From: a phage
Direction: 5' to 3' (one strand)
Sequence record: PZ379177.1
Length of the DNA stretch: 64,000 nt
Shown here: positions 1 to 64,000 of the stretch, piece after piece
Layout: each line of letters begins with the position of its first letter
Numbering within the stretch: position 1 is the first letter of the stretch
Program-made: the position numbers and the translations under genes
Notes under the pieces: generated by a model
Databases searched by the model: none
What the model saw: the letters and a program-made list of their open reading frames with translations, nothing else
Told to the model about the DNA's origin: nothing

Positions 1-66
1 TTGCGCTGAATTGATGAATTTCATAAGTAACGCCAAACAAGTCAATTACTTTATTCTTTCTCATAT

Positions 67-939
67 TTATGCCGATGGTGCAACGCCGCCCGTCACCGTA
101 AATATATCATCACGACTTGCTAAATCATATTCAAGTTGCATGATGACAAATGTGGTGTCGTTCAAGCTTGGGTTTAAGACTGATTTGAATTTAACACCTT
201 GTGCAAGCTTCAAATCTGCGTTATACATACAAGTAAAGTCTGCACCCCACTCGTTCCACATCGGTATTCCGACAAATTCCTCAATGACCGTAATCTGGTC
301 TGGATTTAGAATTTTGTCTTTATCCTTGGCAATTAACGTATCGTCATCAATGTATGCCGCGATGGAGTTGCGTTGATAGTTCTGGATCTCAAGCAGCAGC
401 GCAGCAGCGACATATGTCGTTCTTCCTGGATTCACAAGTCGCTGATTGTTAATCGACGTATCACAAATAACAGTATCGATGTCCATTTGTTTTGCAGACC
501 ATTCCACAAACTCTTTGAAAGTCGGGTTGGATGGCGCAGCTTGAGTGATGAACTTAGTTCTGTTTATTTGGTTGGTGTAGCAAGTGATTCTGATGACAAT
601 ATTCGGCGGCGGCGCTGTTATCTCAACTGTCGTCACCTGTCCCTTGTATACCAAGTTGCTGCTGATTACATTCCCTTCTCTGTATCCAGCTTCAATAGTC
701 ACGTTGACGTAGTTCGCCGCCAGCTGGCCTTGATCACGCAGACGTTTGTTGAATGCCGTGAAGTTGGAAAGCAGGTACTCTCTCAAGTACCCTGTTAATC
801 CTGCGACTTCAATCGTGGCCTTATTCTGAACGGAAAGTGCTGCCTTTTTGATTCGGCATCTAAGCATCAATCCTTCGTCAAGCACTTGGCTTGTGCCATC
901 CGGCATGGATAAGGTGACTTTAAGGATTCTCTTTTTCAA
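67..939 (-). CDS. hypothetical tail/baseplate protein, immediately downstream of the tape-measure-like gene
   Basis: 290-aa ORF, 4-nt gap to upstream gene, position in tail module; no motif recognised. Confidence 0.4.
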   Translation of the reverse strand: MKKRILKVTLSMPDGTSQVLDEGLMLRCRIKKAALSVQNKATIEVAGLTGYLREYLLSNFTAFNKRLRDQGQLAANYVNVTIEAGYREGNVISSNLVYKGQVTTVEITAPPPNIVIRITCYTNQINRTKFITQAAPSNPTFKEFVEWSAKQMDIDTVICDTSINNQRLVNPGRTTYVAAALLLEIQNYQRNSIAAYIDDDTLIAKDKDKILNPDQITVIEEFVGIPMWNEWGADFTCMYNADLKLAQGVKFKSVLNPSLNDTTFVIMQLEYDLASRDDIFTVTGGVAPSA

Positions 940-943
940 ATGA

Positions 944-3124
944 TCACCACTTCAAAGGTGTAGCAGTAAGGTTGTTTATGTCGTTGATATCATCTTGTTC
1001 AAGCACGCGCTTAGTCTCAATAGCCGTGCTTCGTGGGTCTTGAGCGCCGTTGACGTTGATGACAACGTTTTTCTGACCCATAGTGATATCACGCCCACCA
1101 GGTCGACTATTCGCGGAGAGGTCGCCGCCGTATTTCTGGAACGCCTCAAGCTGGAATGCCGCAAGACGAGCATTCTTCATCGCTTCGGCCTGAATGTTCG
1201 GTCTTACGCCTGGAGTTGAAGCCAGCTGCATGTTTTTAATATAATCCCTTTGCGTTCCAAGTTTAAGGTAAGTTTGAGCAAAGTCAATATCACCTTTGTT
1301 AACTTGCCCTTGCATCAGCTGCTCAACTGGCACGTTTAGGTATCCTGCAATGGCTTCTTGCAACTGTCTGTATTGCACCGTTTGGCGGGATTGGCCTTGT
1401 ACTGGTGCATAGCTTCCTTTCGGCGCTTCTGCTCCGCTGCCGCTAAGAACTGGAGTAACTGGTGCACCTTGCGGCGCTCCTGTGGCGTATTCTCCATTCG
1501 CCTGTCGGTCGAGAGCAGCCATCACCTTGCCAGGATATGCACGGGTGTTCTTTCCCCATCCGCTGCGGTCATATCCACCGTGATACATAGTCAGGGCAAG
1601 ATTCCAATCGCCATTGGCAGCGGTTAAATATTCCTTGAGAAGTTGAGCGCCGCCCATAATGTTTTGTCTTGGGTCGTTACCGTCTGTAATGCCAAGTCCC
1701 TTGAAGTTGGAAGGCATTATTTGCATCAATCCGGTCGCGCCTGCTCCGCTCACAGCGTTAGGGTTGAATCCAGATTCGACTTCTGTGACGGCCTTCATCA
1801 TCGCAACAGGGATTCCATAACGCTTGGAGGCTTCCTCATAGATTGAGTCATATGCAGTCGGATTTCCTGACCCCAAGTTGTTGCCTACGGTCGCACCAGT
1901 GCTTAGTGCTGGCGTGCCAGGCATTGCGGATTGGCCTGCGCTTCGTCCTATCTCACCAGCCCATGCAGCCCACGCTTGTCGCTCATCAATAACACCAGCA
2001 AAGGTTGAAACGGCGCTTGAAAACAGGTTTATATCGCGAGTGAAAAGTGCTTGCGCAGAACGTTGTTCAGCCGCGTTTTGCTCCTGGTTCCTCTGGCGTT
2101 TCACATCGCCGTCAGCCATCTGAGTTATCCATCTATCAACGGCACGCTCGTGACGCTCGTTAACAGCCGCCTGTTTATCGAACGGGTGTTTCAAATCAGC
2201 GATGAAATTGTCGACAAATTCAGACCATCCATCAGACATCCTTTGGAACATCATCTGGAATCCTTCGACTGTATCGGCGGTCTTGCTGACAAGCATCGAG
2301 AATGCAGGCATCACGTTCTCACCGATTACCAGTTCAATGCGTCGCCAGTCTTCTTGAATTTGGCCCATGCTGTTTCGTATCGTTTCAAGCGCAGCCTGCT
2401 GTCTTTGCAGCTTCGCCGTTTCTTCGTCGCTTATACGGGTGCTTTCTTTGACTGATTGATTTCGCTCACGAAGCGCACGGACTTCATCGGCGGTAAAACC
2501 TGCCAGAGCACCAATAGCACGAGCGGTTTGCTCATTCACACTTCTCAGCTTTGTGCCAATTTCATCAAGCAGCTGGTTTGTGTCTTTGATGCCGCCGTTA
2601 CTGTTGAAAGGACTGGTCCCCATCTTGTTCAGAAGCAAGTTATCCTTGTTCATCACATCGGGGTTGGTGTATGCGTTAAATGCGAGATTAGAAGCCTTGC
2701 TGATTAAATCCCTTGACCCTTGCGCACCAAGAACTCCGCCTGAACTTTCATTCAATTGTCGCTGTAGTTGCTCCACTCCGATTGGTGAAAGCCCTGCTTC
2801 AAATCCAAGCTTCCTTTGCGCTTCATATTCTTTTCGAACATCAACGATTGATTTAACGACAACAGCCAATCCTGCAACAACAGGAACGAGCGCGGCGAAG
2901 CGATAAGTAAGCCGCGCAAGGATTCCGTCAATAGACCCCAGTTCAGCTGTGAGAGGCTTCAACTCACCAAACACATCTTTGAATGCTCCGGTGAAGTCTT
3001 TACCAGCGGACTTTGCCTTTTTGTTTGTCTGATCAACCTTATCTTGCAATTGCTCAAGACGATTGATGGACTCTTTCAAGTCCACCGTATATTGAAGCAC
3101 AAATTTTTCTAATGAGTCAGACAC
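944..3124 (-). CDS. tail tape-measure-like / tail lysin protein with C-terminal soluble lytic transglycosylase (SLT) domain
   Basis: 726 aa; coiled-coil N-terminus, hydrophobic segment ALVPVVAGLAVVV, SLT-like motif VTEVESGFNPNAVSGAGATGLMQIMP near C-terminus. Confidence 0.65.
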   Translation of the reverse strand: MSDSLEKFVLQYTVDLKESINRLEQLQDKVDQTNKKAKSAGKDFTGAFKDVFGELKPLTAELGSIDGILARLTYRFAALVPVVAGLAVVVKSIVDVRKEYEAQRKLGFEAGLSPIGVEQLQRQLNESSGGVLGAQGSRDLISKASNLAFNAYTNPDVMNKDNLLLNKMGTSPFNSNGGIKDTNQLLDEIGTKLRSVNEQTARAIGALAGFTADEVRALRERNQSVKESTRISDEETAKLQRQQAALETIRNSMGQIQEDWRRIELVIGENVMPAFSMLVSKTADTVEGFQMMFQRMSDGWSEFVDNFIADLKHPFDKQAAVNERHERAVDRWITQMADGDVKRQRNQEQNAAEQRSAQALFTRDINLFSSAVSTFAGVIDERQAWAAWAGEIGRSAGQSAMPGTPALSTGATVGNNLGSGNPTAYDSIYEEASKRYGIPVAMMKAVTEVESGFNPNAVSGAGATGLMQIMPSNFKGLGITDGNDPRQNIMGGAQLLKEYLTAANGDWNLALTMYHGGYDRSGWGKNTRAYPGKVMAALDRQANGEYATGAPQGAPVTPVLSGSGAEAPKGSYAPVQGQSRQTVQYRQLQEAIAGYLNVPVEQLMQGQVNKGDIDFAQTYLKLGTQRDYIKNMQLASTPGVRPNIQAEAMKNARLAAFQLEAFQKYGGDLSANSRPGGRDITMGQKNVVINVNGAQDPRSTAIETKRVLEQDDINDINNLTATPLKW

Positions 3125-3127
3125 AGT

Positions 3128-3544
3128 TTACCCCTTGTTTGGAGTCTCGCCGCTGAGGAATGGCGCGATTAATCGCATCGATTCGCCGATGAATGCTGCA
3201 GCCATTTCGCCGCCAGCTTGTTCCCAGTAGCCTTCACGCTCGGCGTGAGTATCTGGGTTTATACCGTTCTCCATGAGGACTGCTTCGAAGACTTCTTTAA
3301 GGTTTTCCCAGTCACCAAGATGGTTGTCAATTAGTGCACCAGTGCTTAATGGGATTTCTTGGCCCACATCAAGCTCGACTTTTGCGAAGCTCAACACTTC
3401 CATCGTATACTCTGAACGAAACGCAGGGTCCTTCGACATTGCAAATTCGACAAAGCGACGCTGAATATTCCAGCCTTCCATCGCAGTCATTTTGCTGATT
3501 TTGATTTCTACTGTACGACCAGTTTGTTTGTTGGTGATCTTCAT
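3128..3544 (-). CDS. hypothetical protein (possible tail assembly chaperone by position)
   Basis: 138-aa ORF tightly packed upstream of tape-measure-like gene. Confidence 0.4.
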   Translation of the reverse strand: MKITNKQTGRTVEIKISKMTAMEGWNIQRRFVEFAMSKDPAFRSEYTMEVLSFAKVELDVGQEIPLSTGALIDNHLGDWENLKEVFEAVLMENGINPDTHAEREGYWEQAGGEMAAAFIGESMRLIAPFLSGETPNKG

Positions 3545-3545
3545 T

Positions 3546-4106
3546 TTATATTCCTACTGTTGATTTTATTTTATTATATAACGAACTCACAGTTGTAGTC
3601 AAACTGACTGGTTCTTTAATAGCAACACCATTTGATGATTCGTCTGCAGATTGTTTAGGGTCGAAGCTTCCTTGAATGCTAAATGACGTTTGCTCGAAAG
3701 TTATTACTATTGAGACTCCATTCAAGTTTTCTTCTGACTGGGTTATTTCAACGTCGGACATCGACATTTTACTGGCAATGATGCTTCGAGAAGTTATTGA
3801 AAATGTGACTTCGTCATCATCAAATGAATTTATGATATTTTCAATTGTAGACTGGTCATTGCAAATTACGTTTAACGCCATATGGGCTGGCATTACAACC
3901 TTTGCCGCCTGTAAATTGCTTACTGATGACGTGCTTGATACTTCGACAACCTGCATGGCTGTACCAGCAAGAGGGAATTGAGTTGTTTCTGCTGGGGATG
4001 TTATTTCTGCAGAAACAGGTGAAAGCCTTGTCCAGACAGGAAGACCTGTTGACTCATTCGTTATGGTCAAAGATTGACCAGAAAGCAGAATCGAAACGAA
4101 GTCCAT
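3546..4106 (-). CDS. hypothetical tail-module protein
   Basis: 186-aa ORF, 1-nt gap to neighbour, same strand operon. Confidence 0.4.
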   Translation of the reverse strand: MDFVSILLSGQSLTITNESTGLPVWTRLSPVSAEITSPAETTQFPLAGTAMQVVEVSSTSSVSNLQAAKVVMPAHMALNVICNDQSTIENIINSFDDDEVTFSITSRSIIASKMSMSDVEITQSEENLNGVSIVITFEQTSFSIQGSFDPKQSADESSNGVAIKEPVSLTTTVSSLYNKIKSTVGI

Positions 4107-4639
4107 CAGAACATCCCCTTGATACCATTCATCACCTTTGTAGCGACGCCAGTGACGCTGGCAGAAGTTTCTTTTATGTATGCAATGCCGCGCTCTATTA
4201 CTGTTGAGTCGCCTGCCTGCGCTGTTTGAATAGACACATCCTGCTGTGTTAATATCTCATGGAAGACCAATTGTATGGGCTGAGATGTTATATTGTCAGC
4301 GTCCTGGCTGAAGTTGTTATTTTGCAGCACCATACGTTCGAATATTAGACCACGGGAATTAATTGTGTATATAGTCGACCTGTTTTGCAACATCTTAGCT
4401 ATTGCATCTGATGCGCTTTTCGTCTGAGCTATCACGGTGACAGTGAGTATTCGCGGCATCTTTACTCTGCCATCGACAATATAGCTGCCGTCTTCCCTTT
4501 GGTTTTTGAATATCTTCGCTTGGAGTCTTATTTTAACGTTAACAATCGCCCAACCAAGCGTTGACACTTCCCCAAGGTTGAAGCTTCTTATTGTGAAGCT
4601 TCTGTTGGAAAGACTATATGACAATAAATCGATAGCCAT
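4106..4639 (-). CDS. hypothetical tail-module protein
   Basis: 177-aa ORF, start/stop overlap with neighbours. Confidence 0.4.
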   Translation of the reverse strand: MAIDLLSYSLSNRSFTIRSFNLGEVSTLGWAIVNVKIRLQAKIFKNQREDGSYIVDGRVKMPRILTVTVIAQTKSASDAIAKMLQNRSTIYTINSRGLIFERMVLQNNNFSQDADNITSQPIQLVFHEILTQQDVSIQTAQAGDSTVIERGIAYIKETSASVTGVATKVMNGIKGMF

Positions 4640-5136
4640 TAAATTGACCCCAATATGCTCTGCACCACGCCTTTTGCAATTTGCGATGTGCTCTGTGCGC
4701 CGCCGTAGCTGGCAAACACGAATGTGTATCTGTTTGTCTTACGACGACCGGACTGCTCAATGGAGTCGCCAAGCGGACCGCTGATGATGGTCCCGTTCGA
4801 AAACGCCACTCTGCCGCCATCAGGATATGTAATAAGCATTGATGTGACATCCTGGATAGGAAGCCACTTGAATCCGCCTTTACGAGCGGAAAGCAAAAGC
4901 TTTAGGTTTATGTCATCTTCAGTGTTTGGGATCACCGCAATGGATACGCGAACGACGGCGGCCTTGTCATAAATACAAATGCCGCCGTCATAAGTAAGTT
5001 GATAGCCTACTGATTCAACTTCCTCAATAATTAGCGAATCCTGGTCATCAGACAAAGAACTGATATTCAGCCCAACAGGAAAAGATTGGAGAGCGACAAT
5101 TCTAATGCTTGTGCCAAATCCACTAATATTGACCAT
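4639..5136 (-). CDS. tail tube-like protein, paralog of 6087..6554
   Basis: 165 aa; N-terminus MVNISGFGTSIRIVA and later blocks align to 6087..6554 product (MINVSGFGASIRLVA; LTYPSG/ITYPDG). Confidence 0.5.
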   Translation of the reverse strand: MVNISGFGTSIRIVALQSFPVGLNISSLSDDQDSLIIEEVESVGYQLTYDGGICIYDKAAVVRVSIAVIPNTEDDINLKLLLSARKGGFKWLPIQDVTSMLITYPDGGRVAFSNGTIISGPLGDSIEQSGRRKTNRYTFVFASYGGAQSTSQIAKGVVQSILGSI

Positions 5137-5138
5137 GT

Positions 5139-5405
5139 TTACTCCGCAGATGCAGATTTAACTGCTGCAAGAATTTCATCCTTATAAGAAAGACCTTTGA
5201 TGTCAATCTCATGTTCCTTTGCATAAGCCTTCAATTCAGAGACGCTCATTGAATCAAAATCAACTTTCGATTCCACTTCCTTCTCTTCAACCTGTTCTTT
5301 CTTCTCCGCAACAGGGTTTGAAGTCTTTTTGAATAATTCCGATGCGTCTTCAAATTTTTCGCCAAATTTCATGACGCCATTAGCAAAATGAATTACTTGT
5401 GCCAT
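5139..5405 (-). CDS. hypothetical protein
   Basis: 88-aa ORF in tail operon, acidic, no motif. Confidence 0.4.
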   Translation of the reverse strand: MAQVIHFANGVMKFGEKFEDASELFKKTSNPVAEKKEQVEEKEVESKVDFDSMSVSELKAYAKEHEIDIKGLSYKDEILAAVKSASAE

Positions 5406-5761
5406 TATTGATTACTCACCTTTATACGTTCGCCATAAATAGTCACCACTTCAGCGGTGAATCCAAGAATACCGTTTTGGATGGTGACAGTCAATGAGTC
5501 GATTCCGGCAACGTCTGCTTTCTTCAGAATAGCATCTGCAATCGACTTTCTCGCACCGTCTTCATCAACGGGCGATTTGAAAACAGTGCCTAAATAATCG
5601 ACTCCGTTTTCAACATCGTACAAGTCTTCACCAAGTCGCAGTTGATGCGCTGCCTTGATAACTTGTACCATGGCCTTTTCTCCTGACAGAATATTCAAAT
5701 TTCTTCCATCAGGCAGAAACAGGTCGTTGTTATCATTAACTTCAATCGTTAGAGTTGTCAA
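5405..5761 (-). CDS. hypothetical protein
   Basis: 118-aa ORF, start overlaps upstream stop. Confidence 0.4.
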   Translation of the reverse strand: MTTLTIEVNDNNDLFLPDGRNLNILSGEKAMVQVIKAAHQLRLGEDLYDVENGVDYLGTVFKSPVDEDGARKSIADAILKKADVAGIDSLTVTIQNGILGFTAEVVTIYGERIKVSNQ

Positions 5762-6087
5762 ATTGCAAACTCCGCTTCAGCAGTTTTCTGGAATTCAGCC
5801 AACTCAGATTCTGACATGTAATATAAATTACAGCCGCCAGAGTTAAAATTCTCATAATCGGGTGTGCTGTCAAAAATAAAATTGCCGTACCCAATCATGA
5901 GATATTTATAAGGCACCATTGGTATACCACCAAAACAACGTACCCCCTGAATCAACAATTCGCCATTGCGGTAAACATCTGCGCACATGTGCTCAATTGC
6001 GGCGAATATGTGCAGCTGCCAATAAGCACCGTCAACGTTAAAGCTGATATTCTGGTTAGGTACGCTGTCAAGTGGTATTTGATACAT
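5758..6087 (-). CDS. hypothetical protein
   Basis: 109-aa ORF, overlapping start/stop with neighbours. Confidence 0.4.
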   Translation of the reverse strand: MYQIPLDSVPNQNISFNVDGAYWQLHIFAAIEHMCADVYRNGELLIQGVRCFGGIPMVPYKYLMIGYGNFIFDSTPDYENFNSGGCNLYYMSESELAEFQKTAEAEFAI

Positions 6088-6554
6088 TATAAAATCTCTT
6101 GGTTGCTCACGCCAGTTTTGACTACGTTCTCAAACTTAAAGCGATATTGACGTGTTTTTACACGACCCTGAGACTGGATGCCAGGAATTACTGAGCCAGT
6201 CGTCAAAGTGCCCTTGTTCAGTGTAATGACCATGCCAGAAGGGTAGGTCAGAATAAGGGTGATCACGTCTTTCGCAGAGTTCTTTCGCTTGCCTACACGG
6301 TTAGCCGCTGCCAGAACATCTAAGTTCACATCGCTTTCAGAAGTAGGGATGATGTTGACGCCTACTTCAAGAGGGTTGGCACGGTTCCATACTACCAGGT
6401 CACCGTTCAATCCCATTGCTGCTTCAGAGATTTGAAGATCAGGCGCGTCAATCGGATCAGCATCATCTGCGAAATCAGAAAGAGTTACACCATTTGGAAA
6501 AGTGTTTGATGCCACTAAACGAATCGAAGCGCCAAAACCGGAAACGTTAATCAT
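6087..6554 (-). CDS. tail tube-like protein
   Basis: 155 aa; directly downstream of sheath-like gene; paralog of 4639..5136. Confidence 0.5.
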   Translation of the reverse strand: MINVSGFGASIRLVASNTFPNGVTLSDFADDADPIDAPDLQISEAAMGLNGDLVVWNRANPLEVGVNIIPTSESDVNLDVLAAANRVGKRKNSAKDVITLILTYPSGMVITLNKGTLTTGSVIPGIQSQGRVKTRQYRFKFENVVKTGVSNQEIL

Positions 6555-6601
6555 TACAGATTCCTCTCAGAGAGATGGCCGCCAGTTACGGCGGCAATTA
6601 T

Positions 6602-8140
6602 TTAGATAAGAACGTCACGACCTTCAACGCGACGCACAGCATCATCTTTAGAGTAGATTAGCGTGTATGTTGCATAGTATTCGGTGCGCCCATCGGAAGT
6701 GGTTTCAGTATCAAAATCTACAGTCAGCCAGTAACCGATAGTTTCAACCTGCCGCCAAGCAGTGTTGTCACCGGAAGTTTGCGTGATGTATTGTTTCTGA
6801 ATCTCAGTCAGCGCCTTGCCAACAGAGATGGTGCCGTTCACTTTTGCGTTATCCACAGCAACCTGAATCATGGCTTGCACAGTCGCCTTCCCTTCTTCGT
6901 TAGCAGGGACGCGACCAAGATTCAAGAACATGCTGAACAGCTGAGATGTAATAGCAGACTTGAGCCACATTTCGTTGGCATAAGTGTTCATATCAACTGC
7001 TGCTGTCGACCCGCCCATCAATACGCCGCGCTGGAAGAATGCCAAGGTTTGTCCGGCCTGCTGAGTAGCACCGATGTAGTTCGCACGGTTTTGATCAGCA
7101 GTATCTGCGCGAGAGTCAGTTGAAACAGTCACGTTGCGAGTATCAAACTGATAATACATGTAGTTTTGAGTCGCATTCACAGTATTATAGTTTGTTGCCG
7201 CGAGGATTTCAGCAGGTGCTTGGTCGATGTAATCGTTGGCAAGGTTAGTTGCGCGAATCATCATGCCAACGCCTGAGTACCCTTTCAGAGCGGTGTAGTA
7301 TGACCCGATATTAGCGAACGAAGTCGAGAATAAATACATGTACATATTATTCTGCGAATGAGTCCACGCTGCCACAGCGGTAATTTCTTCCAGAGTTCGG
7401 TCAGCCCCAGCAAAAAGGAATGAGCCAAAGTTGTTGGAGATTTCCACAGATGCCGCGATGGCTTCTACCGGACTTGAAACGCCCTGGCCTGCAACGGTTA
7501 CGGTGCCAGTGGTGGTCCAACCCAATGCTTGAGACGGGTCGGTCGGTTGGCCTGTGACGTTGATAGACAGGTTGCCTGCACCAGCGGTCGACGGCGCTGC
7601 TTCCAGTGTAAACTGCTGAGTATTAGCATTCCAATACACTTCTGCATCAGCAAGTGCAGGCACCGACGTGCCACCAGCTGATGCAAATTTAGTATTGATT
7701 GCCGTTTCCAGAAGTTCAGCCACATTTGCCAGACTTGTTGCCGCTGAAAGGTTAATTGCGTCAGTCAGGTAGTCTGTACCATCATAAGTAATGCTTAAGA
7801 TAGCGCCAGTAAATGCTTGAAAAGTAGCAAGCACTTTAGGCTCAGTATCACCGATGACCATTGCTGGAATCGCAGTTGAAACAATGCGCGAGAAGCTGAT
7901 TGAATCAGGTGAGTTAATTTGCTTGCTGATGAATCCAAAATATAATGCTGCGCGCTTATATTCTTCGGAAGAATAACCGAAATATGATCCAACAGCATCA
8001 GCCGTTGAAAATTCTGCTACAATGCCAGGCGGCAGAACTGTATTAGAAGTCATGACGCGAAGAGACAGTTTGCGAACTGCAACAGCCGCGCCTGCTCCGA
8101 CCCCTGATACAATTTTAATATAACGAGATTGACTGATCAC
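6602..8140 (-). CDS. tail sheath-like protein
   Basis: 512 aa, Thr/Ala/Gly-rich structural protein followed by tube-like gene; assignment by gene order and composition only. Confidence 0.45.
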   Translation of the reverse strand: MISQSRYIKIVSGVGAGAAVAVRKLSLRVMTSNTVLPPGIVAEFSTADAVGSYFGYSSEEYKRAALYFGFISKQINSPDSISFSRIVSTAIPAMVIGDTEPKVLATFQAFTGAILSITYDGTDYLTDAINLSAATSLANVAELLETAINTKFASAGGTSVPALADAEVYWNANTQQFTLEAAPSTAGAGNLSINVTGQPTDPSQALGWTTTGTVTVAGQGVSSPVEAIAASVEISNNFGSFLFAGADRTLEEITAVAAWTHSQNNMYMYLFSTSFANIGSYYTALKGYSGVGMMIRATNLANDYIDQAPAEILAATNYNTVNATQNYMYYQFDTRNVTVSTDSRADTADQNRANYIGATQQAGQTLAFFQRGVLMGGSTAAVDMNTYANEMWLKSAITSQLFSMFLNLGRVPANEEGKATVQAMIQVAVDNAKVNGTISVGKALTEIQKQYITQTSGDNTAWRQVETIGYWLTVDFDTETTSDGRTEYYATYTLIYSKDDAVRRVEGRDVLI

Positions 8141-8152
8141 GTCGGTGTCCTC

Positions 8153-8638
8153 TTATTTAATGACTTGGCTGCTGACAGATTGCCACATGAGGCTGGTGTG
8201 AATCAAAGGCTTGTCGAATCCCTTCACACGTACAGTATATCTGGCGTTTGGTTGCCACGGTCCGTTTTTAATTGATTCGACAATCTTTGCTTCCATCGCA
8301 AGCCCAATTTGACCCAATGCCTGTCTAGCGTCTATTTTACCGGAAAAAATCTTTTTAGCAATTTTATTCTCTATTTCACTGCGCTCACTAACGAATAATT
8401 CATAGGCATATCTCATGAATGGTCTGGGTGGCACTTCCACCCTGACTGGGCCTTGTCCAAAGTTCAAAACGGCTATGTGACCAAATTCGTTAAGTCGCGC
8501 GACTTCTGACACCAGTATGCCTTCTCCACCAGTTTCTGAAGGGTATCTGGTGGAATCAAACCATCCTGCTTCAACAGTAAGACCCTTCATAGATTGAAGC
8601 GCCTTAATTTGTTTTTCTATCATTTTTGATTTTGTCAT
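8153..8638 (-). CDS. hypothetical head-tail joining/completion protein
   Basis: ORF 8153..8698 trimmed to internal Met (MTKSKMIEK) to avoid 59-nt overlap. Confidence 0.4.
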   Translation of the reverse strand: MTKSKMIEKQIKALQSMKGLTVEAGWFDSTRYPSETGGEGILVSEVARLNEFGHIAVLNFGQGPVRVEVPPRPFMRYAYELFVSERSEIENKIAKKIFSGKIDARQALGQIGLAMEAKIVESIKNGPWQPNARYTVRVKGFDKPLIHTSLMWQSVSSQVIK

Positions 8639-8639
8639 A

Positions 8640-9221
8640 TTACACCGGAACGTCACCCAAATCATTATTAACAGCTCTTGCCACTGCAGGAGTATCAATT
8701 GAAATTGCGTTTCTGTGAAGTATTACCAAATCAAAAGAAGGGAATGATTCGAATTGAGACATGTCATCATAAAACTTTTCATTATTATTCATGTCGATTC
8801 GATATACTGAAGCTTGGTGCTTTTTAAACCAATCTCTCAGATTAGCTTTATGAGTTATGAATCTTGCCAAATAAGTCAACACGTCATTAGCAGTAGGCTT
8901 TTCTGGATTGCCAGGAACTTCTGGGAATAAGCCGCTGATTTGAAAACGTGTTGCGTATATCTGATCTTCAATATCTTTAAATTTTCCGTTTACAAATTGA
9001 GACTCATCATTGACAAATTCACTTTTCCTCATGGACCATCCAAACGGAACTGAGAATAAAAGGTTAAACCAAATTTGGTCACCAGTCGGAATACCCTGTT
9101 GAGTCGGTTGATACTTTTTCTGGACCGGAACAGCAGAAAGGTCTGCACGACTATACGCCGCCAGACCTTCTTCAATTCGCGTTGCCAGCATGTCAATCAG
9201 GTCGACATCTGTCATATACAC
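8640..9221 (-). CDS. hypothetical protein
   Basis: 193-aa ORF in structural operon. Confidence 0.4.
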   Translation of the reverse strand: MYMTDVDLIDMLATRIEEGLAAYSRADLSAVPVQKKYQPTQQGIPTGDQIWFNLLFSVPFGWSMRKSEFVNDESQFVNGKFKDIEDQIYATRFQISGLFPEVPGNPEKPTANDVLTYLARFITHKANLRDWFKKHQASVYRIDMNNNEKFYDDMSQFESFPSFDLVILHRNAISIDTPAVARAVNNDLGDVPV

Positions 9222-9222
9222 C

Positions 9223-9609
9223 TCAAGTAGACACTGGAAAGCTTTGTTTTATTTCCACGGCAAGGCAAGTCGTCCAACCATCTTGGTCAAACCATGTCGT
9301 TTCATCTTCCATTTTATACGTTTTCCCACCAAACACAAAATAGTCGCCGGAAGCGTCGCGGTCAAGGTCAACAATGTCTTTGTCTACCCAGATTTTGACA
9401 TAGTTCTTTTGAAGCTCCAATCCAAGCTCGACGTATTGATTTCGAAGAACAGCCTGCACCGAAGCAAGTAGCGTGATTGGTTCTTCATAAGTGGTAACGT
9501 AGTTGCGCATTTTATCAAGAGCGCGCCCCTTGTACATGTAATATTGAATCGGTTGGCGACCGATGACCTTTGTCGCAACTCGATATAAGTTTACGCCAGG
9601 AATCCTCAC
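9223..9609 (-). CDS. hypothetical protein
   Basis: 128-aa ORF in structural operon. Confidence 0.4.
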   Translation of the reverse strand: MRIPGVNLYRVATKVIGRQPIQYYMYKGRALDKMRNYVTTYEEPITLLASVQAVLRNQYVELGLELQKNYVKIWVDKDIVDLDRDASGDYFVFGGKTYKMEDETTWFDQDGWTTCLAVEIKQSFPVST

Positions 9610-10070
9610 CAGAATACCCCACCAATTTTACGAAATCCTTCGCGCTCTGGAAGACCGCCAAACGACAAGCCGCCGACAGCCAGTGCTTGCAGAAGCGCCC
9701 AAAGCGCCATGCCATAAGGAGTGCTTGAAAGCCAGTATTCCCAACCATCACTTGCAGGCGGCGCTACCTTATTCACGGTGATGTCACCGATTGTTGCACC
9801 AGTCACGAAGCCGCCTTGTTCAACTCCGTCACCAGAAGACACAGACACCTGTTGGTCTGTGGCTATGCATAAAAGATGAGCCGTCATATATTCCAATGCC
9901 AGCTCCAATTTACTGCCATTTAAAACACGACAAGGACTGTCTTGTGATTCAATAAATTCACATGCCATGTCATAGAATACTTGAAGCGTTGCGTCAGGGA
10001 ATTTGACCTGATCAGCAAACTGTGGAAATTTTATTCTGAACTTGTCGTAATCTAATGACATGGCATTCAC
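9606..10070 (-). CDS. hypothetical protein
   Basis: 154-aa ORF, 4-nt overlap with neighbour. Confidence 0.4.
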   Translation of the reverse strand: MNAMSLDYDKFRIKFPQFADQVKFPDATLQVFYDMACEFIESQDSPCRVLNGSKLELALEYMTAHLLCIATDQQVSVSSGDGVEQGGFVTGATIGDITVNKVAPPASDGWEYWLSSTPYGMALWALLQALAVGGLSFGGLPEREGFRKIGGVFW

Positions 10071-10075
10071 CTTAT

Positions 10076-10540
10076 TTAAACGCGGAACAAATCATCTTCT
10101 TGGTCGCCGCTCAATTTAACCTTGATGCGCTTGTCAGCAGTTTCACGCGTCATAGGTGCGAACGGGTCATCTGACATGCCGCGCACTTCTTTAGCGACAG
10201 CCTTGTGATTGCCAACGATGTCGTGGTTAACCACTTTAACCAGACCTTTTTCAAGGTGCTGCTTGAATACGTGATGATCTTTTAAATGTTCAAAATCAGC
10301 ATCGCTTACAACGGTGACGATTCCTTCAGGAGTCCACAAAGGTGCACCATCAGCGCCTTTTGCCATTTCACCAAAGCCGGAAGTTGCCGAAGTAAGACCA
10401 GCACCGCCCTTGATCAGAATCTGTTTGCGAATATTTGGAAGAGCGCCTGAACCAGCTTTTGCGTTCGGATTTTCTTTCACTTCCGTATAGAAAGTGTAGT
10501 TGACTGACATAGACATAGTTGAAACGATGTATTTTGGCAT
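10076..10540 (-). CDS. hypothetical structural protein
   Basis: 154-aa ORF downstream of capsid gene. Confidence 0.4.
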   Translation of the reverse strand: MPKYIVSTMSMSVNYTFYTEVKENPNAKAGSGALPNIRKQILIKGGAGLTSATSGFGEMAKGADGAPLWTPEGIVTVVSDADFEHLKDHHVFKQHLEKGLVKVVNHDIVGNHKAVAKEVRGMSDDPFAPMTRETADKRIKVKLSGDQEDDLFRV

Positions 10541-10655
10541 TTTGTAGTCCTATTTATATAAGCCTCAGATAAGCCCCTACAGCCCTTGAGGTCTATTGAT
10601 ATGGGGCGAAGCCTTTCGACCACGCCCCATGTGTTTTACTGTGTAATCACAGCAA

Positions 10656-11795
10656 TTAGATACCAGTCATACGGACGACTGCGAAAGGACGCTTGAGCAG
10701 AACGCCTGCTGTTGCGTTTGCGTAGTCTTCAACGTAGCTCTTAGCACGTTTCTCAACGCCCAGAGTCATGAACTTAGTCTGGACCAGCTGACTGAATACT
10801 GAACCATCATCGCTTGAGCCATCAATTGAGGAATCGATGTGATCAGCGTACAGATATGCCACATTCAGGAAAGTCGGGTCACTGCCAAGTGCGCCGTTGA
10901 GTTCCGGTGCAGATTTGATCTTCATCTTCGGATAAGTCTGGGTGATCCAGTCACGTACAGAAATACCGAAGTCGGTGGTGTTTGACAGCCAATCAATAGA
11001 GTTGGTCGGCAGCGCCAGAGTCATGTCAACCTTCTCTGGATCAATCTGGTCCTGAGAGTTTACACGAATTTGACGAACCATCAAACGGATGTCTGCAGTC
11101 ACCTGTTGGAAGGTCGCAGTAGCCCAGCCGGAAGTGGTGTTTGAAGTCATCGCCGCTGGCAGGTTTGGATCATTCAGGAAGCCGAACGTGCGGTTGTTCC
11201 CGTTGTACCAACCATAGAAGCCGATTGCGTTACGCATGATTTCCAGAGATACAGCAGCCTGCTGGCGCTTGGTTTCTGCGGAGTTCAGACGCATCGCAGA
11301 CGCGCGACCTTCTTCCAGCATGCCGACTGCCATGCCCATTTCACCGCGAACGATGGAACGGCGTTCAAAGTTTACGTTCCAGCTTGCCAGAGGAATAGCG
11401 GTGAAATCACCATATTCAACTGCGGTGCCAGCTGGTTCAACAATGCCCTGAACGATTTCTGCATCTTCCCACTGGCCAACGGTGTCAATACCAACCAGCT
11501 CGTCAATTTTACGAGCAGCGGTCATGATTTTGACGAAGCCAGGCAGCCACTGTTGCAGGAACTGCAGCGGGGTCGGGATTGATGGCGTGGTCTGCGGCGC
11601 AGTAAATGCGGCGTCACCTACGCGGAAAGCGCCTGCACGGTTTAAGTGCTCAATCTGATCACGCACAATCGCGGAATCAAACACAATACCGATACGCGCA
11701 AGCTGGGAAACAGCCGCGTCGGTCACGGATTGCATATCAAAAGGGCGCACCTTGCTCGCTGGGAGGCGAGAGTGTGTTTGGCTAATGCGAGTCAT
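10656..11795 (-). CDS. major capsid protein (putative)
   Basis: 379 aa; position after scaffold-like gene; followed by a 115-bp hairpin-containing intergenic region; composition typical of coat proteins. Confidence 0.55.
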
Positions 11796-11809
11796 TATTC
11801 ACCTGCCTA

Positions 11810-12427
11810 TTAACGAGTCAATTGTACAATGGTATAAGTGGAAGACTGGACGCTTGGGCCGGAAAGGGCAATAGCAGTCGGGTCAATCACAATACCGCCT
11901 GGGATGGCAACCATGCCAGTTGGCAGTGAGCCAGTATAGGCGATAATTGCACCGATAGGCAAGTTGTTCGGGTTGTTGCCGCTGGAAATGCCTTTAGGTA
12001 CATAAGCGAGCAGGTCGCCGTAGTTCAGCGTCTGCGGGCTGGTGCTTGGGTTGAATACTTCAACTACGAGGCCCGTGCACATATCATAGAACTCGCCTTC
12101 GCTATATTGAGGCAGAACCATGCTGGCACCCAAAGGACCAGTAGAGTTGCCATACAGCGCGTAACGCTTGCTATTGCCGAGGATGCCGTAGTAGTTGGTG
12201 CCGCCCAGCTCAACTTCAAAGTCCTGCGCGCCCAAAGTTTTGGTTTGACCAGTACCCATTAAGGATACGTCAGTCTTAAAACCGAACACACGGCTGATGG
12301 CGTTTACGTTTGCGCCTTCGTTGGCGTTGGCAATTCGGCCTGGCTTCCCACGCTGTGGGCCGTCGCGAACGATGTCGCCAGGAAAGCCAGTTGTATATTG
12401 ACGGCCTACACTAGTTTGGAAAGTCAT
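11810..12427 (-). CDS. hypothetical head protein (decoration-like?)
   Basis: ORF trimmed to Met (MTFQTS) preceded by AAAGGGG RBS; Gly/Ser/Thr-rich. Confidence 0.45.
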   Translation of the reverse strand: MTFQTSVGRQYTTGFPGDIVRDGPQRGKPGRIANANEGANVNAISRVFGFKTDVSLMGTGQTKTLGAQDFEVELGGTNYYGILGNSKRYALYGNSTGPLGASMVLPQYSEGEFYDMCTGLVVEVFNPSTSPQTLNYGDLLAYVPKGISSGNNPNNLPIGAIIAYTGSLPTGMVAIPGGIVIDPTAIALSGPSVQSSTYTIVQLTR

Positions 12428-12429
12428 AT

Positions 12430-13848
12430 TTATTCCCCTTTCAACCAAGCTTCAAATGCTTCGTCAGTTGCTGCAGAATCCGCAGCGGCCTTTTGTTTTG
12501 CGACTACACGCTGTTTTTGACCGTGTTCAACGCCGCGCAGATAGTTATCCACAACGTCAAACTCAGCACCATCAACGCACTTCAAGCCTAACTTTTTAGC
12601 GCCATATTTCGCTACGGACTTGGAGTCCATAGTTGCATGATCAAAGGCACCAACAACTTTAGACAGGCGCTGGTAGAGGCTATTCTTACGAGCAGAATCA
12701 GCGTAGAAAGCAGCAACTGCTGAATCAGATGCCATTGAGTGTTCCCCTTTTGCTGGACCTGGCGACGCTTTCGCCGCTTTTGTCGGTTTGTCATCTTTTT
12801 CGACCGAAGCCCCCTTTACGTTGCTGTTTTGCAGGCCGCTAACCACATCTTCAGCTTTGTCGCAAGGTGATACATCTTCAGCCTTGACTTCAACTTCTTC
12901 GTCTTTGACTTCGGCTTCAACTTCTTCTTCATCACCTACCGCGCCACCTTTCAGTTTTGCAATAAGTGCTTCGATTTGGCTGATCAGTTGCGGAAGCTCG
13001 CCACCAGCGTGAGATTCAGTTTCAACTTCAAACTTCTCTTCACCTTCTGGAGTCTCTTCAGCTTCTGCTTTGACTTCTGGATCAACCATCACTTCTTCAC
13101 GTTCTTCGGTTGAATCCTTCTCTTCTGCTTTCACTTCAACTTCGTCCTGATGAGCAGCTTCGGTGCTCTCTTCATTCAGAAATTGTTCGAGCGCAGGGAT
13201 CAGTGATTTCAGCTGTTCAACAGCATTATCACGCGCTTTACCTTTTAACGGTTTTGGCATGTCTAAATCCTCGTTGGATGGTGTTACAGTCGTCAAACAA
13301 AGATGGTCAAAGCAACGACCATCCAGCACCCGTGCACCTGGTACTCGACCAACGTCCACGAGAGCAATGTGGTTGCCGCGAAGAGTTGTCTGTACCACTT
13401 CATACGGCTGCCCGTCAAACTCTCCAGACTGTATGATGAATTCACAGTCATAGCCCAAAGACAAGTCAACCTTTCCAGAATCGATGGCTTTCTTCAGACG
13501 ACGGCTAAAAACTTTAAGATCGCCGCGCATCCATGGCTTGTCATAATAAACATTGCCAGTTAGAACGCCATCAACGCCATACTCTTCGGGTGCTGTGTTA
13601 TCCTCATCACCTTCGAATCCAGAAAGCATTTCGTGATTGTCTATGAAAGGGATATTTTTGAATGAATCTATCGCTTCGGGGTCTTTCACCGCTGACTCTG
13701 GGCGATAAACTTTTACGATGCGATTCGGATCACCATCAAGTCCAACCTGACCTGCAGAATAATCAAAAATGCCAAATGACGAAATGGGACAACCCACAAT
13801 CGTCAAGAATCCATTTTTGTCAATTTCGCGTGCCGTTTGCATTCGCAT
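12430..13848 (-). CDS. scaffolding protein with N-terminal prohead-protease-like domain (putative)
   Basis: 472 aa; C-terminal half highly acidic (E/K/V/A low complexity) typical of scaffolds; first gene of leftward structural operon. Confidence 0.45.
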   Translation of the reverse strand: MRMQTAREIDKNGFLTIVGCPISSFGIFDYSAGQVGLDGDPNRIVKVYRPESAVKDPEAIDSFKNIPFIDNHEMLSGFEGDEDNTAPEEYGVDGVLTGNVYYDKPWMRGDLKVFSRRLKKAIDSGKVDLSLGYDCEFIIQSGEFDGQPYEVVQTTLRGNHIALVDVGRVPGARVLDGRCFDHLCLTTVTPSNEDLDMPKPLKGKARDNAVEQLKSLIPALEQFLNEESTEAAHQDEVEVKAEEKDSTEEREEVMVDPEVKAEAEETPEGEEKFEVETESHAGGELPQLISQIEALIAKLKGGAVGDEEEVEAEVKDEEVEVKAEDVSPCDKAEDVVSGLQNSNVKGASVEKDDKPTKAAKASPGPAKGEHSMASDSAVAAFYADSARKNSLYQRLSKVVGAFDHATMDSKSVAKYGAKKLGLKCVDGAEFDVVDNYLRGVEHGQKQRVVAKQKAAADSAATDEAFEAWLKGE

Positions 13849-13958
13849 CCACCCTCAAATAAGTATTGTGTATTATATCTAATGAAAAAAACTTAGGCAA
13901 ACAATAATTATGGTTTGAATATGTATAACAACCGATATAGCCGCGCCTTAATTAGTGT

Positions 13959-14221
13959 GATACGGATGATACGGATAAAATGAGGCGTATTTTTATCCGT
14001 ATCGGTGTATAAGCCGCGCTATCACTGGTGTGCTACGGATGATACGGATGATACGGATACTTTTCATATATAAGAGTTTATAAAAAAAATAAAATTAAAT
14101 TAGATATATAATTTTAAATTAATTTATTTGAATTCCTATAAAGTATCGCGGCAACGCGTATCATCCGTATCATCCGTAAGATTCTTTTGAAAACAACTAC
14201 TTACTTGATACGGATGATACG
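13959..14221. repeat. complex regulatory repeat module copy 1: inverted arrays of 9-bp GATACGGAT units flanking an AT-rich core
   Basis: GATACGGATGATACGGATA at 13959 and 14041, ATCCGTATC in opposite orientation at about 13995 and 14156-14184; core 14060-14150 is >85% AT. Confidence 0.6.
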
Positions 14222-14265
14222 TCATTATACGCGTAAAATCCTGCGGCAATCCATTGCCAGGCGAT

Positions 14266-14403
14266 TCAGTGAATATTAAAAAGCACTCCAGCAACTAAAA
14301 CGCCAATCAGCATCGAGTCGTAAACAGCCCATTTCCAAGAAAGCAAAGAGTTGCAATTAATATTTCGCACTTTAACGTAACGTGACTGAATAATCTTTTG
14401 CAT
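14266..14403 (-). CDS. small membrane protein (45 aa), not in ORF track
   Basis: ATG at 14403 preceded by AGAGGAAG RBS overlapping upstream stop; product MQKIIQSRYVKVRNINCNSLLSWKWAVYDSMLIGVLVAGVLFNIH has a C-terminal hydrophobic helix. Confidence 0.35.
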   Translation of the reverse strand: MQKIIQSRYVKVRNINCNSLLSWKWAVYDSMLIGVLVAGVLFNIH

Positions 14404-14413
14404 AACTTCCTCT

Positions 14414-15334
14414 TTAGTTCAACTTAATTGCGGTGATCTGTCCGTAAACGGTAGATGTCAATGCGTCTGTGCATTGATAGTTTAGATACACGTTGCCAGG
14501 CGCGGCAAGAGTAATTATCTTTGTTGGGATATTGCCGCCGAAACGACCTGCAGCCCGAATGCCAGCTGACATTGTAAATGCATCATCCGTAATATCTGAA
14601 TTACTTGTTGACAGCTTGACTGTAATTCCGGTATTCGCTTGAACTCCTGCTGTCGCGACAGTCAACTGACTTGCTGTCACAAGCCATTTCCCTGCAGGCA
14701 GGTTTAAGGTTGCCAGATTCACCAGAGTTGTCGGAGGATTGCTTACGCTGTTGCTTGCGTTCTGCACAGTGCTTGCAGCAGCATTAAGGACGCCAGAACC
14801 ATCAATTGATAGTGTCGTTCCTACCTTTATGCCACCCAAGGTTGATGCTGATGCAATCGGTAATGAGTATTGAGTCACACTAATTGTACCGTCACCTGCA
14901 ACGCTTATGCCACTTCCTATTTTGACGCCGCCAAGAACAGAAGCCGTTGCCGCTGGTAGTGTGTATTGGTTGCTGCTGGATTTGACTACCTTAACGGCGA
15001 CAGCATTCTTGGACCCTCCAGACTCCATGCCTATAATCACTGCTTCTCCAAAAGCGATGGCGATCGTAGATGCAGTTAAACCAGTCTGCACGTCTGTTAT
15101 GTTCATTTTGGGAACTGAAAGTGTCAGATTCGGCTTGCTGGTAGAATCGCCATCATTACCGATCATAAAGAACTGGCCAACTGAATTGTATCCAGACGCC
15201 AATGGCGGACTCAATGGAACAATCAGGTTTTTATCGGATGTGAATTCCGAAACAATCGCCAAACCGTTAGCATATACAGCAGGCAATACTGGCGTTTGTC
15301 CAGATAGAGGAAACGTGCTGATTGGTATCGTCAT
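14414..15334 (-). CDS. fibre-like structural protein with internal sequence repeats
   Basis: repeated block ATASVLGGVKIGSGISVAGDGTISV / ASASTLGGIKVGTTLSIDGSGVLN; start trimmed to internal Met to avoid overlap. Confidence 0.45.
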   Translation of the reverse strand: MTIPISTFPLSGQTPVLPAVYANGLAIVSEFTSDKNLIVPLSPPLASGYNSVGQFFMIGNDGDSTSKPNLTLSVPKMNITDVQTGLTASTIAIAFGEAVIIGMESGGSKNAVAVKVVKSSSNQYTLPAATASVLGGVKIGSGISVAGDGTISVTQYSLPIASASTLGGIKVGTTLSIDGSGVLNAAASTVQNASNSVSNPPTTLVNLATLNLPAGKWLVTASQLTVATAGVQANTGITVKLSTSNSDITDDAFTMSAGIRAAGRFGGNIPTKIITLAAPGNVYLNYQCTDALTSTVYGQITAIKLN

Positions 15335-15341
15335 AATGACC

Positions 15342-16193
15342 TCAAATGATTGGTATTTTTCTGCACTTGCAGTGTATCGCCCATCCAGGAGGACCGATGT
15401 CACCCTTTTTGAACTTCAACTCTCCGCCCACTTCCCATAGACGCTTGTCATCAAGTTTGAATCTCATTCCGTCGACATGTTCATGAGAGATTCGCGGCTC
15501 CTTTCCTGCTCCTGAGTGCGCCCATTCAAATTCTTCAACTCCATTCTGGCGCATCCTTTCATCGCTTAGAACGCAATACAATTTGCTTGTCTGGTCTTTA
15601 GCGATTAAGTCGACTCTCTTTGCAGAGAAGTGTTTTACGTTTCGCAGCGCCGCCTGAATGCCTGACGTGCCTTGCTGGGCTGGGTCGGGCGAAGTCAGCG
15701 AAAGCATGACTGCTTCGTACACTCTGTTGTGAATATCCTCGCCGACCTTAGTCACTAGAGTCGTGTTAAACGTCTCGCTTGTTCTAAGAGTGTTCTCAAC
15801 GAATTTGTTATATGTGGCCTTTGGCGCTTCTATGCCTGCGGACTTAAGGCTGGCGAATGTAGCAGAAGTAGCACCCTTTTCAACCGACTTGATAAAATCA
15901 GCGGCAATCTTCGACCCAACACGAGCAAACGCCTTTGCCCATTTCAGCTGCAGACGTTTCATAAGAGTTTGGAATGTTGAATCAGCAGAGTCTTGCGCAA
16001 AGAACTTCTGCACCTGCTTCTTTTCAAGCCACTCTGAAATTCCTGCCTGATAGTCATCAATCATCGCATAGCAAAGACCTTTCATCTCACGACGGTAGGC
16101 CATCGCAATAGCGTTTGATGGGATTATCGGACTGCCGCGCCCGATTCTATCGGGTGAGCGGCGTTCACGTTTTTTCGAAGCTTTAAAAGCCAT
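15342..16193 (-). CDS. head morphogenesis protein, Mu gpF / SPP1 gp7 family
   Basis: motifs HEHVDGMRF and GPPGWAIHCKCR near C-terminus; located directly downstream of portal. Confidence 0.7.
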   Translation of the reverse strand: MAFKASKKRERRSPDRIGRGSPIIPSNAIAMAYRREMKGLCYAMIDDYQAGISEWLEKKQVQKFFAQDSADSTFQTLMKRLQLKWAKAFARVGSKIAADFIKSVEKGATSATFASLKSAGIEAPKATYNKFVENTLRTSETFNTTLVTKVGEDIHNRVYEAVMLSLTSPDPAQQGTSGIQAALRNVKHFSAKRVDLIAKDQTSKLYCVLSDERMRQNGVEEFEWAHSGAGKEPRISHEHVDGMRFKLDDKRLWEVGGELKFKKGDIGPPGWAIHCKCRKIPII

Positions 16194-16194
16194 A

Positions 16195-18603
16195 TCAACC
16201 TTGCTTCGGTGAATTAGTAGGATTATTGAGTGCTCCGTATGCTTGAGAGCAATCACCCTTCAACCACTCCTTGAATGAGTTCACATCTAATTCGTGGATT
16301 GAGTCGAATCCGTTCCAACCGTTACCAAATGATGCTTGATAAGCTTCTTTCGCTTCTTCTGCTGAATCGAATCCAAGCATACACTTGTGTTCATCAAACT
16401 CGCCAGAGTAGTTATCGTTTTGGTTCACGATAAAGACTTTCGGCGACTTCAGATTTGGACCCACAAAGCAGTCGACTTCATCACCGTCTGCGCCCTTGGT
16501 GCCCTTGATGAATCCGTAGTGGTGCGGCATCTTCACGGCCCATTCACCGTCAAGGCTGTTTCCTCTACGAATGCTGTTTCGCGGATTCTCAATGCCAAGA
16601 ATCATTCCGTGCAACTTCATCTTAGGTAATGATGCTGCGTCCATTTTACCCACGTTGTGGCGTAAGTTGACGACGTGTCCTTTAACGCTTGGAAGGGTAG
16701 ACGGTTGCACCGACCGTGAATCTTTTTGAGGGTCAAAATCCACATCCTGACCTTCTTTCAGGTAGTAATCCGCAATACCCTCCAGCCCTTCTTTCAACTG
16801 CGTTAGGACATCAACCTGATGGCTTGATTCATCACCGGTATCGTCCATGTTGATTTCGACAGGCGCTTTGTCAGGGTTTTCCGCCAACTCACCACGCGCA
16901 GCACCCTCTGGCATAATACCTGTTTCGCTATAGAACTGGCCGCCCATCTTAACGACATCAGCTTTCGCCTGTTCAATATCGGCCTTACCTTGCAGGACTT
17001 CACCAGCAGACTTGCCAAGCAATGCCATATTCTCTGGAGACATCCCTGGGGTTTCTTCTGCTGCGTCTTCCGGCAGACGGTTGTAGCCGCTGTTTTTGTC
17101 GTCTTTGATGCGGTCGCGCTCTTCATCAGGAGAAATGACGCCAGCATCAATAAGAGTTTTGCCAGTGTTGGCTCGCTTATCATTGATTTCTGCAAGTTGA
17201 GTAGCAGTAAGTGAGCCAACTGGTTCCCATGCAACCTTAACATCGACATCCACCCCTTCTGATTTGAGAAGGATTTTGTAATGGCGGTCGAGAATTTTTG
17301 TCAGGTCATGCTGCTGGCACGTTTCCAACTCTTCGTGATAGCTGACCATCTCGAATTCACCAGTGGCGTTAAAGCCTTTTGGCGAAGTCCCAAGCAGTTT
17401 GGTCGACGGAACTTTTGCGATTGCGGCCACAAGCTGGTACTGGTTCATGATGATGCTGTCGAAGTCTGACAAGTTGATGTCAAACTGGTCCATCTCTTCT
17501 TTTTGGCCAAGCACTTTGACTGCATAGTTGTCGCGGTACTTGATCCACATCATCAGACGTTCTGCAAAAGACCGCTCATTGGCAATAGCCTTGTCAACGT
17601 CGGTCCGCAGCGTCGTTGTACGCTTGGACATCGCCAGCAATGGCGCTTCGTTGGCGGTACGTTCAGCGGCATAGATGCGTTCATAAATCTGCTGAGTCAG
17701 AGGGATGCCGCCGTAAATATAAGTCGGCTTGAGAATATCAGCTGGCTCATCGTTGCGCAAGATTATGAGGTGGCTGCGATGATAACGTTGTCCGCTGATT
17801 ACCCAATATTCTGGGTCATAGAAGTGCTGTGATGCAGGGTCTGCCGTGTTTTCAGACGTCAGAAACGGCATCATCCAATAAGGGTCAACCTGAATGATTC
17901 CCTTATAAGACCCCTTTGTCACACCATCAATGTTAAAAGGCTTGCTGTAATATTCTGGGTCATCGCTACGCACATCAAATATGATGACGCGGATACCAAA
18001 AATATTTTTGAATCGTTCGGCTTCAACTAAGTGCTCTTTGATATTAAATTCTTTATCAATTTGCTTTAGGCGTTCGCTTGCCTGTACTGACAATTCTGAC
18101 TCAGAACTGGATTTGACTTCCCAACCTTTACGGACCGCATCGCGGCCTACCATGGAACACGCCTTGTTCACCAGCCAATGCTGTGCGATGATGGCACAAG
18201 CTTGATAGCCGATGAATGACTGTGACAGATACCAGTTTTGAAGTTGAATAGGTACTGTGTATGGGTTGACTTGCCCTTCTGAACTGATGTTCTTTAAGGC
18301 ATTATCCATAACCTTTTTGGATACTGTTGCGGAATCGACTGAACGACCTTTTATGATTGCAACACCATCGCCATTAATATCAGGCTCATATAAAGGGAAG
18401 TCATCAACCGTTTTAAAGGTCGGTCGATTGCTTTCAGTCTTTTCCCAGCGTTGACCGCTGCCGCGCCTTTCAAGGCGTTCAAACGGTGCCAATGGGTCGC
18501 CTGGCGGCATCTCCGCTGGTTCGGCTTCTGGTTGCGTCTTCTCCCAGAGTTTTATGCCAAGAATTTTCATTGTTAACGCCACCTGACAGTGAAAGGGAAT
18601 CAA
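16195..18603 (-). CDS. portal protein with C-terminal inorganic pyrophosphatase-like domain
   Basis: 802 aa between terminase and Mu-F-like gene; C-terminal HHYGFIKGTKGADGDEVDCFVG and AEEAKEAYQASF resemble family I PPase YGYINHTLSLDGDPVDVLV and AEAAKAEIVASF. Confidence 0.6.
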   Translation of the reverse strand: MIPFHCQVALTMKILGIKLWEKTQPEAEPAEMPPGDPLAPFERLERRGSGQRWEKTESNRPTFKTVDDFPLYEPDINGDGVAIIKGRSVDSATVSKKVMDNALKNISSEGQVNPYTVPIQLQNWYLSQSFIGYQACAIIAQHWLVNKACSMVGRDAVRKGWEVKSSSESELSVQASERLKQIDKEFNIKEHLVEAERFKNIFGIRVIIFDVRSDDPEYYSKPFNIDGVTKGSYKGIIQVDPYWMMPFLTSENTADPASQHFYDPEYWVISGQRYHRSHLIILRNDEPADILKPTYIYGGIPLTQQIYERIYAAERTANEAPLLAMSKRTTTLRTDVDKAIANERSFAERLMMWIKYRDNYAVKVLGQKEEMDQFDINLSDFDSIIMNQYQLVAAIAKVPSTKLLGTSPKGFNATGEFEMVSYHEELETCQQHDLTKILDRHYKILLKSEGVDVDVKVAWEPVGSLTATQLAEINDKRANTGKTLIDAGVISPDEERDRIKDDKNSGYNRLPEDAAEETPGMSPENMALLGKSAGEVLQGKADIEQAKADVVKMGGQFYSETGIMPEGAARGELAENPDKAPVEINMDDTGDESSHQVDVLTQLKEGLEGIADYYLKEGQDVDFDPQKDSRSVQPSTLPSVKGHVVNLRHNVGKMDAASLPKMKLHGMILGIENPRNSIRRGNSLDGEWAVKMPHHYGFIKGTKGADGDEVDCFVGPNLKSPKVFIVNQNDNYSGEFDEHKCMLGFDSAEEAKEAYQASFGNGWNGFDSIHELDVNSFKEWLKGDCSQAYGALNNPTNSPKQG

Positions 18604-18732
18604 TCTATATTATAAATATTCATGTGTTTGTAAGCAAATGATATGTATGGTGATCATAAATAGTTCATAAAATATTTTGCTTTTGTATCATTTTGAGTTA
18701 TATTTTAGTTAACTAAACGAAAGGAGATTGAA

Positions 18733-19149
18733 ATGAGCACAACAATTGTATTTGTCGTCCTACACAACGGCGAAGTCGTTAACGTATGCGAATATGAAGA
18801 AATGGCAAAGGCCACTGCTGCGAGATACGAAGGTGCTACTATTGACCCGTGGATTTTAGATGCGCGCAGCGTCTTGCAGGCGACTTTAGATGAGTGGTTG
18901 TTGGGTCGCAAGGTCTATCCAGTAGACAACATCGACTCAATTCAAGGCGAAACAGTATACTTTGAAGATGAATGCGTTCGCGGCATCGGCAAATTTATGG
19001 GATTATGTCCATCTTCATCCAAAAATAAATTTTATCGTATTCAAGTTGAAGAAAACGATATGTTTGACAAAGTCACGCGCTCGATTGTTCCTGGCGGCGG
19101 CACTCCAATCTTTATGGCAGAATCAGACATCAAGGGGATTATCAAATGA
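18733..19149 (+). CDS. hypothetical protein
   Basis: 138-aa ORF with strong RBS AAAGGAG 6 nt upstream of ATG. Confidence 0.5.
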   Translation: MSTTIVFVVLHNGEVVNVCEYEEMAKATAARYEGATIDPWILDARSVLQATLDEWLLGRKVYPVDNIDSIQGETVYFEDECVRGIGKFMGLCPSSSKNKFYRIQVEENDMFDKVTRSIVPGGGTPIFMAESDIKGIIK

Positions 19150-19385
19150 GAACTTTAACCGAACTCGATGTTTTGAAAGATGTTGCAGCCGCGCTGGGCG
19201 TTGAAGTCTCCGAAAAGTCGACACTGGGTGCGTTGCGTCGCGATTTACTCGAAGCCGTCGACCGCAACGATTTTGATCGTAAGTGTTTGCAAAAGAAGAT
19301 TCGACAGGCAGTAAGGGCGGGTAAGCGATTCCGTGCCAGGTCGTTTGCCGCAAGAAAACTCGACCTTCAGCACGGAATGCTTTAA
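19146..19385 (+). CDS. hypothetical protein
   Basis: 79-aa ORF, ATGA start/stop overlap with upstream gene. Confidence 0.45.
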   Translation: MRTLTELDVLKDVAAALGVEVSEKSTLGALRRDLLEAVDRNDFDRKCLQKKIRQAVRAGKRFRARSFAARKLDLQHGML

Positions 19386-19388
19386 TTG

Positions 19389-20849
19389 TCAAAGGTTAGA
19401 GAAGAAGCCGGATGCTGCAACAATTGGTTTCATCAACGCCATGATTGCTGCGTCCGCTTTGTTAGGCGATTTGACTCCACGCTTTGCCATATCCTTTTTC
19501 GATTCAACTTTAAACTTACCAAGCACAGACGTGTCTTTGCGCGGCGCTGACATCTCAAAAAGAAATGTCTCAATTTCTTCCGCAGACCAAGCAGGAATCC
19601 CAAGTTCTGGAATGCCGTCTGTGTCGATGGAAATCAGCTCATCAGTCGGGTATACGGCCTGCCCTGTTGCATACTCATATGTCTTCCTGAATCGTTCGGC
19701 AATCTCAGTCCATTTTTGCGCTTTTATGTTTGCGAAATGGTCTTTATTGAGTATTTCAACGTGTGGTAACTCAAGGAAGACGTCATCAGGATCATCAACA
19801 GCACCTTGCGCGTTGAACGCATTAAATTCGATTCTTGGGAATGTTGGATTTTCATGGATTGCATACTCATTAAGCTCATCAAATTTTGAACCAGCAAATG
19901 CACCAACACCGATGGCGTCATAGGTAATTGATGCGCCGAATGTTAATGCATCTTTCCAAACTCCGCTTGCGGACTTAAGCAATTCATCTTCCAGACCTTC
20001 CCATGTCTTGATGCCGCGCAATACGTTGCCCGTGACAAATGCTGTGGCGTTTAAGTCGTCGCCGTCGTCTGCCACGTCAAAGCCTATGCGGTTAGACCCT
20101 GACAAGCTCCATCCCAGCGTAGGGTGTTTGTGTAGGTTTAGCGCGGCCTTGACGAATGCACGGTTTATGACAGACTTGTCGCCGCCTGTCTTCGGTACTC
20201 CGCCATAAACGTGTTCTGCCTTTTTCGGGTCGCGCTCATACATGCCAGCAATAACGTCCAGCATTGTTTGCGACAAGAATGGATTGTCCTGCCAGTTAAT
20301 CTTCTTAACGATGGCGTTCTTCGGCGGTCGCATGACAAAGTTCTGGTAGACGAAATCAGCCTCTTCATCAGGGTTAAATATGATCCATATTTCGGACCCT
20401 TCCTTACGAATTGTCGGCTCAATAATGTCCCACTGCTCTTCAGTCAGCGCGTGCGCTTCCTCAAGCCAAAGAACATCAACGCCTTCTGTTGATTTGATTT
20501 CGTCAACGTTGCGTGCAATACCGTAAAATAAAAATTCAGATTTTGTTCTTTTGTGTTCAATAGAGTTCTTTAATAAGTTGAACTCGTCTTTAAAATCAGA
20601 AATCTCTATTTTGTCTTTTAATAGCGTATATACTGATTCAGAAATCTTGTTCTGGAATTGTCGGACGCAAAGGAATTTTAATTTAAAGTTTGCCGCCAAA
20701 TAAATAGCAAAACCAGCGGCATCATGCGATTTGGAAGATGCACGACCGCCGTATATTACTTTGTATCGCGCTTTCGTCTTCCAGACTTCTCTTAAAGCAG
20801 GATTCAACTGGTACATGACTTTCCAATTATGTGTTAATATTTTATTCAT
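19389..20849 (-). CDS. terL: terminase large subunit
   Basis: 486 aa; Walker A-like KVIYGGRASSKSHD near N-terminus, acidic nuclease-type C-terminal half. Confidence 0.8.
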   Translation of the reverse strand: MNKILTHNWKVMYQLNPALREVWKTKARYKVIYGGRASSKSHDAAGFAIYLAANFKLKFLCVRQFQNKISESVYTLLKDKIEISDFKDEFNLLKNSIEHKRTKSEFLFYGIARNVDEIKSTEGVDVLWLEEAHALTEEQWDIIEPTIRKEGSEIWIIFNPDEEADFVYQNFVMRPPKNAIVKKINWQDNPFLSQTMLDVIAGMYERDPKKAEHVYGGVPKTGGDKSVINRAFVKAALNLHKHPTLGWSLSGSNRIGFDVADDGDDLNATAFVTGNVLRGIKTWEGLEDELLKSASGVWKDALTFGASITYDAIGVGAFAGSKFDELNEYAIHENPTFPRIEFNAFNAQGAVDDPDDVFLELPHVEILNKDHFANIKAQKWTEIAERFRKTYEYATGQAVYPTDELISIDTDGIPELGIPAWSAEEIETFLFEMSAPRKDTSVLGKFKVESKKDMAKRGVKSPNKADAAIMALMKPIVAASGFFSNL

Positions 20850-20967
20850 ATTATAGTTTGCTTGCGACAGCTATATCAAGTAAAATTATGATTCCAGCTT
20901 AGTATTGGATAAAGGGTGATCTTTTCGGCCAGATTCTTTCTGGCCATTTTTTTATCAGGAGTAAATC

Positions 20968-21198
20968 ATGGCCCTAGTAAATATTCAACTCACTCCATCT
21001 TACACTTCCGTTCTTTCTGTTGCTGAAAACGTATCAGGCGCACTTATTCAAGTTCGCGGCGGTGCCGCAGAGATCTGTTTCGAAGAAAAAGCCGATGACA
21101 AGTTGATCGGAATAGCAGTTGTTGGCACGGTCACAATCCCGCCAGGCGTTGAGATTTTCGCGAAAGGAAGCGGCACATTAGTCGTGTCTTCTCACTAA
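20968..21198 (+). CDS. hypothetical protein
   Basis: 76-aa ORF preceded by AGGAG RBS. Confidence 0.4.
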   Translation: MALVNIQLTPSYTSVLSVAENVSGALIQVRGGAAEICFEEKADDKLIGIAVVGTVTIPPGVEIFAKGSGTLVVSSH

Positions 21199-21287
21199 TC
21201 ATTTGCCATGGACGGCATAAATTCACAAAAAGTTTGCCTTTCTGAAACTCTGCATTATAATCATATTAACTCAAAACCGGAGGTAAT

Positions 21288-21503
21288 ATGAAACTAATCG
21301 ACCGCGCCATCAAAGTCATTGATAATCACTCCACCGCGCTTGCTTTCGTGATGGGATTTTGTTTCACTGCTGCGTTTGGCGACGTTCACACATTCAAGTC
21401 TGTCATCTTGTGCTGGTCCATTTGGTCACTTATTTCTCTGGTTTTGATTCTTCCGATGACATGGCTTGTTCTTACTTGTCTGGAATCTCAAGGTGAAGAC
21501 TGA
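21288..21503 (+). CDS. small membrane protein
   Basis: 71 aa with two hydrophobic helices; RBS GGAGG upstream. Confidence 0.4.
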   Translation: MKLIDRAIKVIDNHSTALAFVMGFCFTAAFGDVHTFKSVILCWSIWSLISLVLILPMTWLVLTCLESQGED

Positions 21504-21724
21504 TGAGGCTATCAATCAAAGAGCGGGCAAAGCGACCCAAAAGGAGTGAGCCAAAGTCCAAATACACATGCATCGGCGGACCATTCGACGGTCAAGTGAT
21601 GTGGCTTTCAAAATCTAATCCATCGACGGTTGAGTTCAGCCTTCATGGAATGCGCGGCAGATACCTGCTAAATAGAGAAACAAGTGGCAGTACATTCGTG
21701 GAGTGGAAAGAAAATGGCAAATGA
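21503..21724 (+). CDS. hypothetical protein
   Basis: 73-aa basic ORF, start overlaps upstream stop. Confidence 0.4.
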   Translation: MRLSIKERAKRPKRSEPKSKYTCIGGPFDGQVMWLSKSNPSTVEFSLHGMRGRYLLNRETSGSTFVEWKENGK

Positions 21725-21947
21725 ATTGACTTTAACAGTACCAAAAGAAGTGCTAGACAAGGCATATGCAGATTCTGTAAAAGAATTGGCTGGAGTGCTT
21801 GGAATTGAAAATGAATTCAACGTTCAGCTGCAATTCCTTAAGGATACTCTTCAGATTAAAGAGAACAGAGAGGCGGGAAGTGGTGCGCCTTTAGCTTTAG
21901 CAATCCTCTATGCGGGACTTGTTTTGCAATCTGGAGATGAACTGTGA
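21714..21947 (+). CDS. hypothetical protein
   Basis: ORF trimmed to MANELT start with GTGGAAAG RBS. Confidence 0.4.
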   Translation: MANELTLTVPKEVLDKAYADSVKELAGVLGIENEFNVQLQFLKDTLQIKENREAGSGAPLALAILYAGLVLQSGDEL

Positions 21948-22143
21948 ATCGTTGGTGCAGTTGGAAGTTGAAACGTCTCGCCTGGGCCAATGCCGCCAAT
22001 TCTGCTGGCCCAATCACCGCTGGTGTTGGGTCGATATGGGATGGTGAGGGCCGTTGGGACTCGCTGTGTGGCACGCGCTTATTCTTTCGCGTAAAATAAT
22101 ATTCGCCCTTCCCACATCGGGAAGGGAATTTAAAGAGGTTATC

Positions 22144-22485
22144 ATGAACAACACTTTATCACAACTTCTAATATGGACCATCGCCGCTATCATCGGCACC
22201 GTTATTATGATGTCAAGTGCAAAGGCCGATACGGATATTTGCGGCAGACTTATGTCTGAGAATGGCGAGATTTATTATGGCAACTCAAAAGGTGATTATA
22301 TATCGACTGAAGTTTGCGCTCAGAAGAAAGCAGAAATGCAAAAGCAGTATCATGAAGATCAATCCATATCTCAGGCCGCGCTGATTGAATTAAGTATATC
22401 AGCCATCATCTTTCTAATCGTTTTTATGCTCATTATTAAACCAAATAATGACAGCAACCGTCATATTCCTCTCAAAAGAAATTAA
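22144..22485 (+). CDS. secreted/membrane protein
   Basis: ORF trimmed to MNNTLSQ start with AAAGAGG RBS; N-terminal signal-like helix and C-terminal hydrophobic helix. Confidence 0.45.
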   Translation: MNNTLSQLLIWTIAAIIGTVIMMSSAKADTDICGRLMSENGEIYYGNSKGDYISTEVCAQKKAEMQKQYHEDQSISQAALIELSISAIIFLIVFMLIIKPNNDSNRHIPLKRN

Positions 22486-22523
22486 GGCTATAATACGGTT
22501 GTCGACAAAACGAGGACCGTAAA

Positions 22524-24866
22524 ATGCCAAGGCTAATATTCAAAAACAACTTTGAGGTCGCGCTCGCTCAGCCAACGACGACTTCAAACACCACAATCAC
22601 AATTCGCTCAGGGTCGGGCTTTCCGACCTTGGGCGCAAACGAGCGTGTAGTGGCGACAATCGTTGACGCTGCAACAGGCCTCCAATTCGAAATCGTCACA
22701 GTAACAGCCGTTGTTGGAAACGTCCTGACCGTGCAGCGTGCACAAGAAGGAACTGCAGCGCGTGCATGGGCAGCTGGCGATTTACTTTCCATTCGAACAA
22801 CTGCCGCGACTTTGACGGGTACTGTCCGAAACTTTGGAGAGATTCCCTCAGGCATCAACCTTAATGCGCTTACTGGCAGCTGGTTCGGTCAGTATTATCA
22901 ACCTTCTAGTGGCGCAGCATCAACTGCGCTTAATTACCCACTCCAATCGTCTGGCGTGCTGGAAGTAATTCAAATTTCAGCAAATGCTTGCTCACAAAAA
23001 TACACTACCACAGTAGGTTTTGAATATAATAGAACATTTGATGGCGCATCATGGTCACCTTGGAAGAGGGTTTATAGCGAACTCGATGTAATCCCAGTCT
23101 CCAACGGTGGTACAGGTCAAACTACCATCCAAGGAATGAAGTCTGCTTTTGGATTCGGGCAAGTCGCTGATCAGAATATTGTTCCTACTTCGATGGGCGG
23201 CACAGGCTCAGCAGACAACGCTCAAGCATGGCTAAATATTCGTCCACAAGGCTCAACACCGCTTGCTGGCGACCCAGTTAACGACTATGATGCGACAACT
23301 AAGCGTTGGGTTGAGAACTTAGTTAACACAGGCACCGTTGGCCCAAGTATGAACGGCGTCATGAACTATGGTGTTGGTGATTTCCATCTTCGCAATAGTA
23401 GATCATATATTCAGCAATACGAAGTCGTTGCAGACGGGCAATTACTAAACCGTGCTGACTGGCCTGAACTTTGGGCATATGCACAGATGCTTTCACCCAT
23501 TGCAGATGCCGATTGGCTTGCGGATAAGTTCAAACGTGCAAAATATTCTTTAGGCAACGGAACAACGACATTCCGTGTCCCAGACCTTAACGGTGTCCAG
23601 ACAGGTTCTGTACGGGCGCTGTATGGGCGCGGCGATGGCGGAAACTCCACTGCGAACGGTCAAATATTCGAATCTGCCGCGCCAAACATCACAGGCTCAG
23701 CCGCAGGTGTATCGGCAGGCACTTATGCGCAAATTTTTGGCACAGCCGTCCGAGGTGCTTTTTACACAAACAATGATTTGTACCCTCAAGGCGCTGGCGA
23801 CACCATACCTGTTGGAAGCGGTGCAGTAGAGGGTCGTCTCAATACAATAAATATTGATGCATCCAGATCAAGCCCGATTTATGGAGCAGCAACTGACGAA
23901 ATCATGGGCCGCAACTTTGTAGGCATTTGGGTTATTCGTGCATCGGGCGGATTTGTTGCCGCGAATACGCAATGGCAAGTTATCAATGCTGATGCTGTTC
24001 GCCCAGGGTCTGGAGTGAAGGCATCTTCTGGACAGGTAAAGGCACAATACAAAATTGGGACGACAGTTGAAGCAGAAGCAGGATTGCGAAGCGATGCATA
24101 CATGGATGGTATGTATTACGCAATAATGTCTGTCTACAACAAAACAAAAGGTGTTACAAAGGAATTTGCATTTGGCGATGATGGAATGCTGAATGGTGAC
24201 AGATACACTGCAAGATATGGCACATTGATGGCTTGGAGTGAGACTGGTACTAGAAGGGGAACATTCTCGATTGAGAACCAGTCACTTGCGGCGAACTATG
24301 CATTCAATAGTCTGCTCAGTGGTGGGCAATCGGTATCAGCAGGATATTATACTTCTACACACTTTGGCATGATTCACAATGACGGTGGAAGCTTTGCTCA
24401 ATCGTGCTGGCACGTGGTTGGTGACGAAAACAACGGGTATGGTTGCCGATTGGCGATTCAACCAAACAACGATAACATATTCTTTTATCGTTGGGTGCCT
24501 GGTGATACCGCTACTTATACACTTGCAAAGAATGCTGTGTCTGATGAAAGGCTTAAATCTGATATCACTGATGTCTCTGTTGATAAGGCTTGGGCGAATA
24601 TTGCTGCGCTTAACTTTGTTAATTTCGTCTATAAGTCCGATGAACAGCAAAGGTTGCGGCGCGGCATCATAGCACAGCCTACAGAGTTAATTGAGCCTCT
24701 TTATGTTAAAACTCGTAAATTTTACGACGACAACAATGTGCAACAAGAGCAAAAGGAGCTTGACACAACTCCAATGCTTCTTGACACGATGCACGTGGTT
24801 CAGGAGTTGATGAAAAAGGTTGAGTCACTAGAGGCAGAGATAGCCGCGCTGAAATCAGCAAAATAA
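22524..24866 (+). CDS. tail fibre protein with C-terminal intramolecular chaperone (peptidase S74-type) domain
   Basis: 780 aa; C-terminal block SDERLKSDITDVS...ALNFVNFVYK...GIIAQ typical of auto-cleaving fibre chaperone domains. Confidence 0.7.
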   Translation: MPRLIFKNNFEVALAQPTTTSNTTITIRSGSGFPTLGANERVVATIVDAATGLQFEIVTVTAVVGNVLTVQRAQEGTAARAWAAGDLLSIRTTAATLTGTVRNFGEIPSGINLNALTGSWFGQYYQPSSGAASTALNYPLQSSGVLEVIQISANACSQKYTTTVGFEYNRTFDGASWSPWKRVYSELDVIPVSNGGTGQTTIQGMKSAFGFGQVADQNIVPTSMGGTGSADNAQAWLNIRPQGSTPLAGDPVNDYDATTKRWVENLVNTGTVGPSMNGVMNYGVGDFHLRNSRSYIQQYEVVADGQLLNRADWPELWAYAQMLSPIADADWLADKFKRAKYSLGNGTTTFRVPDLNGVQTGSVRALYGRGDGGNSTANGQIFESAAPNITGSAAGVSAGTYAQIFGTAVRGAFYTNNDLYPQGAGDTIPVGSGAVEGRLNTINIDASRSSPIYGAATDEIMGRNFVGIWVIRASGGFVAANTQWQVINADAVRPGSGVKASSGQVKAQYKIGTTVEAEAGLRSDAYMDGMYYAIMSVYNKTKGVTKEFAFGDDGMLNGDRYTARYGTLMAWSETGTRRGTFSIENQSLAANYAFNSLLSGGQSVSAGYYTSTHFGMIHNDGGSFAQSCWHVVGDENNGYGCRLAIQPNNDNIFFYRWVPGDTATYTLAKNAVSDERLKSDITDVSVDKAWANIAALNFVNFVYKSDEQQRLRRGIIAQPTELIEPLYVKTRKFYDDNNVQQEQKELDTTPMLLDTMHVVQELMKKVESLEAEIAALKSAK

Positions 24867-24873
24867 TTCACTC

Positions 24874-24900
24874 AAGGCGCTGAAAAGCGCCTTTACTTTA
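24874..24900 (+). terminator. rho-independent terminator
   Basis: hairpin AAGGCGCTGAAAAGCGCCTT followed by T-rich tract, 8 nt after tail-fibre stop. Confidence 0.5.
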
Positions 24901-24947
24901 TGCTCGATTAAGTTATACTCATTATACGTTAACAAGTGAGGTGGTTC

Positions 24948-25154
24948 ATGGAAATTAAAGTATTGTCCGATTTTGTGAAAAGTATCGAAGCCAAAGGCAT
25001 GACAATCAAGGCCAAAGGCAGTCTCGTTTGCATTGATAAGCAACAAAGCGATCAAAGTATATCACTTGATGATATCAAAACGATGCAAAAGCTCAATAAG
25101 AAAGGTGCTTTGCACGAGTTCTTAACGGATATTGGAGCAGTGGACAATGGATAA
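24948..25154 (+). CDS. hypothetical protein
   Basis: ORF trimmed to MEIKVL start with GAGGTGG RBS. Confidence 0.4.
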   Translation: MEIKVLSDFVKSIEAKGMTIKAKGSLVCIDKQQSDQSISLDDIKTMQKLNKKGALHEFLTDIGAVDNG

Positions 25155-25248
25155 AGAGGCACGGCGCTTTGCATTTTGGGGCACGGTTTGTGTTGTCTCC
25201 CTGTTTGGGATAGTTTACGCAATCATTCATGCTGCTGCGGCATAAATT

Positions 25249-25644
25249 ATGATCATCGATATTGAAAAGGCGCTTAAGCGTGAACTGACACCAGGCGCAA
25301 CTCCTGGTGAAGAAGCCTACTACCGACCAAAGTCGCAACGCACCAATGATATTCCGGTCGCCAAGCGTACAGTGAATAAAAACGGTCAGCGGTCGCGACC
25401 GCGCTCTATCCGGTCCGGTGAGAAGCTGAAAACGATTCGTCAGTGTCTACAACGCCTCGAAATCATGGGTTGTCGCGCTTATATCGACCCTGATGGAAAG
25501 GTTCTGGTGAGAATTGGCAATAGTACACAACTACAAGACGGATTGCCCTGCGGCGAATCCAGACCCATAGCCAAGACCGACCGTGTAGCTACTGGCCGCG
25601 AGATTGAGGAAAGTTGGTTGGGTGCTTTCTTATTAAAATATTGA
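25249..25644 (+). CDS. hypothetical protein
   Basis: 131-aa basic ORF. Confidence 0.4.
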   Translation: MIIDIEKALKRELTPGATPGEEAYYRPKSQRTNDIPVAKRTVNKNGQRSRPRSIRSGEKLKTIRQCLQRLEIMGCRAYIDPDGKVLVRIGNSTQLQDGLPCGESRPIAKTDRVATGREIEESWLGAFLLKY

Positions 25645-25651
25645 GGATTAT

Positions 25652-25849
25652 GTGAATCAAAATGAATCAGTAGCATTCTTACAATGGCTGGAAGGTGTGG
25701 TGGAGTATTACGCTCCAAAAGACCGCTTCATCTTTCAAGGAAAAAGTTACAAGCGCAAAGGGCAGGCCCAGAAAGCAGCGCGTAAGTACTGGAAGGAAGT
25801 TTATTCAGAGTTCTTTCAGCAGATGGGCAGCACAGTTGGTATCGATTGA
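25652..25849 (+). CDS. hypothetical protein
   Basis: 65-aa ORF. Confidence 0.4.
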   Translation: MNQNESVAFLQWLEGVVEYYAPKDRFIFQGKSYKRKGQAQKAARKYWKEVYSEFFQQMGSTVGID

Positions 25850-25944
25850 TGAATGTTGATTTCGTGATGTTTTTGATCATATTGGCGATAAGTTCAGTAT
25901 TTGTTGTCGCTATGATCGCGCTTATTGATTGGTTGGATAAATAA
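25849..25944 (+). CDS. small hydrophobic protein (31 aa), not in ORF track
   Basis: ATG shares its A with the upstream TGA stop; product MNVDFVMFLIILAISSVFVVAMIALIDWLDK is a single transmembrane helix. Confidence 0.3.
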   Translation: MNVDFVMFLIILAISSVFVVAMIALIDWLDK

Positions 25945-26602
25945 ATCGTGGTTTTGGTGATTTTGGTGATTTAACCGTGAATCGTGGGTCGCTGTGGCGG
26001 CCCTTTCTTTTGCCTGCCGCGCAGGAGTGTACTGCAAATTTACTGTGGGCACAAAATAGTACGGTACTGTCCAGGACTTTTTCTTTGAAAAGTTAGTGGA
26101 CCAAATGTGTCGTATTTTGATTAGTGTACTGCAAATTCCATCAAGTAGCAAAACGCACCAAAAGACCCATGCCATAAAAACCACACGAACGCAATAATCA
26201 ATCGCCGTTACAGTTTCCAGCGTTACAATTCGAAAGCGAATGATTCGATGCATAATAATATGAAGCATAATGATTCGAAAGCTAATGATTGCGTGTAGGA
26301 TAATATCGGTGGGGATTATTCTAGATGCATGTAATTTCGCATGCGTACTATTTTCGGACGAAGGGTCGGCATATTCCTCGTTTTAGTTCGGAACGAAGGG
26401 AAAGTTTTGCGCCTTTATAAAACAATGACTTACGCGACCCGCCCTAACGGTCCGATATAGGTGTCTATATAAAACAAGGACTTACGCGATGTTCTCCATT
26501 TAACGTAATACCCGTTATGCGAACTAAGGCGCATCTCGACGAAGATTATGCGACGACGAAGGGAAGGATAAAGGAGTTTTCGCGGAGAAGCGCATCGAGA
26601 TA

Positions 26603-26634
26603 GGGACGAAGAAAAGCCGCGACTAAGCGCGGCC
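26603..26634 (-). terminator. rho-independent terminator closing the leftward arm of the atypical cassette
   Basis: minus-strand hairpin GCCGCGCTTAGTCGCGGC followed by TTTTCTTCG, about 20 nt after the 26654 stop. Confidence 0.4.
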
Positions 26635-26653
26635 TATTAGTAACGGAAGGGTA

Positions 26654-26944
26654 TTATAAGGAAACGATTTTAAAGAAAGAGTAACGGCCTTCGCCTTCGG
26701 ATACCGCGAGATATTCGCCGCCGAACTCCGTAGCAAAATAAACCTTGCCTTCGATAGTAACGCGGAAGGTAGAAATATCTTCCTCTTCGAGTTCCGTAAA
26801 TTCGCTAAAATCGATAGGACTATGAAGCTCCTCGATAGTCGCATCTACGTTAAAGAGATAAACGTTTTTAAGTTTTTCGCCAAATACGTTAGAGTTTTCG
26901 GAAGTTTCGGCGCGAGCGTTACGGATAGCGGCTAAAGTAATCAT
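26654..26944 (-). CDS. hypothetical small acidic protein (cassette gene 1)
   Basis: 96 aa; AGGAGATTATTATG initiation context; CG-rich codon usage unlike flanking phage genes. Confidence 0.55.
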   Translation of the reverse strand: MITLAAIRNARAETSENSNVFGEKLKNVYLFNVDATIEELHSPIDFSEFTELEEEDISTFRVTIEGKVYFATEFGGEYLAVSEGEGRYSFFKIVSL

Positions 26945-27045
26945 AATAATCTCCTAGTTGGGTCGGGAGGGTAGCGACCTATTCGCTACCTCATCCCCTC
27001 TCGATATAAAACATTATAGTCTTAGTGTACGAAGAAGTAAAGCAC
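26945..27045 (-). promoter_or_regulatory. sigma70-type promoter plus structured 5' UTR for cassette gene 1
   Basis: minus strand TTTACT-N17-TATAAT, then hairpin GGTAGCGA-ATAGG-TCGCTACC, then AGGAG RBS. Confidence 0.5.
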
Positions 27046-27052
27046 TTTTTCA

Positions 27053-27355
27053 TTATTCTGCGATAAAATATTTATAAGCTTTATCGCCTTCTACGTCGAT
27101 ATACTCGACGATAATTAACGCTTCGCCGCGAGGCGTAACCGTCTCGATAAGGGTAACGGCTTCGTCGTCGGTCTTCGCGAAGCGGATGGCGCTACGTTCG
27201 GCATACTTCATATCGTCGAAGGAAAGGCCGATGAAGGCGACCGCGCGGACCTTAATGGCGCTAGATTCTAGTTCCGCGTTAACGGCGGCGATAAGAGAGC
27301 GAACAGTTAAGCGGTCTTCGTCGTAAGTAAGGATGGAAGAGATTAAAGTAGTCAT
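27053..27355 (-). CDS. hypothetical small acidic protein (cassette gene 2)
   Basis: ORF trimmed to MTTLISS start with GGGAGCTTTATTATG context; same atypical codon style. Confidence 0.55.
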   Translation of the reverse strand: MTTLISSILTYDEDRLTVRSLIAAVNAELESSAIKVRAVAFIGLSFDDMKYAERSAIRFAKTDDEAVTLIETVTPRGEALIIVEYIDVEGDKAYKYFIAE

Positions 27356-27396
27356 AATAAAGCTCCCGATGCTAGTAGAAGAAAGGGCCATCGCCC

Positions 27397-27579
27397 GTCT
27401 CGATATAAACAAGTATACGCGAGTGTACGAAGAAGTAAAGAAAAAAGATAAAATAATTTATCGCATTTTTATCTAAAAAGTGCTTTACTTTTTTCTACAC
27501 TATATTATAATGTACTCATATCGGGACGGGATGAGTTAACGAATAGGTCGTTAACGCCTCTCCCAACTAGGAGTTTATT
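27397..27579. promoter_or_regulatory. divergent promoter pair with central palindromic operator and structured 5' UTR
   Basis: leftward TTTACT-N16-TATACT; rightward TTTACT-N16-TATAAT; between them AGATAAAA-N13-TTTTATCT; rightward UTR hairpin GTTAACGA-ATAGG-TCGTTAAC then AGGAG RBS. Confidence 0.5.
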
Positions 27580-27894
27580 ATGGCTATCGTTACCCGCTTT
27601 ACCCTCGAAAACGCAACCGCCGAAGTCCAGGGCGTTACGCTTACTTACGGCGAAATTCTCGCTAAATTCTCCGGCGTTCGCTTAGGCGAAGAAATTAACG
27701 ACGCGACGGTAATCGAGCAACTCGCTGCTTCTCGCTTAGAGCGCGACGAAAACGGATTCTTCGAAGTCGATGCGGAATTAAATTTATGCGGTAAAACGGC
27801 GTTTATTAACGAGTTCGAACTCGCCGTTTTAGTTAATTACGATAGCAAAGCTTACGCCTTCGCCCTCGAATTAATCGAAGACGACGAAGAGTAA
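27580..27894 (+). CDS. hypothetical small acidic protein (cassette gene 3)
   Basis: 104 aa, acidic C-terminus IEDDEE; AGGAGTTTATTATG context. Confidence 0.6.
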   Translation: MAIVTRFTLENATAEVQGVTLTYGEILAKFSGVRLGEEINDATVIEQLAASRLERDENGFFEVDAELNLCGKTAFINEFELAVLVNYDSKAYAFALELIEDDEE

Positions 27895-27974
27895 GAGAGG
27901 ATTTTTAGAGCGTCGTGCGCGGCGCTTTAATAAAATTCTTTCGCGCCTAGCGCCCTAACAAATAGGAGTTTATT

Positions 27975-28601
27975 ATGGTTAGCTTAAATCGCTTTTCTAC
28001 TAGCGGCGACGTTATCGCAACTAAGACCGCCGACCTCGTTGCATTCTATAATGCAAATTCCGGCTCAAAACCGATTAAGAAGTTTGCGGACCGCCGGACC
28101 GCCGAGACTCGCGTAATCGCGTTAATCGAGTCCTTAAACGCGCTCGATGCGCCGTCCAACGAGTCGCCCATCCCCGACGCGAAGGCGCGCGAGGAAGTGT
28201 CCAGCGATGTAAAAACTCATAAGGCGCGTGCGGTCGTTAAAAAGGCTGAGCCGACCCAGGAAGAACTCGACGCGATGACCGACGAAGAATATGAAGCCTT
28301 CGTTAAGAGCGGTTTAAATGATAGTGCAAATTGCGTAGTGCAAAATGGAACTCCTTCCCATCGCCGTTCGAATAGCGAAGGTATTGCAAAAAGCTGGGAT
28401 AATAAGGAAGTGGCGCAAAAGCGTCTCACCCGTAACGGTGTCATGGTCGAGGGTGTAGGCGAGTTCAAATCGGTCCGCGTAGCGTTCGCTGCGCTGGGAT
28501 TACCGGATAGCAAGCACATTCGCTTCCGCATGAAGCTTAAGGAAGCTGGGCGCTTGAACTTCGAGTTCGGCAACAAGTCCTACACCTTCCAGATTATCTA
28601 A
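27975..28601 (+). CDS. hypothetical protein (cassette gene 4)
   Basis: 208 aa; identical AGGAGTTTATTATG context; contains two ATAGTGCAAAT-type motif copies in its coding sequence. Confidence 0.6.
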   Translation: MVSLNRFSTSGDVIATKTADLVAFYNANSGSKPIKKFADRRTAETRVIALIESLNALDAPSNESPIPDAKAREEVSSDVKTHKARAVVKKAEPTQEELDAMTDEEYEAFVKSGLNDSANCVVQNGTPSHRRSNSEGIAKSWDNKEVAQKRLTRNGVMVEGVGEFKSVRVAFAALGLPDSKHIRFRMKLKEAGRLNFEFGNKSYTFQII

Positions 28602-28607
28602 TAGAAT

Positions 28608-28631
28608 GGCGGCCCTTCGGGGTCGCTTTTC
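28608..28631 (+). terminator. rho-independent terminator closing the rightward arm of the cassette
   Basis: hairpin GGCGGCCC-TTCG-GGGTCGC followed by TTTT, 7 nt after the 28601 stop. Confidence 0.4.
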
Positions 28632-28651
28632 ATAGTGCAAATTGGTGGCTT

Positions 28652-28915
28652 ATGAATACGCTCATTCTCATCGCTACGTTATCCATCGGAAGTGGTCGCA
28701 CCTTATCCCTTTACGACCATAGTGCAAATTGCGCTTATCCTACGCGCGTTGCGGCGATAGTTAATAGTGCAAATAAGATGCTATTCGAGACTTGCTGGCG
28801 GGTCGATAACGAGAAAGGTCGGGTAGTCTTAGGTTATAGTGCAAATCTGCTGGTGGAGTCGTTCGATTGGACGGTTGAAGGTCGTAAATTGTTACGGAAA
28901 GTGACTAAAAGATGA
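28652..28915 (+). CDS. questionable ORF (87 aa) carrying three in-frame copies of the 11-mer
   Basis: weak RBS; motif copies read as HSANCA, NSANKM, YSANLL; may be a repeat region rather than a gene. Confidence 0.25.
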   Translation: MNTLILIATLSIGSGRTLSLYDHSANCAYPTRVAAIVNSANKMLFETCWRVDNEKGRVVLGYSANLLVESFDWTVEGRKLLRKVTKR

Positions 28916-28976
28916 CTTATAATAATACACTTTCTAACGCGTTTATGGTTGTAACCTTCCCCGTCGTATTACCGAT

Positions 28977-29016
28977 GGCCCTAGAAGTGGAGAAAATGTG
29001 TTCTAGGGCCGTTTTA
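28977..29016 (+). terminator. rho-independent terminator
   Basis: perfect 10-bp inverted repeat GGCCCTAGAA...TTCTAGGGCC followed by GTTTTA. Confidence 0.5.
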
Positions 29017-29029
29017 TAGTGCAAATTGG

Positions 29030-29503
29030 CTAGTGGCGGGAGAATTGCTCACCTTCTTTGGCCGCCTCTCCAAAATCCTTGTAGAAATCGTCCATGGAAC
29101 GGCCCATTTTACTATTGCCGTTTTCATCAATCATCGTGATGCCGTAGATGATATTCAGTTCACGAATAGCATTAAGTTTGGCTGACGCCGCGACTTCTGG
29201 ATCACGCACAAGCTTGACCAAATTGTGAATTGCACCTTTTACGCTCCACAAATCCTTGAGTGGCATCTCTTCCATACGCTTTTTGAAGCGCATCTTGTAG
29301 TATGGATTGCGTTGCGCGCAAAGGATTCGCTGGCCAGTGTAGTTATCCGTTGCAACTTCCATTCCAAATACTAGTGCAAAAGCTGCGCGCATGTCATGGC
29401 CCTGAATAACAAGGTCAATGAACTCATCGAATAAAGCCTGATTGTGCTCTGCAAATCGCGGGTCTTCAAAGTCTTCAGGCATCGCTACATAATCTTGACT
29501 CAT
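29030..29503 (-). CDS. hypothetical protein (speculatively terminase small subunit-like)
   Basis: 157 aa with normal phage codon style; no clear SD; both candidate ATGs lie inside copies of the 11-mer (read as TTTGCACTATG on the coding strand). Confidence 0.45.
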   Translation of the reverse strand: MSQDYVAMPEDFEDPRFAEHNQALFDEFIDLVIQGHDMRAAFALVFGMEVATDNYTGQRILCAQRNPYYKMRFKKRMEEMPLKDLWSVKGAIHNLVKLVRDPEVAASAKLNAIRELNIIYGITMIDENGNSKMGRSMDDFYKDFGEAAKEGEQFSRH

Positions 29504-29654
29504 AGTGCAAAATCCCATAGTGCAAATTAATAGTGTGAATTATACAATGGATGGACATTATATTCAAGTGCAGATTGATGTTCATTATGGCTATAAACGT
29601 ACACAAATCATAGTGCTGAATGGATAACGGACCGTGGTGCGTGGTGTACTGTTT

Positions 29655-30004
29655 GATACGGATAAAAGAAATCCATCCCTTTCGCCGCTTGTTATGCAAA
29701 TCAATGACTTAGCCGCTGCTGGCTGGTTTAAGCGTATCATGACGTATCATCCGTATTGCCGCAAGTCTTTGTTTTTACTTATATCTTACGGATAATACGT
29801 TAAATATATAAATTAACATAAGTATGAGGATGTAGAAAAAAAATTAATTTAAATTAATTCAAAATGGAGTTAATTAATTTTTGAAATAATTCTGGTTACA
29901 ATAAGGAAAAATGGCGTATCATCCGTATCATCCGTAAGATTCAGTGTACAAATCCAGGCGCGGCGCACCCTAGCGCCATGATACGGATAAAAACCTATCC
30001 GTAA
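29655..30004. repeat. complex regulatory repeat module copy 2 (GATACGGAT units flanking an AT-rich core)
   Basis: 29-bp block GCGTATCATCCGTATCATCCGTAAGATTC identical to 14156-14184; GATACGGATAAAA at 29655 and 29980; AT-rich core 29800-29900. Confidence 0.6.
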
Positions 30005-30319
30005 GAGTGTACGCTTCAATTAAAGAATCCAGGCGCGGCGCGGCTTTCACCACCACACACCACGGTTCACTCTCCAAAATCCGCACACTAAATTCCAAAA
30101 TCCAATGCTCATACTCCAAAAATAAATCCAAATTTCCATTTTATTTATTATTTTCATCCACAATATACTAAATTCTATCCGTATTAACCACGACTCAACC
30201 CACCACGATTCATGCCAATCACTTCAAAATTTCCATCGAAAACGACAAAAGGCCGCGTAAAGCGACCAATTGCACACATTCCATTATTCAAAACACGTAA
30301 ACGAGTGTTCTTTTATCCA

Positions 30320-30859
30320 CTATAATTTAGGCATCAATCCCTTTTCCGTTCTCCTTTTTATCTCGTCTTCTATCATTTTATTGGTCACTCTATAGCCAAT
30401 CCTTTCCAATTCCATTAATACTTCCTTTTGGTATTTTCTTATTTTCACAATGTCAACCGTATCCCTCCAATAAGATAATACCTTCTTAATGACTGACTTT
30501 TCCATTTTATATCTGGCGGTAGTCATATACTTCATTTTAAAAATAGAGTTGATCGCATCAGTCTTTAACCATTCCTTTCTTAATTCAGGATGATCATTCC
30601 AAAGAGTAATGGCGAACTCCTGCGGACTTTTGCACCTGCTTTGAAGCTCCTTTATATAGTCAGCCGTTTTTACTTTTCTATCTAAACGCGCGCGGCAAAC
30701 GGTGCACTCTTCCTTGAGCAACCAATCGGCCTTCTTATCAATTTGCAAAGTTGAATTGCCATCCCTTTTATACCTGCCGCAAAAGCTTATGCCTTCATCT
30801 TTTAAGAAGTAATGCAACTCTTTAGAGTATTTCGCTTTACGCCAAAAGCCTCCCATCAC
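30320..30859 (-). CDS. hypothetical protein
   Basis: 179-aa basic ORF. Confidence 0.45.
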   Translation of the reverse strand: MMGGFWRKAKYSKELHYFLKDEGISFCGRYKRDGNSTLQIDKKADWLLKEECTVCRARLDRKVKTADYIKELQSRCKSPQEFAITLWNDHPELRKEWLKTDAINSIFKMKYMTTARYKMEKSVIKKVLSYWRDTVDIVKIRKYQKEVLMELERIGYRVTNKMIEDEIKRRTEKGLMPKL

Positions 30860-31425
30860 CCCTCCTTAACTACCCGATAAGCAACAACGTCCCAAGCTTC
30901 TCCGTGGTGATCCCAATGCAAAACACTCGAGTGAATTTGATCATTGCCACGTTCGCCGTTACGCATTTTGAATTCAACCATTTCCCCAGGCACCGGATTA
31001 TCGCCACCAAACCACACGGTCCACGCTTCCTCCTTCGGCGCATCAGAATCCACGCCTATAGTAGCAACGACGTCATGCAACTGCTTAACGAGCGCCGACG
31101 CATCACGGACTTGTGAGCGTAATGCAACCAACTCGCGTTGCACTTCACTGTATTTCGCTTCCAGCGCGGCATAATCAGCAAACTTCACATATGAACCAGA
31201 GGTGTCATCACCCTCTGTATTGAGCCATGCATCATTGCAGTTTACTGCATACGTTTTAACTTCACCGCATTTCGGCTCAAGCGCGACGCGACTTTTTACT
31301 TCACTGTATTTCGCTTCCAGCGCGGCATAGTCCTCATATTCAACATAGCCGCCTTCATCATCCTTTACAACTTCGCATGTGCAAGCGTGCTGCGTGCAAT
31401 AATCAACATCATAACGTTGTATCAT
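30856..31425 (-). CDS. hypothetical protein with internal tandem duplication
   Basis: 189 aa; repeated block DYAALEAKYSEV encoded by duplicated DNA around 31138-31175 and 31288-31325. Confidence 0.45.
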   Translation of the reverse strand: MIQRYDVDYCTQHACTCEVVKDDEGGYVEYEDYAALEAKYSEVKSRVALEPKCGEVKTYAVNCNDAWLNTEGDDTSGSYVKFADYAALEAKYSEVQRELVALRSQVRDASALVKQLHDVVATIGVDSDAPKEEAWTVWFGGDNPVPGEMVEFKMRNGERGNDQIHSSVLHWDHHGEAWDVVAYRVVKEG

Positions 31426-31642
31426 TTAACTTCTCCAAAATTTCGATGGCGATTTGTGTTTGCTTCTCAAGAGCAAGACGCAACATGTCAATTTGCAAGT
31501 CACGGTGGGCCAGTTCAGCGGCGATGTCTGACTTGCGGTAAAGTCCTTCATGAGTCATGGCATAGATGTGGCGCGTATAATAGCCGCCCTCGTCGAGTTG
31601 CTCGATGTCACGTTGCCCGACTGCGTATTGTTTATCGGTCAT
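31409..31642 (-). CDS. hypothetical protein
   Basis: 77-aa ORF in tightly packed leftward block. Confidence 0.35.
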   Translation of the reverse strand: MTDKQYAVGQRDIEQLDEGGYYTRHIYAMTHEGLYRKSDIAAELAHRDLQIDMLRLALEKQTQIAIEILEKLNDTTL

Positions 31643-31695
31643 GATGCATCCTTAGTTGGATAAAATTTAGGATTGGCCTTGTAGAATGCTTTGAG

Positions 31696-31971
31696 TCATG
31701 CCTTTGCTTCGGCAATGCTGCTGAACTCTTCCTTGGAGAGTCCGGTGCGGTCCTCGCCTGCGACCTTGAAATGGATGCGCACCTTGAGCCGAAGGTTGGT
31801 TGCTCTCGCGTAGTGGCCTTCATAGCCGTGATGGTCTAGGCTTACGATTGCGGCGAGAAGCTCGCAATCTTCTTTATCTGGATTGCCGCTGTAACAAGTC
31901 GGCCAGCCGCGACGTTGGAATGACCTGTATGAGCCTGTTGGCTCAGGGTCCACGTACCATTTCAATTTCAT
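31696..31971 (-). CDS. hypothetical protein
   Basis: 91-aa ORF. Confidence 0.35.
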   Translation of the reverse strand: MKLKWYVDPEPTGSYRSFQRRGWPTCYSGNPDKEDCELLAAIVSLDHHGYEGHYARATNLRLKVRIHFKVAGEDRTGLSKEEFSSIAEAKA

Positions 31972-32291
31972 TCAAATTTCTCCGTTTCTTTAATACACTG
32001 TAATACTTCTTCAAGGCCGACTTCAACTTGAACATTGCTTTGACGCATCTCATCAATGAAGTCATCTTCACAGCGTATCGGGTTGTGCATTGTTGATATT
32101 TCAAATACCTCGACGTGACTTACCAAAGGCAGAAGGTGCTTCCTTACTAGTTTGATCAAAACATCGTGGGAGTCTTTGTCTTTTAATTCTGATTCAATAT
32201 TGTTTTCTTCACAGAAAAGTGACACGATGTCACCATCCATGAATCCGAACTTAGATGCAAGCGAACGCGCCTGCAAGTTAAGAGTTTTCAT
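31968..32291 (-). CDS. hypothetical protein
   Basis: 107-aa acidic ORF, 4-nt overlaps with neighbours. Confidence 0.4.
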   Translation of the reverse strand: MKTLNLQARSLASKFGFMDGDIVSLFCEENNIESELKDKDSHDVLIKLVRKHLLPLVSHVEVFEISTMHNPIRCEDDFIDEMRQSNVQVEVGLEEVLQCIKETEKFE

Positions 32292-32686
32292 TTGACCTTC
32301 TCCAATTGGAATCTCGCTTCTGGAAAGCCTGCGACAAACATGTCACGGCCCTCGACATCACGCTTCACGAACCAACGCATCCCGTTGACGACCGTGAAGA
32401 CAATTTGCCTTCCATCAATAATAAGTCCTTTTGCCTCATAAAGCAAATAAGTCTGCCCGACTTTGAAGCTTAACATATCCTTGCTTGTGCTGGTGCACTT
32501 AAGCCGCCACTGGGTGAGATTGGATTCGCTTGCCTCGATGTCAACAACCTTACCGCGCAGCAGCGATGTGCGCTGAAGCTCTTGCATTTGCTCGTCGAAC
32601 GTTAGCTCACGGCCTTCTTGCTCTTCCATTATTCCTCCACGACGCGATGATAGACATTCTTGCGCCGCTTTGCCTTGTACAGACAA
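32288..32686 (-). CDS. hypothetical protein, paralog of 33366..33728
   Basis: shared block FKVGQTYLLY vs FKVGETYKLF. Confidence 0.4.
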   Translation of the reverse strand: MSVQGKAAQECLSSRRGGIMEEQEGRELTFDEQMQELQRTSLLRGKVVDIEASESNLTQWRLKCTSTSKDMLSFKVGQTYLLYEAKGLIIDGRQIVFTVVNGMRWFVKRDVEGRDMFVAGFPEARFQLEKVK

Positions 32687-32773
32687 CGGTCGCCGCTGCG
32701 GTTGTAGATGTTAAGCCAGGTGCGCTTACTAATCTTATATGGCACATGCGGCTTGATGAATAACAAACGGGCT

Positions 32774-33067
32774 TTAAGATTGGATGTCATAATATTTACC
32801 TCCAGCCATATTTTCTTTAATCTCTTTTAATGCCGCGCGACCTGCTTTTGTCATCACCACGGATGAATAGCGCGTCGGGTCTTTCTCCCCTGGCACCGCC
32901 CAATCAACAAGGCCCAACCGGAATAAGACAGGGATTGATGGCGCATTGATGTCGTGAAACAGTGATGGCCGCTTTTCATAAGCCTTCTTGCGGTCGCCGC
33001 GCAGCATGTATGGCGTTCCGTCTTCCATCCGGTACAATGTTTGAATTTGCGCTAGACTTAGTCTCAT
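32774..33067 (-). CDS. hypothetical protein
   Basis: 97-aa ORF. Confidence 0.4.
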   Translation of the reverse strand: MRLSLAQIQTLYRMEDGTPYMLRGDRKKAYEKRPSLFHDINAPSIPVLFRLGLVDWAVPGEKDPTRYSSVVMTKAGRAALKEIKENMAGGKYYDIQS

Positions 33068-33369
33068 AGCTCCCCTCCAAACGTTGCAACACGGATGCCG
33101 CGCCGCTCGAACGTTAACATTGGGTTAAGGCCGTCAGCGCAAGTGATGAACAAATCATCAACGATAAGCTCATATCCGCCGACGTAAAGGATGAATGTGT
33201 CATCGCTGTTCTTCAACAGCATTATGGCAGCAATTCCGTTTTTGTTATTATTGAATCCGTGCACCGTCACCTCACCGACTTGCCTTTCAGTAAAGGTTTT
33301 AATGGCACCACAGTTCACGGCTTCTTGCAAAGCGTTCAAAATCTTTTTCTTCATCGCTTCGGTACTCAT
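33064..33369 (-). CDS. hypothetical protein
   Basis: 101-aa ORF, 4-nt overlap. Confidence 0.4.
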   Translation of the reverse strand: MSTEAMKKKILNALQEAVNCGAIKTFTERQVGEVTVHGFNNNKNGIAAIMLLKNSDDTFILYVGGYELIVDDLFITCADGLNPMLTFERRGIRVATFGGEL

Positions 33370-33728
33370 AGCTCACCCTCTTTAAAAACAAAGCCGCTGA
33401 TAACAGATTGATAGTAGTTCACGCCGCGCACCTCTACAACCTTGCAGCGATGGGCCTGGCCCTTATGTTCTATCCACCAGACTTCCATATCAGGCAAGTT
33501 GTTGCGACGCGTCAACCAGCCGTGAAACAGCTTGTATGTTTCGCCGACCTTAAAAGGTTTCAGCGTACCGTAAGAATCAACCTTGAATGCGCAGACAACA
33601 TCTTTGCTGTCTTTGTGCACCGCGTCATGAAATAATCCGCTTCTGCCAAACCTTTCGTCGTAACTCATAATCATTTCTCCTTTGCTTGATGAACTAAGTA
33701 TAATACAGACAAATAAAAAGGCAAGCAT
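33366..33728 (-). CDS. hypothetical protein, paralog of 32288..32686 (true start may be internal Met MSYDERF)
   Basis: 120-aa ORF; shared FKVG[EQ]TY block. Confidence 0.4.
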   Translation of the reverse strand: MLAFLFVCIILSSSSKGEMIMSYDERFGRSGLFHDAVHKDSKDVVCAFKVDSYGTLKPFKVGETYKLFHGWLTRRNNLPDMEVWWIEHKGQAHRCKVVEVRGVNYYQSVISGFVFKEGEL

Positions 33729-33746
33729 TTAGCTCACCTTTTTGAA

Positions 33747-34007
33747 TTAAATATTCTTTGCCTCTTCGTGAAGGCCGACCGACCTTAGTTTACGCCGCAA
33801 GTAAGCTTTCTTTTCGCTCTCCCGTCCGGCTGGAGTGACGCGCCAGCGTAATGTGTTCTCCAGATTCTTGCGACGGTTGTGCTCGTCGAGTAGCTCTACC
33901 AGTGCCTTTGCGTCGTCGAGTGTTAACGCCACGGGCCGCGACCCATTAACGGCTTGTCGAAGCTTCCGCGCGGCAACGGCCAACTTAGTCATCGGACCCT
34001 TGTTCAC
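33747..34007 (-). CDS. hypothetical protein
   Basis: 86-aa basic ORF. Confidence 0.4.
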   Translation of the reverse strand: MNKGPMTKLAVAARKLRQAVNGSRPVALTLDDAKALVELLDEHNRRKNLENTLRWRVTPAGRESEKKAYLRRKLRSVGLHEEAKNI

Positions 34008-34396
34008 GGCAACTCCTTATTCATCGGCGTTATGGACAGCACCTTCACTTCAGTGATGTCACGGTTGTATTCGCGCTTGATTTGTAGAATCTGGGATTGG
34101 ATGCGCGCGATAAAGTGCGACGTGATTCCTTCCTTAACGTTAATCCAAGCCGCAAGTTGGATTGAGTCGATGTCACTTCTCAATGTCGTTGGGCAGTTAA
34201 TAGCACTTGGCGCACCGCTCGCACCGTAAGCCAGTTGCGCGTCATAAGCTGAATACTTGAATGACACCAGAAACATTCTTTCTTCAAGTTCGCTTTCGCT
34301 CTTAGGATTCTTATCACAGTTAATCATGTGCTGCACGAACTCTTCGTGTGGAAGGTGCATCACATCGTGGCAATAAGGGCAACGCTTCATTCTCAT
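34004..34396 (-). CDS. hypothetical Cys/His-containing protein
   Basis: N-terminal CPYCHD...H...H...C zinc-finger-like motif. Confidence 0.4.
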   Translation of the reverse strand: MRMKRCPYCHDVMHLPHEEFVQHMINCDKNPKSESELEERMFLVSFKYSAYDAQLAYGASGAPSAINCPTTLRSDIDSIQLAAWINVKEGITSHFIARIQSQILQIKREYNRDITEVKVLSITPMNKELP

Positions 34397-34629
34397 TTTG
34401 CATACTCCATAGCATATTGCTGCAGCTTAAATGCAGCCTTTTGTAATTGTTTACGACGCTCATTCAATTCTTTCCATTCTTCTTCAGGACAATTTAGAGA
34501 GTAGGCCTTGTTTGCAATCTTGATTAGTGATAAATGCGTTTGTTGAAAGCGCGACACCATACGCAACTCGTTGCGCTTGTTGAAAGACAGCTTACCCAGC
34601 GCGGCATTCATAATTGCACCTCGACACAC
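34393..34629 (-). CDS. hypothetical protein
   Basis: 78-aa ORF. Confidence 0.35.
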   Translation of the reverse strand: MCRGAIMNAALGKLSFNKRNELRMVSRFQQTHLSLIKIANKAYSLNCPEEEWKELNERRKQLQKAAFKLQQYAMEYAK

Positions 34630-34925
34630 GATTCACTAGCCTCGAAGCCCCACCCCTCCAGGCCGACTTCGCCGCAACAGCGCACACTTGCCCAGCCAGT
34701 CATGAGCCATTGGTGATACTTTTCGAAGTATGTCGGCTTTTCTGAGTAACAATGAACAAGGCCGTTATCGTCAATGGCCACGTAACGCGTCCAAGGTGCA
34801 ACGGGTACAACTACGTCGCCGTGGTCTTCTGGCCAAGGCTTGATGTGTACAGCTGTGTTCAAGTCTACGTTTAACACGCTTCCTAACCGCTCGTCTTGTT
34901 CCTTGTCGATTCCTAAGTAAATCAT
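34608..34925 (-). CDS. hypothetical protein
   Basis: 105-aa ORF. Confidence 0.4.
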   Translation of the reverse strand: MIYLGIDKEQDERLGSVLNVDLNTAVHIKPWPEDHGDVVVPVAPWTRYVAIDDNGLVHCYSEKPTYFEKYHQWLMTGWASVRCCGEVGLEGWGFEASESCVEVQL

Positions 34926-35010
34926 AATTCACCTCGCTTGTTTGTCTTGATGAAAAGAGTATAAGTATTGATAAAAGAAAAGGCAAGCATTTAGCTCACC
35001 TTTTTGATAT

Positions 35011-35343
35011 TCATTTTACATAGTGGAGTAGGTCAATCTCTATCTCGTGCCGCGTCCTTGTTATCTTTGTATCACCCGTCCGATGGGAGAATTGATAGAA
35101 GAAAGAGTCTTTGTGAGCACCTCGTTCAAACGTCATGCTGGCAATTCTGCACCCGCATATTGCATCAAGCTTTGCTCCGTTGGACAAAAGGTTGAATGTC
35201 AATACAGTGTTATCCATCCTTGCGTTTTGTTTGATGCACTTCTTTAAGAAGTAATAAGAATCAGCAAAAGAATTGGCCTTCTTCCATACTTCTTTTATCA
35301 ATCCACGCTCATGCGCGGCGAGTATCTGATCACGGGTCATCAC
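35011..35343 (-). CDS. hypothetical protein
   Basis: 110-aa ORF. Confidence 0.4.
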   Translation of the reverse strand: MMTRDQILAAHERGLIKEVWKKANSFADSYYFLKKCIKQNARMDNTVLTFNLLSNGAKLDAICGCRIASMTFERGAHKDSFFYQFSHRTGDTKITRTRHEIEIDLLHYVK

Positions 35344-35642
35344 TGCACCTCTGTTATTCCGGTAATTCGAACGATGACTGTGTCATCCAAATTGAACTGC
35401 TGCCGCGCGACGCGTTTGATGTCGTCCTTAAGGTCCGCAATCAACTCCCTTGTTAACACTGTACGCTCTGAAACGTCATATTGAACGTCAAAGGTATACT
35501 CGCCATAAAATACCGCGCCATTGGGAAGTTGCACGACATAGAATGCCATATACATCGCATTGATATAATCTTCCATTATACATTCTCCGAATCTTGATGA
35601 TATTTCGTAAGCCATTTTTGATATCGAAATAAGCAATCGCAA
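35340..35642 (-). CDS. hypothetical protein
   Basis: 100-aa ORF. Confidence 0.4.
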   Translation of the reverse strand: MRLLISISKMAYEISSRFGECIMEDYINAMYMAFYVVQLPNGAVFYGEYTFDVQYDVSERTVLTRELIADLKDDIKRVARQQFNLDDTVIVRITGITEVQ

Positions 35643-35857
35643 GCCTTTTTATTGCTTTTAAATCTTTCTAAGAAAAGAGTGTCAACTCCCATTGTTAAGG
35701 ATTCGTCACAGCTCGAACGACCTACCAGCCACAAGCTATAAGTCTGAATGTCCAACCCATAATTTCTATCAAGATTCAAACGCACTTTTAACGGCCTTTC
35801 ACCTTGCTCTTTTTCGAATTTCGTTAATCTTTCTTTAAAAGTATCTTTATTCATTAT
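35576..35857 (-). CDS. hypothetical protein
   Basis: ORF trimmed to internal Met MNKDTF to remove overlap. Confidence 0.35.
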   Translation of the reverse strand: MMNKDTFKERLTKFEKEQGERPLKVRLNLDRNYGLDIQTYSLWLVGRSSCDESLTMGVDTLFLERFKSNKKACDCLFRYQKWLTKYHQDSENV

Positions 35858-36201
35858 ACATTCTCCACGGGTCGACGGATGAGTTTGCGTAATCCTTCGG
35901 GCCATACCTTCTTGATGACGGCCTTCGCTGGGCTGGATGAAAGCTTCTTCAGCTTCAATAGAACACAGCCTTCATCATCGTTCGGTTGCACCTGGATAAC
36001 GACGCGCGCTTGTCGGTCGATGACCATGACATCGCCAACGCGAATGTCTTTTACCAACACGCCCATCTCCTTCGTGCCGGATACGCCAATCACATGGTCG
36101 CATCGAACGCGCGGCGGTAGCAGCGTGCCACCTTCAGCCATCTCACGCACGCGCTTCTTGATCTCTGCGCCATACAGCACTTCGTCTTTAACATGAGCCA
36201 T
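35854..36201 (-). CDS. hypothetical protein
   Basis: 115-aa ORF. Confidence 0.4.
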   Translation of the reverse strand: MAHVKDEVLYGAEIKKRVREMAEGGTLLPPRVRCDHVIGVSGTKEMGVLVKDIRVGDVMVIDRQARVVIQVQPNDDEGCVLLKLKKLSSSPAKAVIKKVWPEGLRKLIRRPVENV

Positions 36202-36670
36202 GGTCGAGTACCTTATAAAGAGTGCAAGAAGGACTGCTGAATTCCCTTAATGCATAAGCCACGTTCAAGCTGCCAGGTTCTTTCTTTGCGTTTGTCACTT
36301 CCATGTATTGGCAGCCGTTTATGCTGTATCGTCTTACTACAACAGCATTGAAAATCTGACTGCCGTAATAGACGCAGACGATAACATCACCGACTTCTAT
36401 TTTATCAGCCGGAACAGGTTTAAGGCGCGGCTTTTTATCAACATAAGTTTTAATAGGAACTTTTACGCAACGTGATTGATGATGGACAAGTCTTTCAACA
36501 TGCCTTTTTGTTGGCGGTAAGATATTGAATGACTCAACACCTGCAAACTCGTTGTCGATAAATGTATTTATTTTCATCCTTAATGGCATTGGGACGTCGC
36601 ATTGACTTGCTGCCGCTAAAATAATTGCGGCTTCTGATTTACTTAACATTAAAGGGCGATGGATGATCAT
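36188..36670 (-). CDS. hypothetical protein
   Basis: 160-aa ORF. Confidence 0.4.
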   Translation of the reverse strand: MIIHRPLMLSKSEAAIILAAASQCDVPMPLRMKINTFIDNEFAGVESFNILPPTKRHVERLVHHQSRCVKVPIKTYVDKKPRLKPVPADKIEVGDVIVCVYYGSQIFNAVVVRRYSINGCQYMEVTNAKKEPGSLNVAYALREFSSPSCTLYKVLDHGSC

Positions 36671-36824
36671 AATTAACCTCTGATTTGTGACACAAAACGT
36701 TTATAATGTTCTTTGGCTAAGACGCGTGCGCGCTCTTTTGTATGGCCGCTGGCTTCAAGTACGCGGCGAAGCTGCTTGATTGCGTCCGCTTTACTAATCT
36801 TGTTATCGTTAAACTGAAATTTAT

Positions 36825-37046
36825 TCATGCTTCACAAGCCGCCTTAATTTGACGTGGAGTAACGATGACTACTTCACCAACCAGTGACTTGTCATCTTCT
36901 TTTACCGTATCGATTCGAACGCGATAGTGATTGCGACCGCGCGAATCAGTAAGGTATTGATCCAGCTCAAGGATGGTGCCTGCGCGCATATTCTGTCCTG
37001 ACATCCAACTGATGCGGTCCCCAGCCTTAAGAGTTTTCTTGCTCAT
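36825..37046 (-). CDS. hypothetical protein
   Basis: ORF trimmed to internal Met MSKKTLK. Confidence 0.3.
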   Translation of the reverse strand: MSKKTLKAGDRISWMSGQNMRAGTILELDQYLTDSRGRNHYRVRIDTVKEDDKSLVGEVVIVTPRQIKAACEA

Positions 37047-37053
37047 CTTCAAC

Positions 37054-37332
37054 TCACTTATAATATTTAAACATAGCCGCGCAAAAGTCTTGCATGGCAT
37101 TCTTAATTTGCTTCTTGAACAACGGGTCGTGCATCGTTTCAACATTCGTCTTAATCCGAACGTGACCGATAACATCAAACGCAGTTGCCGGCATCGGCTC
37201 ATAGATTTCATGATCGTTCAATATTATATCTAGTCTTGACTCAGAAATCACGGGATAATTCTTTCCAGCAGTAAACTGGTCATCAATCGATGACGTGCAC
37301 TTGACAAAGAACACTTTGTATGTAGAAATCAT
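37054..37332 (-). CDS. hypothetical protein
   Basis: 92-aa ORF. Confidence 0.35.
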   Translation of the reverse strand: MISTYKVFFVKCTSSIDDQFTAGKNYPVISESRLDIILNDHEIYEPMPATAFDVIGHVRIKTNVETMHDPLFKKQIKNAMQDFCAAMFKYYK

Positions 37333-37767
37333 AGTGAGTCCTTCGGGCCGCAGTAGCGCCCGTCCAGGTATCGGTCGTATTGGATTAAAGCGAATGTTTT
37401 CAACGAAAGGTTACGGCGCTTAAACAGGTGACCCGTTGATGGATTCTGCTCGTGCGCCGTAGGATAAAGGCGTGTCAGGTAGTGGATGAGGACTTGTAAA
37501 GCCCTACGTTGCTTTGTTATTCTCCCTTGTGTATTCATGGCTGAATCTACCCTCTGTCAATATCCGGTCGTGGATGACTATACCAGTGCACCGCAGGCGG
37601 TTGGCATTGCTTCGCGCCTTTGCTGCTTGATGAGGATTGAACAAGCCAAATAAACTAGCCTTAAAAGCAAACTGGTAATATTTGATTAAGGTACTAAGTG
37701 CTAACTCAATCCTGTCTAAATTAATCATAATATCACCTCGTCAGAAAAGCAAATATTTTGATGATAA

Positions 37768-38415
37768 TTATCCTGTGGCCTGCATATTGCGTACATACTT
37801 CTGCTCTAATGAATAGATGAAGTCGGCGACCGTCAATCCTTTGGTGTGCCACTCATACATTGTGTAGCCTGTATTCAGGAAATAGCCGCGCACTTTATCC
37901 ATCGCTTCAGCTTCCTCCATGGAAGCCATCAGCGCGGCGACGTTATCATAAGAAGGCACAAATCCCTTCTTGCGTAGCGCATTGCGCAAATCTTTAGTTC
38001 TGAATCCAATCTTGCACGGGTCATCACGGCCCGTTGATGATGCAACCTTCGGCAAAGCAAGGAACTCTTTGAGGAACATCGAGATGTTCAGGTCGCCTGC
38101 ATCATCAAGCTTCTGGAGTCGGTTGCGACCGCGCCCCTTGAATTCACTCGCACGGGGGTGAGCGCCAAAACAGTGCGCACCTTCCAATTTAGGGTCGATG
38201 ATCATCAAATCTTTTCCTACGCGCAATTCAACGTAGTAAAGGTATGTCTCATCGACAAGCTTCGTGCGTTTACAGGTGATGGAGTCCTTATCGTAACCAA
38301 AACCACGCAACACGGTTGAAATCATCCGGTTCATTTCTTCTCCGTGAACGTCACTCTCTTTGTTCAGTTCACCGAGATGTTGAAAGAATTTAGCGATGTT
38401 GATTGCTTTATTCAT
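37768..38415 (-). CDS. hypothetical protein
   Basis: 215-aa ORF immediately downstream of primase-helicase gene. Confidence 0.45.
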   Translation of the reverse strand: MNKAINIAKFFQHLGELNKESDVHGEEMNRMISTVLRGFGYDKDSITCKRTKLVDETYLYYVELRVGKDLMIIDPKLEGAHCFGAHPRASEFKGRGRNRLQKLDDAGDLNISMFLKEFLALPKVASSTGRDDPCKIGFRTKDLRNALRKKGFVPSYDNVAALMASMEEAEAMDKVRGYFLNTGYTMYEWHTKGLTVADFIYSLEQKYVRNMQATG

Positions 38416-40085
38416 CAGAATTCATCCTTATCTCTTCCTAAAGAACGTTTGCGCTCAATAACCTTCTTCAAGAATTCAATATCTTCAGGGTCAGACTCGT
38501 CGCGAATAAGATACGCTAAGATAGTCATCAAGTCAGAAATGTATTCCCCTGCTTCATTCTTAATCAGCGGCGTAAAGTATCCACGCTGGTTGCGATAGGT
38601 CGCAGGCTCAAATCCAAGCTTCGACATGTGCGGCGCAAGGGTACGTGAGAAAGGCGACTTGCCGCACTTAGCTCTGAATCCCATAGCGATTGCACCACTG
38701 GTGATGTGCCAGCGTCCGCTGTGATGTCGGTCATAAGGCGCGGTAATGACGACTTCAACAAGGTCGTTGTCGACCATCTCATCACGGATAACGCCGCGAG
38801 CACGTTCCATTTCATTCTTGCTAAACTCAGTAAGCATGCGAGATGTTTCACCAACAAACGCGTTGTAACCTGCTTCGCCGTGCTTCTCCATCCATGCAGC
38901 GCACTCAGCCATCAATTGCCAAACGTCTTCTTTCAAAGTGGAAAGATCAGCTTGGAAGTCTTTCGACCAGTTCGGCTGCCCGTCCTTGTCAGCAAGTTGG
39001 CCAACAAAGATAGGATATACACGACGGTTGCCCGTGTCATCACGCTGCATACCTGCGTATTCGTTGCCGTCCATGATAGCAATCCACTGGCGTGGTTTAA
39101 CCTGCGTATCTTCAAATTTGAAGTCCAGGTCATCTTCCGTCTTAGTCAGGAATGCTTTCATGTTTTCGATGTCAGCCTTTTTAAAGCCTGTCATCTCGCC
39201 AACGTTCGCGATAATTGAGCGACCCGTAATAGCTCGCAAGAACGGGTTGAAGTTCTGCGCGGCCAAGTTCAACGGAATCGGTGTTGCGTGGCGGTCGTTC
39301 ATAATAGCTTCGCAAAGTAGCTTACTAAAATAACTCTTCCCTGCGTTCTGGCCGCCGATGAGCGCGATGGAGATTGGCGCTTGACATCCAGGGTTTGTCA
39401 GGCGGTTGTAGAGCGATAGCCAAAAATACACACCGATTTGTCGGTTTAACTCTGTATCGAACGGTCGGAATAGCTCGATAAGGTATTTTTCAATGCGCGC
39501 AGTACCGTCCCATTCAGGAAGCTTCTTGTAGAAGAAGTCCATCAGGTCGTCGCGCTGATAACGCATGGCCCATTCCTTATAGGATTGAGCGACCTGACGT
39601 GAGTTTGGGTTGGACAGTCCTGCTGCGTCGACAGCGGCAACTATCTCTGTGACTTCCAAAGTACGGTCGGTGAATGTTTCGCCGCGATGGTCGACTAAGC
39701 GCCCACGAAAAGTATCTTTGTGAGGGAATGGAACAACGCCACTTCCCTTATCAAACAACGCGTCGAAAACCGCATAACGGTTCATGTCACTCGTCCGGTC
39801 TGCCTGTAGAACGAAGTCATCTTTGGTAGGCTTGTAGTGAGGGAACTTGATTACCTGAAGTGAGGCGAGCAAGCGTGCTCTTTCAACCAAGTCTTCTTCA
39901 CCGTAGCATTCCATGCGCTCTGCATCTTTCTCAACAGCCTTATGCTGGAGGCTGATTTTAGCTCTGGTGCCTTGCTGCTCTGCCGCTTGCATCTCTTCTG
40001 AAACACCAGCGTCTTGAATTTCGTCAAAGATTGCACCAAATTCATCACCTGTATCCTCTGGAAGATTGTCATGTTCAATTGACAT
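38415..40085 (-). CDS. primase-helicase-type P-loop NTPase (D5/P4 family-like)
   Basis: 556 aa; Walker A IALIGGQNAGKSYFSKLL in C-terminal half. Confidence 0.55.
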   Translation of the reverse strand: MSIEHDNLPEDTGDEFGAIFDEIQDAGVSEEMQAAEQQGTRAKISLQHKAVEKDAERMECYGEEDLVERARLLASLQVIKFPHYKPTKDDFVLQADRTSDMNRYAVFDALFDKGSGVVPFPHKDTFRGRLVDHRGETFTDRTLEVTEIVAAVDAAGLSNPNSRQVAQSYKEWAMRYQRDDLMDFFYKKLPEWDGTARIEKYLIELFRPFDTELNRQIGVYFWLSLYNRLTNPGCQAPISIALIGGQNAGKSYFSKLLCEAIMNDRHATPIPLNLAAQNFNPFLRAITGRSIIANVGEMTGFKKADIENMKAFLTKTEDDLDFKFEDTQVKPRQWIAIMDGNEYAGMQRDDTGNRRVYPIFVGQLADKDGQPNWSKDFQADLSTLKEDVWQLMAECAAWMEKHGEAGYNAFVGETSRMLTEFSKNEMERARGVIRDEMVDNDLVEVVITAPYDRHHSGRWHITSGAIAMGFRAKCGKSPFSRTLAPHMSKLGFEPATYRNQRGYFTPLIKNEAGEYISDLMTILAYLIRDESDPEDIEFLKKVIERKRSLGRDKDEF

Positions 40086-40221
40086 TTAATCCTCCTGATA
40101 CGGCTTTGTTATATTGTTGCATGGATATATCCTTTCAGGGTGCGGTAAATAAACGCCAGATTTCTGGCGTTGTATATTAATATAGTAAAACTCAATTTAA
40201 AGCAATATAACTGGTGAACTA

Positions 40222-40512
40222 TCAGCAAGGAAATTGGTTGGCGTATGCCTTTCTCAATTTGTTTACTGATTGAACAGCATGAAGGTATTGGCAATCGGTG
40301 AAGATGCGGCGCAAATGATCCATAGAAGACAGGTCATCGTTAGTAACCACCAGAATCTCTTCCGAAGGACAGCCAGCTTCTTTGACAATCTCATTGAGAT
40401 TTGCGCCACTAATTTCTTCAACACGTTTCACCTCATCGATACCGTAAACATCAACGGCAACTTCGATGTCGTCATCGCTGATATTTTCACCATAAAGAAT
40501 TACAATATTCAT
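40222..40512 (-). CDS. hypothetical protein
   Basis: 96-aa acidic ORF. Confidence 0.35.
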   Translation of the reverse strand: MNIVILYGENISDDDIEVAVDVYGIDEVKRVEEISGANLNEIVKEAGCPSEEILVVTNDDLSSMDHLRRIFTDCQYLHAVQSVNKLRKAYANQFPC

Positions 40513-40631
40513 CCACTCACCCCTGCCAAATAATATGCCATATCCAATACATATAATAGCCCCAGGATGATGACAAGGGAAATGATTAATGTGTATTTCT
40601 TTACGGCTTTCATAAGTATCTATACCTAAAT

Positions 40632-40895
40632 TTACTGTTGAGGATCACCAATGGAGTCTGTTGCATCCCATTCAACGCGTGCTGTGCGCTCTGCTGGTGG
40701 GCAACCTTCGCCAGCGTAAAGCTCCACAACGCCTTCATGAGAGCAGCACTGGCACTCTACAAGGTCGCCATCTTCCCAGGCACCTTCCTCCGCGTTGCGA
40801 TGCTGCCGCACCTTGATAACATCGCTTGCACAGTTAGGACAAGTCGAGAGATTGCTGGTAACGTTCCAGGTGAACTCGTTACGGAAAGCACCCAT
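40632..40895 (-). CDS. hypothetical zinc-ribbon protein
   Basis: CPNCASD...CQCCSHEG motif; start trimmed to internal Met. Confidence 0.35.
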   Translation of the reverse strand: MGAFRNEFTWNVTSNLSTCPNCASDVIKVRQHRNAEEGAWEDGDLVECQCCSHEGVVELYAGEGCPPAERTARVEWDATDSIGDPQQ

Positions 40896-40896
40896 G

Positions 40897-41187
40897 CTAC
40901 ACCTCTTGATCTCTTTGCTGTTGAATCGCGGCTGAAGCTTCGTCAAAATTGACTGGCTCAACGGTGAACGTTGCACTGACCGTAAGGTTTTTAATAGTCA
41001 GCAGCGTATTGAATCGTTCGGCCTGAAGATTCATAGCGACATGCGTGGATACGTTAAGGATTGCCCCAACAACTTCCTCCACTGCGTAGCCTGCAAACAA
41101 AGGAAGAATCTGGTTGACAAGCTTAAGCTCGTTTTCAACACGAAGATTTTGTGCTTCTTCAACGGTCATCATTTTTGGTTCGTTCAT
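40897..41187 (-). CDS. hypothetical protein
   Basis: 96-aa ORF. Confidence 0.35.
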   Translation of the reverse strand: MNEPKMMTVEEAQNLRVENELKLVNQILPLFAGYAVEEVVGAILNVSTHVAMNLQAERFNTLLTIKNLTVSATFTVEPVNFDEASAAIQQQRDQEV

Positions 41188-41394
41188 TTTTATTCCTTAA
41201 CAAATTCAGAGTAGTGTTGGGCCGCAGCCGCTTGATGGTGAGCCATGACTCCTTGAAGGGTCGGAAGCTCTGCTGGTTTAGGTTCTAACGACTTTAACAG
41301 ACATTCAACCTCGATGTTCAATTCTTCGCTTTGCATGAATCACCTCTGCTTCAGTTCATAAAATGATTATAGTTGCTATGAAAATAAAAGCAAA

Positions 41395-42477
41395 CTATTT
41401 TATGCCACCTGCACGACGATTTATCATGTCAAGTTGATTCTCAATATAAGGCATGACGATTGCTTCAACAAAAGCAGTCCAACCTTTCTTGCCTTCCCCT
41501 TTCCGGTGACAGTCGTGAGCGCAACCGAAAACGAATTCATGTTCAGCGCCAGGGATTGGGCCGCGAAAATAAGCGCCGTATGGGTCGCCGTTGGTGTGTT
41601 CTTCACCCCAAGGACAGATGATGCGGCATTTGCCTGACATGTTTTCAACAACATCGCCATCGGACCCTTCACCCATCTTATTGCGAGCAAGGATTTGCTG
41701 GGCTATTTTATACCAAACAGCATCATATTTGTATTCGTCAACGTCAATTTGAATTTCACGCTTTTGCGGCATAACGACGTGGAAACCGAAGGCTTGGCAA
41801 ATCTCTTCGATTGTGTAGCGCAAAGAATAGTCTGCATGAACAAGTCGGCAGCGGAACGGGTCGCCGTTCTCATCGACATATTTATAGGGGCCGTCGTGAG
41901 TCACACGCTTGTTGTTGATGCACCCAGGAACACGGCCCACGCGCGTTACGTCTTTAATCGTGTTGTCGCCGCCCTTCTTGAGTACCATGTTAACGAAAGA
42001 CCCAAGGAACGCTTTGAACTGAATAAGATGGTCAATCGGTTCTTTAAAGAAGTACCAAAGCTGGTGGTTGTTCGGTGAAGTCTCGACGATGACAGTCGGC
42101 TTCAGTCGCTCGAAAAAGAATTCCAAATCTAAATCGCCTTTGGACCCTTTACCGTGACCGATGTCGTCGACCATCATCGCCATACCGTGACCAAAGGCCG
42201 ACTCTGTACGCCAGTATCGCATCTCACCCGTCTTTGGGTTGGGAGACTTACGCATCGAACTGATGCAAGCATAGCCGTTTTGGTGCTGCATGAGCGGCTT
42301 GCCCAACTTCCAAGGCTTAGGCCAGAAGCTGCTGTTGATCTTCTTGCCGCGTTCGTCGGTCTGTACCGTTGCTTCAGGAGCAAACACCGTCATGACGCGC
42401 TCATCTTCTGGAATGCCTCTTTGGAGTTCTGTTAAAAACTCTTCGATTATTTTTGCTTCTTCTCTTAAACTAGCCAT
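41395..42477 (-). CDS. replication-associated protein with C-terminal Cys/His cluster (possible primase-polymerase)
   Basis: 360 aa; acidic MMVDDIGHG motif and C-terminal CPWGEEH...CAHDCH cluster; no secure family assignment. Confidence 0.35.
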   Translation of the reverse strand: MASLREEAKIIEEFLTELQRGIPEDERVMTVFAPEATVQTDERGKKINSSFWPKPWKLGKPLMQHQNGYACISSMRKSPNPKTGEMRYWRTESAFGHGMAMMVDDIGHGKGSKGDLDLEFFFERLKPTVIVETSPNNHQLWYFFKEPIDHLIQFKAFLGSFVNMVLKKGGDNTIKDVTRVGRVPGCINNKRVTHDGPYKYVDENGDPFRCRLVHADYSLRYTIEEICQAFGFHVVMPQKREIQIDVDEYKYDAVWYKIAQQILARNKMGEGSDGDVVENMSGKCRIICPWGEEHTNGDPYGAYFRGPIPGAEHEFVFGCAHDCHRKGEGKKGWTAFVEAIVMPYIENQLDMINRRAGGIK

Positions 42478-42637
42478 CTTTCTTTCCTTCGGTGATCAAT
42501 ACCTGCAGTATAATATTGAGTGATACAAAGTCAACAATATTTACCATTTAGTTCACAATTTCGATTTACTTTGCTTTATACTATATCTGCAATTATACTA
42601 TCAGAAAATATTTCCGCACTAACAAAGGTCGCCTGAA

Positions 42638-42964
42638 ATGAACGAAAAAGAGACGAAGCAACGCGAACGTGCAACACACGTCGGCATCGTTGAGTCCTTC
42701 CTTAATACAAGATTGAATTCAAGCCTAACAATCATGCGATTCCTGGGTCAACCAGACAGAATCAAATTTATTTTTGCCGCAAATCCGGTATCGCTGTACA
42801 TCCCTGTTGAATCCATGGCGTACTTAGTGCGCGACGAGAAAGGATGGAAGATACCAAACACAACTGTTTTCTTCAGCCATGTTGATGGTGAGATGTTTGA
42901 ACGAAAAGAAGATTGCCATTTTATTCCAGTATATCTGGACCTTGACAGCGTAGTGGAGTTATAA
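42638..42964 (+). CDS. hypothetical protein
   Basis: 108-aa ORF, first gene of rightward replication block. Confidence 0.4.
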   Translation: MNEKETKQRERATHVGIVESFLNTRLNSSLTIMRFLGQPDRIKFIFAANPVSLYIPVESMAYLVRDEKGWKIPNTTVFFSHVDGEMFERKEDCHFIPVYLDLDSVVEL

Positions 42965-44148
42965 TGAGCATTCCAGAATTTAATGATGAGCCAGTGATTC
43001 AGTTTAACGCGCAACAAATCGATGCCATCGAGAAGGCCGTTGCATGGTACAAGCGATTGCAGGACGGTAAAACTACGAAGCGCGTGTTTTTCATTGCTGG
43101 CTATGCAGGGACTGGTAAAACCTCTATTGCTCGCGAGATTGTGCGCCGATGTGTCGGTGAGTACGGCGCTATCTATATTGCTCCGACCGGAAAGGCTGCA
43201 AGCCGATTAAAGCAAAAAGGCTGTCGTGGCGCTAAGACCCTTCACCAGTTCATCTATAACGTGCGCGGCGTTAACGATGACAATGAACCAATCTTCGCAA
43301 GAAAGTCAACGCTTGATGAAAGGCCGCACCTTGTCGTCCTTGATGAAGCTTCAATGGTCGGTGAGTGGGACACAGAGCGCCTTCTTGATCACCGCATCCC
43401 TGTCCTGGCATTAGGCGACATTGGACAAGTCCCTCCGGTAAAAGCCGCAGCCTACTTTACCGAAGAAGCCGTTGACGTACTGTTAACCGAAATCATGCGG
43501 CAGGGGAAAGAGTCAAACATAATCCGCGCCTCCTTCTTCGTGCGCCAAGGCAACCGACTTCCTCCGCGTGAATACGATGACGTCAAAGTATTGGCAGAAT
43601 CGCCGCGCGTTACTGCGTTGAAGAAATTCATGGGCAAAGATGATCAAATTATTTGCTCCTATAACAGCACCAAAGATAAATGGAATTCATTATTACGGCA
43701 AGTGAGCGGACGTATAACGCCAATGCCAGGAATCGGTGAGAAGGTTATTTGCACCTTCAACCAACACGGGCCAGGATTCTGTAATGGCGAGCAAGGGATT
43801 GTTATTAGCTATGAGCCAGTGCCGGACTTTGAAAGGGATGAAGATGAGTCGAATGAAATCATGTATGTTAATTTACGCTCATTGACTGATGGGAAAGATA
43901 TAAAGGTAAAGATCAATCCTCTTTCCTTCTCTACTGATCAGGAAGTGCGCAAAGAGGCCCAACGCGCTGTTGGAGGCATGGACTATGGCTATGTCATCAC
44001 GGTGCACAAATCGCAAGGCAGCGAGTGGGACAATGTGTGCGTGCTGGAAGAAATCTTGCACGGCGTTCCGTACTCCAAGATGATGTACACCGCTATCACC
44101 CGTGCTAAGAAGAATCTGACCGTGTACCGTGATTTGAAAGCGCGTTAA
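42964..44148 (+). CDS. Dda/RecD-like superfamily 1 DNA helicase
   Basis: Walker A GYAGTGKTS, Walker B VVLDEASMV, motif VI VITVHKSQGSEWDNV. Confidence 0.75.
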   Translation: MSIPEFNDEPVIQFNAQQIDAIEKAVAWYKRLQDGKTTKRVFFIAGYAGTGKTSIAREIVRRCVGEYGAIYIAPTGKAASRLKQKGCRGAKTLHQFIYNVRGVNDDNEPIFARKSTLDERPHLVVLDEASMVGEWDTERLLDHRIPVLALGDIGQVPPVKAAAYFTEEAVDVLLTEIMRQGKESNIIRASFFVRQGNRLPPREYDDVKVLAESPRVTALKKFMGKDDQIICSYNSTKDKWNSLLRQVSGRITPMPGIGEKVICTFNQHGPGFCNGEQGIVISYEPVPDFERDEDESNEIMYVNLRSLTDGKDIKVKINPLSFSTDQEVRKEAQRAVGGMDYGYVITVHKSQGSEWDNVCVLEEILHGVPYSKMMYTAITRAKKNLTVYRDLKAR

Positions 44149-44307
44149 TGTTGACGTAAATTTACGAAAAATAAAACTGAAAATCAGTTTAATTAAAGTG
44201 GCATTGCCGCCATAGTTTTTAGTTGCTACTGGCGGCGACTGAAGGCATAATTAAGTTATCCCAAACGGGGAATATAAAATAAACTAATTTATTTAAGGAC
44301 TGTGAAT

Positions 44308-45147
44308 ATGGCCGAAGCAATCAAAGTATTATCTAAAGAAGAAAAACAAGCAGCCGCAGCAGAACGTCGTCGCGTGGCTGAAGAAAAACGCCTGGCTAAA
44401 AAGAAAGAAGCCGAAGAAAAACGCCAGAAGCGTGAGCAGGAAAAACAAGCCAAGCGTGAAGAAGCTGCGCTGAAACGCAAGCAAGCTGCTGATGAGAAGG
44501 CTCAGAAGCGTGCTGAAGAAGCAGCTAAGAAAGCTAAAGAGCGTGCAGAAAAGGCTGCCGCTAAGAAGGCAGAGCGTGAAGCCGCTAAAGCCGCTAAAGA
44601 AATTGAAAAGGCAAAGGCGAAAGAAGAAGCCAAGCGCCTGAAAGCTGAGCAGGCTGCGGCCAAGAAAGCTGAGCGTGATCAAGCCCGTGCTGCAGCGAAG
44701 GCCGAAAAAGAGAAGGCAAAAGAAGAAGCTAAAGCGAAACGCAAGGCAGAGCGTGAAGCTGCTAAGATTGCGGCGAAAGAAGCTGCAGAACAGCAGAAAG
44801 AACAGCGTAAGAAAGAAGCTGAAGAACGTCGCAAAGCCATCGCAGAACGTAAGGCTGCTAAAAAGGCAAACGGTCAGCGTCGTGCAAAAGCCACTCACTT
44901 CATCTACACTGGCAATGGCCTGAGCCAGCCGCAAGAGCATTCCACCCGTGGACGCGTTCTGGCGGCGATCAAAGAAGGCGAAGTTGGCGTGGCGCAGTCT
45001 ATCGATGAGCTGGGCGAAAAAGTTAAAGATCAACTGTTTGGCGCTTCCGTTCGCTCCTACCTGAGCAAGCTGGAAGAGATGGGCCACATCGAGTTTGTCG
45101 ATGTTGAATCCAATGACGATGCCGAAGACGGTGATCAAGCGGAATAA
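44308..45147 (+). CDS. Lys/Ala/Glu-rich coiled-coil protein with globular C-terminal domain
   Basis: about 190 aa of KAE low-complexity repeat, then a non-repetitive 80-aa C-terminus; RBS AAGGA before ATG at 44308. Confidence 0.5.
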   Translation: MAEAIKVLSKEEKQAAAAERRRVAEEKRLAKKKEAEEKRQKREQEKQAKREEAALKRKQAADEKAQKRAEEAAKKAKERAEKAAAKKAEREAAKAAKEIEKAKAKEEAKRLKAEQAAAKKAERDQARAAAKAEKEKAKEEAKAKRKAEREAAKIAAKEAAEQQKEQRKKEAEERRKAIAERKAAKKANGQRRAKATHFIYTGNGLSQPQEHSTRGRVLAAIKEGEVGVAQSIDELGEKVKDQLFGASVRSYLSKLEEMGHIEFVDVESNDDAEDGDQAE

Positions 45148-45175
45148 CCTGTAGGACGGTTATGTAGCGGTAATT

Positions 45176-45203
45176 GACCCACACTTGTTGTGGGTCTTTT
45201 TTC
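45176..45203 (+). terminator. rho-independent terminator
   Basis: hairpin GACCCACACTTGTTGTGGGTC followed by TTTTTTCG. Confidence 0.5.
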
Positions 45204-45281
45204 GTCTGTACTAAATAGAAATGACTTGTTGCTGTAAAATAATTTAGCTATTATACTTCTCATATCACCCACAAAGGACAA

Positions 45282-46277
45282 ATGAACATGAAACAACCTG
45301 TAATGATTATCGGCGGCGGCTTGGCAGGACTTATTACCGCGTGTCACTTCCCGAACTCTATTGTGTACGAAGCAGGGGAGCGAGCGCCACAGCACAAGGC
45401 GCTGCTACGCTTTCGCGGCGAAGAAGTAAGCCGTATTACCGGAATACCTTTTAAGGCCGTGACAGTTGACAAGGCTGTGTATTTTCGCGGTAACTACTAC
45501 CACGACCATTGCCCAATTAACCTTGCAAATATGTATTCCATGAAGGTCACCAATCAGTTTGGCAGCCGTTCAATCATGAAGCTTAAGACTGCAACGCGTT
45601 ATATTGCGCCTGATGACTTTTATGATCAGCTTGTCGACAAACTGGGTGACCGCATATTCTTTAATACTCCGGTTGATACTCTTTGCGGCTATAGCGAGAC
45701 GCCAATCATCAACACGTCGCCGCTGCCAGTAATGATGAAGCTTGCTGGGATTGATCAAAAGCTTGATTTCTCATTTGATAAAGCAAACATTCGCGTTTAC
45801 CGCTTTAAGATTAAACGTAAGTGTGATTTGTATCAGACAATTTACTTCCCTGACTACTCCGTCAGAACTTACCGCGCATCAATTACTGGTGACACACTTA
45901 TCATTGAAACCATTCCTTTGGTCAGCGTGAGTGAAGCTGCAGTTGAAGCCGCTGGCGGCATCACTCGTTACCGTGACATGAAGCTGCGCGCAGAAGTCGA
46001 CGAAGTGTTGACAGCCTTTGGCCTCTCATGGAGTGACATCGCTCTTGAAGAAGTTGAAAAGGTCGACCAGAAATATGGCAAGATTGTCGACATTCCGAAA
46101 GACTTGCGACACGCCCTACTCCTGCAGCTGACCATGGATTTAAACGTGTTTAGTGTCGGTCGATTTGCTACCTGGCGCAACATTTTGCTTGATGACGTCG
46201 CTCATGACCTTGTTGAAGTTGAAAAACTCATCAAAGCAAATAACTATCAAAAATTTGCTTATATTGCTAATAAATAA
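45282..46277 (+). CDS. FAD/NAD(P)-binding oxidoreductase (putative)
   Basis: N-terminal dinucleotide-binding motif MIIGGGLAGL. Confidence 0.5.
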   Translation: MNMKQPVMIIGGGLAGLITACHFPNSIVYEAGERAPQHKALLRFRGEEVSRITGIPFKAVTVDKAVYFRGNYYHDHCPINLANMYSMKVTNQFGSRSIMKLKTATRYIAPDDFYDQLVDKLGDRIFFNTPVDTLCGYSETPIINTSPLPVMMKLAGIDQKLDFSFDKANIRVYRFKIKRKCDLYQTIYFPDYSVRTYRASITGDTLIIETIPLVSVSEAAVEAAGGITRYRDMKLRAEVDEVLTAFGLSWSDIALEEVEKVDQKYGKIVDIPKDLRHALLLQLTMDLNVFSVGRFATWRNILLDDVAHDLVEVEKLIKANNYQKFAYIANK

Positions 46278-46342
46278 TTTGCTTTCTGCTTCAATGGGCG
46301 TATACTTTAATCATTGAAGCAGAACTCATAGAGGAAACGAAA

Positions 46343-46789
46343 ATGAAACGAATCACTGGAATCGCGCTTGCCGCGACTGCTATTCTCGGCACCATGTATA
46401 TGGAAGCGACTGAAGCCGCTGTCCGTACTTCCGATTCAATCGCTGTTTACGATTGTGAAGCGATGGACGGTAAGACCGCAGCAACGACTGGTGCAAAGAT
46501 TACCACTTACATCGGTGTGAATGAGCAAGAAGGTCTGAATATTCAGATTCAGGGATTCACGGGAAAAGGTGTCAACCGGACTCCGTGGATGCAACGTTTC
46601 ACTTTCGTCCAGCCTCGTTCAACTGGCGGCTTTATCAACCTGATTGGTGAAAACCGTTCTGGTGCAGAAATCTTTACATCAATGAGTTCTAATAATGAAC
46701 CAAAGAAAAGTTTTCAGTTGCTTTATAACGCACAATTCGTTTATCATTGCGTTTTCTCTGGTGATCAGCAACTGGTAAATTACCGTTAA
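46343..46789 (+). CDS. secreted protein of unknown function
   Basis: N-terminal signal-peptide-like segment MKRITGIALAATAILG. Confidence 0.45.
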   Translation: MKRITGIALAATAILGTMYMEATEAAVRTSDSIAVYDCEAMDGKTAATTGAKITTYIGVNEQEGLNIQIQGFTGKGVNRTPWMQRFTFVQPRSTGGFINLIGENRSGAEIFTSMSSNNEPKKSFQLLYNAQFVYHCVFSGDQQLVNYR

Positions 46790-46802
46790 TAGGATAATTA
46801 AA

Positions 46803-47576
46803 ATGAAAGTTGAATTAGTAAGATACACCCAAGATGCACTTGAACTTCTGCTGGAAACAAAGAACACGCGCATGACTGGCAAGCCTGTCTCTGAGATGAC
46901 AGAGTCAGAGAAACAAGAGCACTGGCGATATATGCTTGACACCATCAAGTCACCTTTTGACTTTGTGGACTATATCTTTGACATCACCGACGTGTCTAAG
47001 AACATGACCCATCAAATGGTGCGCACCCGCACAGGCGCATATCAAGAGCGCACCAGTCGCGCTCAGGAGTCGTCAGCGTTTGATGCGATTCGTCCGAAGG
47101 CTTTTGAACATCCTGAAGGGTCCACAAGCGTGCTTGGCGAAAAGTGGGATGATGCCATGGCGACTATTGACGCAATCTATCAAGAGTTGCGCGCGGCGGG
47201 TGCAGAAATCCAAGATGCGCGTGGCGTCCTGCCTTCGAATATGCAAACGCACATCATGGCCAAGTTCAACTTGCGCACGCTGCAACAAATGGCATCCAAC
47301 CGCCTCTGCACGCGCACTCAAGGCGAGTACCAAAACGTATTTCGCGCAATGGTTGCTGAAGTTCTTAATGTGCACCCGTGGGCAAACCCTCTCTTACAGC
47401 CGCTGTGCATCGGTATGGGTAAGTGCGCATTCCCTCGTCACGGTAAGGCCCATTGCCCTTGGTATCGTGATTGGATGGATACCACTGCACAGCAAGAAGA
47501 ATTACGCATCCAGTTTTGGGATGCCGCGCCAATCACCAATAATCCAGTTGCCAAAGATGGAGTATCAAAAGGATGA
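46803..47576 (+). CDS. ThyX-like flavin-dependent thymidylate synthase homolog (putative)
   Basis: overall resemblance to ThyX; the RHR-x7-S signature region reads RTRTGAYQERTSR, so the His appears replaced. Confidence 0.45.
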   Translation: MKVELVRYTQDALELLLETKNTRMTGKPVSEMTESEKQEHWRYMLDTIKSPFDFVDYIFDITDVSKNMTHQMVRTRTGAYQERTSRAQESSAFDAIRPKAFEHPEGSTSVLGEKWDDAMATIDAIYQELRAAGAEIQDARGVLPSNMQTHIMAKFNLRTLQQMASNRLCTRTQGEYQNVFRAMVAEVLNVHPWANPLLQPLCIGMGKCAFPRHGKAHCPWYRDWMDTTAQQEELRIQFWDAAPITNNPVAKDGVSKG

Positions 47577-48421
47577 AAACCTTAAACATTTTTGATTTAG
47601 ACGGCACCATATTTAATGACGCTTGGCGTTTACAATACATCGATAAAGAAAACAAGAACTATGATGGCTATCACGAGCGATTGACTCATGATGATCACTT
47701 TCCTAATATAGCTTCGCAAGTAGGCTGGTCACTAAGTGAAGGCGCTGTTGAGTTCTGGACAGCGCGACCTAACAAGTGGCGTGCGACTACAACTAAGAAG
47801 TTGGAAGATACTTTCGGATGTATGCCTGGCGTAATCATACGCATGCGCGGCGATGATGATTTGCGTAGCGCGGCAGCATTGAAAGCAGATTACATGCGTC
47901 GACTCCCTTCAGGCTATGATCAGGTGTATGTGTACGACGACCGCGCAGACGTTTTGGATGCCATGATCATTGAAGCGCGTCCAAAGACTGGCGTCACGTT
48001 CCGATTCTACCTTTGCACCAATGGTAGCTTCACGGAATACCACACACTTTTTAACCGCTCTAATAAAGCGAAAGTGCCTACTACGCAGGACACGCTGGGA
48101 GATTCGTTAGAAGCAACCAAGCCTGCCACCGCCGCCGATATTCTTGATGCGATGGCCGCGACCTTCCGTGAGCGCAACGCCGTTTATGGCGATAACGCTG
48201 TGATGGTAGGTCAGGTTATGCAGGTGCTTTTCCCTAATGGCGTAACGTTGAAAACGCCGGAAGACTACCACATGTGGCATCTGTTCGAGCTTAAGATTGT
48301 CAAGCTTACACGCTTTGCAATCAGCGGCCTGAAGCACGAAGACTCTATACACGATGATGGTGTTTACAGCGCCATGTGTGAACGTCTTGTCAACACCCAT
48401 AATATTAATTTCAATAAATAG
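47573..48421 (+). CDS. HAD-superfamily hydrolase fused to C-terminal domain of unknown function
   Basis: HAD motif I IFDLDGTIFN near N-terminus; ATGA overlap with upstream gene. Confidence 0.55.
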   Translation: MKTLNIFDLDGTIFNDAWRLQYIDKENKNYDGYHERLTHDDHFPNIASQVGWSLSEGAVEFWTARPNKWRATTTKKLEDTFGCMPGVIIRMRGDDDLRSAAALKADYMRRLPSGYDQVYVYDDRADVLDAMIIEARPKTGVTFRFYLCTNGSFTEYHTLFNRSNKAKVPTTQDTLGDSLEATKPATAADILDAMAATFRERNAVYGDNAVMVGQVMQVLFPNGVTLKTPEDYHMWHLFELKIVKLTRFAISGLKHEDSIHDDGVYSAMCERLVNTHNINFNK

Positions 48422-48485
48422 TTTACTTGTGCGTTTCGATGAGTTATATTTATCTCATCGAAACGAAGTCCAAAAGGATAAATAA

Positions 48486-49169
48486 ATGAAAAAAGTAATT
48501 GTTGTAACTGGCTGCAATTCCGGTCTTGGTAAATCCATTTTTGACACCCTTGGTGCTTACGGTCATGAAGTTGTCGGTATTGATTTGGAGAACGGCTATG
48601 ACATCCGTAACGCGAAACAGATGAAAGAGCTTCTCTCTCAATACGACGTAGAAGGCTTGATCAACTGCGCTGGCGTCAACTCCAACAACTGGTTCGAAGA
48701 TGTTAACTACGAAGAGTTCAATCGCGTTATGCACACCAACGCCTTCTCTTTCGTCAACACGACTCAGGCCGCGCTGAAAAGTCTTATTGACAACAAAGGT
48801 TTTGTGATCAACATCGTTTCCAACGCTGCGCATATTCCTATGACGTCCAGCTTGTGTTATAATGCATCCAAGGCTGCTGCGCTTATGATTAGCAAGCAGA
48901 TGGCTCACGAGCTTACGCCTAAGTACGGAATCACGGTATTCTCTATTAGTCCTAACAAGCTACGTGGTACTGGCATGTCCAAACAGATTGAAGATGCTGT
49001 TTGCGCGACTCGCGGCTGGACTCCTGAGTATGCTGCTGAATACCAGAAAAAGGCGTTGATGAACGGATTGGAGACTGAGCCGCAAGTAATTGCTGACTTC
49101 ATTCGCCATATCTTAATTACGGGCGCATGGCGCTTTATGTCTGGTACTGATATTCCATTTGGGAAATAA
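48486..49169 (+). CDS. short-chain dehydrogenase/reductase (SDR)
   Basis: cofactor motif VTGCNSGLGKS and catalytic YNASKAA (YxxxK). Confidence 0.7.
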   Translation: MKKVIVVTGCNSGLGKSIFDTLGAYGHEVVGIDLENGYDIRNAKQMKELLSQYDVEGLINCAGVNSNNWFEDVNYEEFNRVMHTNAFSFVNTTQAALKSLIDNKGFVINIVSNAAHIPMTSSLCYNASKAAALMISKQMAHELTPKYGITVFSISPNKLRGTGMSKQIEDAVCATRGWTPEYAAEYQKKALMNGLETEPQVIADFIRHILITGAWRFMSGTDIPFGK

Positions 49170-49171
49170 AT

Positions 49172-49342
49172 CATGACTATCAAAGTTGTTGTAGAAGTGA
49201 TTGGCGACGTAGCAGAAGTGAAGATTGATCAAGAAGGTGTTGGATTTGAAGTAATAAGAATCGAAAACGCAAAGATTAACCACGAGCGCGTCGGTGCCAT
49301 TGAGACTTATTCCATCGAAGGCAACACAGTAATTAATCAATA
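49172..49342 (+). CDS. small hypothetical protein (56 aa), not in ORF track
   Basis: ATG 2 nt after upstream stop; product MTIKVVVEVIGDVAEVKIDQEG... Confidence 0.3.
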
Positions 49343-49363
49343 ATATTTAATTAAGGAAACAAA

Positions 49364-49915
49364 ATGCCACATTTTAAAATTGAACAAATCGCCCTGTCAA
49401 TTCCAGGTGCTCAGCGCGCACAGAATTTCCTGGCTAAAATCGGCCTGACAGAATGGTTCCATGATCACGTTGTTGCTACTGGTCGCGTATTTGAAGCTGA
49501 TGTCTTTAAGGGTCAGCGCGGCGATTGCACCAACGAAGCTGACTTGCGCTTCAACTATCAGGCTGGCAACGGCACCGATGGCGGCGCTGGTAAGCCTCTT
49601 GAGCTTGAAATTCTTGACTATACAAAAGGTTGCAACTGGATTCACGAAAACATCGAATACATCGATGCGCACGACAATCAGGTTAGCCATCTTGGTATGC
49701 ACGTGACTGCCGCTGAACTTGCTGAATGGCGCAAGTTCTTTAAAGAAGAAGGCATTCAGGTTGCGCAGGAAGTCGTAACCGACTCTCACACCAACCCAAA
49801 TATTGCTGGTCAGCGTCGTTACAACTATGTGATCTTTGATACGCGTGAGATCATCGGCGTTGATTTGAAGTTTATCGTGCGCTTGAATCAAGACGGTACT
49901 CCGTACACTGTATAA
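49364..49915 (+). CDS. hypothetical protein (possibly VOC/glyoxalase-like)
   Basis: 183-aa ORF with RBS; fold assignment is a guess. Confidence 0.4.
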   Translation: MPHFKIEQIALSIPGAQRAQNFLAKIGLTEWFHDHVVATGRVFEADVFKGQRGDCTNEADLRFNYQAGNGTDGGAGKPLELEILDYTKGCNWIHENIEYIDAHDNQVSHLGMHVTAAELAEWRKFFKEEGIQVAQEVVTDSHTNPNIAGQRRYNYVIFDTREIIGVDLKFIVRLNQDGTPYTV

Positions 49916-49931
49916 CGAATCGTGAATCTGT

Positions 49932-49957
49932 GGCCGTCCTAATGGGCGGCCTTTTTG
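49932..49957 (+). terminator. rho-independent terminator
   Basis: hairpin GGCCGTCCTAATGGGCGGCC followed by TTTTTG. Confidence 0.5.
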
Positions 49958-49969
49958 TAGGAGGCCAAT

Positions 49970-50512
49970 GTGTTATTTCTCCCTTATGACTTCGAAACAA
50001 CCGGATTGACCGTGCACCCGAAAGCGCCGCTTGGGATGCAGCCGCGCCCTATTGAATTTGCAGGTCTGTTGACAGACGGCAAAGAGATTATTGAAACGTT
50101 TGAATTCATAATTAATCCTGAAATCGTGATTGAAGAAATTATCACAAAGATTACCGGATTAACAAATGAAGACCTTGAGTGCAATCCACCATTCATCAAT
50201 TTTGTCCCGCAGCTAAAAGAAATCTTCAAGAAGACGGCTGCCACTATCGCGCACAACCATGCGTTCGATAAAAACATTCTTGATTATGCACTACAGCGCG
50301 AAGGACTTACGCTTGATGATGTTAATTTTCCAGAAATAAACATTTGTACAGTTGAGCAAACCTTGCCTATTTTTGGCCGAAGAGTTAAGCTTCAAGAGCT
50401 GTATGAATTATATTTCGGAAAATATGAACAGAAACACCGTGCATTAGACGACGTAATATTACTGCACAAAGTCTGCCAACAAATTGGCGTATATGACATC
50501 TGGAGTAAATAA
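49970..50512 (+). CDS. DnaQ-like 3'-5' exonuclease (DEDD family)
   Basis: Exo I motif YDFETTGL; GTG start with GGAGG RBS; directly upstream of polymerase gene. Confidence 0.7.
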   Translation: MLFLPYDFETTGLTVHPKAPLGMQPRPIEFAGLLTDGKEIIETFEFIINPEIVIEEIITKITGLTNEDLECNPPFINFVPQLKEIFKKTAATIAHNHAFDKNILDYALQREGLTLDDVNFPEINICTVEQTLPIFGRRVKLQELYELYFGKYEQKHRALDDVILLHKVCQQIGVYDIWSK

Positions 50513-53409
50513 TGTTTCCACAATTGAGAGTTCGCAGCGGTTACACGTTCAAAGAAGTTTATGGACGGCATCCTGAAATTATAGCACGGCTCAAAGAGTT
50601 GGGCTGCGAAGTCGCGGCATTAGTTGATAACAACACATGGGGTCACGTTCGCTGGGAAAAGGAATGCCAGAAAAATGATATTAAGCCTATGTTTGGAATG
50701 GAGATTCCAATCATCGACCCTGATGCGGACCCGAAAAAGGGATTCAAACCGAAGGCTTGGATATTGGCCCTTGACTTAAAATCTTTTTACAACGCTACAA
50801 CACTTGCAACGCAGCGTGGTGGTCTTACCCGTGCAGAGTTCGGGGCGCTTGATGGCGTCGTTAAATTCTGTGGCGGTGCCGTGGAACTGCTGCGGCCAGA
50901 GGACTACGACTATATAGACGTCAACCCATCGTCGTTCCTTTTGGCAAAGCGCCAGGCGTTGGCTCATCGTAGCAGTGGAAGGCCGCTGGTTTTAACCGGA
51001 TACAATCACATGCCTTCTCCTGAGCACGTTGACTTCGCTTATGCGTGGGAAGTGCGCGACACGGTTAAGCCGCATTGCATCGTTGACGTTGAAGACTTGC
51101 GCAAACAGCTTAAAGGCATCTTGACTGAAGATGAGCTTGATCAGGCAACGGCCAATGCCGTGGACATCGCGAACGGCATAGTCGGACTTGACTTGAAATT
51201 GCGTAAGGCACCGATTATTCACCTTGCTGGTGACATGGTAAAGCTTGCTCGCGAGGGGATGGAGTACCGTCTAAAAGCAGGTCACATCAAAGAATGGACT
51301 CAGGAATATGAGGACCGCTTCAACGAAGAAATTCACCAGATTCAGCTGAAAGATTTCGACTCATACTTTCTGGTGGTAGCGGACCTTGTACGATTCGCAA
51401 AAACAAAAATGCTAGTCGGTCCTGCGCGCGGCTCATCGGCTGGTTCACTTGTTTGCTATTGCCTCGGCATCACGGAAGTGGACCCAATACCGTATAAACT
51501 GCTTTTTGCCCGATTCATCGACGTAAGCCGCGCCGACCTTCCTGACATCGACATCGACTTTGAAGATACCAAACGCTATATGGTGTTTGATTATCTTAAA
51601 GAGAAATACGGCGAAATGAACGTTGCAAAGCTTGGCAACATTAACACGCTTAAGGCCAACTCAGTAATGGCGCAGGTTGGTAAGAAGTTCAACATTGGAT
51701 ACCACGAAACGGCCAACATTAAAAACGCACTGCTTGAATACTCATCCGGTGACGCCCGTTATGGCCACGGCCTGGAGGATACCTTTGCCACAACAACCAC
51801 GGGTCAAGAGTTTGTGGCCAAATATCCTGATGCCGCGCGTTGCATGGGCGACCTTGAGATTCACCCGTCTCACACAGGTGTTCACGCAGCGGGAATCATT
51901 GTGTGTAATGACCCAATCTCTGATTATTGTACTGTAACTGCAGAAGGGATTGCACAAATTGATAAGCCTGACAGCGAATACCTTAACCTTTTGAAGCTTG
52001 ATGCGCTGGGCCTTCGTACTCTCGGCATTATTTCTGATACAGGCGTTATTGATGCTGAAACGCTCTACGGCATCAAGCTTGATGATCAAAGCGTCCTTGA
52101 CATTCTTAACGAAAACAAGATGTCAGGCATCTTCCAGTTTGAAGGCGACGCTGTACGCTCAGTAACAAACTTTGTGCACGTCGATAACTTTAACAAAATC
52201 GACAACCTGACGGCTTTGGGTCGACCTGGCCCGTTGTCATCCGGTATGGCCCAGAAATACATTGAACGCGCAGCAGGGCGTGCGCCGATTGAATACGACG
52301 TGCCGCAGCTTGAGCCGTACTTAAAAGAGACTTACGGCGTGTTCCTTTACCAAGAGCAAATCATGGCCGTGGTTAAAGAGATTGGTTCATTTGACTGGGC
52401 GAAAACATCCGCTGTGCGTAAGGCAATGTCAGGCCGTAAGGGTGAGGAATACTTTAACAAGCTTGGCGAAGACTTTGTTGCAGGCGCAATAAATAACGGC
52501 GTACCGGAAGCGGATGCAAGAAAGCTTTGGCAGGCGATGGCTACGTTCGGGTCATGGGGCTTTAACAAGTCGCACTCCGTGTCATACGCGGTCGTGACCT
52601 ACTGGACCTTGTGGCTTAAACGACACTACCCGTTGGAATTTGCCGCTGCTTGCTTACGCGCTGCTAAGGACGAAGACCAGACGATTGCGATATTACGTGA
52701 ACTTGCGAAGGAAGGCGTGGATTATGTGCCAATCGACCCTGATCACTCTTCAATGAACTGGACCATCGCTAACGGAAAGCTAATCGGCGGCATCATGAAC
52801 GCGAAAGGGTACGGAATGGTGAAGGCGATGAAGTATATCGAAGCACGTGAAGCCGGAACCTTAACGCAAAAGCAAAAGGACGCATTGGCCAATGCTGAAG
52901 TAAAATACGGCGACCTTACAGAGATGCACACAAAGTTCGGCTGGGCGTATAATGACCCGTATCTGATTGGTGTGACGTCCGGCGCTTCAATACGCCAGAT
53001 GAAGGAAGTCGGTGATGACGAGCGCGCAATAGTAATCGGCAAGTTGACAAAGAAAGTGCTTGCGGACGAGAACGAAGCAACACGCATCCGTAAACGACTT
53101 GAGCGCGGCATCTATACAAAGCACGGCAAGCTTAAAAAGGGTCTTCAAGTTGATGGCCGCTACGCAGAGTTTGACCAGTACGGGAACAAGCTTGAGACTC
53201 AGTTCATCGACCTTATGTGCAAAGACGACTCGACCGACTCGCCAATGCGCTTCAGGATTCGCCCAGAGAAGTTCCAGAAGTACGGGAAGTACATTGCTGA
53301 AAACGTCGGGAACGGCGCATTCTTCCTGATGAAAGGTCGCAAGCTTGAAGGCATTGACATGTTCATCGTTGACGTGATCAAACAGGTGTATCCAGATGGC
53401 AACAAATAA
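50512..53409 (+). CDS. DNA polymerase III alpha (DnaE)-like replicative polymerase
   Basis: 965 aa; N-terminal PHP-like start, central GPARGSSAGSLVCYCLGITEVDP and DIDIDFE motifs. Confidence 0.7.
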   Translation: MFPQLRVRSGYTFKEVYGRHPEIIARLKELGCEVAALVDNNTWGHVRWEKECQKNDIKPMFGMEIPIIDPDADPKKGFKPKAWILALDLKSFYNATTLATQRGGLTRAEFGALDGVVKFCGGAVELLRPEDYDYIDVNPSSFLLAKRQALAHRSSGRPLVLTGYNHMPSPEHVDFAYAWEVRDTVKPHCIVDVEDLRKQLKGILTEDELDQATANAVDIANGIVGLDLKLRKAPIIHLAGDMVKLAREGMEYRLKAGHIKEWTQEYEDRFNEEIHQIQLKDFDSYFLVVADLVRFAKTKMLVGPARGSSAGSLVCYCLGITEVDPIPYKLLFARFIDVSRADLPDIDIDFEDTKRYMVFDYLKEKYGEMNVAKLGNINTLKANSVMAQVGKKFNIGYHETANIKNALLEYSSGDARYGHGLEDTFATTTTGQEFVAKYPDAARCMGDLEIHPSHTGVHAAGIIVCNDPISDYCTVTAEGIAQIDKPDSEYLNLLKLDALGLRTLGIISDTGVIDAETLYGIKLDDQSVLDILNENKMSGIFQFEGDAVRSVTNFVHVDNFNKIDNLTALGRPGPLSSGMAQKYIERAAGRAPIEYDVPQLEPYLKETYGVFLYQEQIMAVVKEIGSFDWAKTSAVRKAMSGRKGEEYFNKLGEDFVAGAINNGVPEADARKLWQAMATFGSWGFNKSHSVSYAVVTYWTLWLKRHYPLEFAAACLRAAKDEDQTIAILRELAKEGVDYVPIDPDHSSMNWTIANGKLIGGIMNAKGYGMVKAMKYIEAREAGTLTQKQKDALANAEVKYGDLTEMHTKFGWAYNDPYLIGVTSGASIRQMKEVGDDERAIVIGKLTKKVLADENEATRIRKRLERGIYTKHGKLKKGLQVDGRYAEFDQYGNKLETQFIDLMCKDDSTDSPMRFRIRPEKFQKYGKYIAENVGNGAFFLMKGRKLEGIDMFIVDVIKQVYPDGNK

Positions 53410-53818
53410 CCGTGAGCAGAAATACATATTCGTGCCTTTGAAGAAGCATTCAGAATCGGTATTGAAGCTTCAACGAATCGAGTCGATGACTGGTGATGGC
53501 GTGCCGGACGTAATCGGCACCAACCGGAAAGGGCGCGGCTTTTGGCTTGAAATGAAGTTCTTTGAATCGTGGCCTGCAAGGGCCACCACTGCACCTTTCA
53601 GAAATGCATTTGAGAAAGGCCAATGCAGCTTTCTTTCTTCGTGGAATGATTGGAAATACCCATCATTTGTTCTGCTTAAGGTTGATTCTGAGAAGATGTT
53701 TTATTTAGTCCACCCTTCTATTGAATTAAAGCGTTATAATATTGCAGACGTTCAACGTGAGATAATCGTGAAGGGAACTATTCATCACATCATCAAGTAT
53801 TTAGAGGAATTGTCATGA
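53396..53818 (+). CDS. VRR-NUC domain nuclease
   Basis: GVPDVIGTNRKGRGFWLEMK motif; immediately upstream of SNF2 helicase. Confidence 0.5.
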   Translation: MATNNREQKYIFVPLKKHSESVLKLQRIESMTGDGVPDVIGTNRKGRGFWLEMKFFESWPARATTAPFRNAFEKGQCSFLSSWNDWKYPSFVLLKVDSEKMFYLVHPSIELKRYNIADVQREIIVKGTIHHIIKYLEELS

Positions 53819-55338
53819 AAACACAAGGAATGCGCCACCAATTATTGGCGCTTGATAAAGCAGGCCGCAGAAAATACTTTGCTTATTTTATGGAGCAGGG
53901 TCTTGGCAAAACCTGGACTGCTTTGGCAGAGTTTGAAAAGCACTTCACTGCTGGCGCGTTCGATGCCATGGTCGTCATCGCTCCAAACGGTGTCCACTCC
54001 AACTGGATTCGTCGTGAAGCACCAGAACACCTTTCCATCAAGTGGATTGGGCACTACTGGCGCGGCAACGACAAGATGAAGACTAAAAAGGGCAAGGCGC
54101 TTTGGGAGAAGATGTTTGCTGATCACTACCCTGAAGGCGAAGTGCCTGCGCGCATCTTCTCATTCAACATCGATACCGTCAACACACCAGTAGGTTATCA
54201 ACACATCGAGTCGGTCTTGAAGAAATACCGCTGCCTGATGATCATTGATGAATCGACTCGCATCAAAAATAACACAGCAAAACGCTCCATCAAGGTCGTG
54301 GAGTTGGGTCGGCTGGCAAAGGCCCGTCGAATCCTTTCTGGCACGCCGTTGCCGCGCTCGCCTGCGGATATTTACATGCAATATCACTTCCTTGAAGCAG
54401 GCTTGCTCGGCACCAAATCTTTCCGCGCCTTCAACTCTGAATTCACTGTGCTACTTGAAGCGCACGACCCAGAAATGCAAGCCATCCTCAAGAAAATCGG
54501 CGGCAATGGCTATGGGATTCCGCAAGTGCCGCGCAAAGACCAGTTTGGCCGACCGATGTACAAAAACCTTGACAAGCTTATCCGGCTGATGGAACCGCAC
54601 TATTTTCGTGCGACAAAAGCGGAATACTTGCCTGACCTTCCAGAGAAGGTGTATAAGTTTATCGACTTCGAGCTGTCGCCTAAACAACGCGATGTCTACG
54701 ATGAACTCAAGAATGAGTACAACTATTTGATGGAATACAAGGGCGAAGAAGAAAACGTCAAGTTTGAGATGATCGCATCTCGCACTAAGATGAAGCAGGT
54801 GACATCAGGCTTTGTTAAGGTGTATGATGAGATGGTCTACATGGAAGACAACCCACGATTCACAGCCTTTAAGGATTATGTGGAAGGGGTGCTGGAAGAC
54901 GACCCAGAGCGCAAATTCATTGTTTGGGCCATCTTTAAGGAAGAGATGAACCAGATTAAGGACTGGCTTGAGTCTGAAGGCGTGGTCACTGGTGTGTACA
55001 ACGGTGAAACATCAAAAGAGCAGCGCGAGTTCTTGATTGATGACTTCCAGAAAAACACAGTCGAGAACGGTGGAACGCAAGTGTTGGTGTGTCACGCAGC
55101 TGCGGCAGGCATCGGAATCACGCTTACCGCCGCCGACTTGGCAATCTATTATTCTTGCAACTATGACAACGAGTTGCGAAAGCAATCCGAAGACCGAAAT
55201 CACCGCATCGGCACCAAATCAAGCGTGTTGTATGTTGATTTTATTGGCGTTGATACCATCGACGAAGAAATTCAGCGTTCACTGAGCATGAAATCTATGC
55301 TTGCTGATCACATCCTCGACGGCAAAAAGATGAATTAA
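53815..55338 (+). CDS. SNF2-family helicase
   Basis: Walker A GLGKTWTA, DExx box MIIDESTRI, C-terminal helicase domain. Confidence 0.7.
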   Translation: MKTQGMRHQLLALDKAGRRKYFAYFMEQGLGKTWTALAEFEKHFTAGAFDAMVVIAPNGVHSNWIRREAPEHLSIKWIGHYWRGNDKMKTKKGKALWEKMFADHYPEGEVPARIFSFNIDTVNTPVGYQHIESVLKKYRCLMIIDESTRIKNNTAKRSIKVVELGRLAKARRILSGTPLPRSPADIYMQYHFLEAGLLGTKSFRAFNSEFTVLLEAHDPEMQAILKKIGGNGYGIPQVPRKDQFGRPMYKNLDKLIRLMEPHYFRATKAEYLPDLPEKVYKFIDFELSPKQRDVYDELKNEYNYLMEYKGEEENVKFEMIASRTKMKQVTSGFVKVYDEMVYMEDNPRFTAFKDYVEGVLEDDPERKFIVWAIFKEEMNQIKDWLESEGVVTGVYNGETSKEQREFLIDDFQKNTVENGGTQVLVCHAAAAGIGITLTAADLAIYYSCNYDNELRKQSEDRNHRIGTKSSVLYVDFIGVDTIDEEIQRSLSMKSMLADHILDGKKMN

Positions 55339-55412
55339 TATCAAAAATAATTTGACTTGTCATGGAAGATGAGTCATAATTACTTCATCGAAACGAAACA
55401 GAGGAATACAAA

Positions 55413-55676
55413 ATGGTACGCATCCTTGAACGTTACAAAAATGAAGCTACTGGCGCAATCGCTTTCAAACGTCTTTTGGTCAAAGAAATTGACGGGATGT
55501 TCCGCGTTGTTAAAGAGTTTGATTATGGCAACGGTGCTGGGGTGAATACCGTTATTATGCCTGGCATCAAGGCGTATAAAACCTTGAAAGGCGCTGAGAA
55601 GGCTTTGGCGGCTTGGAAGCCTGAACGTTATCAAATGACCCGTGTTGAAGGGCTAATGCAAGAAGGTAAAATATGA
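55413..55676 (+). CDS. hypothetical protein
   Basis: 87-aa ORF. Confidence 0.4.
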   Translation: MVRILERYKNEATGAIAFKRLLVKEIDGMFRVVKEFDYGNGAGVNTVIMPGIKAYKTLKGAEKALAAWKPERYQMTRVEGLMQEGKI

Positions 55677-56230
55677 GCAATATTAATTGGGAAGATGATT
55701 TGCCGCAGGTCGCTCCTGAGAGCATTCAAGAGCGCCTTGCGCGCTTAGTATCTGAACTGGCAGAACGCCAAGAAGCTTTGACAGAGCTTGAAGATGAAGC
55801 TGATATGCAAAAGCAGCGAATCAGTGAAATCAAAACTGTTCTGCTTCCTGGCGTTATGGATGAGCTTGGCGTGTCCGAAATCAAGCTTGAGGACAAGACC
55901 AAAATCAAGGTCGAGTCCAAGGTGAATGCTTCAATCAAGAAAGAAAACGAATTAAAAGTTTTCGATTGGCTTGTCAACAACGGTTACGGCGGCTTGATCA
56001 AGTCCAGCGTCACGGCTGAGTTCGGTCGCGAAGAAATCGAACAGGCGCAAGAGATTGTTGCCGCGCTGCGTGAAGATGGTGTTGAAGTCACATTGAAACA
56101 AGGCGTTCATTCTGCTACACTGAAGTCATTTGTAAAAGAACAGCTGGAAGCAGGCAATCCAGTTAGTGAAGATATTAGCGTTTTTGAATACAAAGAAGCT
56201 AAAATAACCTTGCCTAAAAGCAAAAAGTAA
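55673..56230 (+). CDS. hypothetical coiled-coil protein
   Basis: 185-aa acidic ORF. Confidence 0.4.
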   Translation: MSNINWEDDLPQVAPESIQERLARLVSELAERQEALTELEDEADMQKQRISEIKTVLLPGVMDELGVSEIKLEDKTKIKVESKVNASIKKENELKVFDWLVNNGYGGLIKSSVTAEFGREEIEQAQEIVAALREDGVEVTLKQGVHSATLKSFVKEQLEAGNPVSEDISVFEYKEAKITLPKSKK

Positions 56231-56289
56231 TTTAACCTTTATCTTGAAATCAGGTTGCCACGAAACTTGATACTATAGGAAAATATCAA

Positions 56290-57150
56290 ATGTCTAAGAA
56301 AGAAACTACCGAAGTTGCAGTGAAAAACACCCAGATGTCCGCTATGGCTGATTTTGTCGACATGACCGATTTTGGCGCTGGTTTTGAAGGTGCCGATGCC
56401 GATGCATATGCCATTCCTTTTATCGTCGTGCTGCAGAAGATGTCTCCTATGGTCGACGAAGATGATCCAAAACACGTTCCTGGCGCAAAAGCTGGCATGC
56501 TTTACAACACCGTTACTGGTGAGTTGTATGACGGCAAGAAAGGCGTGCAGATCATTCCTTGCGCATTCAAACGTACCTTCATTCTTTGGGGCGGTCGCGA
56601 GTCCGACGATAAAGGCTTTAAAGGTGAATTTACCAAAGAGCACGTTGATGCAGAAGTAGCGGCAGGCCGCGCTGTTGAGATCAACGGTAAAGTATTTGTG
56701 CCGGACGAAAACGGCAAGGTGCACGAGAAGAAGTCTCCTTACTACGCAGATACACGTAACCACTTCGTAATTCTGTTGAACGAAGAAACGGGTGAATTTG
56801 GTAGCGCAATGCTGTCTTTGACTTCTTCCATGATCAAGCCGTCTCGCATGCTGATGACCGCTCTGCAGCAGAAGAAAGTTCAGACTCCGCAAGGTCTGAA
56901 AACGCCGCCGACCTTTATGAACATCGTTCGCATGGGTACTGCATCCCAGTCCAAAGACGGCAACACCTGGTCCGTTCTTAAGTTTGAGCTGGAAGGTCTG
57001 GTGCAGGACAAAGGTCTGTACGAAGTCGCCAAGGCATTCCACAACGACGTAGTTGGCGGCAACGTTAACATCGACCGCAGCAAGCAAGAAGAAGCAAGTG
57101 GCGCTGCTGGCCCTGTCAATGAAACTCCGACCGACGCAGAAGAGTTTTAA
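56290..57150 (+). CDS. possible ssDNA-binding protein
   Basis: acidic C-terminal tail ending in Phe (TPTDAEEF), as in T7 gp2.5-type SSBs; replication-module context. Confidence 0.35.
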   Translation: MSKKETTEVAVKNTQMSAMADFVDMTDFGAGFEGADADAYAIPFIVVLQKMSPMVDEDDPKHVPGAKAGMLYNTVTGELYDGKKGVQIIPCAFKRTFILWGGRESDDKGFKGEFTKEHVDAEVAAGRAVEINGKVFVPDENGKVHEKKSPYYADTRNHFVILLNEETGEFGSAMLSLTSSMIKPSRMLMTALQQKKVQTPQGLKTPPTFMNIVRMGTASQSKDGNTWSVLKFELEGLVQDKGLYEVAKAFHNDVVGGNVNIDRSKQEEASGAAGPVNETPTDAEEF

Positions 57151-57169
57151 TCGACAATCAAATCAACAA

Positions 57170-57198
57170 GGCTGCCGATTGGCGGCCTTTTATTTATC
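57170..57198 (+). terminator. rho-independent terminator
   Basis: hairpin GCTGCCGATTGGCGGC followed by CTTTTATTTAT. Confidence 0.45.
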
Positions 57199-57207
57199 TG
57201 GTGCATC

Positions 57208-57726
57208 ATGATAGAAAGAATTGTACCGCTCCTGAAGATTCTGGCCCTTGTTGGCGCATTTGCCGCTGGATCATACGTTGAAGACCTGCAGCAAACCAAC
57301 GCATCACTGGCCAAGGATAATCAATATCTGACATCGCTTAATGAGCGTAAGGACAAGATAAATGCACTCGAAGAGCAAATTGCATCTTTACAGGTTGAAT
57401 CGGCATCGGCATATGAGAAGGGTCGCCAGGAAGCGCAACTGGTTGCTGATGACACTATTGCTAGTTACAAGTCTGGGAATATCAAGCTGCGCGAGCAACT
57501 CAGCTGCTCCCGTGAGTTACTCAGGAGTATGCCCGACTCTGCGACCACTGGACGCCTCTCTATCCCAGAAGGAAACTGTGGACTATCAGAAGAAGATGTC
57601 AGATTTCTTGTTCAGTTCGCCGCAGAAACAAACCGATTAAAAGAGAAGGTTAATAGCTTGATTGATACTTATAATCAGGCTAAAATAAAAATCGATCAAT
57701 TCAATGCATCAAAGGAAAATAAATGA
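57208..57726 (+). CDS. i-spanin (Rz-like)
   Basis: N-terminal TM helix IVPLLKILALVGAFAAG followed by long coiled coil; contains nested o-spanin ORF in another frame. Confidence 0.5.
   Translation: MIERIVPLLKILALVGAFAAGSYVEDLQQTNASLAKDNQYLTSLNERKDKINALEEQIASLQVESASAYEKGRQEAQLVADDTIASYKSGNIKLREQLSCSRELLRSMPDSATTGRLSIPEGNCGLSEEDVRFLVQFAAETNRLKEKVNSLIDTYNQAKIKIDQFNASKENK
57413..57640 (+). CDS. o-spanin (Rz1-like lipoprotein), nested within i-spanin gene
   Basis: MRRVARKRNWLLMTLLLVTSLGISSC signal with lipobox ISS-C; short Pro-rich mature part. Confidence 0.45.
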   Translation: MRRVARKRNWLLMTLLLVTSLGISSCASNSAAPVSYSGVCPTLRPLDASLSQKETVDYQKKMSDFLFSSPQKQTD

Positions 57727-58316
57727 AACAGATTTATGCAAACATTCGCCAGTGGGCTTCTGACCGTAACATCATCCAAGGTTGCGACCTTAAGGACCAA
57801 TACCCGAAGCTTATCAGCGAGTTTGGGGAGTTAACCGACCACGTTGATCAACTCCATGACCTTGTGTTCTTTGACCCTGAAATCGGATATACAGAGCAGG
57901 CCATTTGTGATTTGCAAGCCGCAATCAAGGACGACATCGGTGATTGCCTTGTTGTGTTAACTATTCTTGCCGCGCAAAATGGTGCAAAAATCGAAGACAT
58001 CAACGGCGGCGGTTGCGCTGACAAAGGCGCTCACCCTCATTCCTTTATCCTTCGCTTGGCGAAGACTCTCGGACGGCTTGGTGACGCCATTGCTAAAAAT
58101 CAAAGCATGGATATTGATGTCACTATCATGGCCGCAGTCGATTATCTTTCCGGCGTAGCGCATGATTATGGACTTCGACTGTCTGATTGCGCTCAAGCCG
58201 CCTATGAAGACATCAAGGACCGTAAAGGTGTGATGTACAACGGAACGTTTATCAAATCGACTGATCAGGCTTATGCCTATGCGCTGGAACAAGTGATGAA
58301 TAAGGAGTTTGAGTGA
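57723..58316 (+). CDS. MazG-like nucleotide pyrophosphohydrolase (putative)
   Basis: helical protein with EFGELTDH and DDIGDCLVVL motifs resembling MazG EExxE/D boxes. Confidence 0.35.
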   Translation: MKQIYANIRQWASDRNIIQGCDLKDQYPKLISEFGELTDHVDQLHDLVFFDPEIGYTEQAICDLQAAIKDDIGDCLVVLTILAAQNGAKIEDINGGGCADKGAHPHSFILRLAKTLGRLGDAIAKNQSMDIDVTIMAAVDYLSGVAHDYGLRLSDCAQAAYEDIKDRKGVMYNGTFIKSTDQAYAYALEQVMNKEFE

Positions 58317-59290
58317 TGGCAGGAGAAATCAAAGCATTAAAACCAATGAAAGGTTGCCAGCGTAAACAAATCATCGAGCGCGGCGAAGATGTGCCGCTGC
58401 CTTGCGGATTATCCTTCAAGGTCGATGGAATACGCGCGATGGCGTATGACAACTTGCCAATGGGCACATCCGGCATGGCACTGCGCAACATTCAAATCAA
58501 AAAAGAGTTCCTATTCTTGGGTGAATTGATTCACGGACTTGATGGAGAGCTAATTGACGGTAATCCGAATGACAAGAACGTCATGCAACAGGCCTATACT
58601 GCATGCATGAACACTGATGCAATCACTAACTTTACATGGTGGGTGTTTGATGACTTCAGCGACCCTGATTTGCCTTTTGAAAAGCGTTATGCAAACTATC
58701 GCGCTAGAGTTGCTGAAGTCAATCAGCACCTCATCAACCATGGTCGACGCCCATTCCTTCGCGCTCTCGAATATCGAAACATCGAAAATATGGAACAGTA
58801 CGCGGCGATGCAAATCGAAGCAGACCAACTTGGCTATGAAGGCTTGTATGGCAAGTCTTGGACGGGCAAATACAAGCATGGCCGCGCGACGCCAAAGTCA
58901 CGTGATGTGTGGAAGGACAAGCCGTGGACCGATGAGGAAGGACTGATCATAGACTTCGTTGAGATGATGGAGAACAACAACGAAGCATTCATTGATGAGT
59001 TGGGTCGCACTAAGCGTTCGAAAGAGGCTGAAGGCTTAGTTGCAAAAGGATACCTTGGATCATTTGTGGTTGTCAATCCAAAATATGTTGATGAGAAAGG
59101 TGAAATGATTCCTTTCCGCGTCTCCGCTGGTTCAATGCCTATGGCAGAGAGAAAAATGCTTTGGGAGAATCGCGAGAATTATCGCAACAAGTATCTGACA
59201 TATAAATTCTTCAACTTTGGCATCGTTGACGTGCCGCGCTCTGCCTTGTATAAATGCTTCCGTGATATTACCGATATGGAGTATTTTTAA
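58316..59290 (+). CDS. ATP-dependent DNA ligase
   Basis: adenylation motif I SFKVDGIRAM (KxDGxR); ATG shares its A with the upstream TGA stop. Confidence 0.6.
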   Translation: MAGEIKALKPMKGCQRKQIIERGEDVPLPCGLSFKVDGIRAMAYDNLPMGTSGMALRNIQIKKEFLFLGELIHGLDGELIDGNPNDKNVMQQAYTACMNTDAITNFTWWVFDDFSDPDLPFEKRYANYRARVAEVNQHLINHGRRPFLRALEYRNIENMEQYAAMQIEADQLGYEGLYGKSWTGKYKHGRATPKSRDVWKDKPWTDEEGLIIDFVEMMENNNEAFIDELGRTKRSKEAEGLVAKGYLGSFVVVNPKYVDEKGEMIPFRVSAGSMPMAERKMLWENRENYRNKYLTYKFFNFGIVDVPRSALYKCFRDITDMEYF

Positions 59291-59363
59291 CACACTGGAT
59301 AAATAATTGGTGCGTATAATCTATCGCGCCGTTTTCTAGAATTTAATATACAGTGTATACATA

Positions 59364-59393
59364 AAGCCGGAAATTTCCGGCTTTTCTTTTATT
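59364..59393 (+). terminator. rho-independent terminator
   Basis: hairpin AAGCCGGAAATTTCCGGCTT followed by TTCTTTTATTT. Confidence 0.5.
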
Positions 59394-59465
59394 TACTTTC
59401 GGCGTATTTACTTTCAAAACCTTGAGCCTATACTATTAATATTCATAATCAAAAGGTGAATTATA

Positions 59466-60008
59466 ATGAAAGCGAACAAATTAAAGATTGTTTTGATCAT
59501 CATCATGGCTATGCTGACAGTTATATTCTTCACCAAGACTGCATCGGCTGAAAATATGTTTACGCCGCCGAATGGAAGTGCAAAAGTTTTGACAAGATAT
59601 TTCAACAATGGGCAGTCATTTGAGTTTTGCTGGAATAAATACGACGTAATAAAAGAAAGATTTGACAAAGAAAAGATGTGCGTAATGAATGATCGCGGTC
59701 GGCAGGTCGTGTCGTTTGTGTTCGGAATGTCAATGGCAAAAGTTGATGCCCCTGAAATCGTTGTCAGGTATAATACATTGGACAGCGGCCTTGTCGACAA
59801 GACATACCCTGTTGCAGTAGACAGCAGGACAGGCGGCGCACTAATACTCACTCCAGAAGATAAATCAGATGTCGTTAACATGCTCATCAACAGCAAAGAC
59901 GTAATCGTGTTTTATCATATTGAAGGCGTATCAGACTACCAAATGGCCTACTATCCACTGCCCTTGAGAGATTCTTCAGGTAATGTTAAGACACAGGAAG
60001 CGCGTTGA
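59466..60008 (+). CDS. secreted/periplasmic protein of unknown function
   Basis: signal-peptide-like N-terminus MKANKLKIVLIIIMAMLTVIFFTKTASA. Confidence 0.45.
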   Translation: MKANKLKIVLIIIMAMLTVIFFTKTASAENMFTPPNGSAKVLTRYFNNGQSFEFCWNKYDVIKERFDKEKMCVMNDRGRQVVSFVFGMSMAKVDAPEIVVRYNTLDSGLVDKTYPVAVDSRTGGALILTPEDKSDVVNMLINSKDVIVFYHIEGVSDYQMAYYPLPLRDSSGNVKTQEAR

Positions 60009-60235
60009 CATGGGTGGTAGTTATGCAGAAAGATTTGGAAGAAAACAAAAGGCTGAAAAAGGCTTTGACGTCTCAAATCTTGTCCCTGTTGGTAAAGCTT
60101 ATTGGGGAGTCAATTAGCAACAAGGTGGCACGGGCCGCGATTGTGGGTGCAATTGGTATGGCGGGTTATTATTTCGACTTACCAGACATTGATACAAGTT
60201 CCGCTCCGCCCGTCCAAGTTGAAGCCGTAAAATAA
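60005..60235 (+). CDS. small membrane protein (holin candidate by context only)
   Basis: 76 aa with one hydrophobic helix AAIVGAIGMAGYYF; converges on endolysin gene. Confidence 0.3.
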   Translation: MTWVVVMQKDLEENKRLKKALTSQILSLLVKLIGESISNKVARAAIVGAIGMAGYYFDLPDIDTSSAPPVQVEAVK

Positions 60236-60237
60236 AC

Positions 60238-60262
60238 AAAGGCCCATATGGGCCTTTTTTCT
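60238..60262. terminator. bidirectional rho-independent terminator between convergent genes
   Basis: hairpin AGGCCCATATGGGCCT flanked by A-run upstream and T-run downstream. Confidence 0.55.
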
Positions 60263-60906
60263 TACATAACTGCTAGTGCATCTTTGTAACGCTTTCTTCG
60301 CAACTCACCGTGGTTTGCTGCATTCGGCGCGGCCCCGTTAATCCGCTTAACGGTTGAATCAAAATTTCCTGCATCCGCAAGAGGAATACAGCCGCTATTC
60401 TTAAAGAACCATGCCGCGCTGTCAGCAATGTATTTTGGTTCAGTCAGAATATCAGGATTGTTCAATGCATCGTATCCTGATTGACGCGTATATTCCGCAT
60501 AGTTGGCCTTGCCAGTAAGCTGAATGGCACCACGGCCACGATACTTCCAACCGTCGCCAGATGATACCGAACCGTTGCCCATGCGGTTTGCATATGTATT
60601 ATTGGCGATTTCCACAGGTTTACGTGCAATCGACAGGGCCAATGAGTTCGGGGCGCTTCCAGAACGACCGTTGACGCTGTAACGACTAGGCCATGTATTG
60701 GCAAGACCTTGAGCAGAGTAGTTGAGATTTTCCACAAAGGTCTTCAAGCTGCCCGTTTCTACTCCTACGTTTGCAAGGAATGCCGCGATGGCATTCTTGC
60801 TTTTGATTCCGTAGTGCTCACAAGCCTGCTTGAAAGGGTCCACCCATTTCTCTGCAACATCCATGCTGCATCCGGTCCCTTTAGATATTACGTTTGCGTT
60901 AATCAT
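60262..60906 (-). CDS. endolysin, glycoside hydrolase family 19-like
   Basis: motifs FLANVGVETG and GRGAIQLTGKANY. Confidence 0.65.
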   Translation of the reverse strand: MINANVISKGTGCSMDVAEKWVDPFKQACEHYGIKSKNAIAAFLANVGVETGSLKTFVENLNYSAQGLANTWPSRYSVNGRSGSAPNSLALSIARKPVEIANNTYANRMGNGSVSSGDGWKYRGRGAIQLTGKANYAEYTRQSGYDALNNPDILTEPKYIADSAAWFFKNSGCIPLADAGNFDSTVKRINGAAPNAANHGELRRKRYKDALAVM

Positions 60907-60914
60907 AAATCACC

Positions 60915-62759
60915 TTATGCGCTTCTGTACCAGCCATTCAAAACAACGTATCGCGGCAAAGTCGCAACAGCCGTTGGCACCGACTGCCCTGCATTGCCAG
61001 TGTTACCGACCACATCGTGAGTGTGAGCGGGAAGGGTATAGCTGTGGCTGTGATTGCCAGCGTAATTTATATTCAACCCATGGGTGTGTGATCCAGAAGA
61101 TTGAATATTATGAACGTGGTTGCCATTAGTTGACGTATTGTATTTGTAGTTATCCCAGTCGCCGCCTTTGCGACTTCCGAAGTTGTTGTGTGTCCCATCA
61201 TAAACGCCGTACCGCGCATCGCTAGTATTGGCTTCACCCCAGCTACTGTCATGGTGGTGGTTGCCTGCCGTGTCCATTCCGTGCACGTGAGCGCCGTTTT
61301 GACTGGTATCGCCTGTGTGGTTGTGGTTGCCTGCGTCTCCAGTGGTATTGGACCATGGACCACTTTGTCGCGTGGTAATGTTCACACTGTGATTGTGGAG
61401 AGGAAGCATGGCGGCGGTAAGGGTAACAGAGTCTGCTCCGCCTGTATCAAGACCGTTTCGTGCAGCGCCGGACGTTCGAATCACCATGTTATCAGGCAGT
61501 CGTGTCCATACCTGGCCGTAAGCGCCCAGTTTAGTATTCGGGTTGGTCCCGTTGGTGAGGAATCGAGTCTCACCGACTTCGAACACATCACCCATAGTGA
61601 TCAACTTCGCAGCCAAAGCATCGAGTTGGCGCTTTGTAACAAACTGTTGCGGCTCAGTAGCATCAACGCCGATTTGCGCCGCGCCAAACGCCTGAAGGAG
61701 ACGCCAAACAGTTCCGTCATAAATGATGGTGAATGGCAGCAATCCTACGATAGCGCCAGCTGGCAACTCGCCGCCGTCGAATCCAAGAACGGCAACTTTG
61801 TTTACACCAATGGTCACGGTGACAGGTCCGGTAGTCGTTACATCATTGACGATTGTCAGGCGACTACCTGCTGACGGAGGCCATGAATACCCTGCTGGAA
61901 CGGTGAGAATTATATCTTGCGCGCCTTTACCTGATGCAAGATTCGGCGTTCCAATTTGCACATCTTGAACAGTGGCATTTTGAATCCAAGCACTCCAAGC
62001 ACCAGAAGTATAAGAGCGAGTAAACAAATAGCCATTCATTGATGTATATTGCTGCAAGGCAAAGGTTTGCGCATCGACCTGCCAAGCGCAGACCTGCAGT
62101 CGACCTGCAACCTTCGTTGCGCCAACCGCATTCGGGATGTTAGAGCACAGAGCGGCGACGGCATAGGATTGAATGACGATAGTTGTGGATGTCGTGATGT
62201 TATCGAAGTCCACAAAACTTGAAATCAATCCGCGAACAAAGTACGGGTTTTGCGCATCGCCGCCAGCAGGCATCGGAATGTATTTTCGCGCTTCGCTGGG
62301 CAGTGTTAATTCCTGCCAAGATTCCGTTTCTCCGTTAGCTGGTACGGCGCTTGTGTTGCCGTCGACCACGCTCTGAAAGATGCGCCACTCAGGTGCTGAA
62401 GGCGTTCCAGAGTTGCTGACAACGATGGCATTTTTCGGGTATCCATCAGGCTTCAAGTCAGAAGAGAAATATTGTTGAGCGCCATGATCTTGAATAAACA
62501 TAAGGTTGTCTGTGATCAAATTCAGCAACCAGTTCATCGATTCGCGCTCAACAGCTTTCGCGGCGACGTTTCCAGCCTCCAGAGCAAGCGCATAGTCAGG
62601 GGTGTAGCCGCGCTGGAAGTTTACATAACCGCTTGGGCTTGCATCCGGCACCACGGATACATCACCGCTTTGCGCGAAAGGTCTGTTAATAAGTGTTGGC
62701 ATTGCCGTTCCTCTACACGATGTATTTAATTTTTGATAAAAGGGTCGATGCCCAATCAC
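60915..62759 (-). CDS. tail fibre protein with His-rich C-terminal repeats
   Basis: 614 aa; C-terminus has repeated HxH and GNH motifs (NHNHTGD, HVHGMD, NHHHDS, HVHNIQ, HTHGLN, HSHSYT, HTHDVV). Confidence 0.55.
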   Translation of the reverse strand: MIGHRPFYQKLNTSCRGTAMPTLINRPFAQSGDVSVVPDASPSGYVNFQRGYTPDYALALEAGNVAAKAVERESMNWLLNLITDNLMFIQDHGAQQYFSSDLKPDGYPKNAIVVSNSGTPSAPEWRIFQSVVDGNTSAVPANGETESWQELTLPSEARKYIPMPAGGDAQNPYFVRGLISSFVDFDNITTSTTIVIQSYAVAALCSNIPNAVGATKVAGRLQVCAWQVDAQTFALQQYTSMNGYLFTRSYTSGAWSAWIQNATVQDVQIGTPNLASGKGAQDIILTVPAGYSWPPSAGSRLTIVNDVTTTGPVTVTIGVNKVAVLGFDGGELPAGAIVGLLPFTIIYDGTVWRLLQAFGAAQIGVDATEPQQFVTKRQLDALAAKLITMGDVFEVGETRFLTNGTNPNTKLGAYGQVWTRLPDNMVIRTSGAARNGLDTGGADSVTLTAAMLPLHNHSVNITTRQSGPWSNTTGDAGNHNHTGDTSQNGAHVHGMDTAGNHHHDSSWGEANTSDARYGVYDGTHNNFGSRKGGDWDNYKYNTSTNGNHVHNIQSSGSHTHGLNINYAGNHSHSYTLPAHTHDVVGNTGNAGQSVPTAVATLPRYVVLNGWYRSA

Positions 62760-63945
62760 CAGTCAAGTCAGTTATATTCATGCTTGAAACATAACCGCCA
62801 GCAGCACTTCTTGGAAAGTTTACTGTCGCTACAACATCACCATTCGAAGCTATCAATTGAACTCCAGTCGCCAGTGACCCTGGGTTTTTGATGTATATAG
62901 AAGTTGCAGTTTTCTTTGCAAAATCTTCGCTTGTTGAAATCGCAAGCGCATTCATCGTATTACCAGAAACAAGCATCAAGCTTAAAATATCAAGTTCAAG
63001 AGTCGTACCAACTTCGGTCGGCAAGTCTTTCCCTGATATCAAACCGATGCTGATTCCACCTGTCGAACCATCCCAAGTCGTTCCTGCAACAATCTCAGCG
63101 GCAAGGTCAATTTCGATACGTTGCAAATCACCTGCGCCTATGCTGTAGAATTTAGGGATATAGCCGCCCATACCATCCGGTACGGTTACGAAAAGTTTTT
63201 GACCGTTCACCGTGTTGTTTTTAACTATTGCGATAAATGACAAAGGACCAGTCAGGCTGCCAGTGTATTTAGTAGCAAGTACAGCGCGTGCATAGCCGGA
63301 CGATGGCACAGTCCCTATTGTAGCGGAAAGCTTGAATGATGGAAACTGGTTGGGCACACCGCTTATTGGCGTTGCCGTTACCGTGTTGCCTCCGTCCTTG
63401 ACAATATTGCCAAAAGATGTGCCGTCATTGGGCTGTGTGTATCGCCAGTAGTTTGTGATCGCGGCACGTGGGATTTCACGACCAAAGTCATCTCTTGATG
63501 CTTTTGAGATTGAATAGTCGTTGACAAGTGCGCCGTCGATAACTTGGTTCACACCTTTCAAAGATTCAAGCTGTCGTATTACACCTTTGAAGTTGTTCAG
63601 CGACCACTCGTTTATGCCGCCAACTCTGATGATGCCGTCAGTGTTAATCCATGCGACACCTTCCGTTTCGAATCCTACTCGCGTGTCTGTTATGTTGCTG
63701 ACAGTCAAATCAATATCAGATAAGTCTGCGACTTCTTGGTAAAGCTGCCAACGTATCCCAGCGTTTGCTGGCAAGAATCCTTCATTCCTGTCGCCAACTA
63801 GCGTCTTAAAGTTATCAGACAAGTTGTTGGCAAAATAAGGCCCGATGACATATTCCATGTAATAGTCAGCGGTCGGCGGCGGCGGTACGCCGTCCAATCG
63901 GCTAACGTTCCATGAGCGTCTGATGCCGTCAGTCTCTGCAATCAA
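62713..63945 (-). CDS. tail fibre/baseplate-associated protein (putative)
   Basis: 410-aa ORF upstream of tail fibre in same operon; a further upstream gene probably continues beyond the window edge. Confidence 0.4.
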   Translation of the reverse strand: MIAETDGIRRSWNVSRLDGVPPPPTADYYMEYVIGPYFANNLSDNFKTLVGDRNEGFLPANAGIRWQLYQEVADLSDIDLTVSNITDTRVGFETEGVAWINTDGIIRVGGINEWSLNNFKGVIRQLESLKGVNQVIDGALVNDYSISKASRDDFGREIPRAAITNYWRYTQPNDGTSFGNIVKDGGNTVTATPISGVPNQFPSFKLSATIGTVPSSGYARAVLATKYTGSLTGPLSFIAIVKNNTVNGQKLFVTVPDGMGGYIPKFYSIGAGDLQRIEIDLAAEIVAGTTWDGSTGGISIGLISGKDLPTEVGTTLELDILSLMLVSGNTMNALAISTSEDFAKKTATSIYIKNPGSLATGVQLIASNGDVVATVNFPRSAAGGYVSSMNITDLTGDWASTLLSKIKYIV

Positions 63946-64000
63946 TGTTGCGTTTCCTGGGTACGGGTAGCCGCCGATTGAACCAGAGTACGCAAGTGAT

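What the first reader, a model, noticed from the sequence alone, without database searches (positions are those of the whole stretch)
44308..45147. Lys/Ala/Glu-rich coiled-coil protein (histone-H1- or TolA-like composition) with a distinct C-terminal domain
About 190 residues are almost pure K/A/E/R repeat. The repeat is so regular that the opposite strand also reads open (the 44329..45138 minus-strand ORF is an artefact of this). A non-repetitive 80-residue C-terminus follows. Such proteins can act as DNA-condensing factors, spacers or scaffolds; its place between the helicase and the metabolic genes suggests an early or replication-associated role.
Basis: seen in the sequence. Interest (0 to 1): 0.4.

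Follow-up and report, generated by a model that had tools for sequence, protein, structure and literature searches.

The report
Abundant phage protein: charged helix plus winged-helix
This is a real, heavily expressed gene of an E. coli phage (genus Wifcevirus) that encodes a roughly 27-nm two-faced charged helix joined to a small winged-helix-like domain; it is conserved in the whole PB1-like phage family, is detected in purified virions, is wrongly labelled "TolA", and has no tested function.

Summary
ORF 44308..45147 (+) encodes 279 aa. Residues 1-188 are 92% K/A/E/R/Q, followed by a distinct C-terminal domain and an acidic tail. The minus-strand ORF is an artefact.

The low-complexity part is not a true repeat, and it is not a canonical coiled coil. 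AlphaFold2 predicts one unbroken helix (residues 10-188). Lys/Arg lie in an 11-residue register on one face and Glu on the opposite face. This pattern is conserved across relatives although the sequence is not.

The C-terminal domain models confidently as a winged-helix-like fold. It has no Pfam or PDB sequence match.

The window is a Wifcevirus. The gene is conserved, in fixed synteny, across the PB1-like family (Lindbergviridae), and the pattern scan confirmed no relative in bacterial genomes.

It has its own sigma70-like promoter and terminator, and the strongest codon bias in the window. Published mass spectrometry found the identical protein, unprocessed, in CsCl-purified virions.

Best reading (confidence about 0.35): an abundant DNA-architectural protein that is also carried in virions. 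It is not TolA and not histone H1.

The parts
44223..44251 (+). sigma70-like promoter TTGCTA-17 nt-CATAAT, ending about 56 nt upstream of the ATG
   Evidence: Consensus scan, 9 of 12 matches. A TTGnnn-17-nATAAT pair ends at about -48 to -57 in the window and six diverged relatives (L018, L020, L021, L024, L034, LBL3). By eye a similar pair is seen in others. The best-match score alone is not above shuffles (8.6 vs 8.25), so this is suggestive only.
44295..44299 (+). Shine-Dalgarno AAGGA, 8 nt before the ATG at 44308
   Evidence: Read directly from the sequence. Annotated as a ribosome-binding site at the equivalent place in phage Mansfield. It favours the ATG at 44308 over the GTG at 44302 listed by the ORF finder.
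44308..45147 (+). CDS, 279 aa, 31.1 kDa, pI 9.6; PHROG 4765 (unknown function); deposited as 'TolA protein', 'hypothetical protein' or 'putative structural protein' in relatives
   Evidence: (E = 2.4e-84). Purifying selection: 63 of 66 variable sites are at codon position 3. Peptides were detected by mass spectrometry.
44335..44871 (+). Residues 10-188: one uninterrupted predicted alpha-helix (about 27 nm) with a Lys/Arg stripe and an opposite Glu stripe in an 11-residue (3.68 residues per turn) register
   Evidence: AlphaFold2 helix H10-188 with block-mean pLDDT of 86-96 over residues 11-180. K/R periodicity of 3.7: power 3.24 against a shuffle 95th percentile of 1.86. 43 of 65 K/R fall at hendecad positions 0, 3, 7 and 10, and E/D lie at a phase of -176 degrees. 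The same period was found in 16 of 20 family representatives (exceeding the shuffle 95th percentile in 14) and in 18 of 20 scorable loci, 19 from IMG/VR plus LBL3.
44785..44871 (+). Residues about 160-188: the sequence-conserved basic end of the helix (KEQRKKEAEERRKAIAERKAAKKA), leading into the GxRRxKATH motif
   Evidence: Full-length alignment of 16 diverged orthologues. Consensus: K.aRk.eaeeRr.aiaeRkaatK..G.RR.kATH. The rest of the helix does not align.
44878..45102 (+). Residues about 191-265: winged-helix-like domain (strand 197-200, H1 213-222, strand 229-231, H2 232-243, H3 248-257, strand 261-264)
45103..45144 (+). Residues 266-279: acidic tail (VESNDDAEDGDQAE, net charge -7)
   Evidence: Acidic tails of variable length occur in most relatives but are absent in some. 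The C-terminal tryptic peptide ending at E279 was seen 162 times in virion mass spectrometry.
45176..45206 (+). Intrinsic terminator (8-bp GC-rich stem GACCCACA/TGTGGGTC, then TTTTTT)
   Evidence: Annotated as a terminator at the same place in WFC, Mansfield and LBL3.
44329..45138 (-). Antisense 269-codon ORF: not a gene
   Evidence: 12-29 amino-acid differences among isolates against 0-2 for the sense frame, and an internal stop in phage Mansfield. It is expected from the sense protein's amino-acid and codon usage.

Best explanation
The gene encodes a very abundant, phage-specific architectural protein that acts on DNA.

Proposed mechanism (inferred):
- The C-terminal module is a sequence-conserved basic helix end followed by a winged-helix-like domain with an HTH-type Gly turn and invariant Arg/Lys. 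This module is proposed to bind nucleic acid.
- The preceding helix of about 27 nm, with a Lys/Arg face and an opposite Glu/Ala face, is proposed to act as a rigid arm.
- The arm would either pair side by side with other copies (basic face against acidic face) or lie along a polyanion. Many copies could then bridge, space or coat phage DNA.
- The gene is proposed to be transcribed by host RNA polymerase from its own promoter, inside the replication and nucleotide-metabolism module.

What is shown: the gene is real and under purifying selection; it carries high-expression signals; the helix and the fold are predicted with confidence; synteny is conserved; and some full-length protein ends up in purified virions.

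What is inferred: DNA binding, self-association and the biological role.
For: Expression:
- The gene has the strongest codon bias of the 46 ORFs of at least 150 aa in the window (Arg 25/25 CGT/CGC, Leu 9/10 CTG). This exceeds the major head protein, decoration protein and tail sheath.
- It has its own sigma70-like promoter at a position recurring in relatives, a strong ribosome-binding site and its own terminator.

Protein detected:
- The identical sequence was found in CsCl-purified vB_Eco4M-7: 7 peptides, 25.8% coverage (only about 33-43% is tryptically accessible) and 422 PSMs, against 333 for the major head protein and 559 for the portal. Peptides come from both ends. It was weakly detected in ECML-117.
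- The LBL3 orthologue was deposited as a 'putative structural protein'.
- The orthologue (ORF69) is missing from LiCl/DNase-treated, DNA-free ghosts of Pbunavirus SCUT-S1, although the flanking helicase was seen there.

Fold:
- The domain is winged-helix-like, with conserved basic residues on the putative recognition helix and a conserved basic helix before it.
- There are weak hints, always in the same register, to the nucleoid-associated protein YejK/NA37.

Helix: the hendecad charge stripes and the length (about 155-190 residues in most members) are conserved while the sequence is not.

Context: the order primase(-) | Dda-like helicase | this gene | FAD/UGM-like gene | ThyX is conserved in the 26 of 28 IMG/VR loci that retain a recognisable flanking gene. 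The C-terminal domain is 49-64% identical in the non-Wifcevirus loci.
Against: - Foldseek found nothing significant in the PDB.
- The YejK link stays below threshold: at most 16.4 bits against a 24.6 cut-off, and hhalign probability 32%.
- The helix is only mildly basic in most relatives (LBL3 +5), so simple polycation condensation is unlikely.
- DNA-bound proteins cannot pass the portal during packaging (established knowledge). Virion presence therefore needs a separate loading route or external sticking.
- The same Eco4M-7 preparation also contained a helicase and a glyoxalase-family protein, so contamination is possible.
- The KPP12 SDS-PAGE analysis identified three virion bands, ORF23 (called the major structural protein), ORF22 and ORF30, and this protein was not among them.
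- The Pa193 cryo-EM paper never mentions gp84 in its main text.
Confidence: 0.35

Rival explanations
1. Virion cargo or internal protein. The protein is loaded into the procapsid, for example by binding the inner capsid surface or the scaffold. It is released with the genome into the next host, where it acts at the very start of infection, protecting or organising incoming DNA or acting on a host target.
For: High spectral counts for the full-length protein in CsCl-purified Eco4M-7 virions. 'Putative structural protein' annotation in LBL3 and many Pbunavirus records. Absent from DNA-emptied SCUT-S1 ghosts. Wifcevirus phages resist the tested restriction-modification systems except EcoP1_I without a known protection mechanism (PMC11990801).
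Against: The gene sits in the replication module behind a sigma70-type promoter, not in the structural module. Detection was weak in ECML-117 (2 peptides). Non-structural enzymes were found in the same preparations. It is not mentioned among the resolved Pa193 components. Restriction resistance is more simply explained by the thymidine hypermodification now shown for Pbunavirus. A T=9 head holding about 68 kb leaves little spare room (inference).
Confidence: 0.2
2. Replisome or replication-factory tether. The winged-helix-like domain and acidic tail bind a protein partner such as the adjacent Dda-like helicase, the primase or the polymerase, as RPA32C or the acidic tails of phage SSBs do. The long helix would be a spacer or ruler.
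Against: The acidic tail is missing in several family members. Codon bias and expression signals suggest amounts far above those of replisome components. Conserved surface residues of the domain are mostly basic. The protein is found in virions.
Confidence: 0.12
3. Transcription regulator. The winged-helix domain recognises specific phage or host promoters, in the manner of MotA or MarR/ArsR-type regulators, and switches early to middle or late transcription.
For: Winged-helix-like fold with an HTH-type Gly turn. Pbunavirus 14-1 has a second, non-sigma70 promoter class (5'-CTGGG-3' core) whose factor is not fully defined (PMC10914365).
Against: Regulators are rarely the most codon-biased gene of a phage or abundant in virions. 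A helix of about 180 residues has no precedent in such regulators. For 14-1, gp12 is the published candidate for redirecting RNA polymerase.
Confidence: 0.08
4. Capsid scaffolding or core protein: an elongated, charged, helical protein whose C-terminal helix-turn-helix binds the coat protein, as in P22 gp8 or T4 gp22.
For: Size (279 aa), extreme helicity and charge, a C-terminal HTH-like module, very high expression and presence in virion preparations.
Against: The gene lies more than 30 kb from the head genes (major head protein at 10659..11798). The Pa193 study assigns the scaffold-like internal helix to gp24, next to the capsid gene (PMC11456595). The protein is unprocessed in virions.
Confidence: 0.06
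5. A TolA homologue that acts in the cell envelope, as many database records state.
For: Only the K/A/E-rich composition resembles TolA domain II, which is the basis of the deposited name.
Against: No hydrophobic anchor: maximum 19-residue hydropathy is 0.61 against 2.45 for E. coli TolA. No match to TolA domain III. Composition-corrected BLAST gives E = 0.18. The K/R periodicity differs (5.3 in TolA domain II against 3.7 here). Pfam finds nothing.
Confidence: 0.01

Closest known systems
PHROG 4765 / orthologues in Lindbergviridae (LBL3 ORF66, 14-1 gp67, Pa193 gp84, SCUT-S1 ORF69, vB_Eco4M-7_83, ECML-117 gp81, BcepF1 'TolA protein')
   Same: True orthologues. The architecture is the same: charged helix, GxRRxKATH motif, winged-helix-like domain, usually an acidic tail. 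The genomic position is the same. The C-terminal domain is 47-64% identical in the Pbunavirus, Kylevirus, Myosmarvirus, Tabernariusvirus, Carpasinavirus and Bcepfunavirus representatives compared, and the Eco4M-7, ECML-117 and WFC proteins are identical.
   Different: Nothing essential differs. The helix sequence is not conserved, and the net charge here (+25) is the highest in the family. None of these proteins has a tested function.
Winged-helix (wHTH) domains such as PerR/Fur, MecI/BlaI, ArsR, RPA32C and ScpB
   Different: No sequence-level relationship to any Pfam, NCBIfam or PDB family. An extra N-terminal strand replaces the usual beta-hairpin wing. The domain is fused to a helix of about 180 residues. 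DNA binding is untested.
Linker histone H1/H5
   Same: Similar overall idea: a winged-helix globular domain joined to a long Lys/Ala-rich extension, in an abundant protein.
   Different: The extension is N-terminal, 21% Glu, Pro-free and helical, with segregated charge stripes. No Linker_histone match was found, and the Foldseek hit to the yeast Hho1p globular domain has E = 3.
E. coli TolA domain II
   Same: A long Ala/Lys/Glu-rich helical segment. This is the reason for the deposited name.
   Different: No membrane anchor, no TolA domain III, no tol-pal context, no significant alignment and a different charge periodicity.
ER/K single alpha-helix (SAH) domains (myosin VI/X, caldesmon)
   Same: Very high E/K/R content, almost no hydrophobic residues, and a prediction as one long stable helix.
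   Different: SAH domains place E and K/R at i/i+4 on the same face so that they form salt bridges. Here like charges stack: opposite-charge pairs are depleted at i+7 and i+8 (z = -2.3 and -2.7). This gives one basic and one acidic face, and i+4 pairs are only weakly enriched (z = 1.7).
Abundant phage-encoded DNA-architectural proteins, e.g. SPO1 TF1 (HU-type, prefers hmU DNA) (from my own knowledge, not tested here)
   Same: A functional analogy only: a highly expressed small protein of a phage whose relatives carry modified thymidine, encoded among replication and nucleotide-metabolism genes.
   Different: Unrelated fold (TF1 is HU-like). No evidence here for a preference for modified DNA.
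Nucleoid-associated protein YejK/NdpA (Pfam NA37)
   Same: A stretch of about 40 residues (strand, H1, strand, H2) aligns in the same register to YejK 208-251 in the profile, Pfam and hhalign comparisons run.

Membership tests
TolA | N-terminal transmembrane anchor (domain I) | tested here: not met
   Maximum 19-residue Kyte-Doolittle hydropathy is 0.61, against 2.45 for E. coli TolA.
TolA | C-terminal TolA domain III | tested here: not met
   Pfam finds 0 families at E <= 0.1. BLASTP of the C-terminal domain against E. coli TolA gives no hit at E <= 10.
TolA | Sequence homology of the helical domain II beyond composition | tested here: not met
   Composition-corrected BLASTP gives a best E of 0.18. 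K/R periodicity is 5.3 in TolA domain II against 3.7 here.
Linker histone H1/H5 | Globular domain matching the Linker_histone family | tested here: not met
   No Pfam hit. The only H1 structure hit is 1uss at Foldseek E = 3.0.
Linker histone H1/H5 | Strongly basic Lys/Ala/Pro-rich tail with few acidic residues | tested here: not met
   39 Glu + 2 Asp in 187 residues and no Pro. Net charge is +25 here and +4 to +13 in most relatives.
Winged-helix fold (structural class) | Three-helix bundle with an H2-turn-H3 motif packed on a small beta-sheet | tested here: met
Winged-helix DNA-binding proteins (function) | Binds DNA through H3 and the wing | not testable with these tools
   Only indirect support: invariant R249 and K254 on H3, the RR motif, and the conserved basic helix before the domain.
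NA37 / YejK nucleoid-associated proteins | Match to PF04245 above the gathering score, or a significant profile-profile match | tested here: inconclusive
   Three of 20 family members hit profile positions 214-264 at 11.7-16.4 bits (cut-off 24.6). PDB profile search E = 0.3. hhalign probability 32% over 39 columns.
Canonical coiled coil | Heptad (or hendecad) pattern of hydrophobic core residues | tested here: not met
   5.9% L/I/V/M/F. Apolar periodicity is not above shuffles. The hendecad a/d/h positions are occupied by Lys/Arg. Oligomerisation itself was not tested.
ER/K single alpha-helix (SAH) domain | Long E/K/R-rich helix stabilised by i to i+4 (i+3) opposite-charge pairs | tested here: inconclusive
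   A helix is predicted, but i+3 and i+4 opposite-charge pairs are only z = 1.7-1.8 above shuffles, and the charges are segregated onto opposite faces.
Phage scaffolding protein | Encoded next to the major capsid gene; leaves or is cleaved on maturation | tested here: not met
   The gene is more than 30 kb from the head genes. Peptides from both ends are present in mature virion preparations.
PHROG 4765 | Full-length match to the family profile | tested here: met
   E = 2.4e-84 over residues 1-279. The C-terminal 89 aa alone give E = 7.7e-44.

The most novel reading that the evidence does not exclude
The protein is the founding example of a virion-carried phage 'chromatin' protein specific to PB1-like phages. 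The basic helix end plus winged-helix head would grip the (probably thymidine-hypermodified) phage DNA. The 27-nm two-faced helices would zip basic face to acidic face into a lattice that coats or bridges the genome. This could contribute to the unexplained breadth of defence resistance and the very short latent period reported for Wifcevirus.
Probability: 0.1. Interest if true: 0.75.

Novelty: new variant of a known kind. Interest (0 to 1): 0.4.

Why it matters
[quoted passage not shown] This gene is conserved across at least seven genera of the family. It appears to be one of the most strongly expressed genes and is recovered from purified virions. Even so, it is annotated as 'TolA', 'hypothetical' or 'structural', and no experiment addresses it.

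Correcting the TolA label is useful for annotation. If the protein organises or accompanies the phage genome, it would bear on how these phages package, deliver and protect hypermodified DNA. The charge-striped hendecad helix is also an unusual protein design that differs from both coiled coils and SAH domains.

Tried and rejected
- The word-indexed protein search with the C-terminal domain returned only 3 hits. The exhaustive HMMER search was needed and gave 27 representatives.
- Sequence searches of the PDB with the single sequence and with the profile found nothing significant. Pfam and NCBIfam found nothing.
- Foldseek against the PDB found nothing significant. Against BFVD it found only family members. 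The afdb50 library was not available.
- I followed the YejK/NA37 lead with a database search and profile-profile comparison. The listed homologues were all at least 81% identical, so the profile gained nothing. Probability stayed at 32%, and the lead is left as inconclusive.
- The search for related loci failed with the 20-sequence alignment. With a 6-sequence alignment it found 28 viral loci and no confirmed bacterial locus. This was a single peptide pattern, so absence from bacteria is not proven.
- TolA, H1, canonical coiled coil and scaffolding protein were considered and rejected on the tests listed under membership.
- A true DNA or protein repeat was rejected.
- Literature that could not be read: Ceyssens et al. 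2009, the source of the 'structural protein' label for LBL3 ORF66, is not held. The supplementary tables of the Pa193, FoX6 and ONT-cappable-seq papers are not held. So virion presence in Pbunavirus and the timing of the transcript could not be checked.
- The promoter score is not statistically above shuffles. Only its recurring position is suggestive.

Full report
**What the window is.** A 4-kb stretch around the finding is 95-96% identical to about 29 Escherichia and Shigella phages of the genus Wifcevirus (WFC, WFH, FEC19, ECML-117, vB_Eco4M-7, Bas98-100). In those records the gene is called 'hypothetical protein' or 'TolA protein'. Wifcevirus belongs with Pbunavirus (PB1-like phages) and other genera to the new family Lindbergviridae (PMC12451628).

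**The observation.**
- ORF 44308..45147 (+) encodes 279 aa (31.1 kDa, pI 9.6). An AAGGA ribosome-binding site lies 8 nt upstream of the ATG.
- Residues 1-188 are 92% K/A/E/R/Q, with no Pro or Gly and a net charge of +25.
- The next 76 residues have ordinary composition, and the last 16 have a net charge of -8.
- In eight isolates the gene is always 840 nt. Of 66 variable nucleotides, 63 are at codon position 3, including 47 of 49 in the low-complexity part. The whole protein is therefore under strong purifying selection.

**The antisense ORF.**
- The minus-strand ORF 44329..45138 accumulates 12-29 amino-acid changes among the same isolates, and it carries a stop in phage Mansfield.
- It stays open because only sense codons TTA, CTA or TCA can close that frame, and this gene has one.
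- Re-coding the same protein at random keeps at least 190 antisense codons open in 69% of trials. Only 1.3% reach the observed 272. The remainder therefore reflects codon bias, not a repeat.
- There is in fact no regular repeat at the DNA level.

**The long helix.**
- AlphaFold2 predicts one uninterrupted helix from residue 10 to 188 (block-mean pLDDT of 86-96 over residues 11-180). That is about 27 nm.
- It is not a canonical coiled coil. Large hydrophobic residues make up 5.9%, and apolar residues show no significant periodicity.
- Lys/Arg instead show a significant period of 3.7 residues (power 3.24 against a shuffle 95th percentile of 1.86).
- Written in rows of eleven, 43 of 65 Lys/Arg fall at positions 0, 3, 7 and 10. 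Glu/Asp never occur at positions 3, 7 or 10. The acidic residues sit 176 degrees away.
- Opposite-charge pairs are depleted at i+7 and i+8 and only weakly enriched at i+3 and i+4. This is the reverse of the design of ER/K single alpha-helices.
- The helix is thus two-faced, one basic and one acidic/alanine.
- The same 3.65-3.70 period appears in 16 of 20 representatives of the family (exceeding the shuffle 95th percentile in 14) and in 18 of 20 scorable loci, 19 from IMG/VR plus LBL3. The helix length is mostly 155-190 residues, while the sequence itself does not align.
- The net charge is small in most relatives (for example +5 in LBL3). The conserved property is therefore the pattern, not basicity.
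- Only the last 30 residues or so of the helix (KEQRKKEAEERRKAIAERKAAKKA) are sequence-conserved.

**The C-terminal domain.**
- An exhaustive HMMER search of 1.84 billion representatives found only 27 clusters. The 19 longer representatives I retrieved (168-354 aa) all show the same architecture: a charged N-terminal part, a GxRRxKATH motif, the domain, and usually an acidic tail.
- With a 20-sequence alignment, AlphaFold2 gives a confident model (mean pLDDT 86, core 94-96): strand, H1, strand, H2, turn, H3, strand.
- Foldseek finds nothing significant in the PDB, and only family members among viral models.
- Pfam, NCBIfam and PDB sequence searches are empty.
- Invariant residues include an RR pair, S-x-R-G at the start of H1, a Gly in the H2-H3 turn, and R249 and K254 on H3.
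- A 40-residue stretch repeatedly aligns in one register with the nucleoid-associated protein YejK. Every score is below threshold, so I treat this as an unconfirmed lead.

**Distribution and context.**
- tblastn with the domain hits 357 phage records. These cover Wifcevirus, about 300 Pbunavirus, Kylevirus, Myosmarvirus, Tabernariusvirus, Carpasinavirus and Burkholderia phages.
- The pattern scan confirmed no relative among the genomes of 185,579 bacterial and archaeal species.
- In the 26 of 28 IMG/VR loci that retain a recognisable flanking gene, the order is the same: RepB-type primase (opposite strand), Dda-like helicase, this gene, a FAD/UGM-like gene, then ThyX. The C-terminal domain is 49-64% identical in the non-Wifcevirus loci.

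**Expression.**
- The gene has its own terminator (45176-45206) and a sigma70-like promoter (44223-44251). Its position recurs in diverged relatives, although the score alone is not above chance.
- Its codon bias is the strongest of the 46 ORFs of at least 150 aa in the window (Arg 25/25 CGT/CGC, Leu 9/10 CTG). This is ahead of the major head protein, the decoration protein and the tail sheath.

**Virion proteomics.**
- Mass spectrometry of CsCl-purified vB_Eco4M-7, whose protein is identical to the one in this window, detected 7 peptides at 25.8% coverage. Complete tryptic digestion could yield only about 33-43%.
- The supplementary table lists 422 spectra for this protein, against 333 for the 379-aa major head protein and 559 for the portal. 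They include the C-terminal peptide ending at E279 and, at low confidence (PEP 0.29), an N-terminal peptide (residues 11-20). The protein is therefore not processed at its C-terminus, and probably not at its N-terminus.
- ECML-117 gave only 2 peptides.
- The LBL3 orthologue was deposited as a 'putative structural protein'.
- In Pbunavirus SCUT-S1, ghosts emptied of DNA with LiCl and DNase gave 31 proteins, including the neighbouring helicase, but not the orthologue ORF69.
- These data show that the protein is made and associates with virion preparations. They do not show where it sits, because non-structural enzymes were also present in the same preparations.

**Interpretation.** Several features point to a stoichiometric, architectural role on DNA rather than an enzymatic or regulatory one:
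- very high expression signals;
- a position in the replication module;
- a winged-helix-like head preceded by a conserved basic helix;
- a rigid, length-conserved, two-faced arm;
- recovery from virions but not from DNA-free ghosts.

I put this at about 0.35. The steps from fold to DNA binding, and from charge stripes to self-association, are inference.

The rivals are:
- a true internal cargo protein delivered to the next host (0.2);
- a replisome tether using the winged helix and acidic tail for protein binding (0.12);
- a transcription factor (0.08);
- a scaffolding protein (0.06);
- TolA (0.01, refuted).

One physical caveat applies. DNA-bound proteins cannot pass the portal during packaging, so virion presence would need a separate loading route or external binding.

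**Comparison with known families.** The protein is a member of PHROG 4765, which has no assigned function. It is not TolA: no membrane anchor, no domain III and no significant alignment. It is not a linker histone: no family match, and the extension is Glu-rich and helical. It shares the winged-helix fold class but no sequence family. The helix resembles SAH domains in composition but has the opposite charge arrangement. I therefore rate it a new variant of a known kind: a winged-helix protein with an unusual charge-striped hendecad helix.

**Wider context.**
- Pbunavirus DNA was recently shown to carry hypermodified thymidine (bioRxiv 10.1101/2025.03.31.646159).
- The genes just downstream (UGM-like, ThyX, PNK-like) are candidates for such a modification pathway. 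That would explain the restriction resistance more simply than this protein does.
- Whether the protein prefers modified DNA is an open, testable question.

Noticed in passing
window 45282..46277 (+), with 46803..47576 and 47573..48421: The 331-aa gene directly downstream (PHROG 4828, unknown function) is annotated as a UDP-galactopyranose-mutase-like FAD protein in phage Mansfield. It is recognisable directly downstream of this gene in 26 of 28 IMG/VR loci (plus LBL3 and Pa193). Together with ThyX and a PNK-like gene it may form a thymidine-hypermodification module. Sugar-derived T modifications were recently reported for Pbunavirus, and Wifcevirus restriction resistance is unexplained.
   Followed up: partly
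window 56290..57150 (+): A 286-aa ORF (PHROG 2402, unknown function) has the third-strongest codon bias in the window (Arg 100% CGT/CGC, Leu 60% CTG). It is probably another very abundant protein of unknown role.
   Followed up: partly
window 46343..46789 (+): A 148-aa ORF with a signal-peptide-like N-terminus (MKRITGIALAATAILGTMYMEA) sits among the nucleotide-metabolism genes. It has no Pfam or PHROG match and is not recognisable outside Wifcevirus in the loci compared.
   Followed up: no
loci L023, L026, L037, L038, L039 (N-termini of orthologues): Several orthologues begin with His-rich stretches (for example MSHGHHHHHEN and MSHAHGHHHNHEHH) that are absent from the window protein. This may be a metal-binding or interaction tag.
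   Followed up: no
window 44198..44213, and 44134..44162: The helicase-to-gene spacer (160 nt) contains a short GC hairpin followed by a T-rich run (a weak terminator-like site) and a second weak promoter-like match overlapping the helicase stop. The 5'UTR of about 50 nt has a CCCAA-type motif that recurs in relatives.
   Followed up: no
window 41395..42477 (-): A RepB-type DNA primase (PF16793, E = 1.6e-36) is transcribed divergently from the helicase operon. The divergent intergenic region at 42478..42637 is a likely early control region.
   Followed up: no
protein P0001 (NCBI 'Escherichia coli' BOU83_005149, partial): A 147-aa partial protein filed under E. coli is 100% identical to the C-terminal part of this phage protein. 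This indicates phage DNA in a bacterial assembly on a 1.1-kb contig.
   Followed up: no
vB_Eco4M-7 virion mass spectrometry (PMC7048862, supplementary file 3): The CsCl-purified virion preparation also contains non-structural proteins (a helicase, a glyoxalase-family protein and, in ECML-117, a 3-oxoacyl reductase). Either these phages package several enzymes, or the preparations carry lysate proteins. This affects how far any 'virion protein' call in this family can be trusted.
   Followed up: partly

What the first reader, a model, noticed from the sequence alone, without database searches (positions are those of the whole stretch)
45282..49915. Cluster of metabolic enzymes in the replication module: possible nucleotide or DNA modification pathway
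Consecutive rightward genes encode a FAD/NAD(P)-binding oxidoreductase, a secreted protein, a ThyX-like protein, a HAD hydrolase with an extra C-terminal domain, an SDR, a 56-aa protein and a further unknown protein. The ThyX-like protein appears to have the RHR signature altered to RTR. A divergent ThyX-like enzyme next to redox enzymes and a phosphatase hints at synthesis of a non-canonical nucleotide rather than simple dTMP supply, though each call rests on short motifs only.
Basis: inference. Interest (0 to 1): 0.5.

Follow-up and report, generated by a model that had tools for sequence, protein, structure and literature searches.

The report
Candidate thymidine hypermodification gene cluster
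A terminator-bracketed seven-gene operon in this Wifcevirus-type coliphage is built around an unusual ThyX-like enzyme and an always-adjacent uncharacterised flavoprotein, and it is the best candidate for the so-far unassigned genes that chemically modify thymine in the DNA of these phages and their Pseudomonas relatives, shielding it from restriction enzymes.

Summary
The seven genes exist exactly as described. They form one unit bracketed by two terminator-like hairpins. The window is a Wifcevirus (93-96% identical to FEC19, WFH and Bas99).

Four parts form a conserved module: a UGM/PPOX-like flavoprotein (P1), a ThyX-like protein, a PNKP-type HAD phosphatase and a DUF6378-like helical domain. 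In 79 of 80 viral contigs P1 sits directly upstream of the ThyX-like gene, ahead of a DnaQ-like exonuclease and PolIII-alpha. SDR and the VOC-like protein are an optional pair. The secreted protein and the 56-aa ORF are lineage-specific inserts.

The ThyX-like protein keeps all dUMP-binding arginines. It lacks both canonical histidines (H53 to I, H59 to F), the RHR histidine and Y91.

Published work shows that Pbunavirus relatives replace about a quarter of T, at TG, with sugar-derived bases; the preprint names no genes. BASEL found Wifceviruses restriction-resistant "without known mechanism".

New here:
- No TG-containing 6-bp palindrome is avoided (0/16, against 20/48 without TG).
- The same holds in an unrelated podovirus that shares only P1, ThyX-like, exonuclease and polymerase.
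- It does not hold in T7 or Bas97.
- It explains resistance to EcoCFT_II (CACAG) and sensitivity to EcoP1 (AGACC).

The cluster is probably (about 0.55) a thymidine-hypermodification pathway. The chemistry is inferred, not shown.

The parts
45176..45196 (+). Terminator-like hairpin (8-bp stem, then TTTTTT) closing the upstream K/E-rich gene. It marks the 5' boundary of the unit.
   Evidence: A terminator is annotated at the same position before the P1 homologue in Pseudomonas phage DP1 and Xanthomonas phage XcP1.
45282..46277 (+). P1: a 331-aa FAD-binding protein with a UGM/protoporphyrinogen-oxidase-like fold and many invariant Arg/Lys. It belongs to an uncharacterised family (phrog_4828, no Pfam match) and is the constant upstream partner of the ThyX-like gene.
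46343..46789 (+). P2: a 148-aa protein with a signal-peptide-like N-terminus. It is an insert seen only in the Wifcevirus records examined and is probably not part of the pathway.
   Evidence: no family match. No homologue in 80 module-carrying loci. The N-terminus was read by eye.
46803..47576 (+). ThyX-like flavoenzyme (257 aa). The dUMP-binding arginines are kept. H53 is I48, H59 is F54, RHR is RTR, S88 is T84 and Y91 is A87. Four conserved Cys (C169, C202, C208, C218).
   Evidence: (below the TIGR02170 equivalog cut-off, 71.3 < 87.9).
47573..48115 (+). P4 N-terminal domain and linker. The domain is a HAD phosphatase of the T4 PNKP 3'-phosphatase type (DLDGT) with no kinase domain. Bases 47577-48121 are exchanged as a cassette between Wifcevirus strains.
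   Evidence: 5uj0, target TM-score 0.73; the only stretch with no nucleotide match to Bas99 across 44-51 kb; no P-loop.
48116..48421 (+). P4 C-terminal four-helix domain. It shows weak DUF6378 similarity, is far more conserved than the HAD part, and is a separate ORF in many related contigs.
48486..49169 (+). Classical short-chain dehydrogenase/reductase (TGxxxGxG, YxxxK). Optional tailoring gene that always travels with P7.
   Evidence: It co-occurs with the VOC-like gene in about a third of module loci, always between the P4 C-terminal domain and the exonuclease. Also present in XcP1.
49173..49343 (+). 56-aa ORF with no family match. Seen only in the Wifcevirus records examined.
   Evidence: Annotated in Bas99.
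49364..49915 (+). P7: a 183-aa protein that is weakly VOC/glyoxalase-like, with invariant H109, H113, H142, E80 and E82. Optional partner of the SDR.
   Evidence: Glyoxalase_4, E = 0.09; annotated as glyoxalase/dioxygenase in some phage records.
49932..49951 (+). Terminator-like hairpin (8-bp stem with 7 G-C pairs, then TTTTT). It marks the 3' boundary of the unit.
   Evidence: A terminator is annotated after the VOC gene in XcP1.
49970..53409 (+). DnaQ-like 3'-5' exonuclease (49970-50512) and PolIII-alpha replicase (50512-53409). They are always linked to the module.
   Evidence: Together with P1 and ThyX-like they are the only proteins shared with podovirus Ss1.
57723..58316 (+). MazG-like pyrophosphatase. 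A possible accessory for the dNTP pool, conserved in Pbunavirus F8 but not detected in Ss1.

Best explanation
The flagged genes form one operon. Its conserved core is the P1 flavoprotein, the ThyX-like enzyme, the HAD phosphatase and the DUF6378-like domain. I propose that this core is the so-far unassigned pathway that makes the sugar-derived hypermodified thymidine found in PB1-like phages, and that this Wifcevirus carries a related modification which protects TG-containing sites from restriction.

Proposed steps (all inferred):
1. The ThyX-like enzyme binds dUMP or dTMP and FAD. All nucleotide-binding arginines are kept. It has lost the two histidines that in canonical ThyX stack the folate and NADPH. 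I therefore think it does not complete ordinary reductive methylation. Instead it would produce or use the reactive 5-methylene or 5-hydroxymethyl intermediate, or accept a sugar aldehyde as the carbon donor.
2. P1 is a UGM/PPOX-like FAD enzyme rich in invariant basic residues. It would either supply or activate the sugar-derived group through flavin-N5 chemistry, or act on DNA to give the TG specificity.
3. The HAD phosphatase would remove a phosphate from a sugar-phosphate-derived side chain or from a nucleotide. Its cassette-like exchange between strains would vary the product.
4. SDR plus VOC would be an optional redox/isomerase tailoring pair.
5. The co-inherited PolIII-alpha/DnaQ replicase would tolerate or select the modified nucleotide.

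Shown: the gene anatomy, the conservation, the active-site substitutions, the folds, the genomic TG signature and the published phenotypes. Inferred: every chemical step, and whether modification happens before or after replication.
For: 1. Relatives are modified and the genes are unassigned. Pbunavirus F8 and 14-1 virion DNA contains T derivatives of 362 and 390 Da that replace about a quarter of T, at TG. The preprint describes Pbunavirus as a phage family that does not carry genes previously implicated in genome modification, and it names no biosynthetic genes. F8, 14-1 and DP1 carry P1, ThyX-like and HAD+C-terminal-domain homologues in the same order.

2. Wifceviruses are restriction-resistant. 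[quoted passage not shown] I verified that EcoCFT_II recognises CACAG/CTGTG, which holds two TG. It is the only 5-mer that reproduces BASEL's counts in both Bas99 (92) and Bas97 (115). AGACC/GGTCT has no TG.

3. The genome carries a TG signature. In the window, 0 of 16 TG/CA-containing 6-bp palindromes are avoided, against 20 of 48 without TG (Fisher p = 0.0013). TGATCA occurs 53 times against 1, 0 and 1 for AGATCT, GGATCC and CGATCG. GATC has T as its 5' flank in 72% of cases. The same pattern holds in Cronobacter podovirus Ss1 (0/16 vs 12/41; 82% T flank). F8 shows a non-significant trend in the same direction (1/15 vs 11/39, p = 0.14). The unmodified controls do not show it: T7 6/16 and Bas97 7/16.

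4. Ss1 and the window share only P1, ThyX-like, exonuclease and PolIII-alpha at phmmer E < 1e-4.

5. P1 is directly upstream of ThyX-like in 79 of 80 IMG/VR loci. HAD and the P4 C-terminal domain follow in about 74 of 80.

6. The ThyX-like protein scores below the NCBIfam equivalog cut-off. It lacks H53, H59, H79 and Y91 while keeping R78, R80, R90, R147, R174, Q75 and E86.

7. The predicted modified fraction fits. TG accounts for 26.4% of all T in the window, matching the 'one quarter of T' measured in Pbunavirus.

8. There is a precedent for FAD oxidoreductases acting in T hypermodification on DNA: PaMx11 gp47.
Against: - There is no direct link between any gene here and a modified base. Wifcevirus virion DNA has not been analysed in anything I could read.
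- The synteny may reflect common descent of a replication module rather than a shared pathway.
- The nearest 150 ThyX representatives almost all share the I/L/V and F substitutions, so this could be a large but functional thymidylate synthase lineage.
- F8 and 14-1 carry different modifications, yet their P1 (97%) and ThyX-like (94%) proteins are nearly identical.
- TG-only modification does not explain the resistance to EcoRI (GAATTC) and EcoRV (GATATC). F8 DNA is cut by EcoRI.
- TG specificity implies a step at the DNA level, but no glycosyltransferase, DNA kinase or TET/JBP enzyme was found in the 20 window proteins I scanned.
- The palindrome signature in F8, the phage with measured TG modification, is only a non-significant trend (p = 0.14).
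- Rhizobium phage RHph_Y65, which also has P1 and ThyX-like, shows no site avoidance at all and is uninformative.
Confidence: 0.55

Rival explanations
1. This is ordinary nucleotide supply. The ThyX-like protein is a divergent but genuine flavin-dependent thymidylate synthase that feeds a very fast replication cycle. P1 is a dedicated flavin reductase or accessory to it. The HAD and DUF6378-like parts are a nucleotidase or NTP-pyrophosphatase that shapes dNTP pools. SDR and VOC are auxiliary metabolic genes. The thymine modification and the TG protection are encoded elsewhere or do not exist in this phage.
For: - The Pfam Thy1 match is strong, and all dUMP-binding arginines plus Q75 and E86 are conserved.
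- The module always sits in the replication block next to the polymerase, as nucleotide-supply genes often do.
- About 75% of T remains canonical in Pbunavirus.
- P1 and ThyX-like are nearly identical in F8 and 14-1 although their modifications differ.
- Wifceviruses are reported to have an extremely short latent period, which would favour extra dTMP supply.
Against: - The E. coli host already supplies dTMP through ThyA (established knowledge).
- The protein falls below the ThyX equivalog cut-off and has lost both histidines of the folate/NADPH site.
- No canonical ThyX is known to me to need a UGM-like partner, yet P1 is adjacent in 79 of 80 loci.
- This reading leaves the measured Pbunavirus modification, the restriction resistance and the TG signature shared with Ss1 (which shares only these genes) without any candidate genes.
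Confidence: 0.3
2. The cluster does modify something, but the target is not DNA thymine. The UGM-like flavoprotein, phosphatase, SDR and VOC would remodel a host sugar nucleotide or cell-envelope precursor (for example O-antigen or LPS sugars) during infection, and ThyX would be an unrelated neighbour.
For: - P1's best structural match is UDP-galactopyranose mutase, and one phage record annotates it that way.
- SDR plus a phosphatase is a typical sugar-nucleotide toolkit (inference).
- These phages depend on O-antigen.
- P2 looks secreted.
Against: - P1 is tied to ThyX-like and the replicase across hosts with unrelated envelopes, including Pseudomonas, Xanthomonas, Rhizobium, Cronobacter and many metagenomic contigs.
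- SDR and VOC are optional and P2 is lineage-specific.
Confidence: 0.08
3. The genes are an accidental collection of unrelated 'moron' genes that share no function.
For: - P2 and the 56-aa ORF are lineage-specific inserts.
- PHROGs labels the SDR as a moron/auxiliary metabolic gene.
Against: - The order P1, ThyX-like, HAD, P4 C-terminal domain, then optionally SDR and VOC, is conserved in 74-79 of 80 divergent viral contigs at 41-60% ThyX identity.
- The unit is bracketed by terminators.
Confidence: 0.04

Closest known systems
Flavin-dependent thymidylate synthase ThyX (PF02511 / TIGR02170; e.g. T. maritima TM0449, M. tuberculosis ThyX)
   Same: - The Thy1 domain is matched end to end (E = 3.5e-30).
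- The residues corresponding to R78, R80, R90, R147, R174, Q75 and E86 are conserved.
- FAD use and a dUMP-like substrate are therefore likely.
   Different: - It scores below the equivalog cut-off (71.3 against 87.9).
- H53 is Ile, H59 is Phe, H79 is Thr, S88 is Thr, Y91 is Ala and W181 is Gly.
- It has a roughly 60-aa C-terminal extension, and four conserved cysteines (three in the extension, plus C169).
- A UGM-like flavoprotein is always adjacent.
Thymidine hypermodification pathways of phages M6, ViI, PhiW-14, SP10 and PaMx11 (ThyA-like dUMP hydroxymethylase, 5-HMUDK kinase, aGPT-Pplase transferase, and tailoring enzymes including an FAD lyase)
   Same: - The proposed outcome is the same: partial, sequence-context-dependent replacement of T by a C5-methyl-substituted base that blocks restriction.
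- An FAD oxidoreductase takes part in at least one known pathway.
- The genes lie close to the replication genes.
   Different: - No ThyA-family hydroxymethylase, P-loop DNA kinase or aGPT-Pplase was detected among the 20 window proteins scanned, and none is annotated in Bas99.
- The carbon-installing enzyme would be of the ThyX type.
- The appended group in the relatives is sugar-derived rather than amino-acid- or polyamine-derived.
Pbunavirus (F8, 14-1) TG-specific hypermodified thymidine (Yee et al., bioRxiv 2025.03.31.646159; cited as Nat Microbiol 2026)
   Same: - P1, ThyX-like and HAD+C-terminal-domain homologues occur in the same order upstream of the exonuclease and PolIII-alpha.
- The TG-linked signature is seen in the window. 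TG makes up 26.4% of T, against about a quarter of T modified in Pbunavirus.
   Different: - The Wifcevirus additionally carries SDR, VOC, P2 and the 56-aa ORF.
- It resists EcoRI in vivo, whereas F8 DNA is cut by EcoRI. The modified contexts or the chemistry therefore probably differ.
- No nucleoside analysis exists for Wifcevirus.
UDP-galactopyranose mutase and the protoporphyrinogen-oxidase / amine-oxidase flavoenzyme superfamily
   Same: - It has an N-terminal GxGxxG and a C-terminal GRFAxW...LLDDV FAD motif.
   Different: - Sequence identity is only 17%, and there is no Pfam GLF or amine-oxidase match.
- P1 is 130-180 residues shorter than its best structural matches.
- It has its own set of invariant Arg/Lys residues.
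- Its genomic partner is a ThyX-like enzyme, not glycan genes.
T4 polynucleotide kinase/phosphatase (Pnkp)
   Same: The P4 N-terminal domain matches the T4 Pnkp 3'-phosphatase domain structurally (5uj0, target TM-score 0.73). It has the DxDGT nucleophile motif.
   Different: There is no kinase domain and no P-loop, so the database label 'polynucleotide kinase/phosphorylase' is misleading. The phosphatase is fused instead to a DUF6378-like four-helix domain.

Membership tests
ThyX / flavin-dependent thymidylate synthase | Thy1 domain (PF02511) above the gathering score | tested here: met
   105.7 bits against a cut-off of 24.8.
ThyX / flavin-dependent thymidylate synthase | Score above the NCBIfam TIGR02170 equivalog cut-off (functional equivalence) | tested here: not met
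   71.3 bits against a cut-off of 87.9.
ThyX / flavin-dependent thymidylate synthase | ThyX signature RHRx7SxR(Y) | tested here: not met
   The sequence is R74-T-R76 ... T84-S-R86-A87, so His is Thr, Ser is Thr and Tyr is Ala. This holds across the PB1-like supergroup. The wider subfamily has R[T/H/Q/S/N]R.
ThyX / flavin-dependent thymidylate synthase | The two histidines near the folate/NADPH stacking site (T. maritima H53 and H59) | tested here: not met
   They are I48 and F54. The positions are I/L/V and F in nearly all of the 150 nearest representatives. The role of H53 is recalled from the literature and was not re-read here.
ThyX / flavin-dependent thymidylate synthase | dUMP-binding arginines (T. 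maritima R78, R80, R90, R147, R174) | tested here: met
   They correspond to R74, R76, R86, R140 and R167, which are invariant or nearly invariant in alignments A2 and A4.
ThyX / flavin-dependent thymidylate synthase | Catalyses dUMP to dTMP with CH2-THF and NADPH | not testable with these tools
   This needs an enzyme assay or thyA complementation.
UDP-galactopyranose mutase (GLF) | Sequence membership (Pfam GLF) and a UDP-sugar binding site | tested here: not met
   No Pfam family at E <= 0.1 and no PDB sequence hit. Only the fold is similar, at 17% identity.
UDP-galactopyranose mutase (GLF) | UGM-type three-dimensional fold with an FAD-binding Rossmann domain | tested here: met
   [not shown]
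T4-type polynucleotide kinase/phosphatase | HAD 3'-phosphatase domain with a DxDxT motif | tested here: met
   DLDGT at residue 8. The 5uj0 match has a target TM-score of 0.73. Pfam HAD_PNKP gives 24.3 bits, just below the 27.6 cut-off, and homologues pass it.
T4-type polynucleotide kinase/phosphatase | P-loop 5'-kinase domain | tested here: not met
   No P-loop motif and no kinase domain. The C-terminal part is a four-helix DUF6378-like domain.
Known thymidine hypermodification system (5-hmdU route) | ThyA-family dUMP hydroxymethylase, 5-HMUDK P-loop kinase and aGPT-Pplase transferase | tested here: not met
   None was detected among the 7 flagged proteins and 13 other window proteins scanned with Pfam or PHROGs. 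None is annotated in Bas99. Small ORFs were not all scanned.
Base-J-like route (T-dioxygenase + glycosyltransferase) | TET/JBP Fe/2OG dioxygenase and a DNA glycosyltransferase | tested here: inconclusive
   None was found in the proteins scanned. Not every window ORF was scanned.
Classical SDR | TGxxxGxG cofactor motif and a YxxxK catalytic motif | tested here: met
   TGCNSGLG at residue 8 and YNASK at residue 125. PF00106 scores 110 bits.
VOC / glyoxalase superfamily | Paired beta-alpha-beta-beta-beta modules with a His/Glu metal site | tested here: inconclusive
   Pfam Glyoxalase_4 gives E = 0.09, below its cut-off. There is no PDB sequence hit even with a profile. His and Glu residues are invariant.

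The most novel reading that the evidence does not exclude
A ThyX-like enzyme and an obligately paired UGM-like flavoprotein together form a previously unknown, flavin-based route that attaches a sugar-derived group to C5 of (deoxy)uridylate or thymidylate. It would need no ThyA-type hydroxymethylase, DNA kinase or aGPT-Pplase. Because the two TG-signature phages share only P1, ThyX-like, the DnaQ-like exonuclease and PolIII-alpha, the TG specificity would be imposed either by P1 acting directly on DNA or by context-dependent incorporation and proofreading by the co-inherited replicase. The latter would be the first case of a sequence-specific DNA hypermodification written by a polymerase.
Probability: 0.25. 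Interest if true: 0.9.

Novelty: new variant of a known kind. Interest (0 to 1): 0.72.

Why it matters
Pbunaviruses are among the most used therapeutic phages for Pseudomonas aeruginosa, and their DNA was only recently found to be hypermodified. In everything I could read, the genes responsible are still unassigned. The BASEL study explicitly left Wifcevirus restriction resistance, and the contrast between EcoP1 and EcoCFT_II, unexplained.

This analysis makes both questions directly testable.
- It names a small, conserved and widespread gene set: about 1,950 homologues of P1 in public protein data, found in Pseudomonas, Escherichia, Serratia, Xanthomonas, Cronobacter and Rhizobium phages among others.
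- It predicts the motif (TG) and the modified fraction (about 26% of T).
- It predicts which restriction enzymes will and will not cut.

If the module is confirmed, it would add a new enzymology to DNA hypermodification (ThyX-type plus UGM-type flavoenzymes). It would give a sequence marker for predicting modified genomes and sensitivity to END nucleases and type IV systems in therapeutic phages. It would also offer new enzymes for making modified DNA.

Tried and rejected
- **Sequence searches that gave nothing.** PDB sequence searches for P1, P4 and P7 found nothing significant.
- **C-terminal domain of P4.** It has no Pfam match on its own. It shows no similarity to the window's MazG-like protein or to T7 gp1.7 nucleotide kinase.
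- **Looking for the gene that distinguishes F8 from 14-1.** I compared the two phages across 20 kb, since their modifications differ. Only gp070, a non-enzymatic-looking protein, and the PNKP-like linker diverge. There is no clear candidate.
- **RHR to RTR as a diagnostic marker.** Rejected, because RHR members exist within the same subfamily.
- **TT/AA-containing palindromes as a second protected class.** Rejected, because such AT-rich palindromes are rarely avoided in the control phages either.
- **Uninformative controls.** Rhizobium phage RHph_Y65 and pooled IMG/VR loci show almost no site avoidance.
- **Search for missing enzymes.** I looked for a glycosyltransferase, DNA kinase or dioxygenase in ten further window ORFs. 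I found only a MazG-like protein, two Pam3 gp33/gp34-like proteins and unknowns.
- **Tool limits.** The afdb50 fold library was unavailable. The published Nature Microbiology version of the END-nuclease paper is not held, so I cannot exclude that it names the genes.
- **Restriction data for other Wifceviruses.** The Durham-collection DNA-modification paper does not mention Wifcevirus. No paper I read reports in-vitro restriction digests or nucleoside analysis of Wifcevirus DNA.

Full report
**What the window is.** The flagged region is 93-96% identical at the nucleotide level to Escherichia phages FEC19, WFH, WFC, ECML-117 and the BASEL isolates Bas98/Bas99, so the window is a Wifcevirus-type myovirus of about 68 kb. 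Two strong terminator-like hairpins on the + strand lie at 45176-45196, just before the first gene, and at 49932-49951, just after the last. Terminators are annotated at the equivalent positions in Pseudomonas phage DP1 and Xanthomonas phage XcP1. The finding therefore corresponds to one discrete transcription unit placed directly upstream of a DnaQ-like exonuclease and a PolIII-alpha replicase.

**The individual proteins.**
- **P3.** A Thy1-domain protein (E = 3.5e-30) that scores below the ThyX equivalog cut-off (71.3 against 87.9).
- **P4.** A T4-PNKP-type HAD 3'-phosphatase domain (DLDGT; 5uj0 target TM-score 0.73) fused to a four-helix domain with weak DUF6378 similarity. It has no kinase domain, so the database label 'polynucleotide kinase/phosphorylase' is misleading.
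- **P5.** A classical SDR with intact cofactor and catalytic motifs.
- **P7.** At best weakly VOC-like, with invariant His and Glu residues.
- **P2 and the 56-aa ORF.** P2 has a signal-peptide-like N-terminus, read by eye only. Neither has a family match.

**The ThyX-like active site.** I aligned it to solved ThyX structures from T. maritima, M. tuberculosis and 6j61. The arginines that bind dUMP (R78, R80, R90, R147, R174), Q75 and E86 are all conserved. Several canonical residues are replaced: H53 by Ile, H59 by Phe, H79 (the RHR histidine) by Thr, S88 by Thr, Y91 by Ala and W181 by Gly. From my recollection of the ThyX literature, not re-read here, H53 stacks on the folate/NADPH ring.

A search of 1.84 billion representative proteins shows this is a large subfamily, not a one-off. 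Nearly all of the 150 nearest representatives have I/L/V and F at the two histidine positions. Many members, including this one, carry four conserved cysteines (C169, two residues after the R174 equivalent, plus C202, C208 and C218). A second branch lacks them.

**Conservation of the module.** Pbunaviruses (DP1, F8, 14-1) have P1, ThyX-like and HAD+C-terminal domain in the same order between the Dda-like helicase and the exonuclease/polymerase, without SDR or VOC. Xanthomonas phage XcP1 has P1, ThyX, HAD, SDR and VOC contiguously. Rhizobium phage RHph_Y65 (207 kb) has P1 within 2.5 kb of an RNR-motif ThyX. The 42-kb Cronobacter podovirus Ss1 has a P1 homologue (37% identity) overlapping the start of its ThyX-like gene, followed by a HAD-type protein.

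I then used a profile of 60 diverse subfamily members to collect 80 IMG/VR loci at 41-60% identity, from contigs of 3-75 kb, and searched them with my own profiles.
- P1 is immediately upstream on the same strand in 79 of 80.
- The HAD domain and the P4 C-terminal domain follow in about 74 of 80, often as separate ORFs.
- SDR and VOC co-occur in about a third, always between the P4 C-terminal domain and the exonuclease.
- The exonuclease and PolIII-alpha follow.
- P2 and the 56-aa ORF never appear.

In INPHARED, the genus counts for P1 hits and for close ThyX-like hits coincide: Pseudomonas 292/292, Escherichia 27/27, Serratia 9/9, Xanthomonas 6/6. More distant ThyX genes in Gordonia, Mycobacterium and archaeal viruses have no P1 counterpart.

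**What is known experimentally about relatives.** Yee et al. (bioRxiv 2025.03.31.646159, PMC12191111) showed that Pbunavirus F8 DNA resists enzymes whose sites contain TG. F8 and 14-1 contain novel thymidine derivatives of 362 and 390 Da that replace about a quarter of T. [quoted passage not shown] They stress that Pbunavirus carries none of the genes previously implicated in genome modification, and they name no biosynthetic genes. Later papers I could read add nothing on the genes. The published Nature Microbiology version is not held.

[quoted passage not shown] Their raw data give plating efficiencies of 0.3-0.9 on EcoRI and about 1 on EcoRV, EcoCFT_I and EcoCFT_II. There are no plaques at all on EcoP1_I. 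The unmodified control Bas97 drops to 1e-5 on EcoRI and 4e-7 on EcoCFT_II.

**New evidence from the sequence itself.** I counted all 64 six-base palindromes in the window. Twenty of the 48 that lack TG/CA are strongly avoided (observed/expected <= 0.2). Examples are AGCGCT (0 against about 20), CCGCGG (0 against 11), GGCGCC (0 against 13) and TCCGGA (0 against 10). None of the 16 that contain TG/CA is avoided (Fisher p = 0.0013). Within palindromes lacking TT/AA the split is 0/14 against 20/36, p = 0.0002.

The contrast is sharpest within families that share a core.
- TGATCA 53, against AGATCT 1, GGATCC 0 and CGATCG 1.
- TGGCCA 13, against 0, 3 and 0 for the other NGGCCN palindromes.
- TGTACA 12, against 0, 1 and 0 for the other NGTACN palindromes.
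- GATC is depleted overall (111 against 256 expected), and 72% of its 5' flanks are T against a 31% background.

The same signature appears in podovirus Ss1: 0/16 against 12/41, p = 0.013, with GATC at 51 against 163 expected and 82% T flanks. F8 shows a non-significant trend in the same direction (1/15 against 11/39, p = 0.14). Two unmodified coliphages avoid TG-containing palindromes as readily as others: T7 6/16 and Bas97 7/16. At phmmer E < 1e-4, Ss1 and the window share only four proteins: PolIII-alpha, the exonuclease, ThyX-like and P1. The simplest reading is that TG-containing sites are under no selection because they are chemically protected, and that this protection travels with this gene block.

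**The BASEL anomaly.** I rebuilt the Bas99 genome from three fetched pieces. It reproduces BASEL's site counts (AGACC 89, GAATTC 38, GATATC 8). The only 5-mer giving 92 sites in Bas99 and 115 in Bas97 is CACAG, so EcoCFT_II recognises CACAG/CTGTG. That site holds two TG dinucleotides. EcoP1's AGACC/GGTCT has none. EcoKI (AACN6GTGC) and the EcoAI-like EcoCFT_I (GAGN7GTCA, which reads TGAC on the other strand) also contain TG; those two site sequences are from my own knowledge. A TG-directed thymine modification therefore explains resistance to EcoCFT_II together with full sensitivity to EcoP1.

It does not explain resistance to EcoRI and EcoRV, whose sites lack TG. F8 DNA is cut by EcoRI. Either the Wifcevirus modification covers more contexts, possibly through the SDR/VOC pair that Pbunaviruses lack, or a second mechanism exists. 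This remains open.

**Most likely mechanism, and its limits.** I judge it more likely than not (about 0.55) that the core of P1, ThyX-like, HAD and the DUF6378-like domain is the hypermodification pathway, with SDR plus VOC as optional tailoring. The nucleoside masses fit a C5-methylene chemistry of the ThyX type:
- 5-hmdU + tetritol - H2O = 362 Da.
- 5-hmdU + pentose - H2O = 390 Da.
- Isobarically, reductive alkylation of dU by an aldopentose also gives 362 Da, and a C-hexosyl-dU gives 390 Da.

These sums are my arithmetic on the masses. ThyX chemistry passes through a flavin-N5 iminium and an exocyclic 5-methylene intermediate (summarised), and UGM also uses flavin N5 to form a sugar iminium (established knowledge). 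A pair of such flavoenzymes that has lost the folate-stacking histidines is therefore a chemically reasonable way to join a sugar-derived group to C5. The phosphatase would then remove a phosphate carried over from a sugar phosphate.

All of this is inference. It is also unresolved whether modification happens before or after replication. TG specificity argues for a step at the DNA level. Only P1, ThyX-like, the exonuclease and the polymerase are shared by the two signature-bearing phages, so P1 acting on DNA, or context-dependent incorporation and proofreading by the replicase, are the candidates.

Arguments against the proposal:
- The synteny could be inherited rather than functional.
- The subfamily could be a working thymidylate synthase.
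- F8 and 14-1 differ in their modification but hardly differ in P1 or ThyX-like.
- No transferase, kinase or dioxygenase was found.

The main rival, ordinary dTMP supply with accessory enzymes, gets about 0.3.

**Other structural observations.**
- The only stretch between 44 and 51 kb with no nucleotide similarity to Bas99 is 47577-48121. It runs from the start of P4 through its HAD domain and linker, while the C-terminal domain and both flanks are 94-97% identical (protein level). This is a clean cassette exchange of a kind often seen in genes under arms-race pressure.
- In 24 of the 80 related loci, a T4-endonuclease-V-family (Pyr_excise) gene sits between ThyX-like and HAD. It is absent from the window.

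**Verdict.** The cluster itself is annotated in public records, and a thymidine hypermodification is known in relatives. In the literature available to me, however, nobody has connected these genes, or Wifcevirus, to that modification. The TG avoidance signature and the explanation for the EcoCFT_II/EcoP1 contrast are new. I rate it a new variant of a known kind (thymidine hypermodification) with potentially new enzymology, interest 0.72.

Noticed in passing
whole window (1-64000): Restriction-site avoidance is strong but confined to palindromes that lack TG/CA: 20 of 48 are avoided against 0 of 16. GATC is depleted (111 observed, 256 expected), and about half of the remaining copies are TGATCA. 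CCGG-core and CTAG-core hexamers are nearly absent.
   Followed up: yes
window 47577-48121: The start of P4, its HAD phosphatase domain and linker have no nucleotide similarity to Bas99, whereas both flanks, including the P4 C-terminal domain, are 94-97% identical. This is a precise cassette swap within the genus. The two HAD types are about 55-61% identical over the whole protein.
   Followed up: partly
window 46803-47576 (ThyX-like residues C169, C202, C208, C218): Four cysteines are conserved in at least 90% of PB1-like-group homologues and in a large branch of the subfamily. One sits two residues after the R174-equivalent active-site arginine. This suggests a Zn or Fe-S site next to the active site. 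A sister branch (Ss1, Rhizobium phages) lacks them.
   Followed up: partly
IMG/VR loci, e.g. L056:4439-4999 and L055:10978-11538 (24 of 80 loci): A Pyr_excise (T4 endonuclease V family DNA glycosylase) gene sits between ThyX-like and HAD in one sub-lineage of module-carrying phages. It is absent from the window.
   Followed up: partly
BASEL raw data for Bas98-100 (relatives of the window): EcoP1_I does more than lower plating. No plaques appear at all (plating efficiency below 1e-9), far stronger than for the unmodified control Bas97 (0.002-0.02 with 27 sites). About 89 unprotected AGACC sites may suffice to explain this, but the size of the effect is unusual.
   Followed up: partly
window 44302-45147 (+), with a mirror ORF at 44329-45138 (-): A 281-aa protein has a long Lys/Glu/Ala-rich low-complexity N-terminus and a compact C-terminal domain (phrog_4765; labelled 'putative structural protein' in XcP1). 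It is conserved just upstream of P1 in PB1-like phages. The 269-aa antisense ORF is probably an artefact of the repetitive composition.
   Followed up: no
window 57723-58316: A MazG-like pyrophosphatase lies next to the DNA ligase. Its C-terminal half matches PHROG families labelled 'DNA binding protein'. It is conserved in Pbunavirus F8 (gp049) but not detected in Ss1. It could clear a competing dNTP.
   Followed up: partly
window 46343-46789 and 49173-49343: The signal-peptide-bearing 148-aa protein and the 56-aa ORF were seen only in the Wifcevirus records examined. Pbunaviruses have five unrelated small ORFs between P1 and ThyX-like instead.
   Followed up: partly
window 46803-47576, residues about 100-112: The ThyX-like protein here (257 aa) has a shorter variable loop than most Wifcevirus homologues (263-281 aa). 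Only a few database entries, such as phage ECO71P1, share this short form.
   Followed up: no
window 55673-57150: Two conserved proteins downstream of the helicases match the Pfam families 'Pam3 gp33-like' (DUF7307) and 'Pam3 gp34-like'. Their function is unknown.
   Followed up: no

What the first reader, a model, noticed from the sequence alone, without database searches (positions are those of the whole stretch)
57208..57726. Nested spanin pair located inside the replication block, separated from the endolysin
The i-spanin-like ORF (TM helix plus coiled coil) fully contains, in another frame, an ORF with a lipoprotein signal (ISS-C lipobox) and a Pro-rich mature part, the lambda Rz/Rz1 architecture. 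The pair sits between an SSB-like gene and a MazG-like gene, about 2.5 kb from the GH19 endolysin on the opposite strand. No clear holin is adjacent to either, so the lysis genes are dispersed.
Basis: partly seen in the sequence, partly recalled or inferred. Interest (0 to 1): 0.4.

Follow-up and report, generated by a model that had tools for sequence, protein, structure and literature searches.

The report
Nested Rz/Rz1-type spanin gene pair
This is a genuine pair of phage lysis genes, one nested inside the other, that breaks the host's outer membrane at the end of infection; it is already catalogued for this phage genus, so the finding is correct but ordinary.

Summary
The window is a Wifcevirus, an E. 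coli myophage 96-98% identical to EC150, WFH, ECML-117 and Mansfield. ORF 57208-57726 (+, 172 aa) is an i-spanin: N-terminal membrane helix, then helix, linker, helix, and PHROG 1327 'Rz-like spanin' at E 1e-26. Fully inside it, in the +1 frame, lies an outer-membrane lipoprotein gene (57413-57640; longest ORF starts at 57362) with lipobox ISSC.

A single-sequence test for the nested ORF is weak. The comparative test is decisive: three homologues with only 26-30% identical i-spanins (PY54, Mica, Nafs113) all carry a +1 lipoprotein ORF at the same place. It is 42-46% identical, beyond all 3000 synonymous recodings each. Profiles link the pair distantly to lambda Rz and Rz1.

The pair is already known. 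Kongari et al. 2018 list the ECML-117 pair, and GenBank records of Mansfield and the BASEL phages annotate it.

New context: the position between a conserved terminator and MazG is a variable lysis-gene slot across PB1-like phages. It holds spanin pairs matching at least two, probably three, spanin PHROG families, or a GTA-holin-like membrane protein (PB1 gp52).

No Wifcevirus holin is recognisable. 'Pro-rich' is overstated (4 of 50 residues), and 'SSB-like' for the upstream gene is unverified.

The parts
57168..57197 (+). Intrinsic terminator (9-bp GC-rich stem, 4-nt loop, T-tract). It ends 10 nt before the i-spanin ATG and marks the upstream boundary of the slot.
   Evidence: terminator scan; -18.9 kcal/mol, z = -2.5. 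The same hairpin sits at the same place in Kyle and WR01, and a similar one in PB1. It is annotated in Mansfield.
57208..57726 (+). i-spanin gene (172 aa). It encodes an N-terminal transmembrane helix and a helical periplasmic domain with a linker, with Cys100 and Cys124.
   Evidence: phrog_1327 Rz-like spanin at 1.1e-26. TM and Cys positions. AF2 helices H5-88, H92-114 and H128-170. Homologues lie in the PY54 and Mica lysis cassettes.
57220..57276 (+). Transmembrane anchor of the i-spanin (about residues 5-23).
   Evidence: KD17 maximum of 2.14 at residue 5. It is flagged as the only TM of this ORF.
57413..57640 (+). o-spanin gene (75 aa from the second ATG), entirely inside the i-spanin gene in the +1 frame. 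The longest ORF starts at 57362 (92 aa).
   Evidence: The 75-aa start is the one used for ECML-117 in Kongari 2018. The product is 42-46% identical to embedded ORFs of Nafs113, PY54 and Mica, beyond all 3000 synonymous recodings. hhalign to lambda Rz1 gives E 2e-7, probability 94%.
57479..57490 (+). Lipobox I-S-S-C. The Cys codon is at 57488-57490. Ala at +2 predicts outer-membrane sorting.
   Evidence: The Cys is invariant in 7 of 7 Wifcevirus sequences and in all distant homologues.
57723..58316 (+). MazG-like pyrophosphatase. Its start overlaps the i-spanin stop (ATGA), so it belongs to the same transcription unit.
   Evidence: phrog_1992 at 6.3e-63; coordinates.
58313..59290 (+). ATP-dependent DNA ligase, the last gene of the unit. 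A terminator follows at 59363-59384.
   Evidence: phrog_114 at 5e-42; terminator.
60262..60906 (-). GH19 endolysin. It is soluble, with no N-terminal hydrophobic or SAR domain.
   Evidence: Pfam Glyco_hydro_19 at 32.2 bits, above the gathering score, and phrog_181 at 1e-69. N-terminal KD15 maximum is 0.49.
60023..60235 (+). Small conserved protein (phrog_5165), convergent with the endolysin across a bidirectional terminator (60238-60257). It is only weakly hydrophobic and its function is unknown.
21288..21503 (+). 71-aa protein with two hydrophobic stretches, the first read by eye only. It is the best, but unsupported, holin candidate in the window.
   Evidence: The hydropathy scan flagged one segment, residues 39-57. 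It is conserved in WFH. No holin-family hit was found.
22144..22485 (+). 113-aa protein with an N-terminal signal or TM and a C-terminal TM, but no lipobox. Function is unknown. It is a second membrane-protein candidate.
   Evidence: No family hit was found.

Best explanation
The locus encodes a two-component spanin of the embedded (lambda Rz/Rz1) architecture.

- The 172-aa product is a type II inner-membrane protein. Its helical periplasmic domain is built as helix, linker, helix.
- The 75-aa product of the +1 frame is secreted, lipidated at Cys26 (lipobox ISSC) and sorted to the outer membrane (Ala at +2).
- The two C-terminal regions bind each other, so the complex spans the periplasm through the peptidoglycan mesh.
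- When the GH19 endolysin (60262-60906) destroys the peptidoglycan, the complexes are freed to fuse or disrupt the outer membrane, which completes lysis.

The pair is not part of a lysis cassette. It is the first gene of a unit made of terminator, spanins, MazG and DNA ligase. This is a conserved variable 'lysis-gene slot' of PB1-like phages.

Shown here: gene structure, signals, family membership, and selection on both frames. Inferred from the lambda paradigm: topology, lipidation, complex formation, membrane fusion, and dependence on the endolysin.
For: - Identity of the phage and existing annotation. The published census entry for the 98.8% identical ECML-117 pair records an embedded pair, an o-spanin of 75 aa spanning 0.395-0.834 of the i-spanin gene, and one predicted coiled coil.
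- Family: phrog_1327 Rz-like spanin, E 1.1e-26.
- Homologues: tblastn finds PY54 p62 (E 1e-14) and Mica gp68 (E 2e-6). Both are the last gene of holin-endolysin-spanin cassettes. Mica gp68 hits Pfam PF03245 (Rz) at 6e-17.
- Signals: TM helix, lipobox and Cys positions. The AF2 model is all-helical with a linker at 115-127.
- Nested gene: Nafs113, PY54 and Mica all carry a +1-frame lipoprotein ORF at the same position. It is 42-46% identical to the window's, while the i-spanins are only 26-30% identical.
- Null test: observed similarity scores of 128, 140 and 96 compare with null means of 35, 44 and 27. None of 3000 synonymous recodings reached the observed value for any homologue.
- Link to lambda: hhalign of the o-spanin profile against Rz1 gives E 2e-7 (probability 94%). 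It aligns the lipobox Cys and the second Cys with Rz1 C20 and C29. The i-spanin profile against Rz gives E 5e-5 (probability 67%) and aligns C100 with Rz C99.
- Within the genus: the ORF and its Cys are intact in 7 of 7 Wifcevirus sequences.
Against: - No experiment exists for any Wifcevirus lysis gene.
- The window's i-spanin itself does not reach Pfam PF03245 or DUF2514 even at E <= 10.
- The single-sequence statistics are weak.
- The mature o-spanin is not Pro-rich, unlike Rz1.
- The o-spanin start codon is unresolved. ATG 57362 has the better Shine-Dalgarno sequence (AAGGA); ATG 57413 gives the more typical signal peptide.
- No promoter is visible between the terminator and the ATG, so the timing and level of expression are unknown.
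- No holin is identified to release the soluble endolysin.
Confidence: 0.93

Rival explanations
1. Only the 172-aa membrane-anchored coiled-coil protein is real. The nested +1 ORF would be an untranslated by-product of the amino-acid composition of the outer gene.
For: With the i-spanin protein fixed, the +1 frame stays open for at least 92 codons in 20% of synonymous recodings, and the mean longest open stretch is 69 codons. Pfam and NCBIfam find nothing for the nested product, and its PHROG hit is weak at 9.6e-4.
Against: - The +1 product is more conserved (42-46%) than the outer protein (26-30%) across PY54, Mica and Nafs113. The lipobox Cys, the second Cys and a shared C-terminal motif (roughly D-x-x-L-[MS]-Q ... 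D-[YF]-[QG] ... M-x-x-F-L-F) are all kept.
- None of 3000 recodings per homologue reaches the observed similarity.
- There is profile similarity to lambda Rz1, E 2e-7.
Confidence: 0.03
2. The pair is a spanin by descent but has been co-opted in this genus for another envelope function. Examples would be superinfection exclusion or an early-expressed role, as its place in a replication/nucleotide-metabolism operon might suggest. Outer-membrane disruption would then be done by something else.
For: The pair lies after a terminator, in one unit with MazG and ligase, and not with the endolysin. In sister genera the same slot holds a different membrane protein, phrog_1544. Wifcevirus has very short latent periods: 3-5 min from adsorption to progeny release as summarised, and development complete within about 10 min.
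Against: - All spanin-defining features are intact: TM, linker, periplasmic Cys residues, lipobox and OM sorting residue.
- No other spanin candidate exists in the window. There is no PB1 gp08-type u-spanin homologue, and the membrane-protein scan shows no other lipobox protein.
- Well-studied phages such as T4 and T7 also keep spanin genes away from the endolysin (general knowledge; for T4-like genomes see Kongari 2018).
Confidence: 0.04

Closest known systems
Escherichia phage ECML-117 embedded spanin pair (Kongari et al. 2018 census; SwissProt I7ATQ8), and the annotated pairs CPT_Mansfield_057/058 and Bas98-101 'Rz-like spanin/o-spanin'
   Same: It is the same genes. The i-spanin is 98.8% identical, with the same coordinates relative to neighbours, the same +1 embedding and the same lipobox.
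   Different: There are two amino-acid differences in the i-spanin (S86R, M107V) and one to three in the o-spanin. Nothing differs structurally.
Lambda Rz/Rz1 (prototype embedded two-component spanin)
   Same: - Architecture: the o-spanin lies wholly inside the i-spanin gene in the +1 frame.
- The i-spanin has an N-terminal TMD, then helix, linker, helix.
- The o-spanin is a small OM lipoprotein.
- The periplasmic Cys residues align with Rz C99 and Rz1 C29.
   Different: - Sequence similarity is only at profile level (E 5e-5 and 2e-7), and there is no direct Pfam PF03245 hit.
- The mature o-spanin is 50 aa with 8% Pro. From general knowledge, Rz1 is 40 aa with 25% Pro.
- The pair is not in an S-R-Rz cassette. 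It sits about 2.5 kb from the endolysin, among replication genes.
Yersinia phage PY54 p62, Burkholderia phage Mica gp68/gp69 and Pantoea phage Nafs113 ORF66 (closest sequence homologues outside the genus)
   Same: The i-spanins are homologous (26-30% identity), and the embedded o-spanins are homologous at the same position (42-46% identity).
   Different: PY54 and Mica keep the pair in a canonical holin-endolysin-spanin cassette. The Nafs113 and PY54 (NC_005069.1) records do not annotate the embedded ORF.
T4 pseT.3/pseT.2 and T7 gp18.5/18.7 (spanins of virulent phages encoded away from the endolysin)
   Same: The lysis genes are dispersed, and the spanins are not adjacent to the endolysin or holin (general knowledge; T4-like dispersal is noted in Kongari 2018).
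   Different: The T4 pair has the separated architecture, and the sequence families are unrelated.

Membership tests
Two-component spanin, embedded architecture (criteria of Kongari et al. 2018) | The i-spanin has a single N-terminal transmembrane domain (type II, N-in/C-out). | tested here: met
   KD17 is 2.14 at residues 5-21, and this is the only TM segment. R4 and K10 lie at the N-terminal side of the helix, with E25 and D26 after it (sequence).
Two-component spanin, embedded architecture (criteria of Kongari et al. 2018) | The periplasmic domain of the i-spanin is alpha-helical or coiled coil, interrupted by a linker. | tested here: met
   The AF2 single-sequence model gives H5-88, H92-114, a linker at 115-127 and H128-170, with mean pLDDT 69.9. 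A crude heptad scan is positive around residues 41-70 and 92-120. Kongari's supplement lists one coiled coil for ECML-117.
Two-component spanin, embedded architecture (criteria of Kongari et al. 2018) | The o-spanin has a lipoprotein signal peptide with a lipobox and Cys, and no inner-membrane retention residue at +2. | tested here: met
   The signal reads MRRVARKRNWLLMTLLLVTSLG-ISS-C with Ala at +2. The test used a regular expression and hydropathy only. SignalP and LipoP were not available.
Two-component spanin, embedded architecture (criteria of Kongari et al. 2018) | The o-spanin gene lies entirely within the i-spanin gene, out of frame. | tested here: met
   57413 (or 57362) to 57640 lies inside 57208-57726, at frame offset +1.
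Two-component spanin, embedded architecture (criteria of Kongari et al. 2018) | Both frames are under selection, meaning the nested product is conserved in relatives. | tested here: met
   0 of 3000 recodings reached the observed similarity for each of three homologues. The ORF is intact in 7 of 7 genus members.
Two-component spanin, embedded architecture (criteria of Kongari et al. 2018) | Periplasmic Cys residues are available for intermolecular disulfide bonds. | tested here: met
   The i-spanin has C100 and C124, and the mature o-spanin has C15. C100 aligns with lambda Rz C99, and the o-spanin Cys aligns with Rz1 C29. Bond formation itself is not testable here.
Two-component spanin, embedded architecture (criteria of Kongari et al. 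2018) | The pair is required for outer-membrane disruption, and the two subunits interact. | not testable with these tools
   This needs complementation of lambda Rz(am)Rz1(am) or phage knockouts. No Wifcevirus lysis experiments were found in the library.
Pfam PF03245 Phage_lysis (Rz) / PF10721 DUF2514 | The hit scores above the gathering threshold. | tested here: not met
   The window protein gives no hit even at E <= 10. Among homologues, Mica scores 62.4 bits (met), Nafs113 scores 23.9 bits (just under the 25.4 threshold), and PY54 hits DUF2514 at 34 bits. hhalign of the 4-sequence profile against lambda Rz gives E 5e-5, probability 67%. The protein is therefore a remote relative and not a Pfam-level member.
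PHROG 1327 (Rz-like spanin) | Significant full-length profile match. | tested here: met
   E 1.1e-26, 94.5 bits, residues 6-160 against profile positions 9-156 of 158.
Classical lysis cassette (holin-endolysin-spanin cluster) | The spanin genes are adjacent to the endolysin and holin genes. | tested here: not met
   The neighbours are a Pam3_Gp34-like gene and MazG. The endolysin is 2.5 kb away on the other strand. The same layout is found throughout PB1-like phages.

The most novel reading that the evidence does not exclude
The position between the conserved terminator and MazG is an ancestral, exchangeable lysis-gene slot of the PB1-like supergroup.

- In Pbunavirus, Kylevirus and Myosmarvirus it holds a 201-aa membrane protein (phrog_1544, PB1 gp52). 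That protein shares its N-terminal Gly-zipper and coiled-coil module with GTA_holin_3TM holins. In the 'spanin-less' phage BPP-1 its homologue sits directly after the endolysin.
- In Wifcevirus and at least three uncultured lineages it has been replaced by spanin pairs matching at least two, probably three, spanin PHROG families.

If phrog_1544 is the supergroup's holin, then Wifcevirus lost that holin when it gained the spanins. It has a soluble GH19 endolysin and a latent period of minutes, so it would have to release the endolysin through an unrecognised holin type, such as the 71-aa product of 21288-21503 or the phrog_5165 protein beside the endolysin.
Probability: 0.3. Interest if true: 0.45.

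Novelty: already known. Interest (0 to 1): 0.15.

Why it matters
The spanin pair itself adds nothing new.

The modest added value is comparative:
- The dispersed layout is conserved across a large, therapeutically used phage supergroup (the Pbunavirus relatives).
- The slot exchanges functionally related envelope genes.
- ECML-117 and PY54, listed as 'singleton' spanin families in the 2018 census, are in fact distant homologues that also include Mica and Nafs113.
- Wifcevirus, noted for extremely fast lysis, still has no identified holin. This is a concrete target for anyone studying why these phages lyse so quickly.

Tried and rejected
- Pfam and NCBIfam on both spanin products gave nothing usable.
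- The single-sequence ORF-openness test showed that openness alone is not significant (20% of recodings). I replaced it with the cross-homologue recoding test.
- The within-genus substitution analysis on 7 sequences had too few sites (14 in the overlap) to infer selection. It only shows that the ORF and lipobox stay intact.
- For the 'SSB-like' upstream gene, PDB sequence search gave no hit. AF2 single-sequence gave pLDDT 35.6, too poor for a fold search.
No holin family was hit. 14266-14403 and 25849-25944 are very short or weak. 60023-60235 is only weakly hydrophobic (KD19 = 1.2).
- tblastn of PB1 gp08 (u-spanin), gp10, gp52 and gp49 against the window found no significant homologue.
- GC content of the spanin gene (0.443) is not distinct from its neighbours, so there is no compositional sign of recent transfer.
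- I considered phrog_1544 as a spanin analogue, because of the slot swap and the BPP-1 position. I now rate it below the holin reading. SMHB1 gp38, which shares its N-terminal module, is a clear PF11351 holin-family member (1e-14), and PB1 gp52 itself gives a sub-threshold PF11351 hit.
- The literature search found no experimental work on Wifcevirus or Pbunavirus lysis genes.

Full report
**What the window is.** Megablast of 56000-61000 finds 29 phage records covering at least 80% of the query at 90-98% identity. All are Wifcevirus myophages of E. coli or Shigella: EC150 97.9%, WFH 97.5%, ECML-117 and Mansfield 96.3%. Wifcevirus is a distant relative of the Pseudomonas Pbunavirus (PB1-like) phages (Humolli et al. 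2025, PMC11990801; Mansfield announcement PMC6753283).

**Observation.**
- The outer product has one N-terminal hydrophobic helix (IVPLLKILALVGAFAAG, KD17 = 2.14) and two Cys residues (100 and 124).
- An AlphaFold2 single-sequence model (mean pLDDT 69.9) is entirely helical: H5-88, H92-114, a Pro/Gly/Cys-containing linker at 115-127, then H128-170. This is the TMD, helix, linker, helix plan of lambda Rz.
- The nested product reads MHSKSKLHLYRLNRHRH-MRRVARKRNWLLMTLLLVTSLGISS-C-ASNS.... It has a basic n-region, a hydrophobic core and lipobox I-S-S-C (nt 57479-57490), with Ala at +2, which predicts outer-membrane sorting.
- The mature part is 50 aa with one further Cys and only four Pro (8%), so 'Pro-rich' is overstated.
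- MazG (57723-58316, phrog_1992, 6e-63) overlaps the i-spanin stop by 4 nt. The ATP-dependent DNA ligase follows (58313-59290).
- The GH19 endolysin (60262-60906, minus strand; Pfam GH19 at 32 bits, phrog_181 at 1e-69) lies 2,536 nt downstream.

**Is the nested ORF more than chance?** On this sequence alone the evidence is only weak. When the i-spanin protein is kept and its codons are redrawn synonymously, the +1 frame stays open for at least 92 codons in 20% of 20,000 recodings. A lipoprotein-like signal appears in 1.5% of them.

The comparative evidence settles the question.
- tblastn finds distant i-spanin homologues in Yersinia phage PY54 (E 1e-14), Burkholderia phage Mica (E 2e-6) and Pantoea phages Nafs113 and LIET2 (about 1e-12, C-terminal half).
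- All three that I read carry a +1-frame ORF at the same position, encoding a lipoprotein with a lipobox ending in SGC. They also keep a second Cys about 12-14 residues later and a shared C-terminal motif, roughly D-x-x-L-[MS]-Q ... D-[YF]-[QG] ... M-x-x-F-L-F.
- These products are 42-46% identical to the window's o-spanin, whereas the i-spanins are only 26-30% identical.
- I permuted synonymous codons within each homologue's i-spanin gene. None of 3000 permutations reached the observed similarity. Observed scores were 128, 140 and 96, against null means of 35, 44 and 27 and null maxima of 93, 102 and 66.
- Within the genus, the ORF and the lipobox Cys are intact in 7 of 7 sequences.

**Family placement.**
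- The i-spanin matches PHROG 1327 'Rz-like spanin' at 1.1e-26. The nested product matches phrog_4306 only weakly, at 9.6e-4.
- Pfam PF03245 (Rz) is not hit by the window protein even at E <= 10.
- Among the homologues, Mica hits PF03245 at 6e-17. Nafs113 scores 23.9 bits, just under the gathering score. PY54 hits the i-spanin family DUF2514.
- Profile comparison with lambda gives E 5e-5 (probability 67%) for Rz and aligns C100 with Rz C99. It gives E 2e-7 (probability 94%) for Rz1 and aligns both Cys residues with Rz1 C20 and C29.
- PY54 p62 and Mica gp68/69 are the last genes of canonical holin-endolysin-spanin cassettes.
- The pair is therefore a remote member of the Rz/Rz1 lineage.

**Already known.**
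- Kongari et al. 2018 (PMC6139136) list ECML-117 among embedded two-component spanins, with this same i-spanin sequence apart from two residues. Their o-spanin is 75 aa, which corresponds to a start at the second ATG (window 57413). It spans 0.395-0.834 of the i-spanin gene, and one coiled coil is listed.
- GenBank records of Mansfield (CPT_Mansfield_057/058) and of BASEL phages Bas98-101 annotate an i-spanin and an o-spanin at the same coordinates.
- Kongari's tables list ECML-117 and PY54 as separate 'singleton' families. The searches here show they are distant homologues.

**Genomic context: a conserved, exchangeable slot.**
- The gene order helicase, DUF7307, Pam3_Gp34-like, X, MazG, ligase..., phrog_5165, then endolysin and tail fibre on the other strand is shared by PB1, Pantoea phage Kyle and Serratia phage WR01/MTx. 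A strong terminator hairpin follows the Pam3_Gp34-like gene in each of them.
- The hairpin itself is conserved: AAGGCTGCC-loop-GGCGGCCTT in the window, Kyle and WR01.
- In those three genera, X is not a spanin. It is a 201-aa membrane protein (phrog_1544, PB1 gp52) with an N-terminal glycine zipper, a coiled coil and C-terminal TM helices, and no nested lipoprotein. The window has no homologue of it.
- I scanned IMG/VR with a profile of the Pam3_Gp34-like protein and classified the downstream gene.
  - phrog_1544 occupies X in 13 PB1-like contigs.
  - Wifcevirus carries the present pair.
  - Three other lineages carry different spanin pairs:
    - L025: i-spanin 4932-5510 with an embedded LSAC lipoprotein at 5182-5430; phrog_1327 at 1e-5.
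    - L034: i-spanin 4371-4892 with an embedded LASC lipoprotein at 4624-4827; phrog_312 at 1e-26.
    - L036: i-spanin 4415-4759 overlapped by an LSAC lipoprotein at 4647-4958.
  - Xanthomonas phage XcP1 (L024) has a TM protein followed by a separate lipoprotein.
- The spanin's place 'inside the replication block' is therefore the ancestral layout of the supergroup and not an oddity of this phage.

**What phrog_1544 may be.**
- PB1 gp52 is 49% identical to Bbp1 of Bordetella phage BPP-1. Bbp1 is the gene directly after the endolysin bbp2, at the end of bbp4-bbp3-bbp2-bbp1.
- BPP-1 is listed as 'spanin-less' by Kongari. The MTx announcement states that neither a holin nor a spanin was found.
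- Salinivibrio phage SMHB1 gp38 also sits directly after an endolysin and shares the N-terminal module. It is a clear member of Pfam PF11351 GTA_holin_3TM (1e-14). PB1 gp52 gives a sub-threshold hit to the same family (E 0.018).
- I therefore read phrog_1544 as a probable holin-type protein, and the slot as a lysis-gene slot. This is inference and remains untested.

**The missing holin.**
- The endolysin has no N-terminal hydrophobic or SAR segment (KD15 maximum 0.49), so it should need a holin.
- No ORF in the window hits a holin family.
- The candidates are:
  - 21288-21503: 71 aa, two hydrophobic stretches, conserved in WFH.
  - 22144-22485: 113 aa, N-terminal signal or TM plus C-terminal TM, no lipobox.
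  - 60023-60235: phrog_5165, always convergent with the endolysin in all four genera, but only weakly hydrophobic (KD19 = 1.2).
  - 25849-25944: 31 aa, one TM.

- The Mansfield annotators did not call a holin either.

**Mechanism.** The following is inferred from the lambda paradigm as summarised in Kongari 2018.
- The i-spanin is anchored in the inner membrane and the lipidated o-spanin in the outer membrane.
- Their periplasmic C-terminal regions bind, forming disulfide-linked complexes that span the periplasm.
- The complexes are held in check by the peptidoglycan. Once the endolysin removes it, they disrupt or fuse the outer membrane.
- No sigma-70-like promoter lies between the terminator and the ATG. 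Expression is probably by terminator read-through from the upstream replication genes, or from an unrecognised phage promoter. Timing is unknown.
- Early synthesis would be harmless, because spanins act only after peptidoglycan degradation.

**Verdict.** Interest is low. The slot comparison and the unresolved holin are the only points that go beyond existing annotation.

Noticed in passing
L008:6830-7435 (PB1 gp52), L009:6916-7521 (Kyle gp063), L010:6850-7455 (WR01); the same slot as window 57208-57726: In Pbunavirus, Kylevirus and Myosmarvirus, the position between the conserved terminator and MazG holds a 201-aa membrane protein (phrog_1544) and no spanin pair. That protein has a Gly-zipper, a coiled coil and C-terminal TM helices. 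The window has no homologue of it.
   Followed up: yes
L067:140-772 (BPP-1 Bbp1, minus strand); L069:2878-3462 (Salinivibrio SMHB1 gp38): Relatives of PB1 gp52 lie directly after the endolysin in BPP-1, a phage listed as 'spanin-less' by Kongari 2018, and in SMHB1. SMHB1 gp38 is a clear Pfam GTA_holin_3TM member (1e-14). PB1 gp52 reaches that family only below threshold (E 0.018). This suggests phrog_1544 is a holin-type lysis protein.
   Followed up: partly
L025:4932-5510, L034:4371-4892, L036:4415-4958, L024:4442-5192: Other uncultured PB1-like contigs carry spanin pairs that match other spanin PHROG families (L025 matches the window's own family), in embedded, overlapped or separated architecture, in the same slot upstream of MazG and ligase.
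   Followed up: yes
L013:4493-4687 (Nafs113); L014:2709-2918 (PY54): An embedded Rz1-like o-spanin ORF is present but unannotated in the Nafs113 and PY54 (NC_005069.1) records. Nafs113 labels the upstream lipoprotein ORF67 (L013:3967-4233) as the o-spanin.
   Followed up: partly
window 60023-60235 (+) and the terminator at 60238-60257: A small protein (phrog_5165) is conserved in PB1 (gp49), Kyle, MTx/WR01 and Wifcevirus, 330 records in all. It always converges on the endolysin across a bidirectional terminator. It has an amphipathic helix and a weakly hydrophobic Gly/Ala-rich stretch, and its function is unknown.
   Followed up: partly
window 59466-60008 (+): A 180-aa protein has a clear N-terminal signal peptide (…FFTKTASA|ENMF). 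Its position and length match secreted proteins in Kyle (gp059) and WR01, and no counterpart is annotated in PB1. No family hit was found.
   Followed up: no
window 56290-57150 (+): The Pam3_Gp34-like protein (PF23977) has an acidic C-terminus ending in Phe (…DAEEF; A283, E284 and F286 are invariant in 4 genera). This resembles the C-terminal tails of bacterial and T7-type SSBs, and may be what prompted 'SSB-like'. The fold could not be tested.
   Followed up: partly
window 21288-21503 and 22144-22485 (+), between TerL (19389-20849, minus strand) and the tail fibre gene (22524-24866): Two conserved small membrane proteins of unknown function lie here. The second is an intact ORF in WFH but is unannotated in its RefSeq record.
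   Followed up: partly
window 55673-56230 (+), DUF7307 / Pam3 gp33-like: The Pbunavirus homologue of this gene appears to be the one labelled 'U-spanin' in the JJ01 paper (ORF85, 621 nt, via PHASTER; matched to PB1 gp54 by length and position only). The protein's sequence shows no TM segment and no lipobox, so that label looks like a propagated misannotation. The PB1 u-spanin in Kongari's tables is best matched by gp08 (L012:3592-4026; lipobox AWAC, 144 aa).
   Followed up: partly
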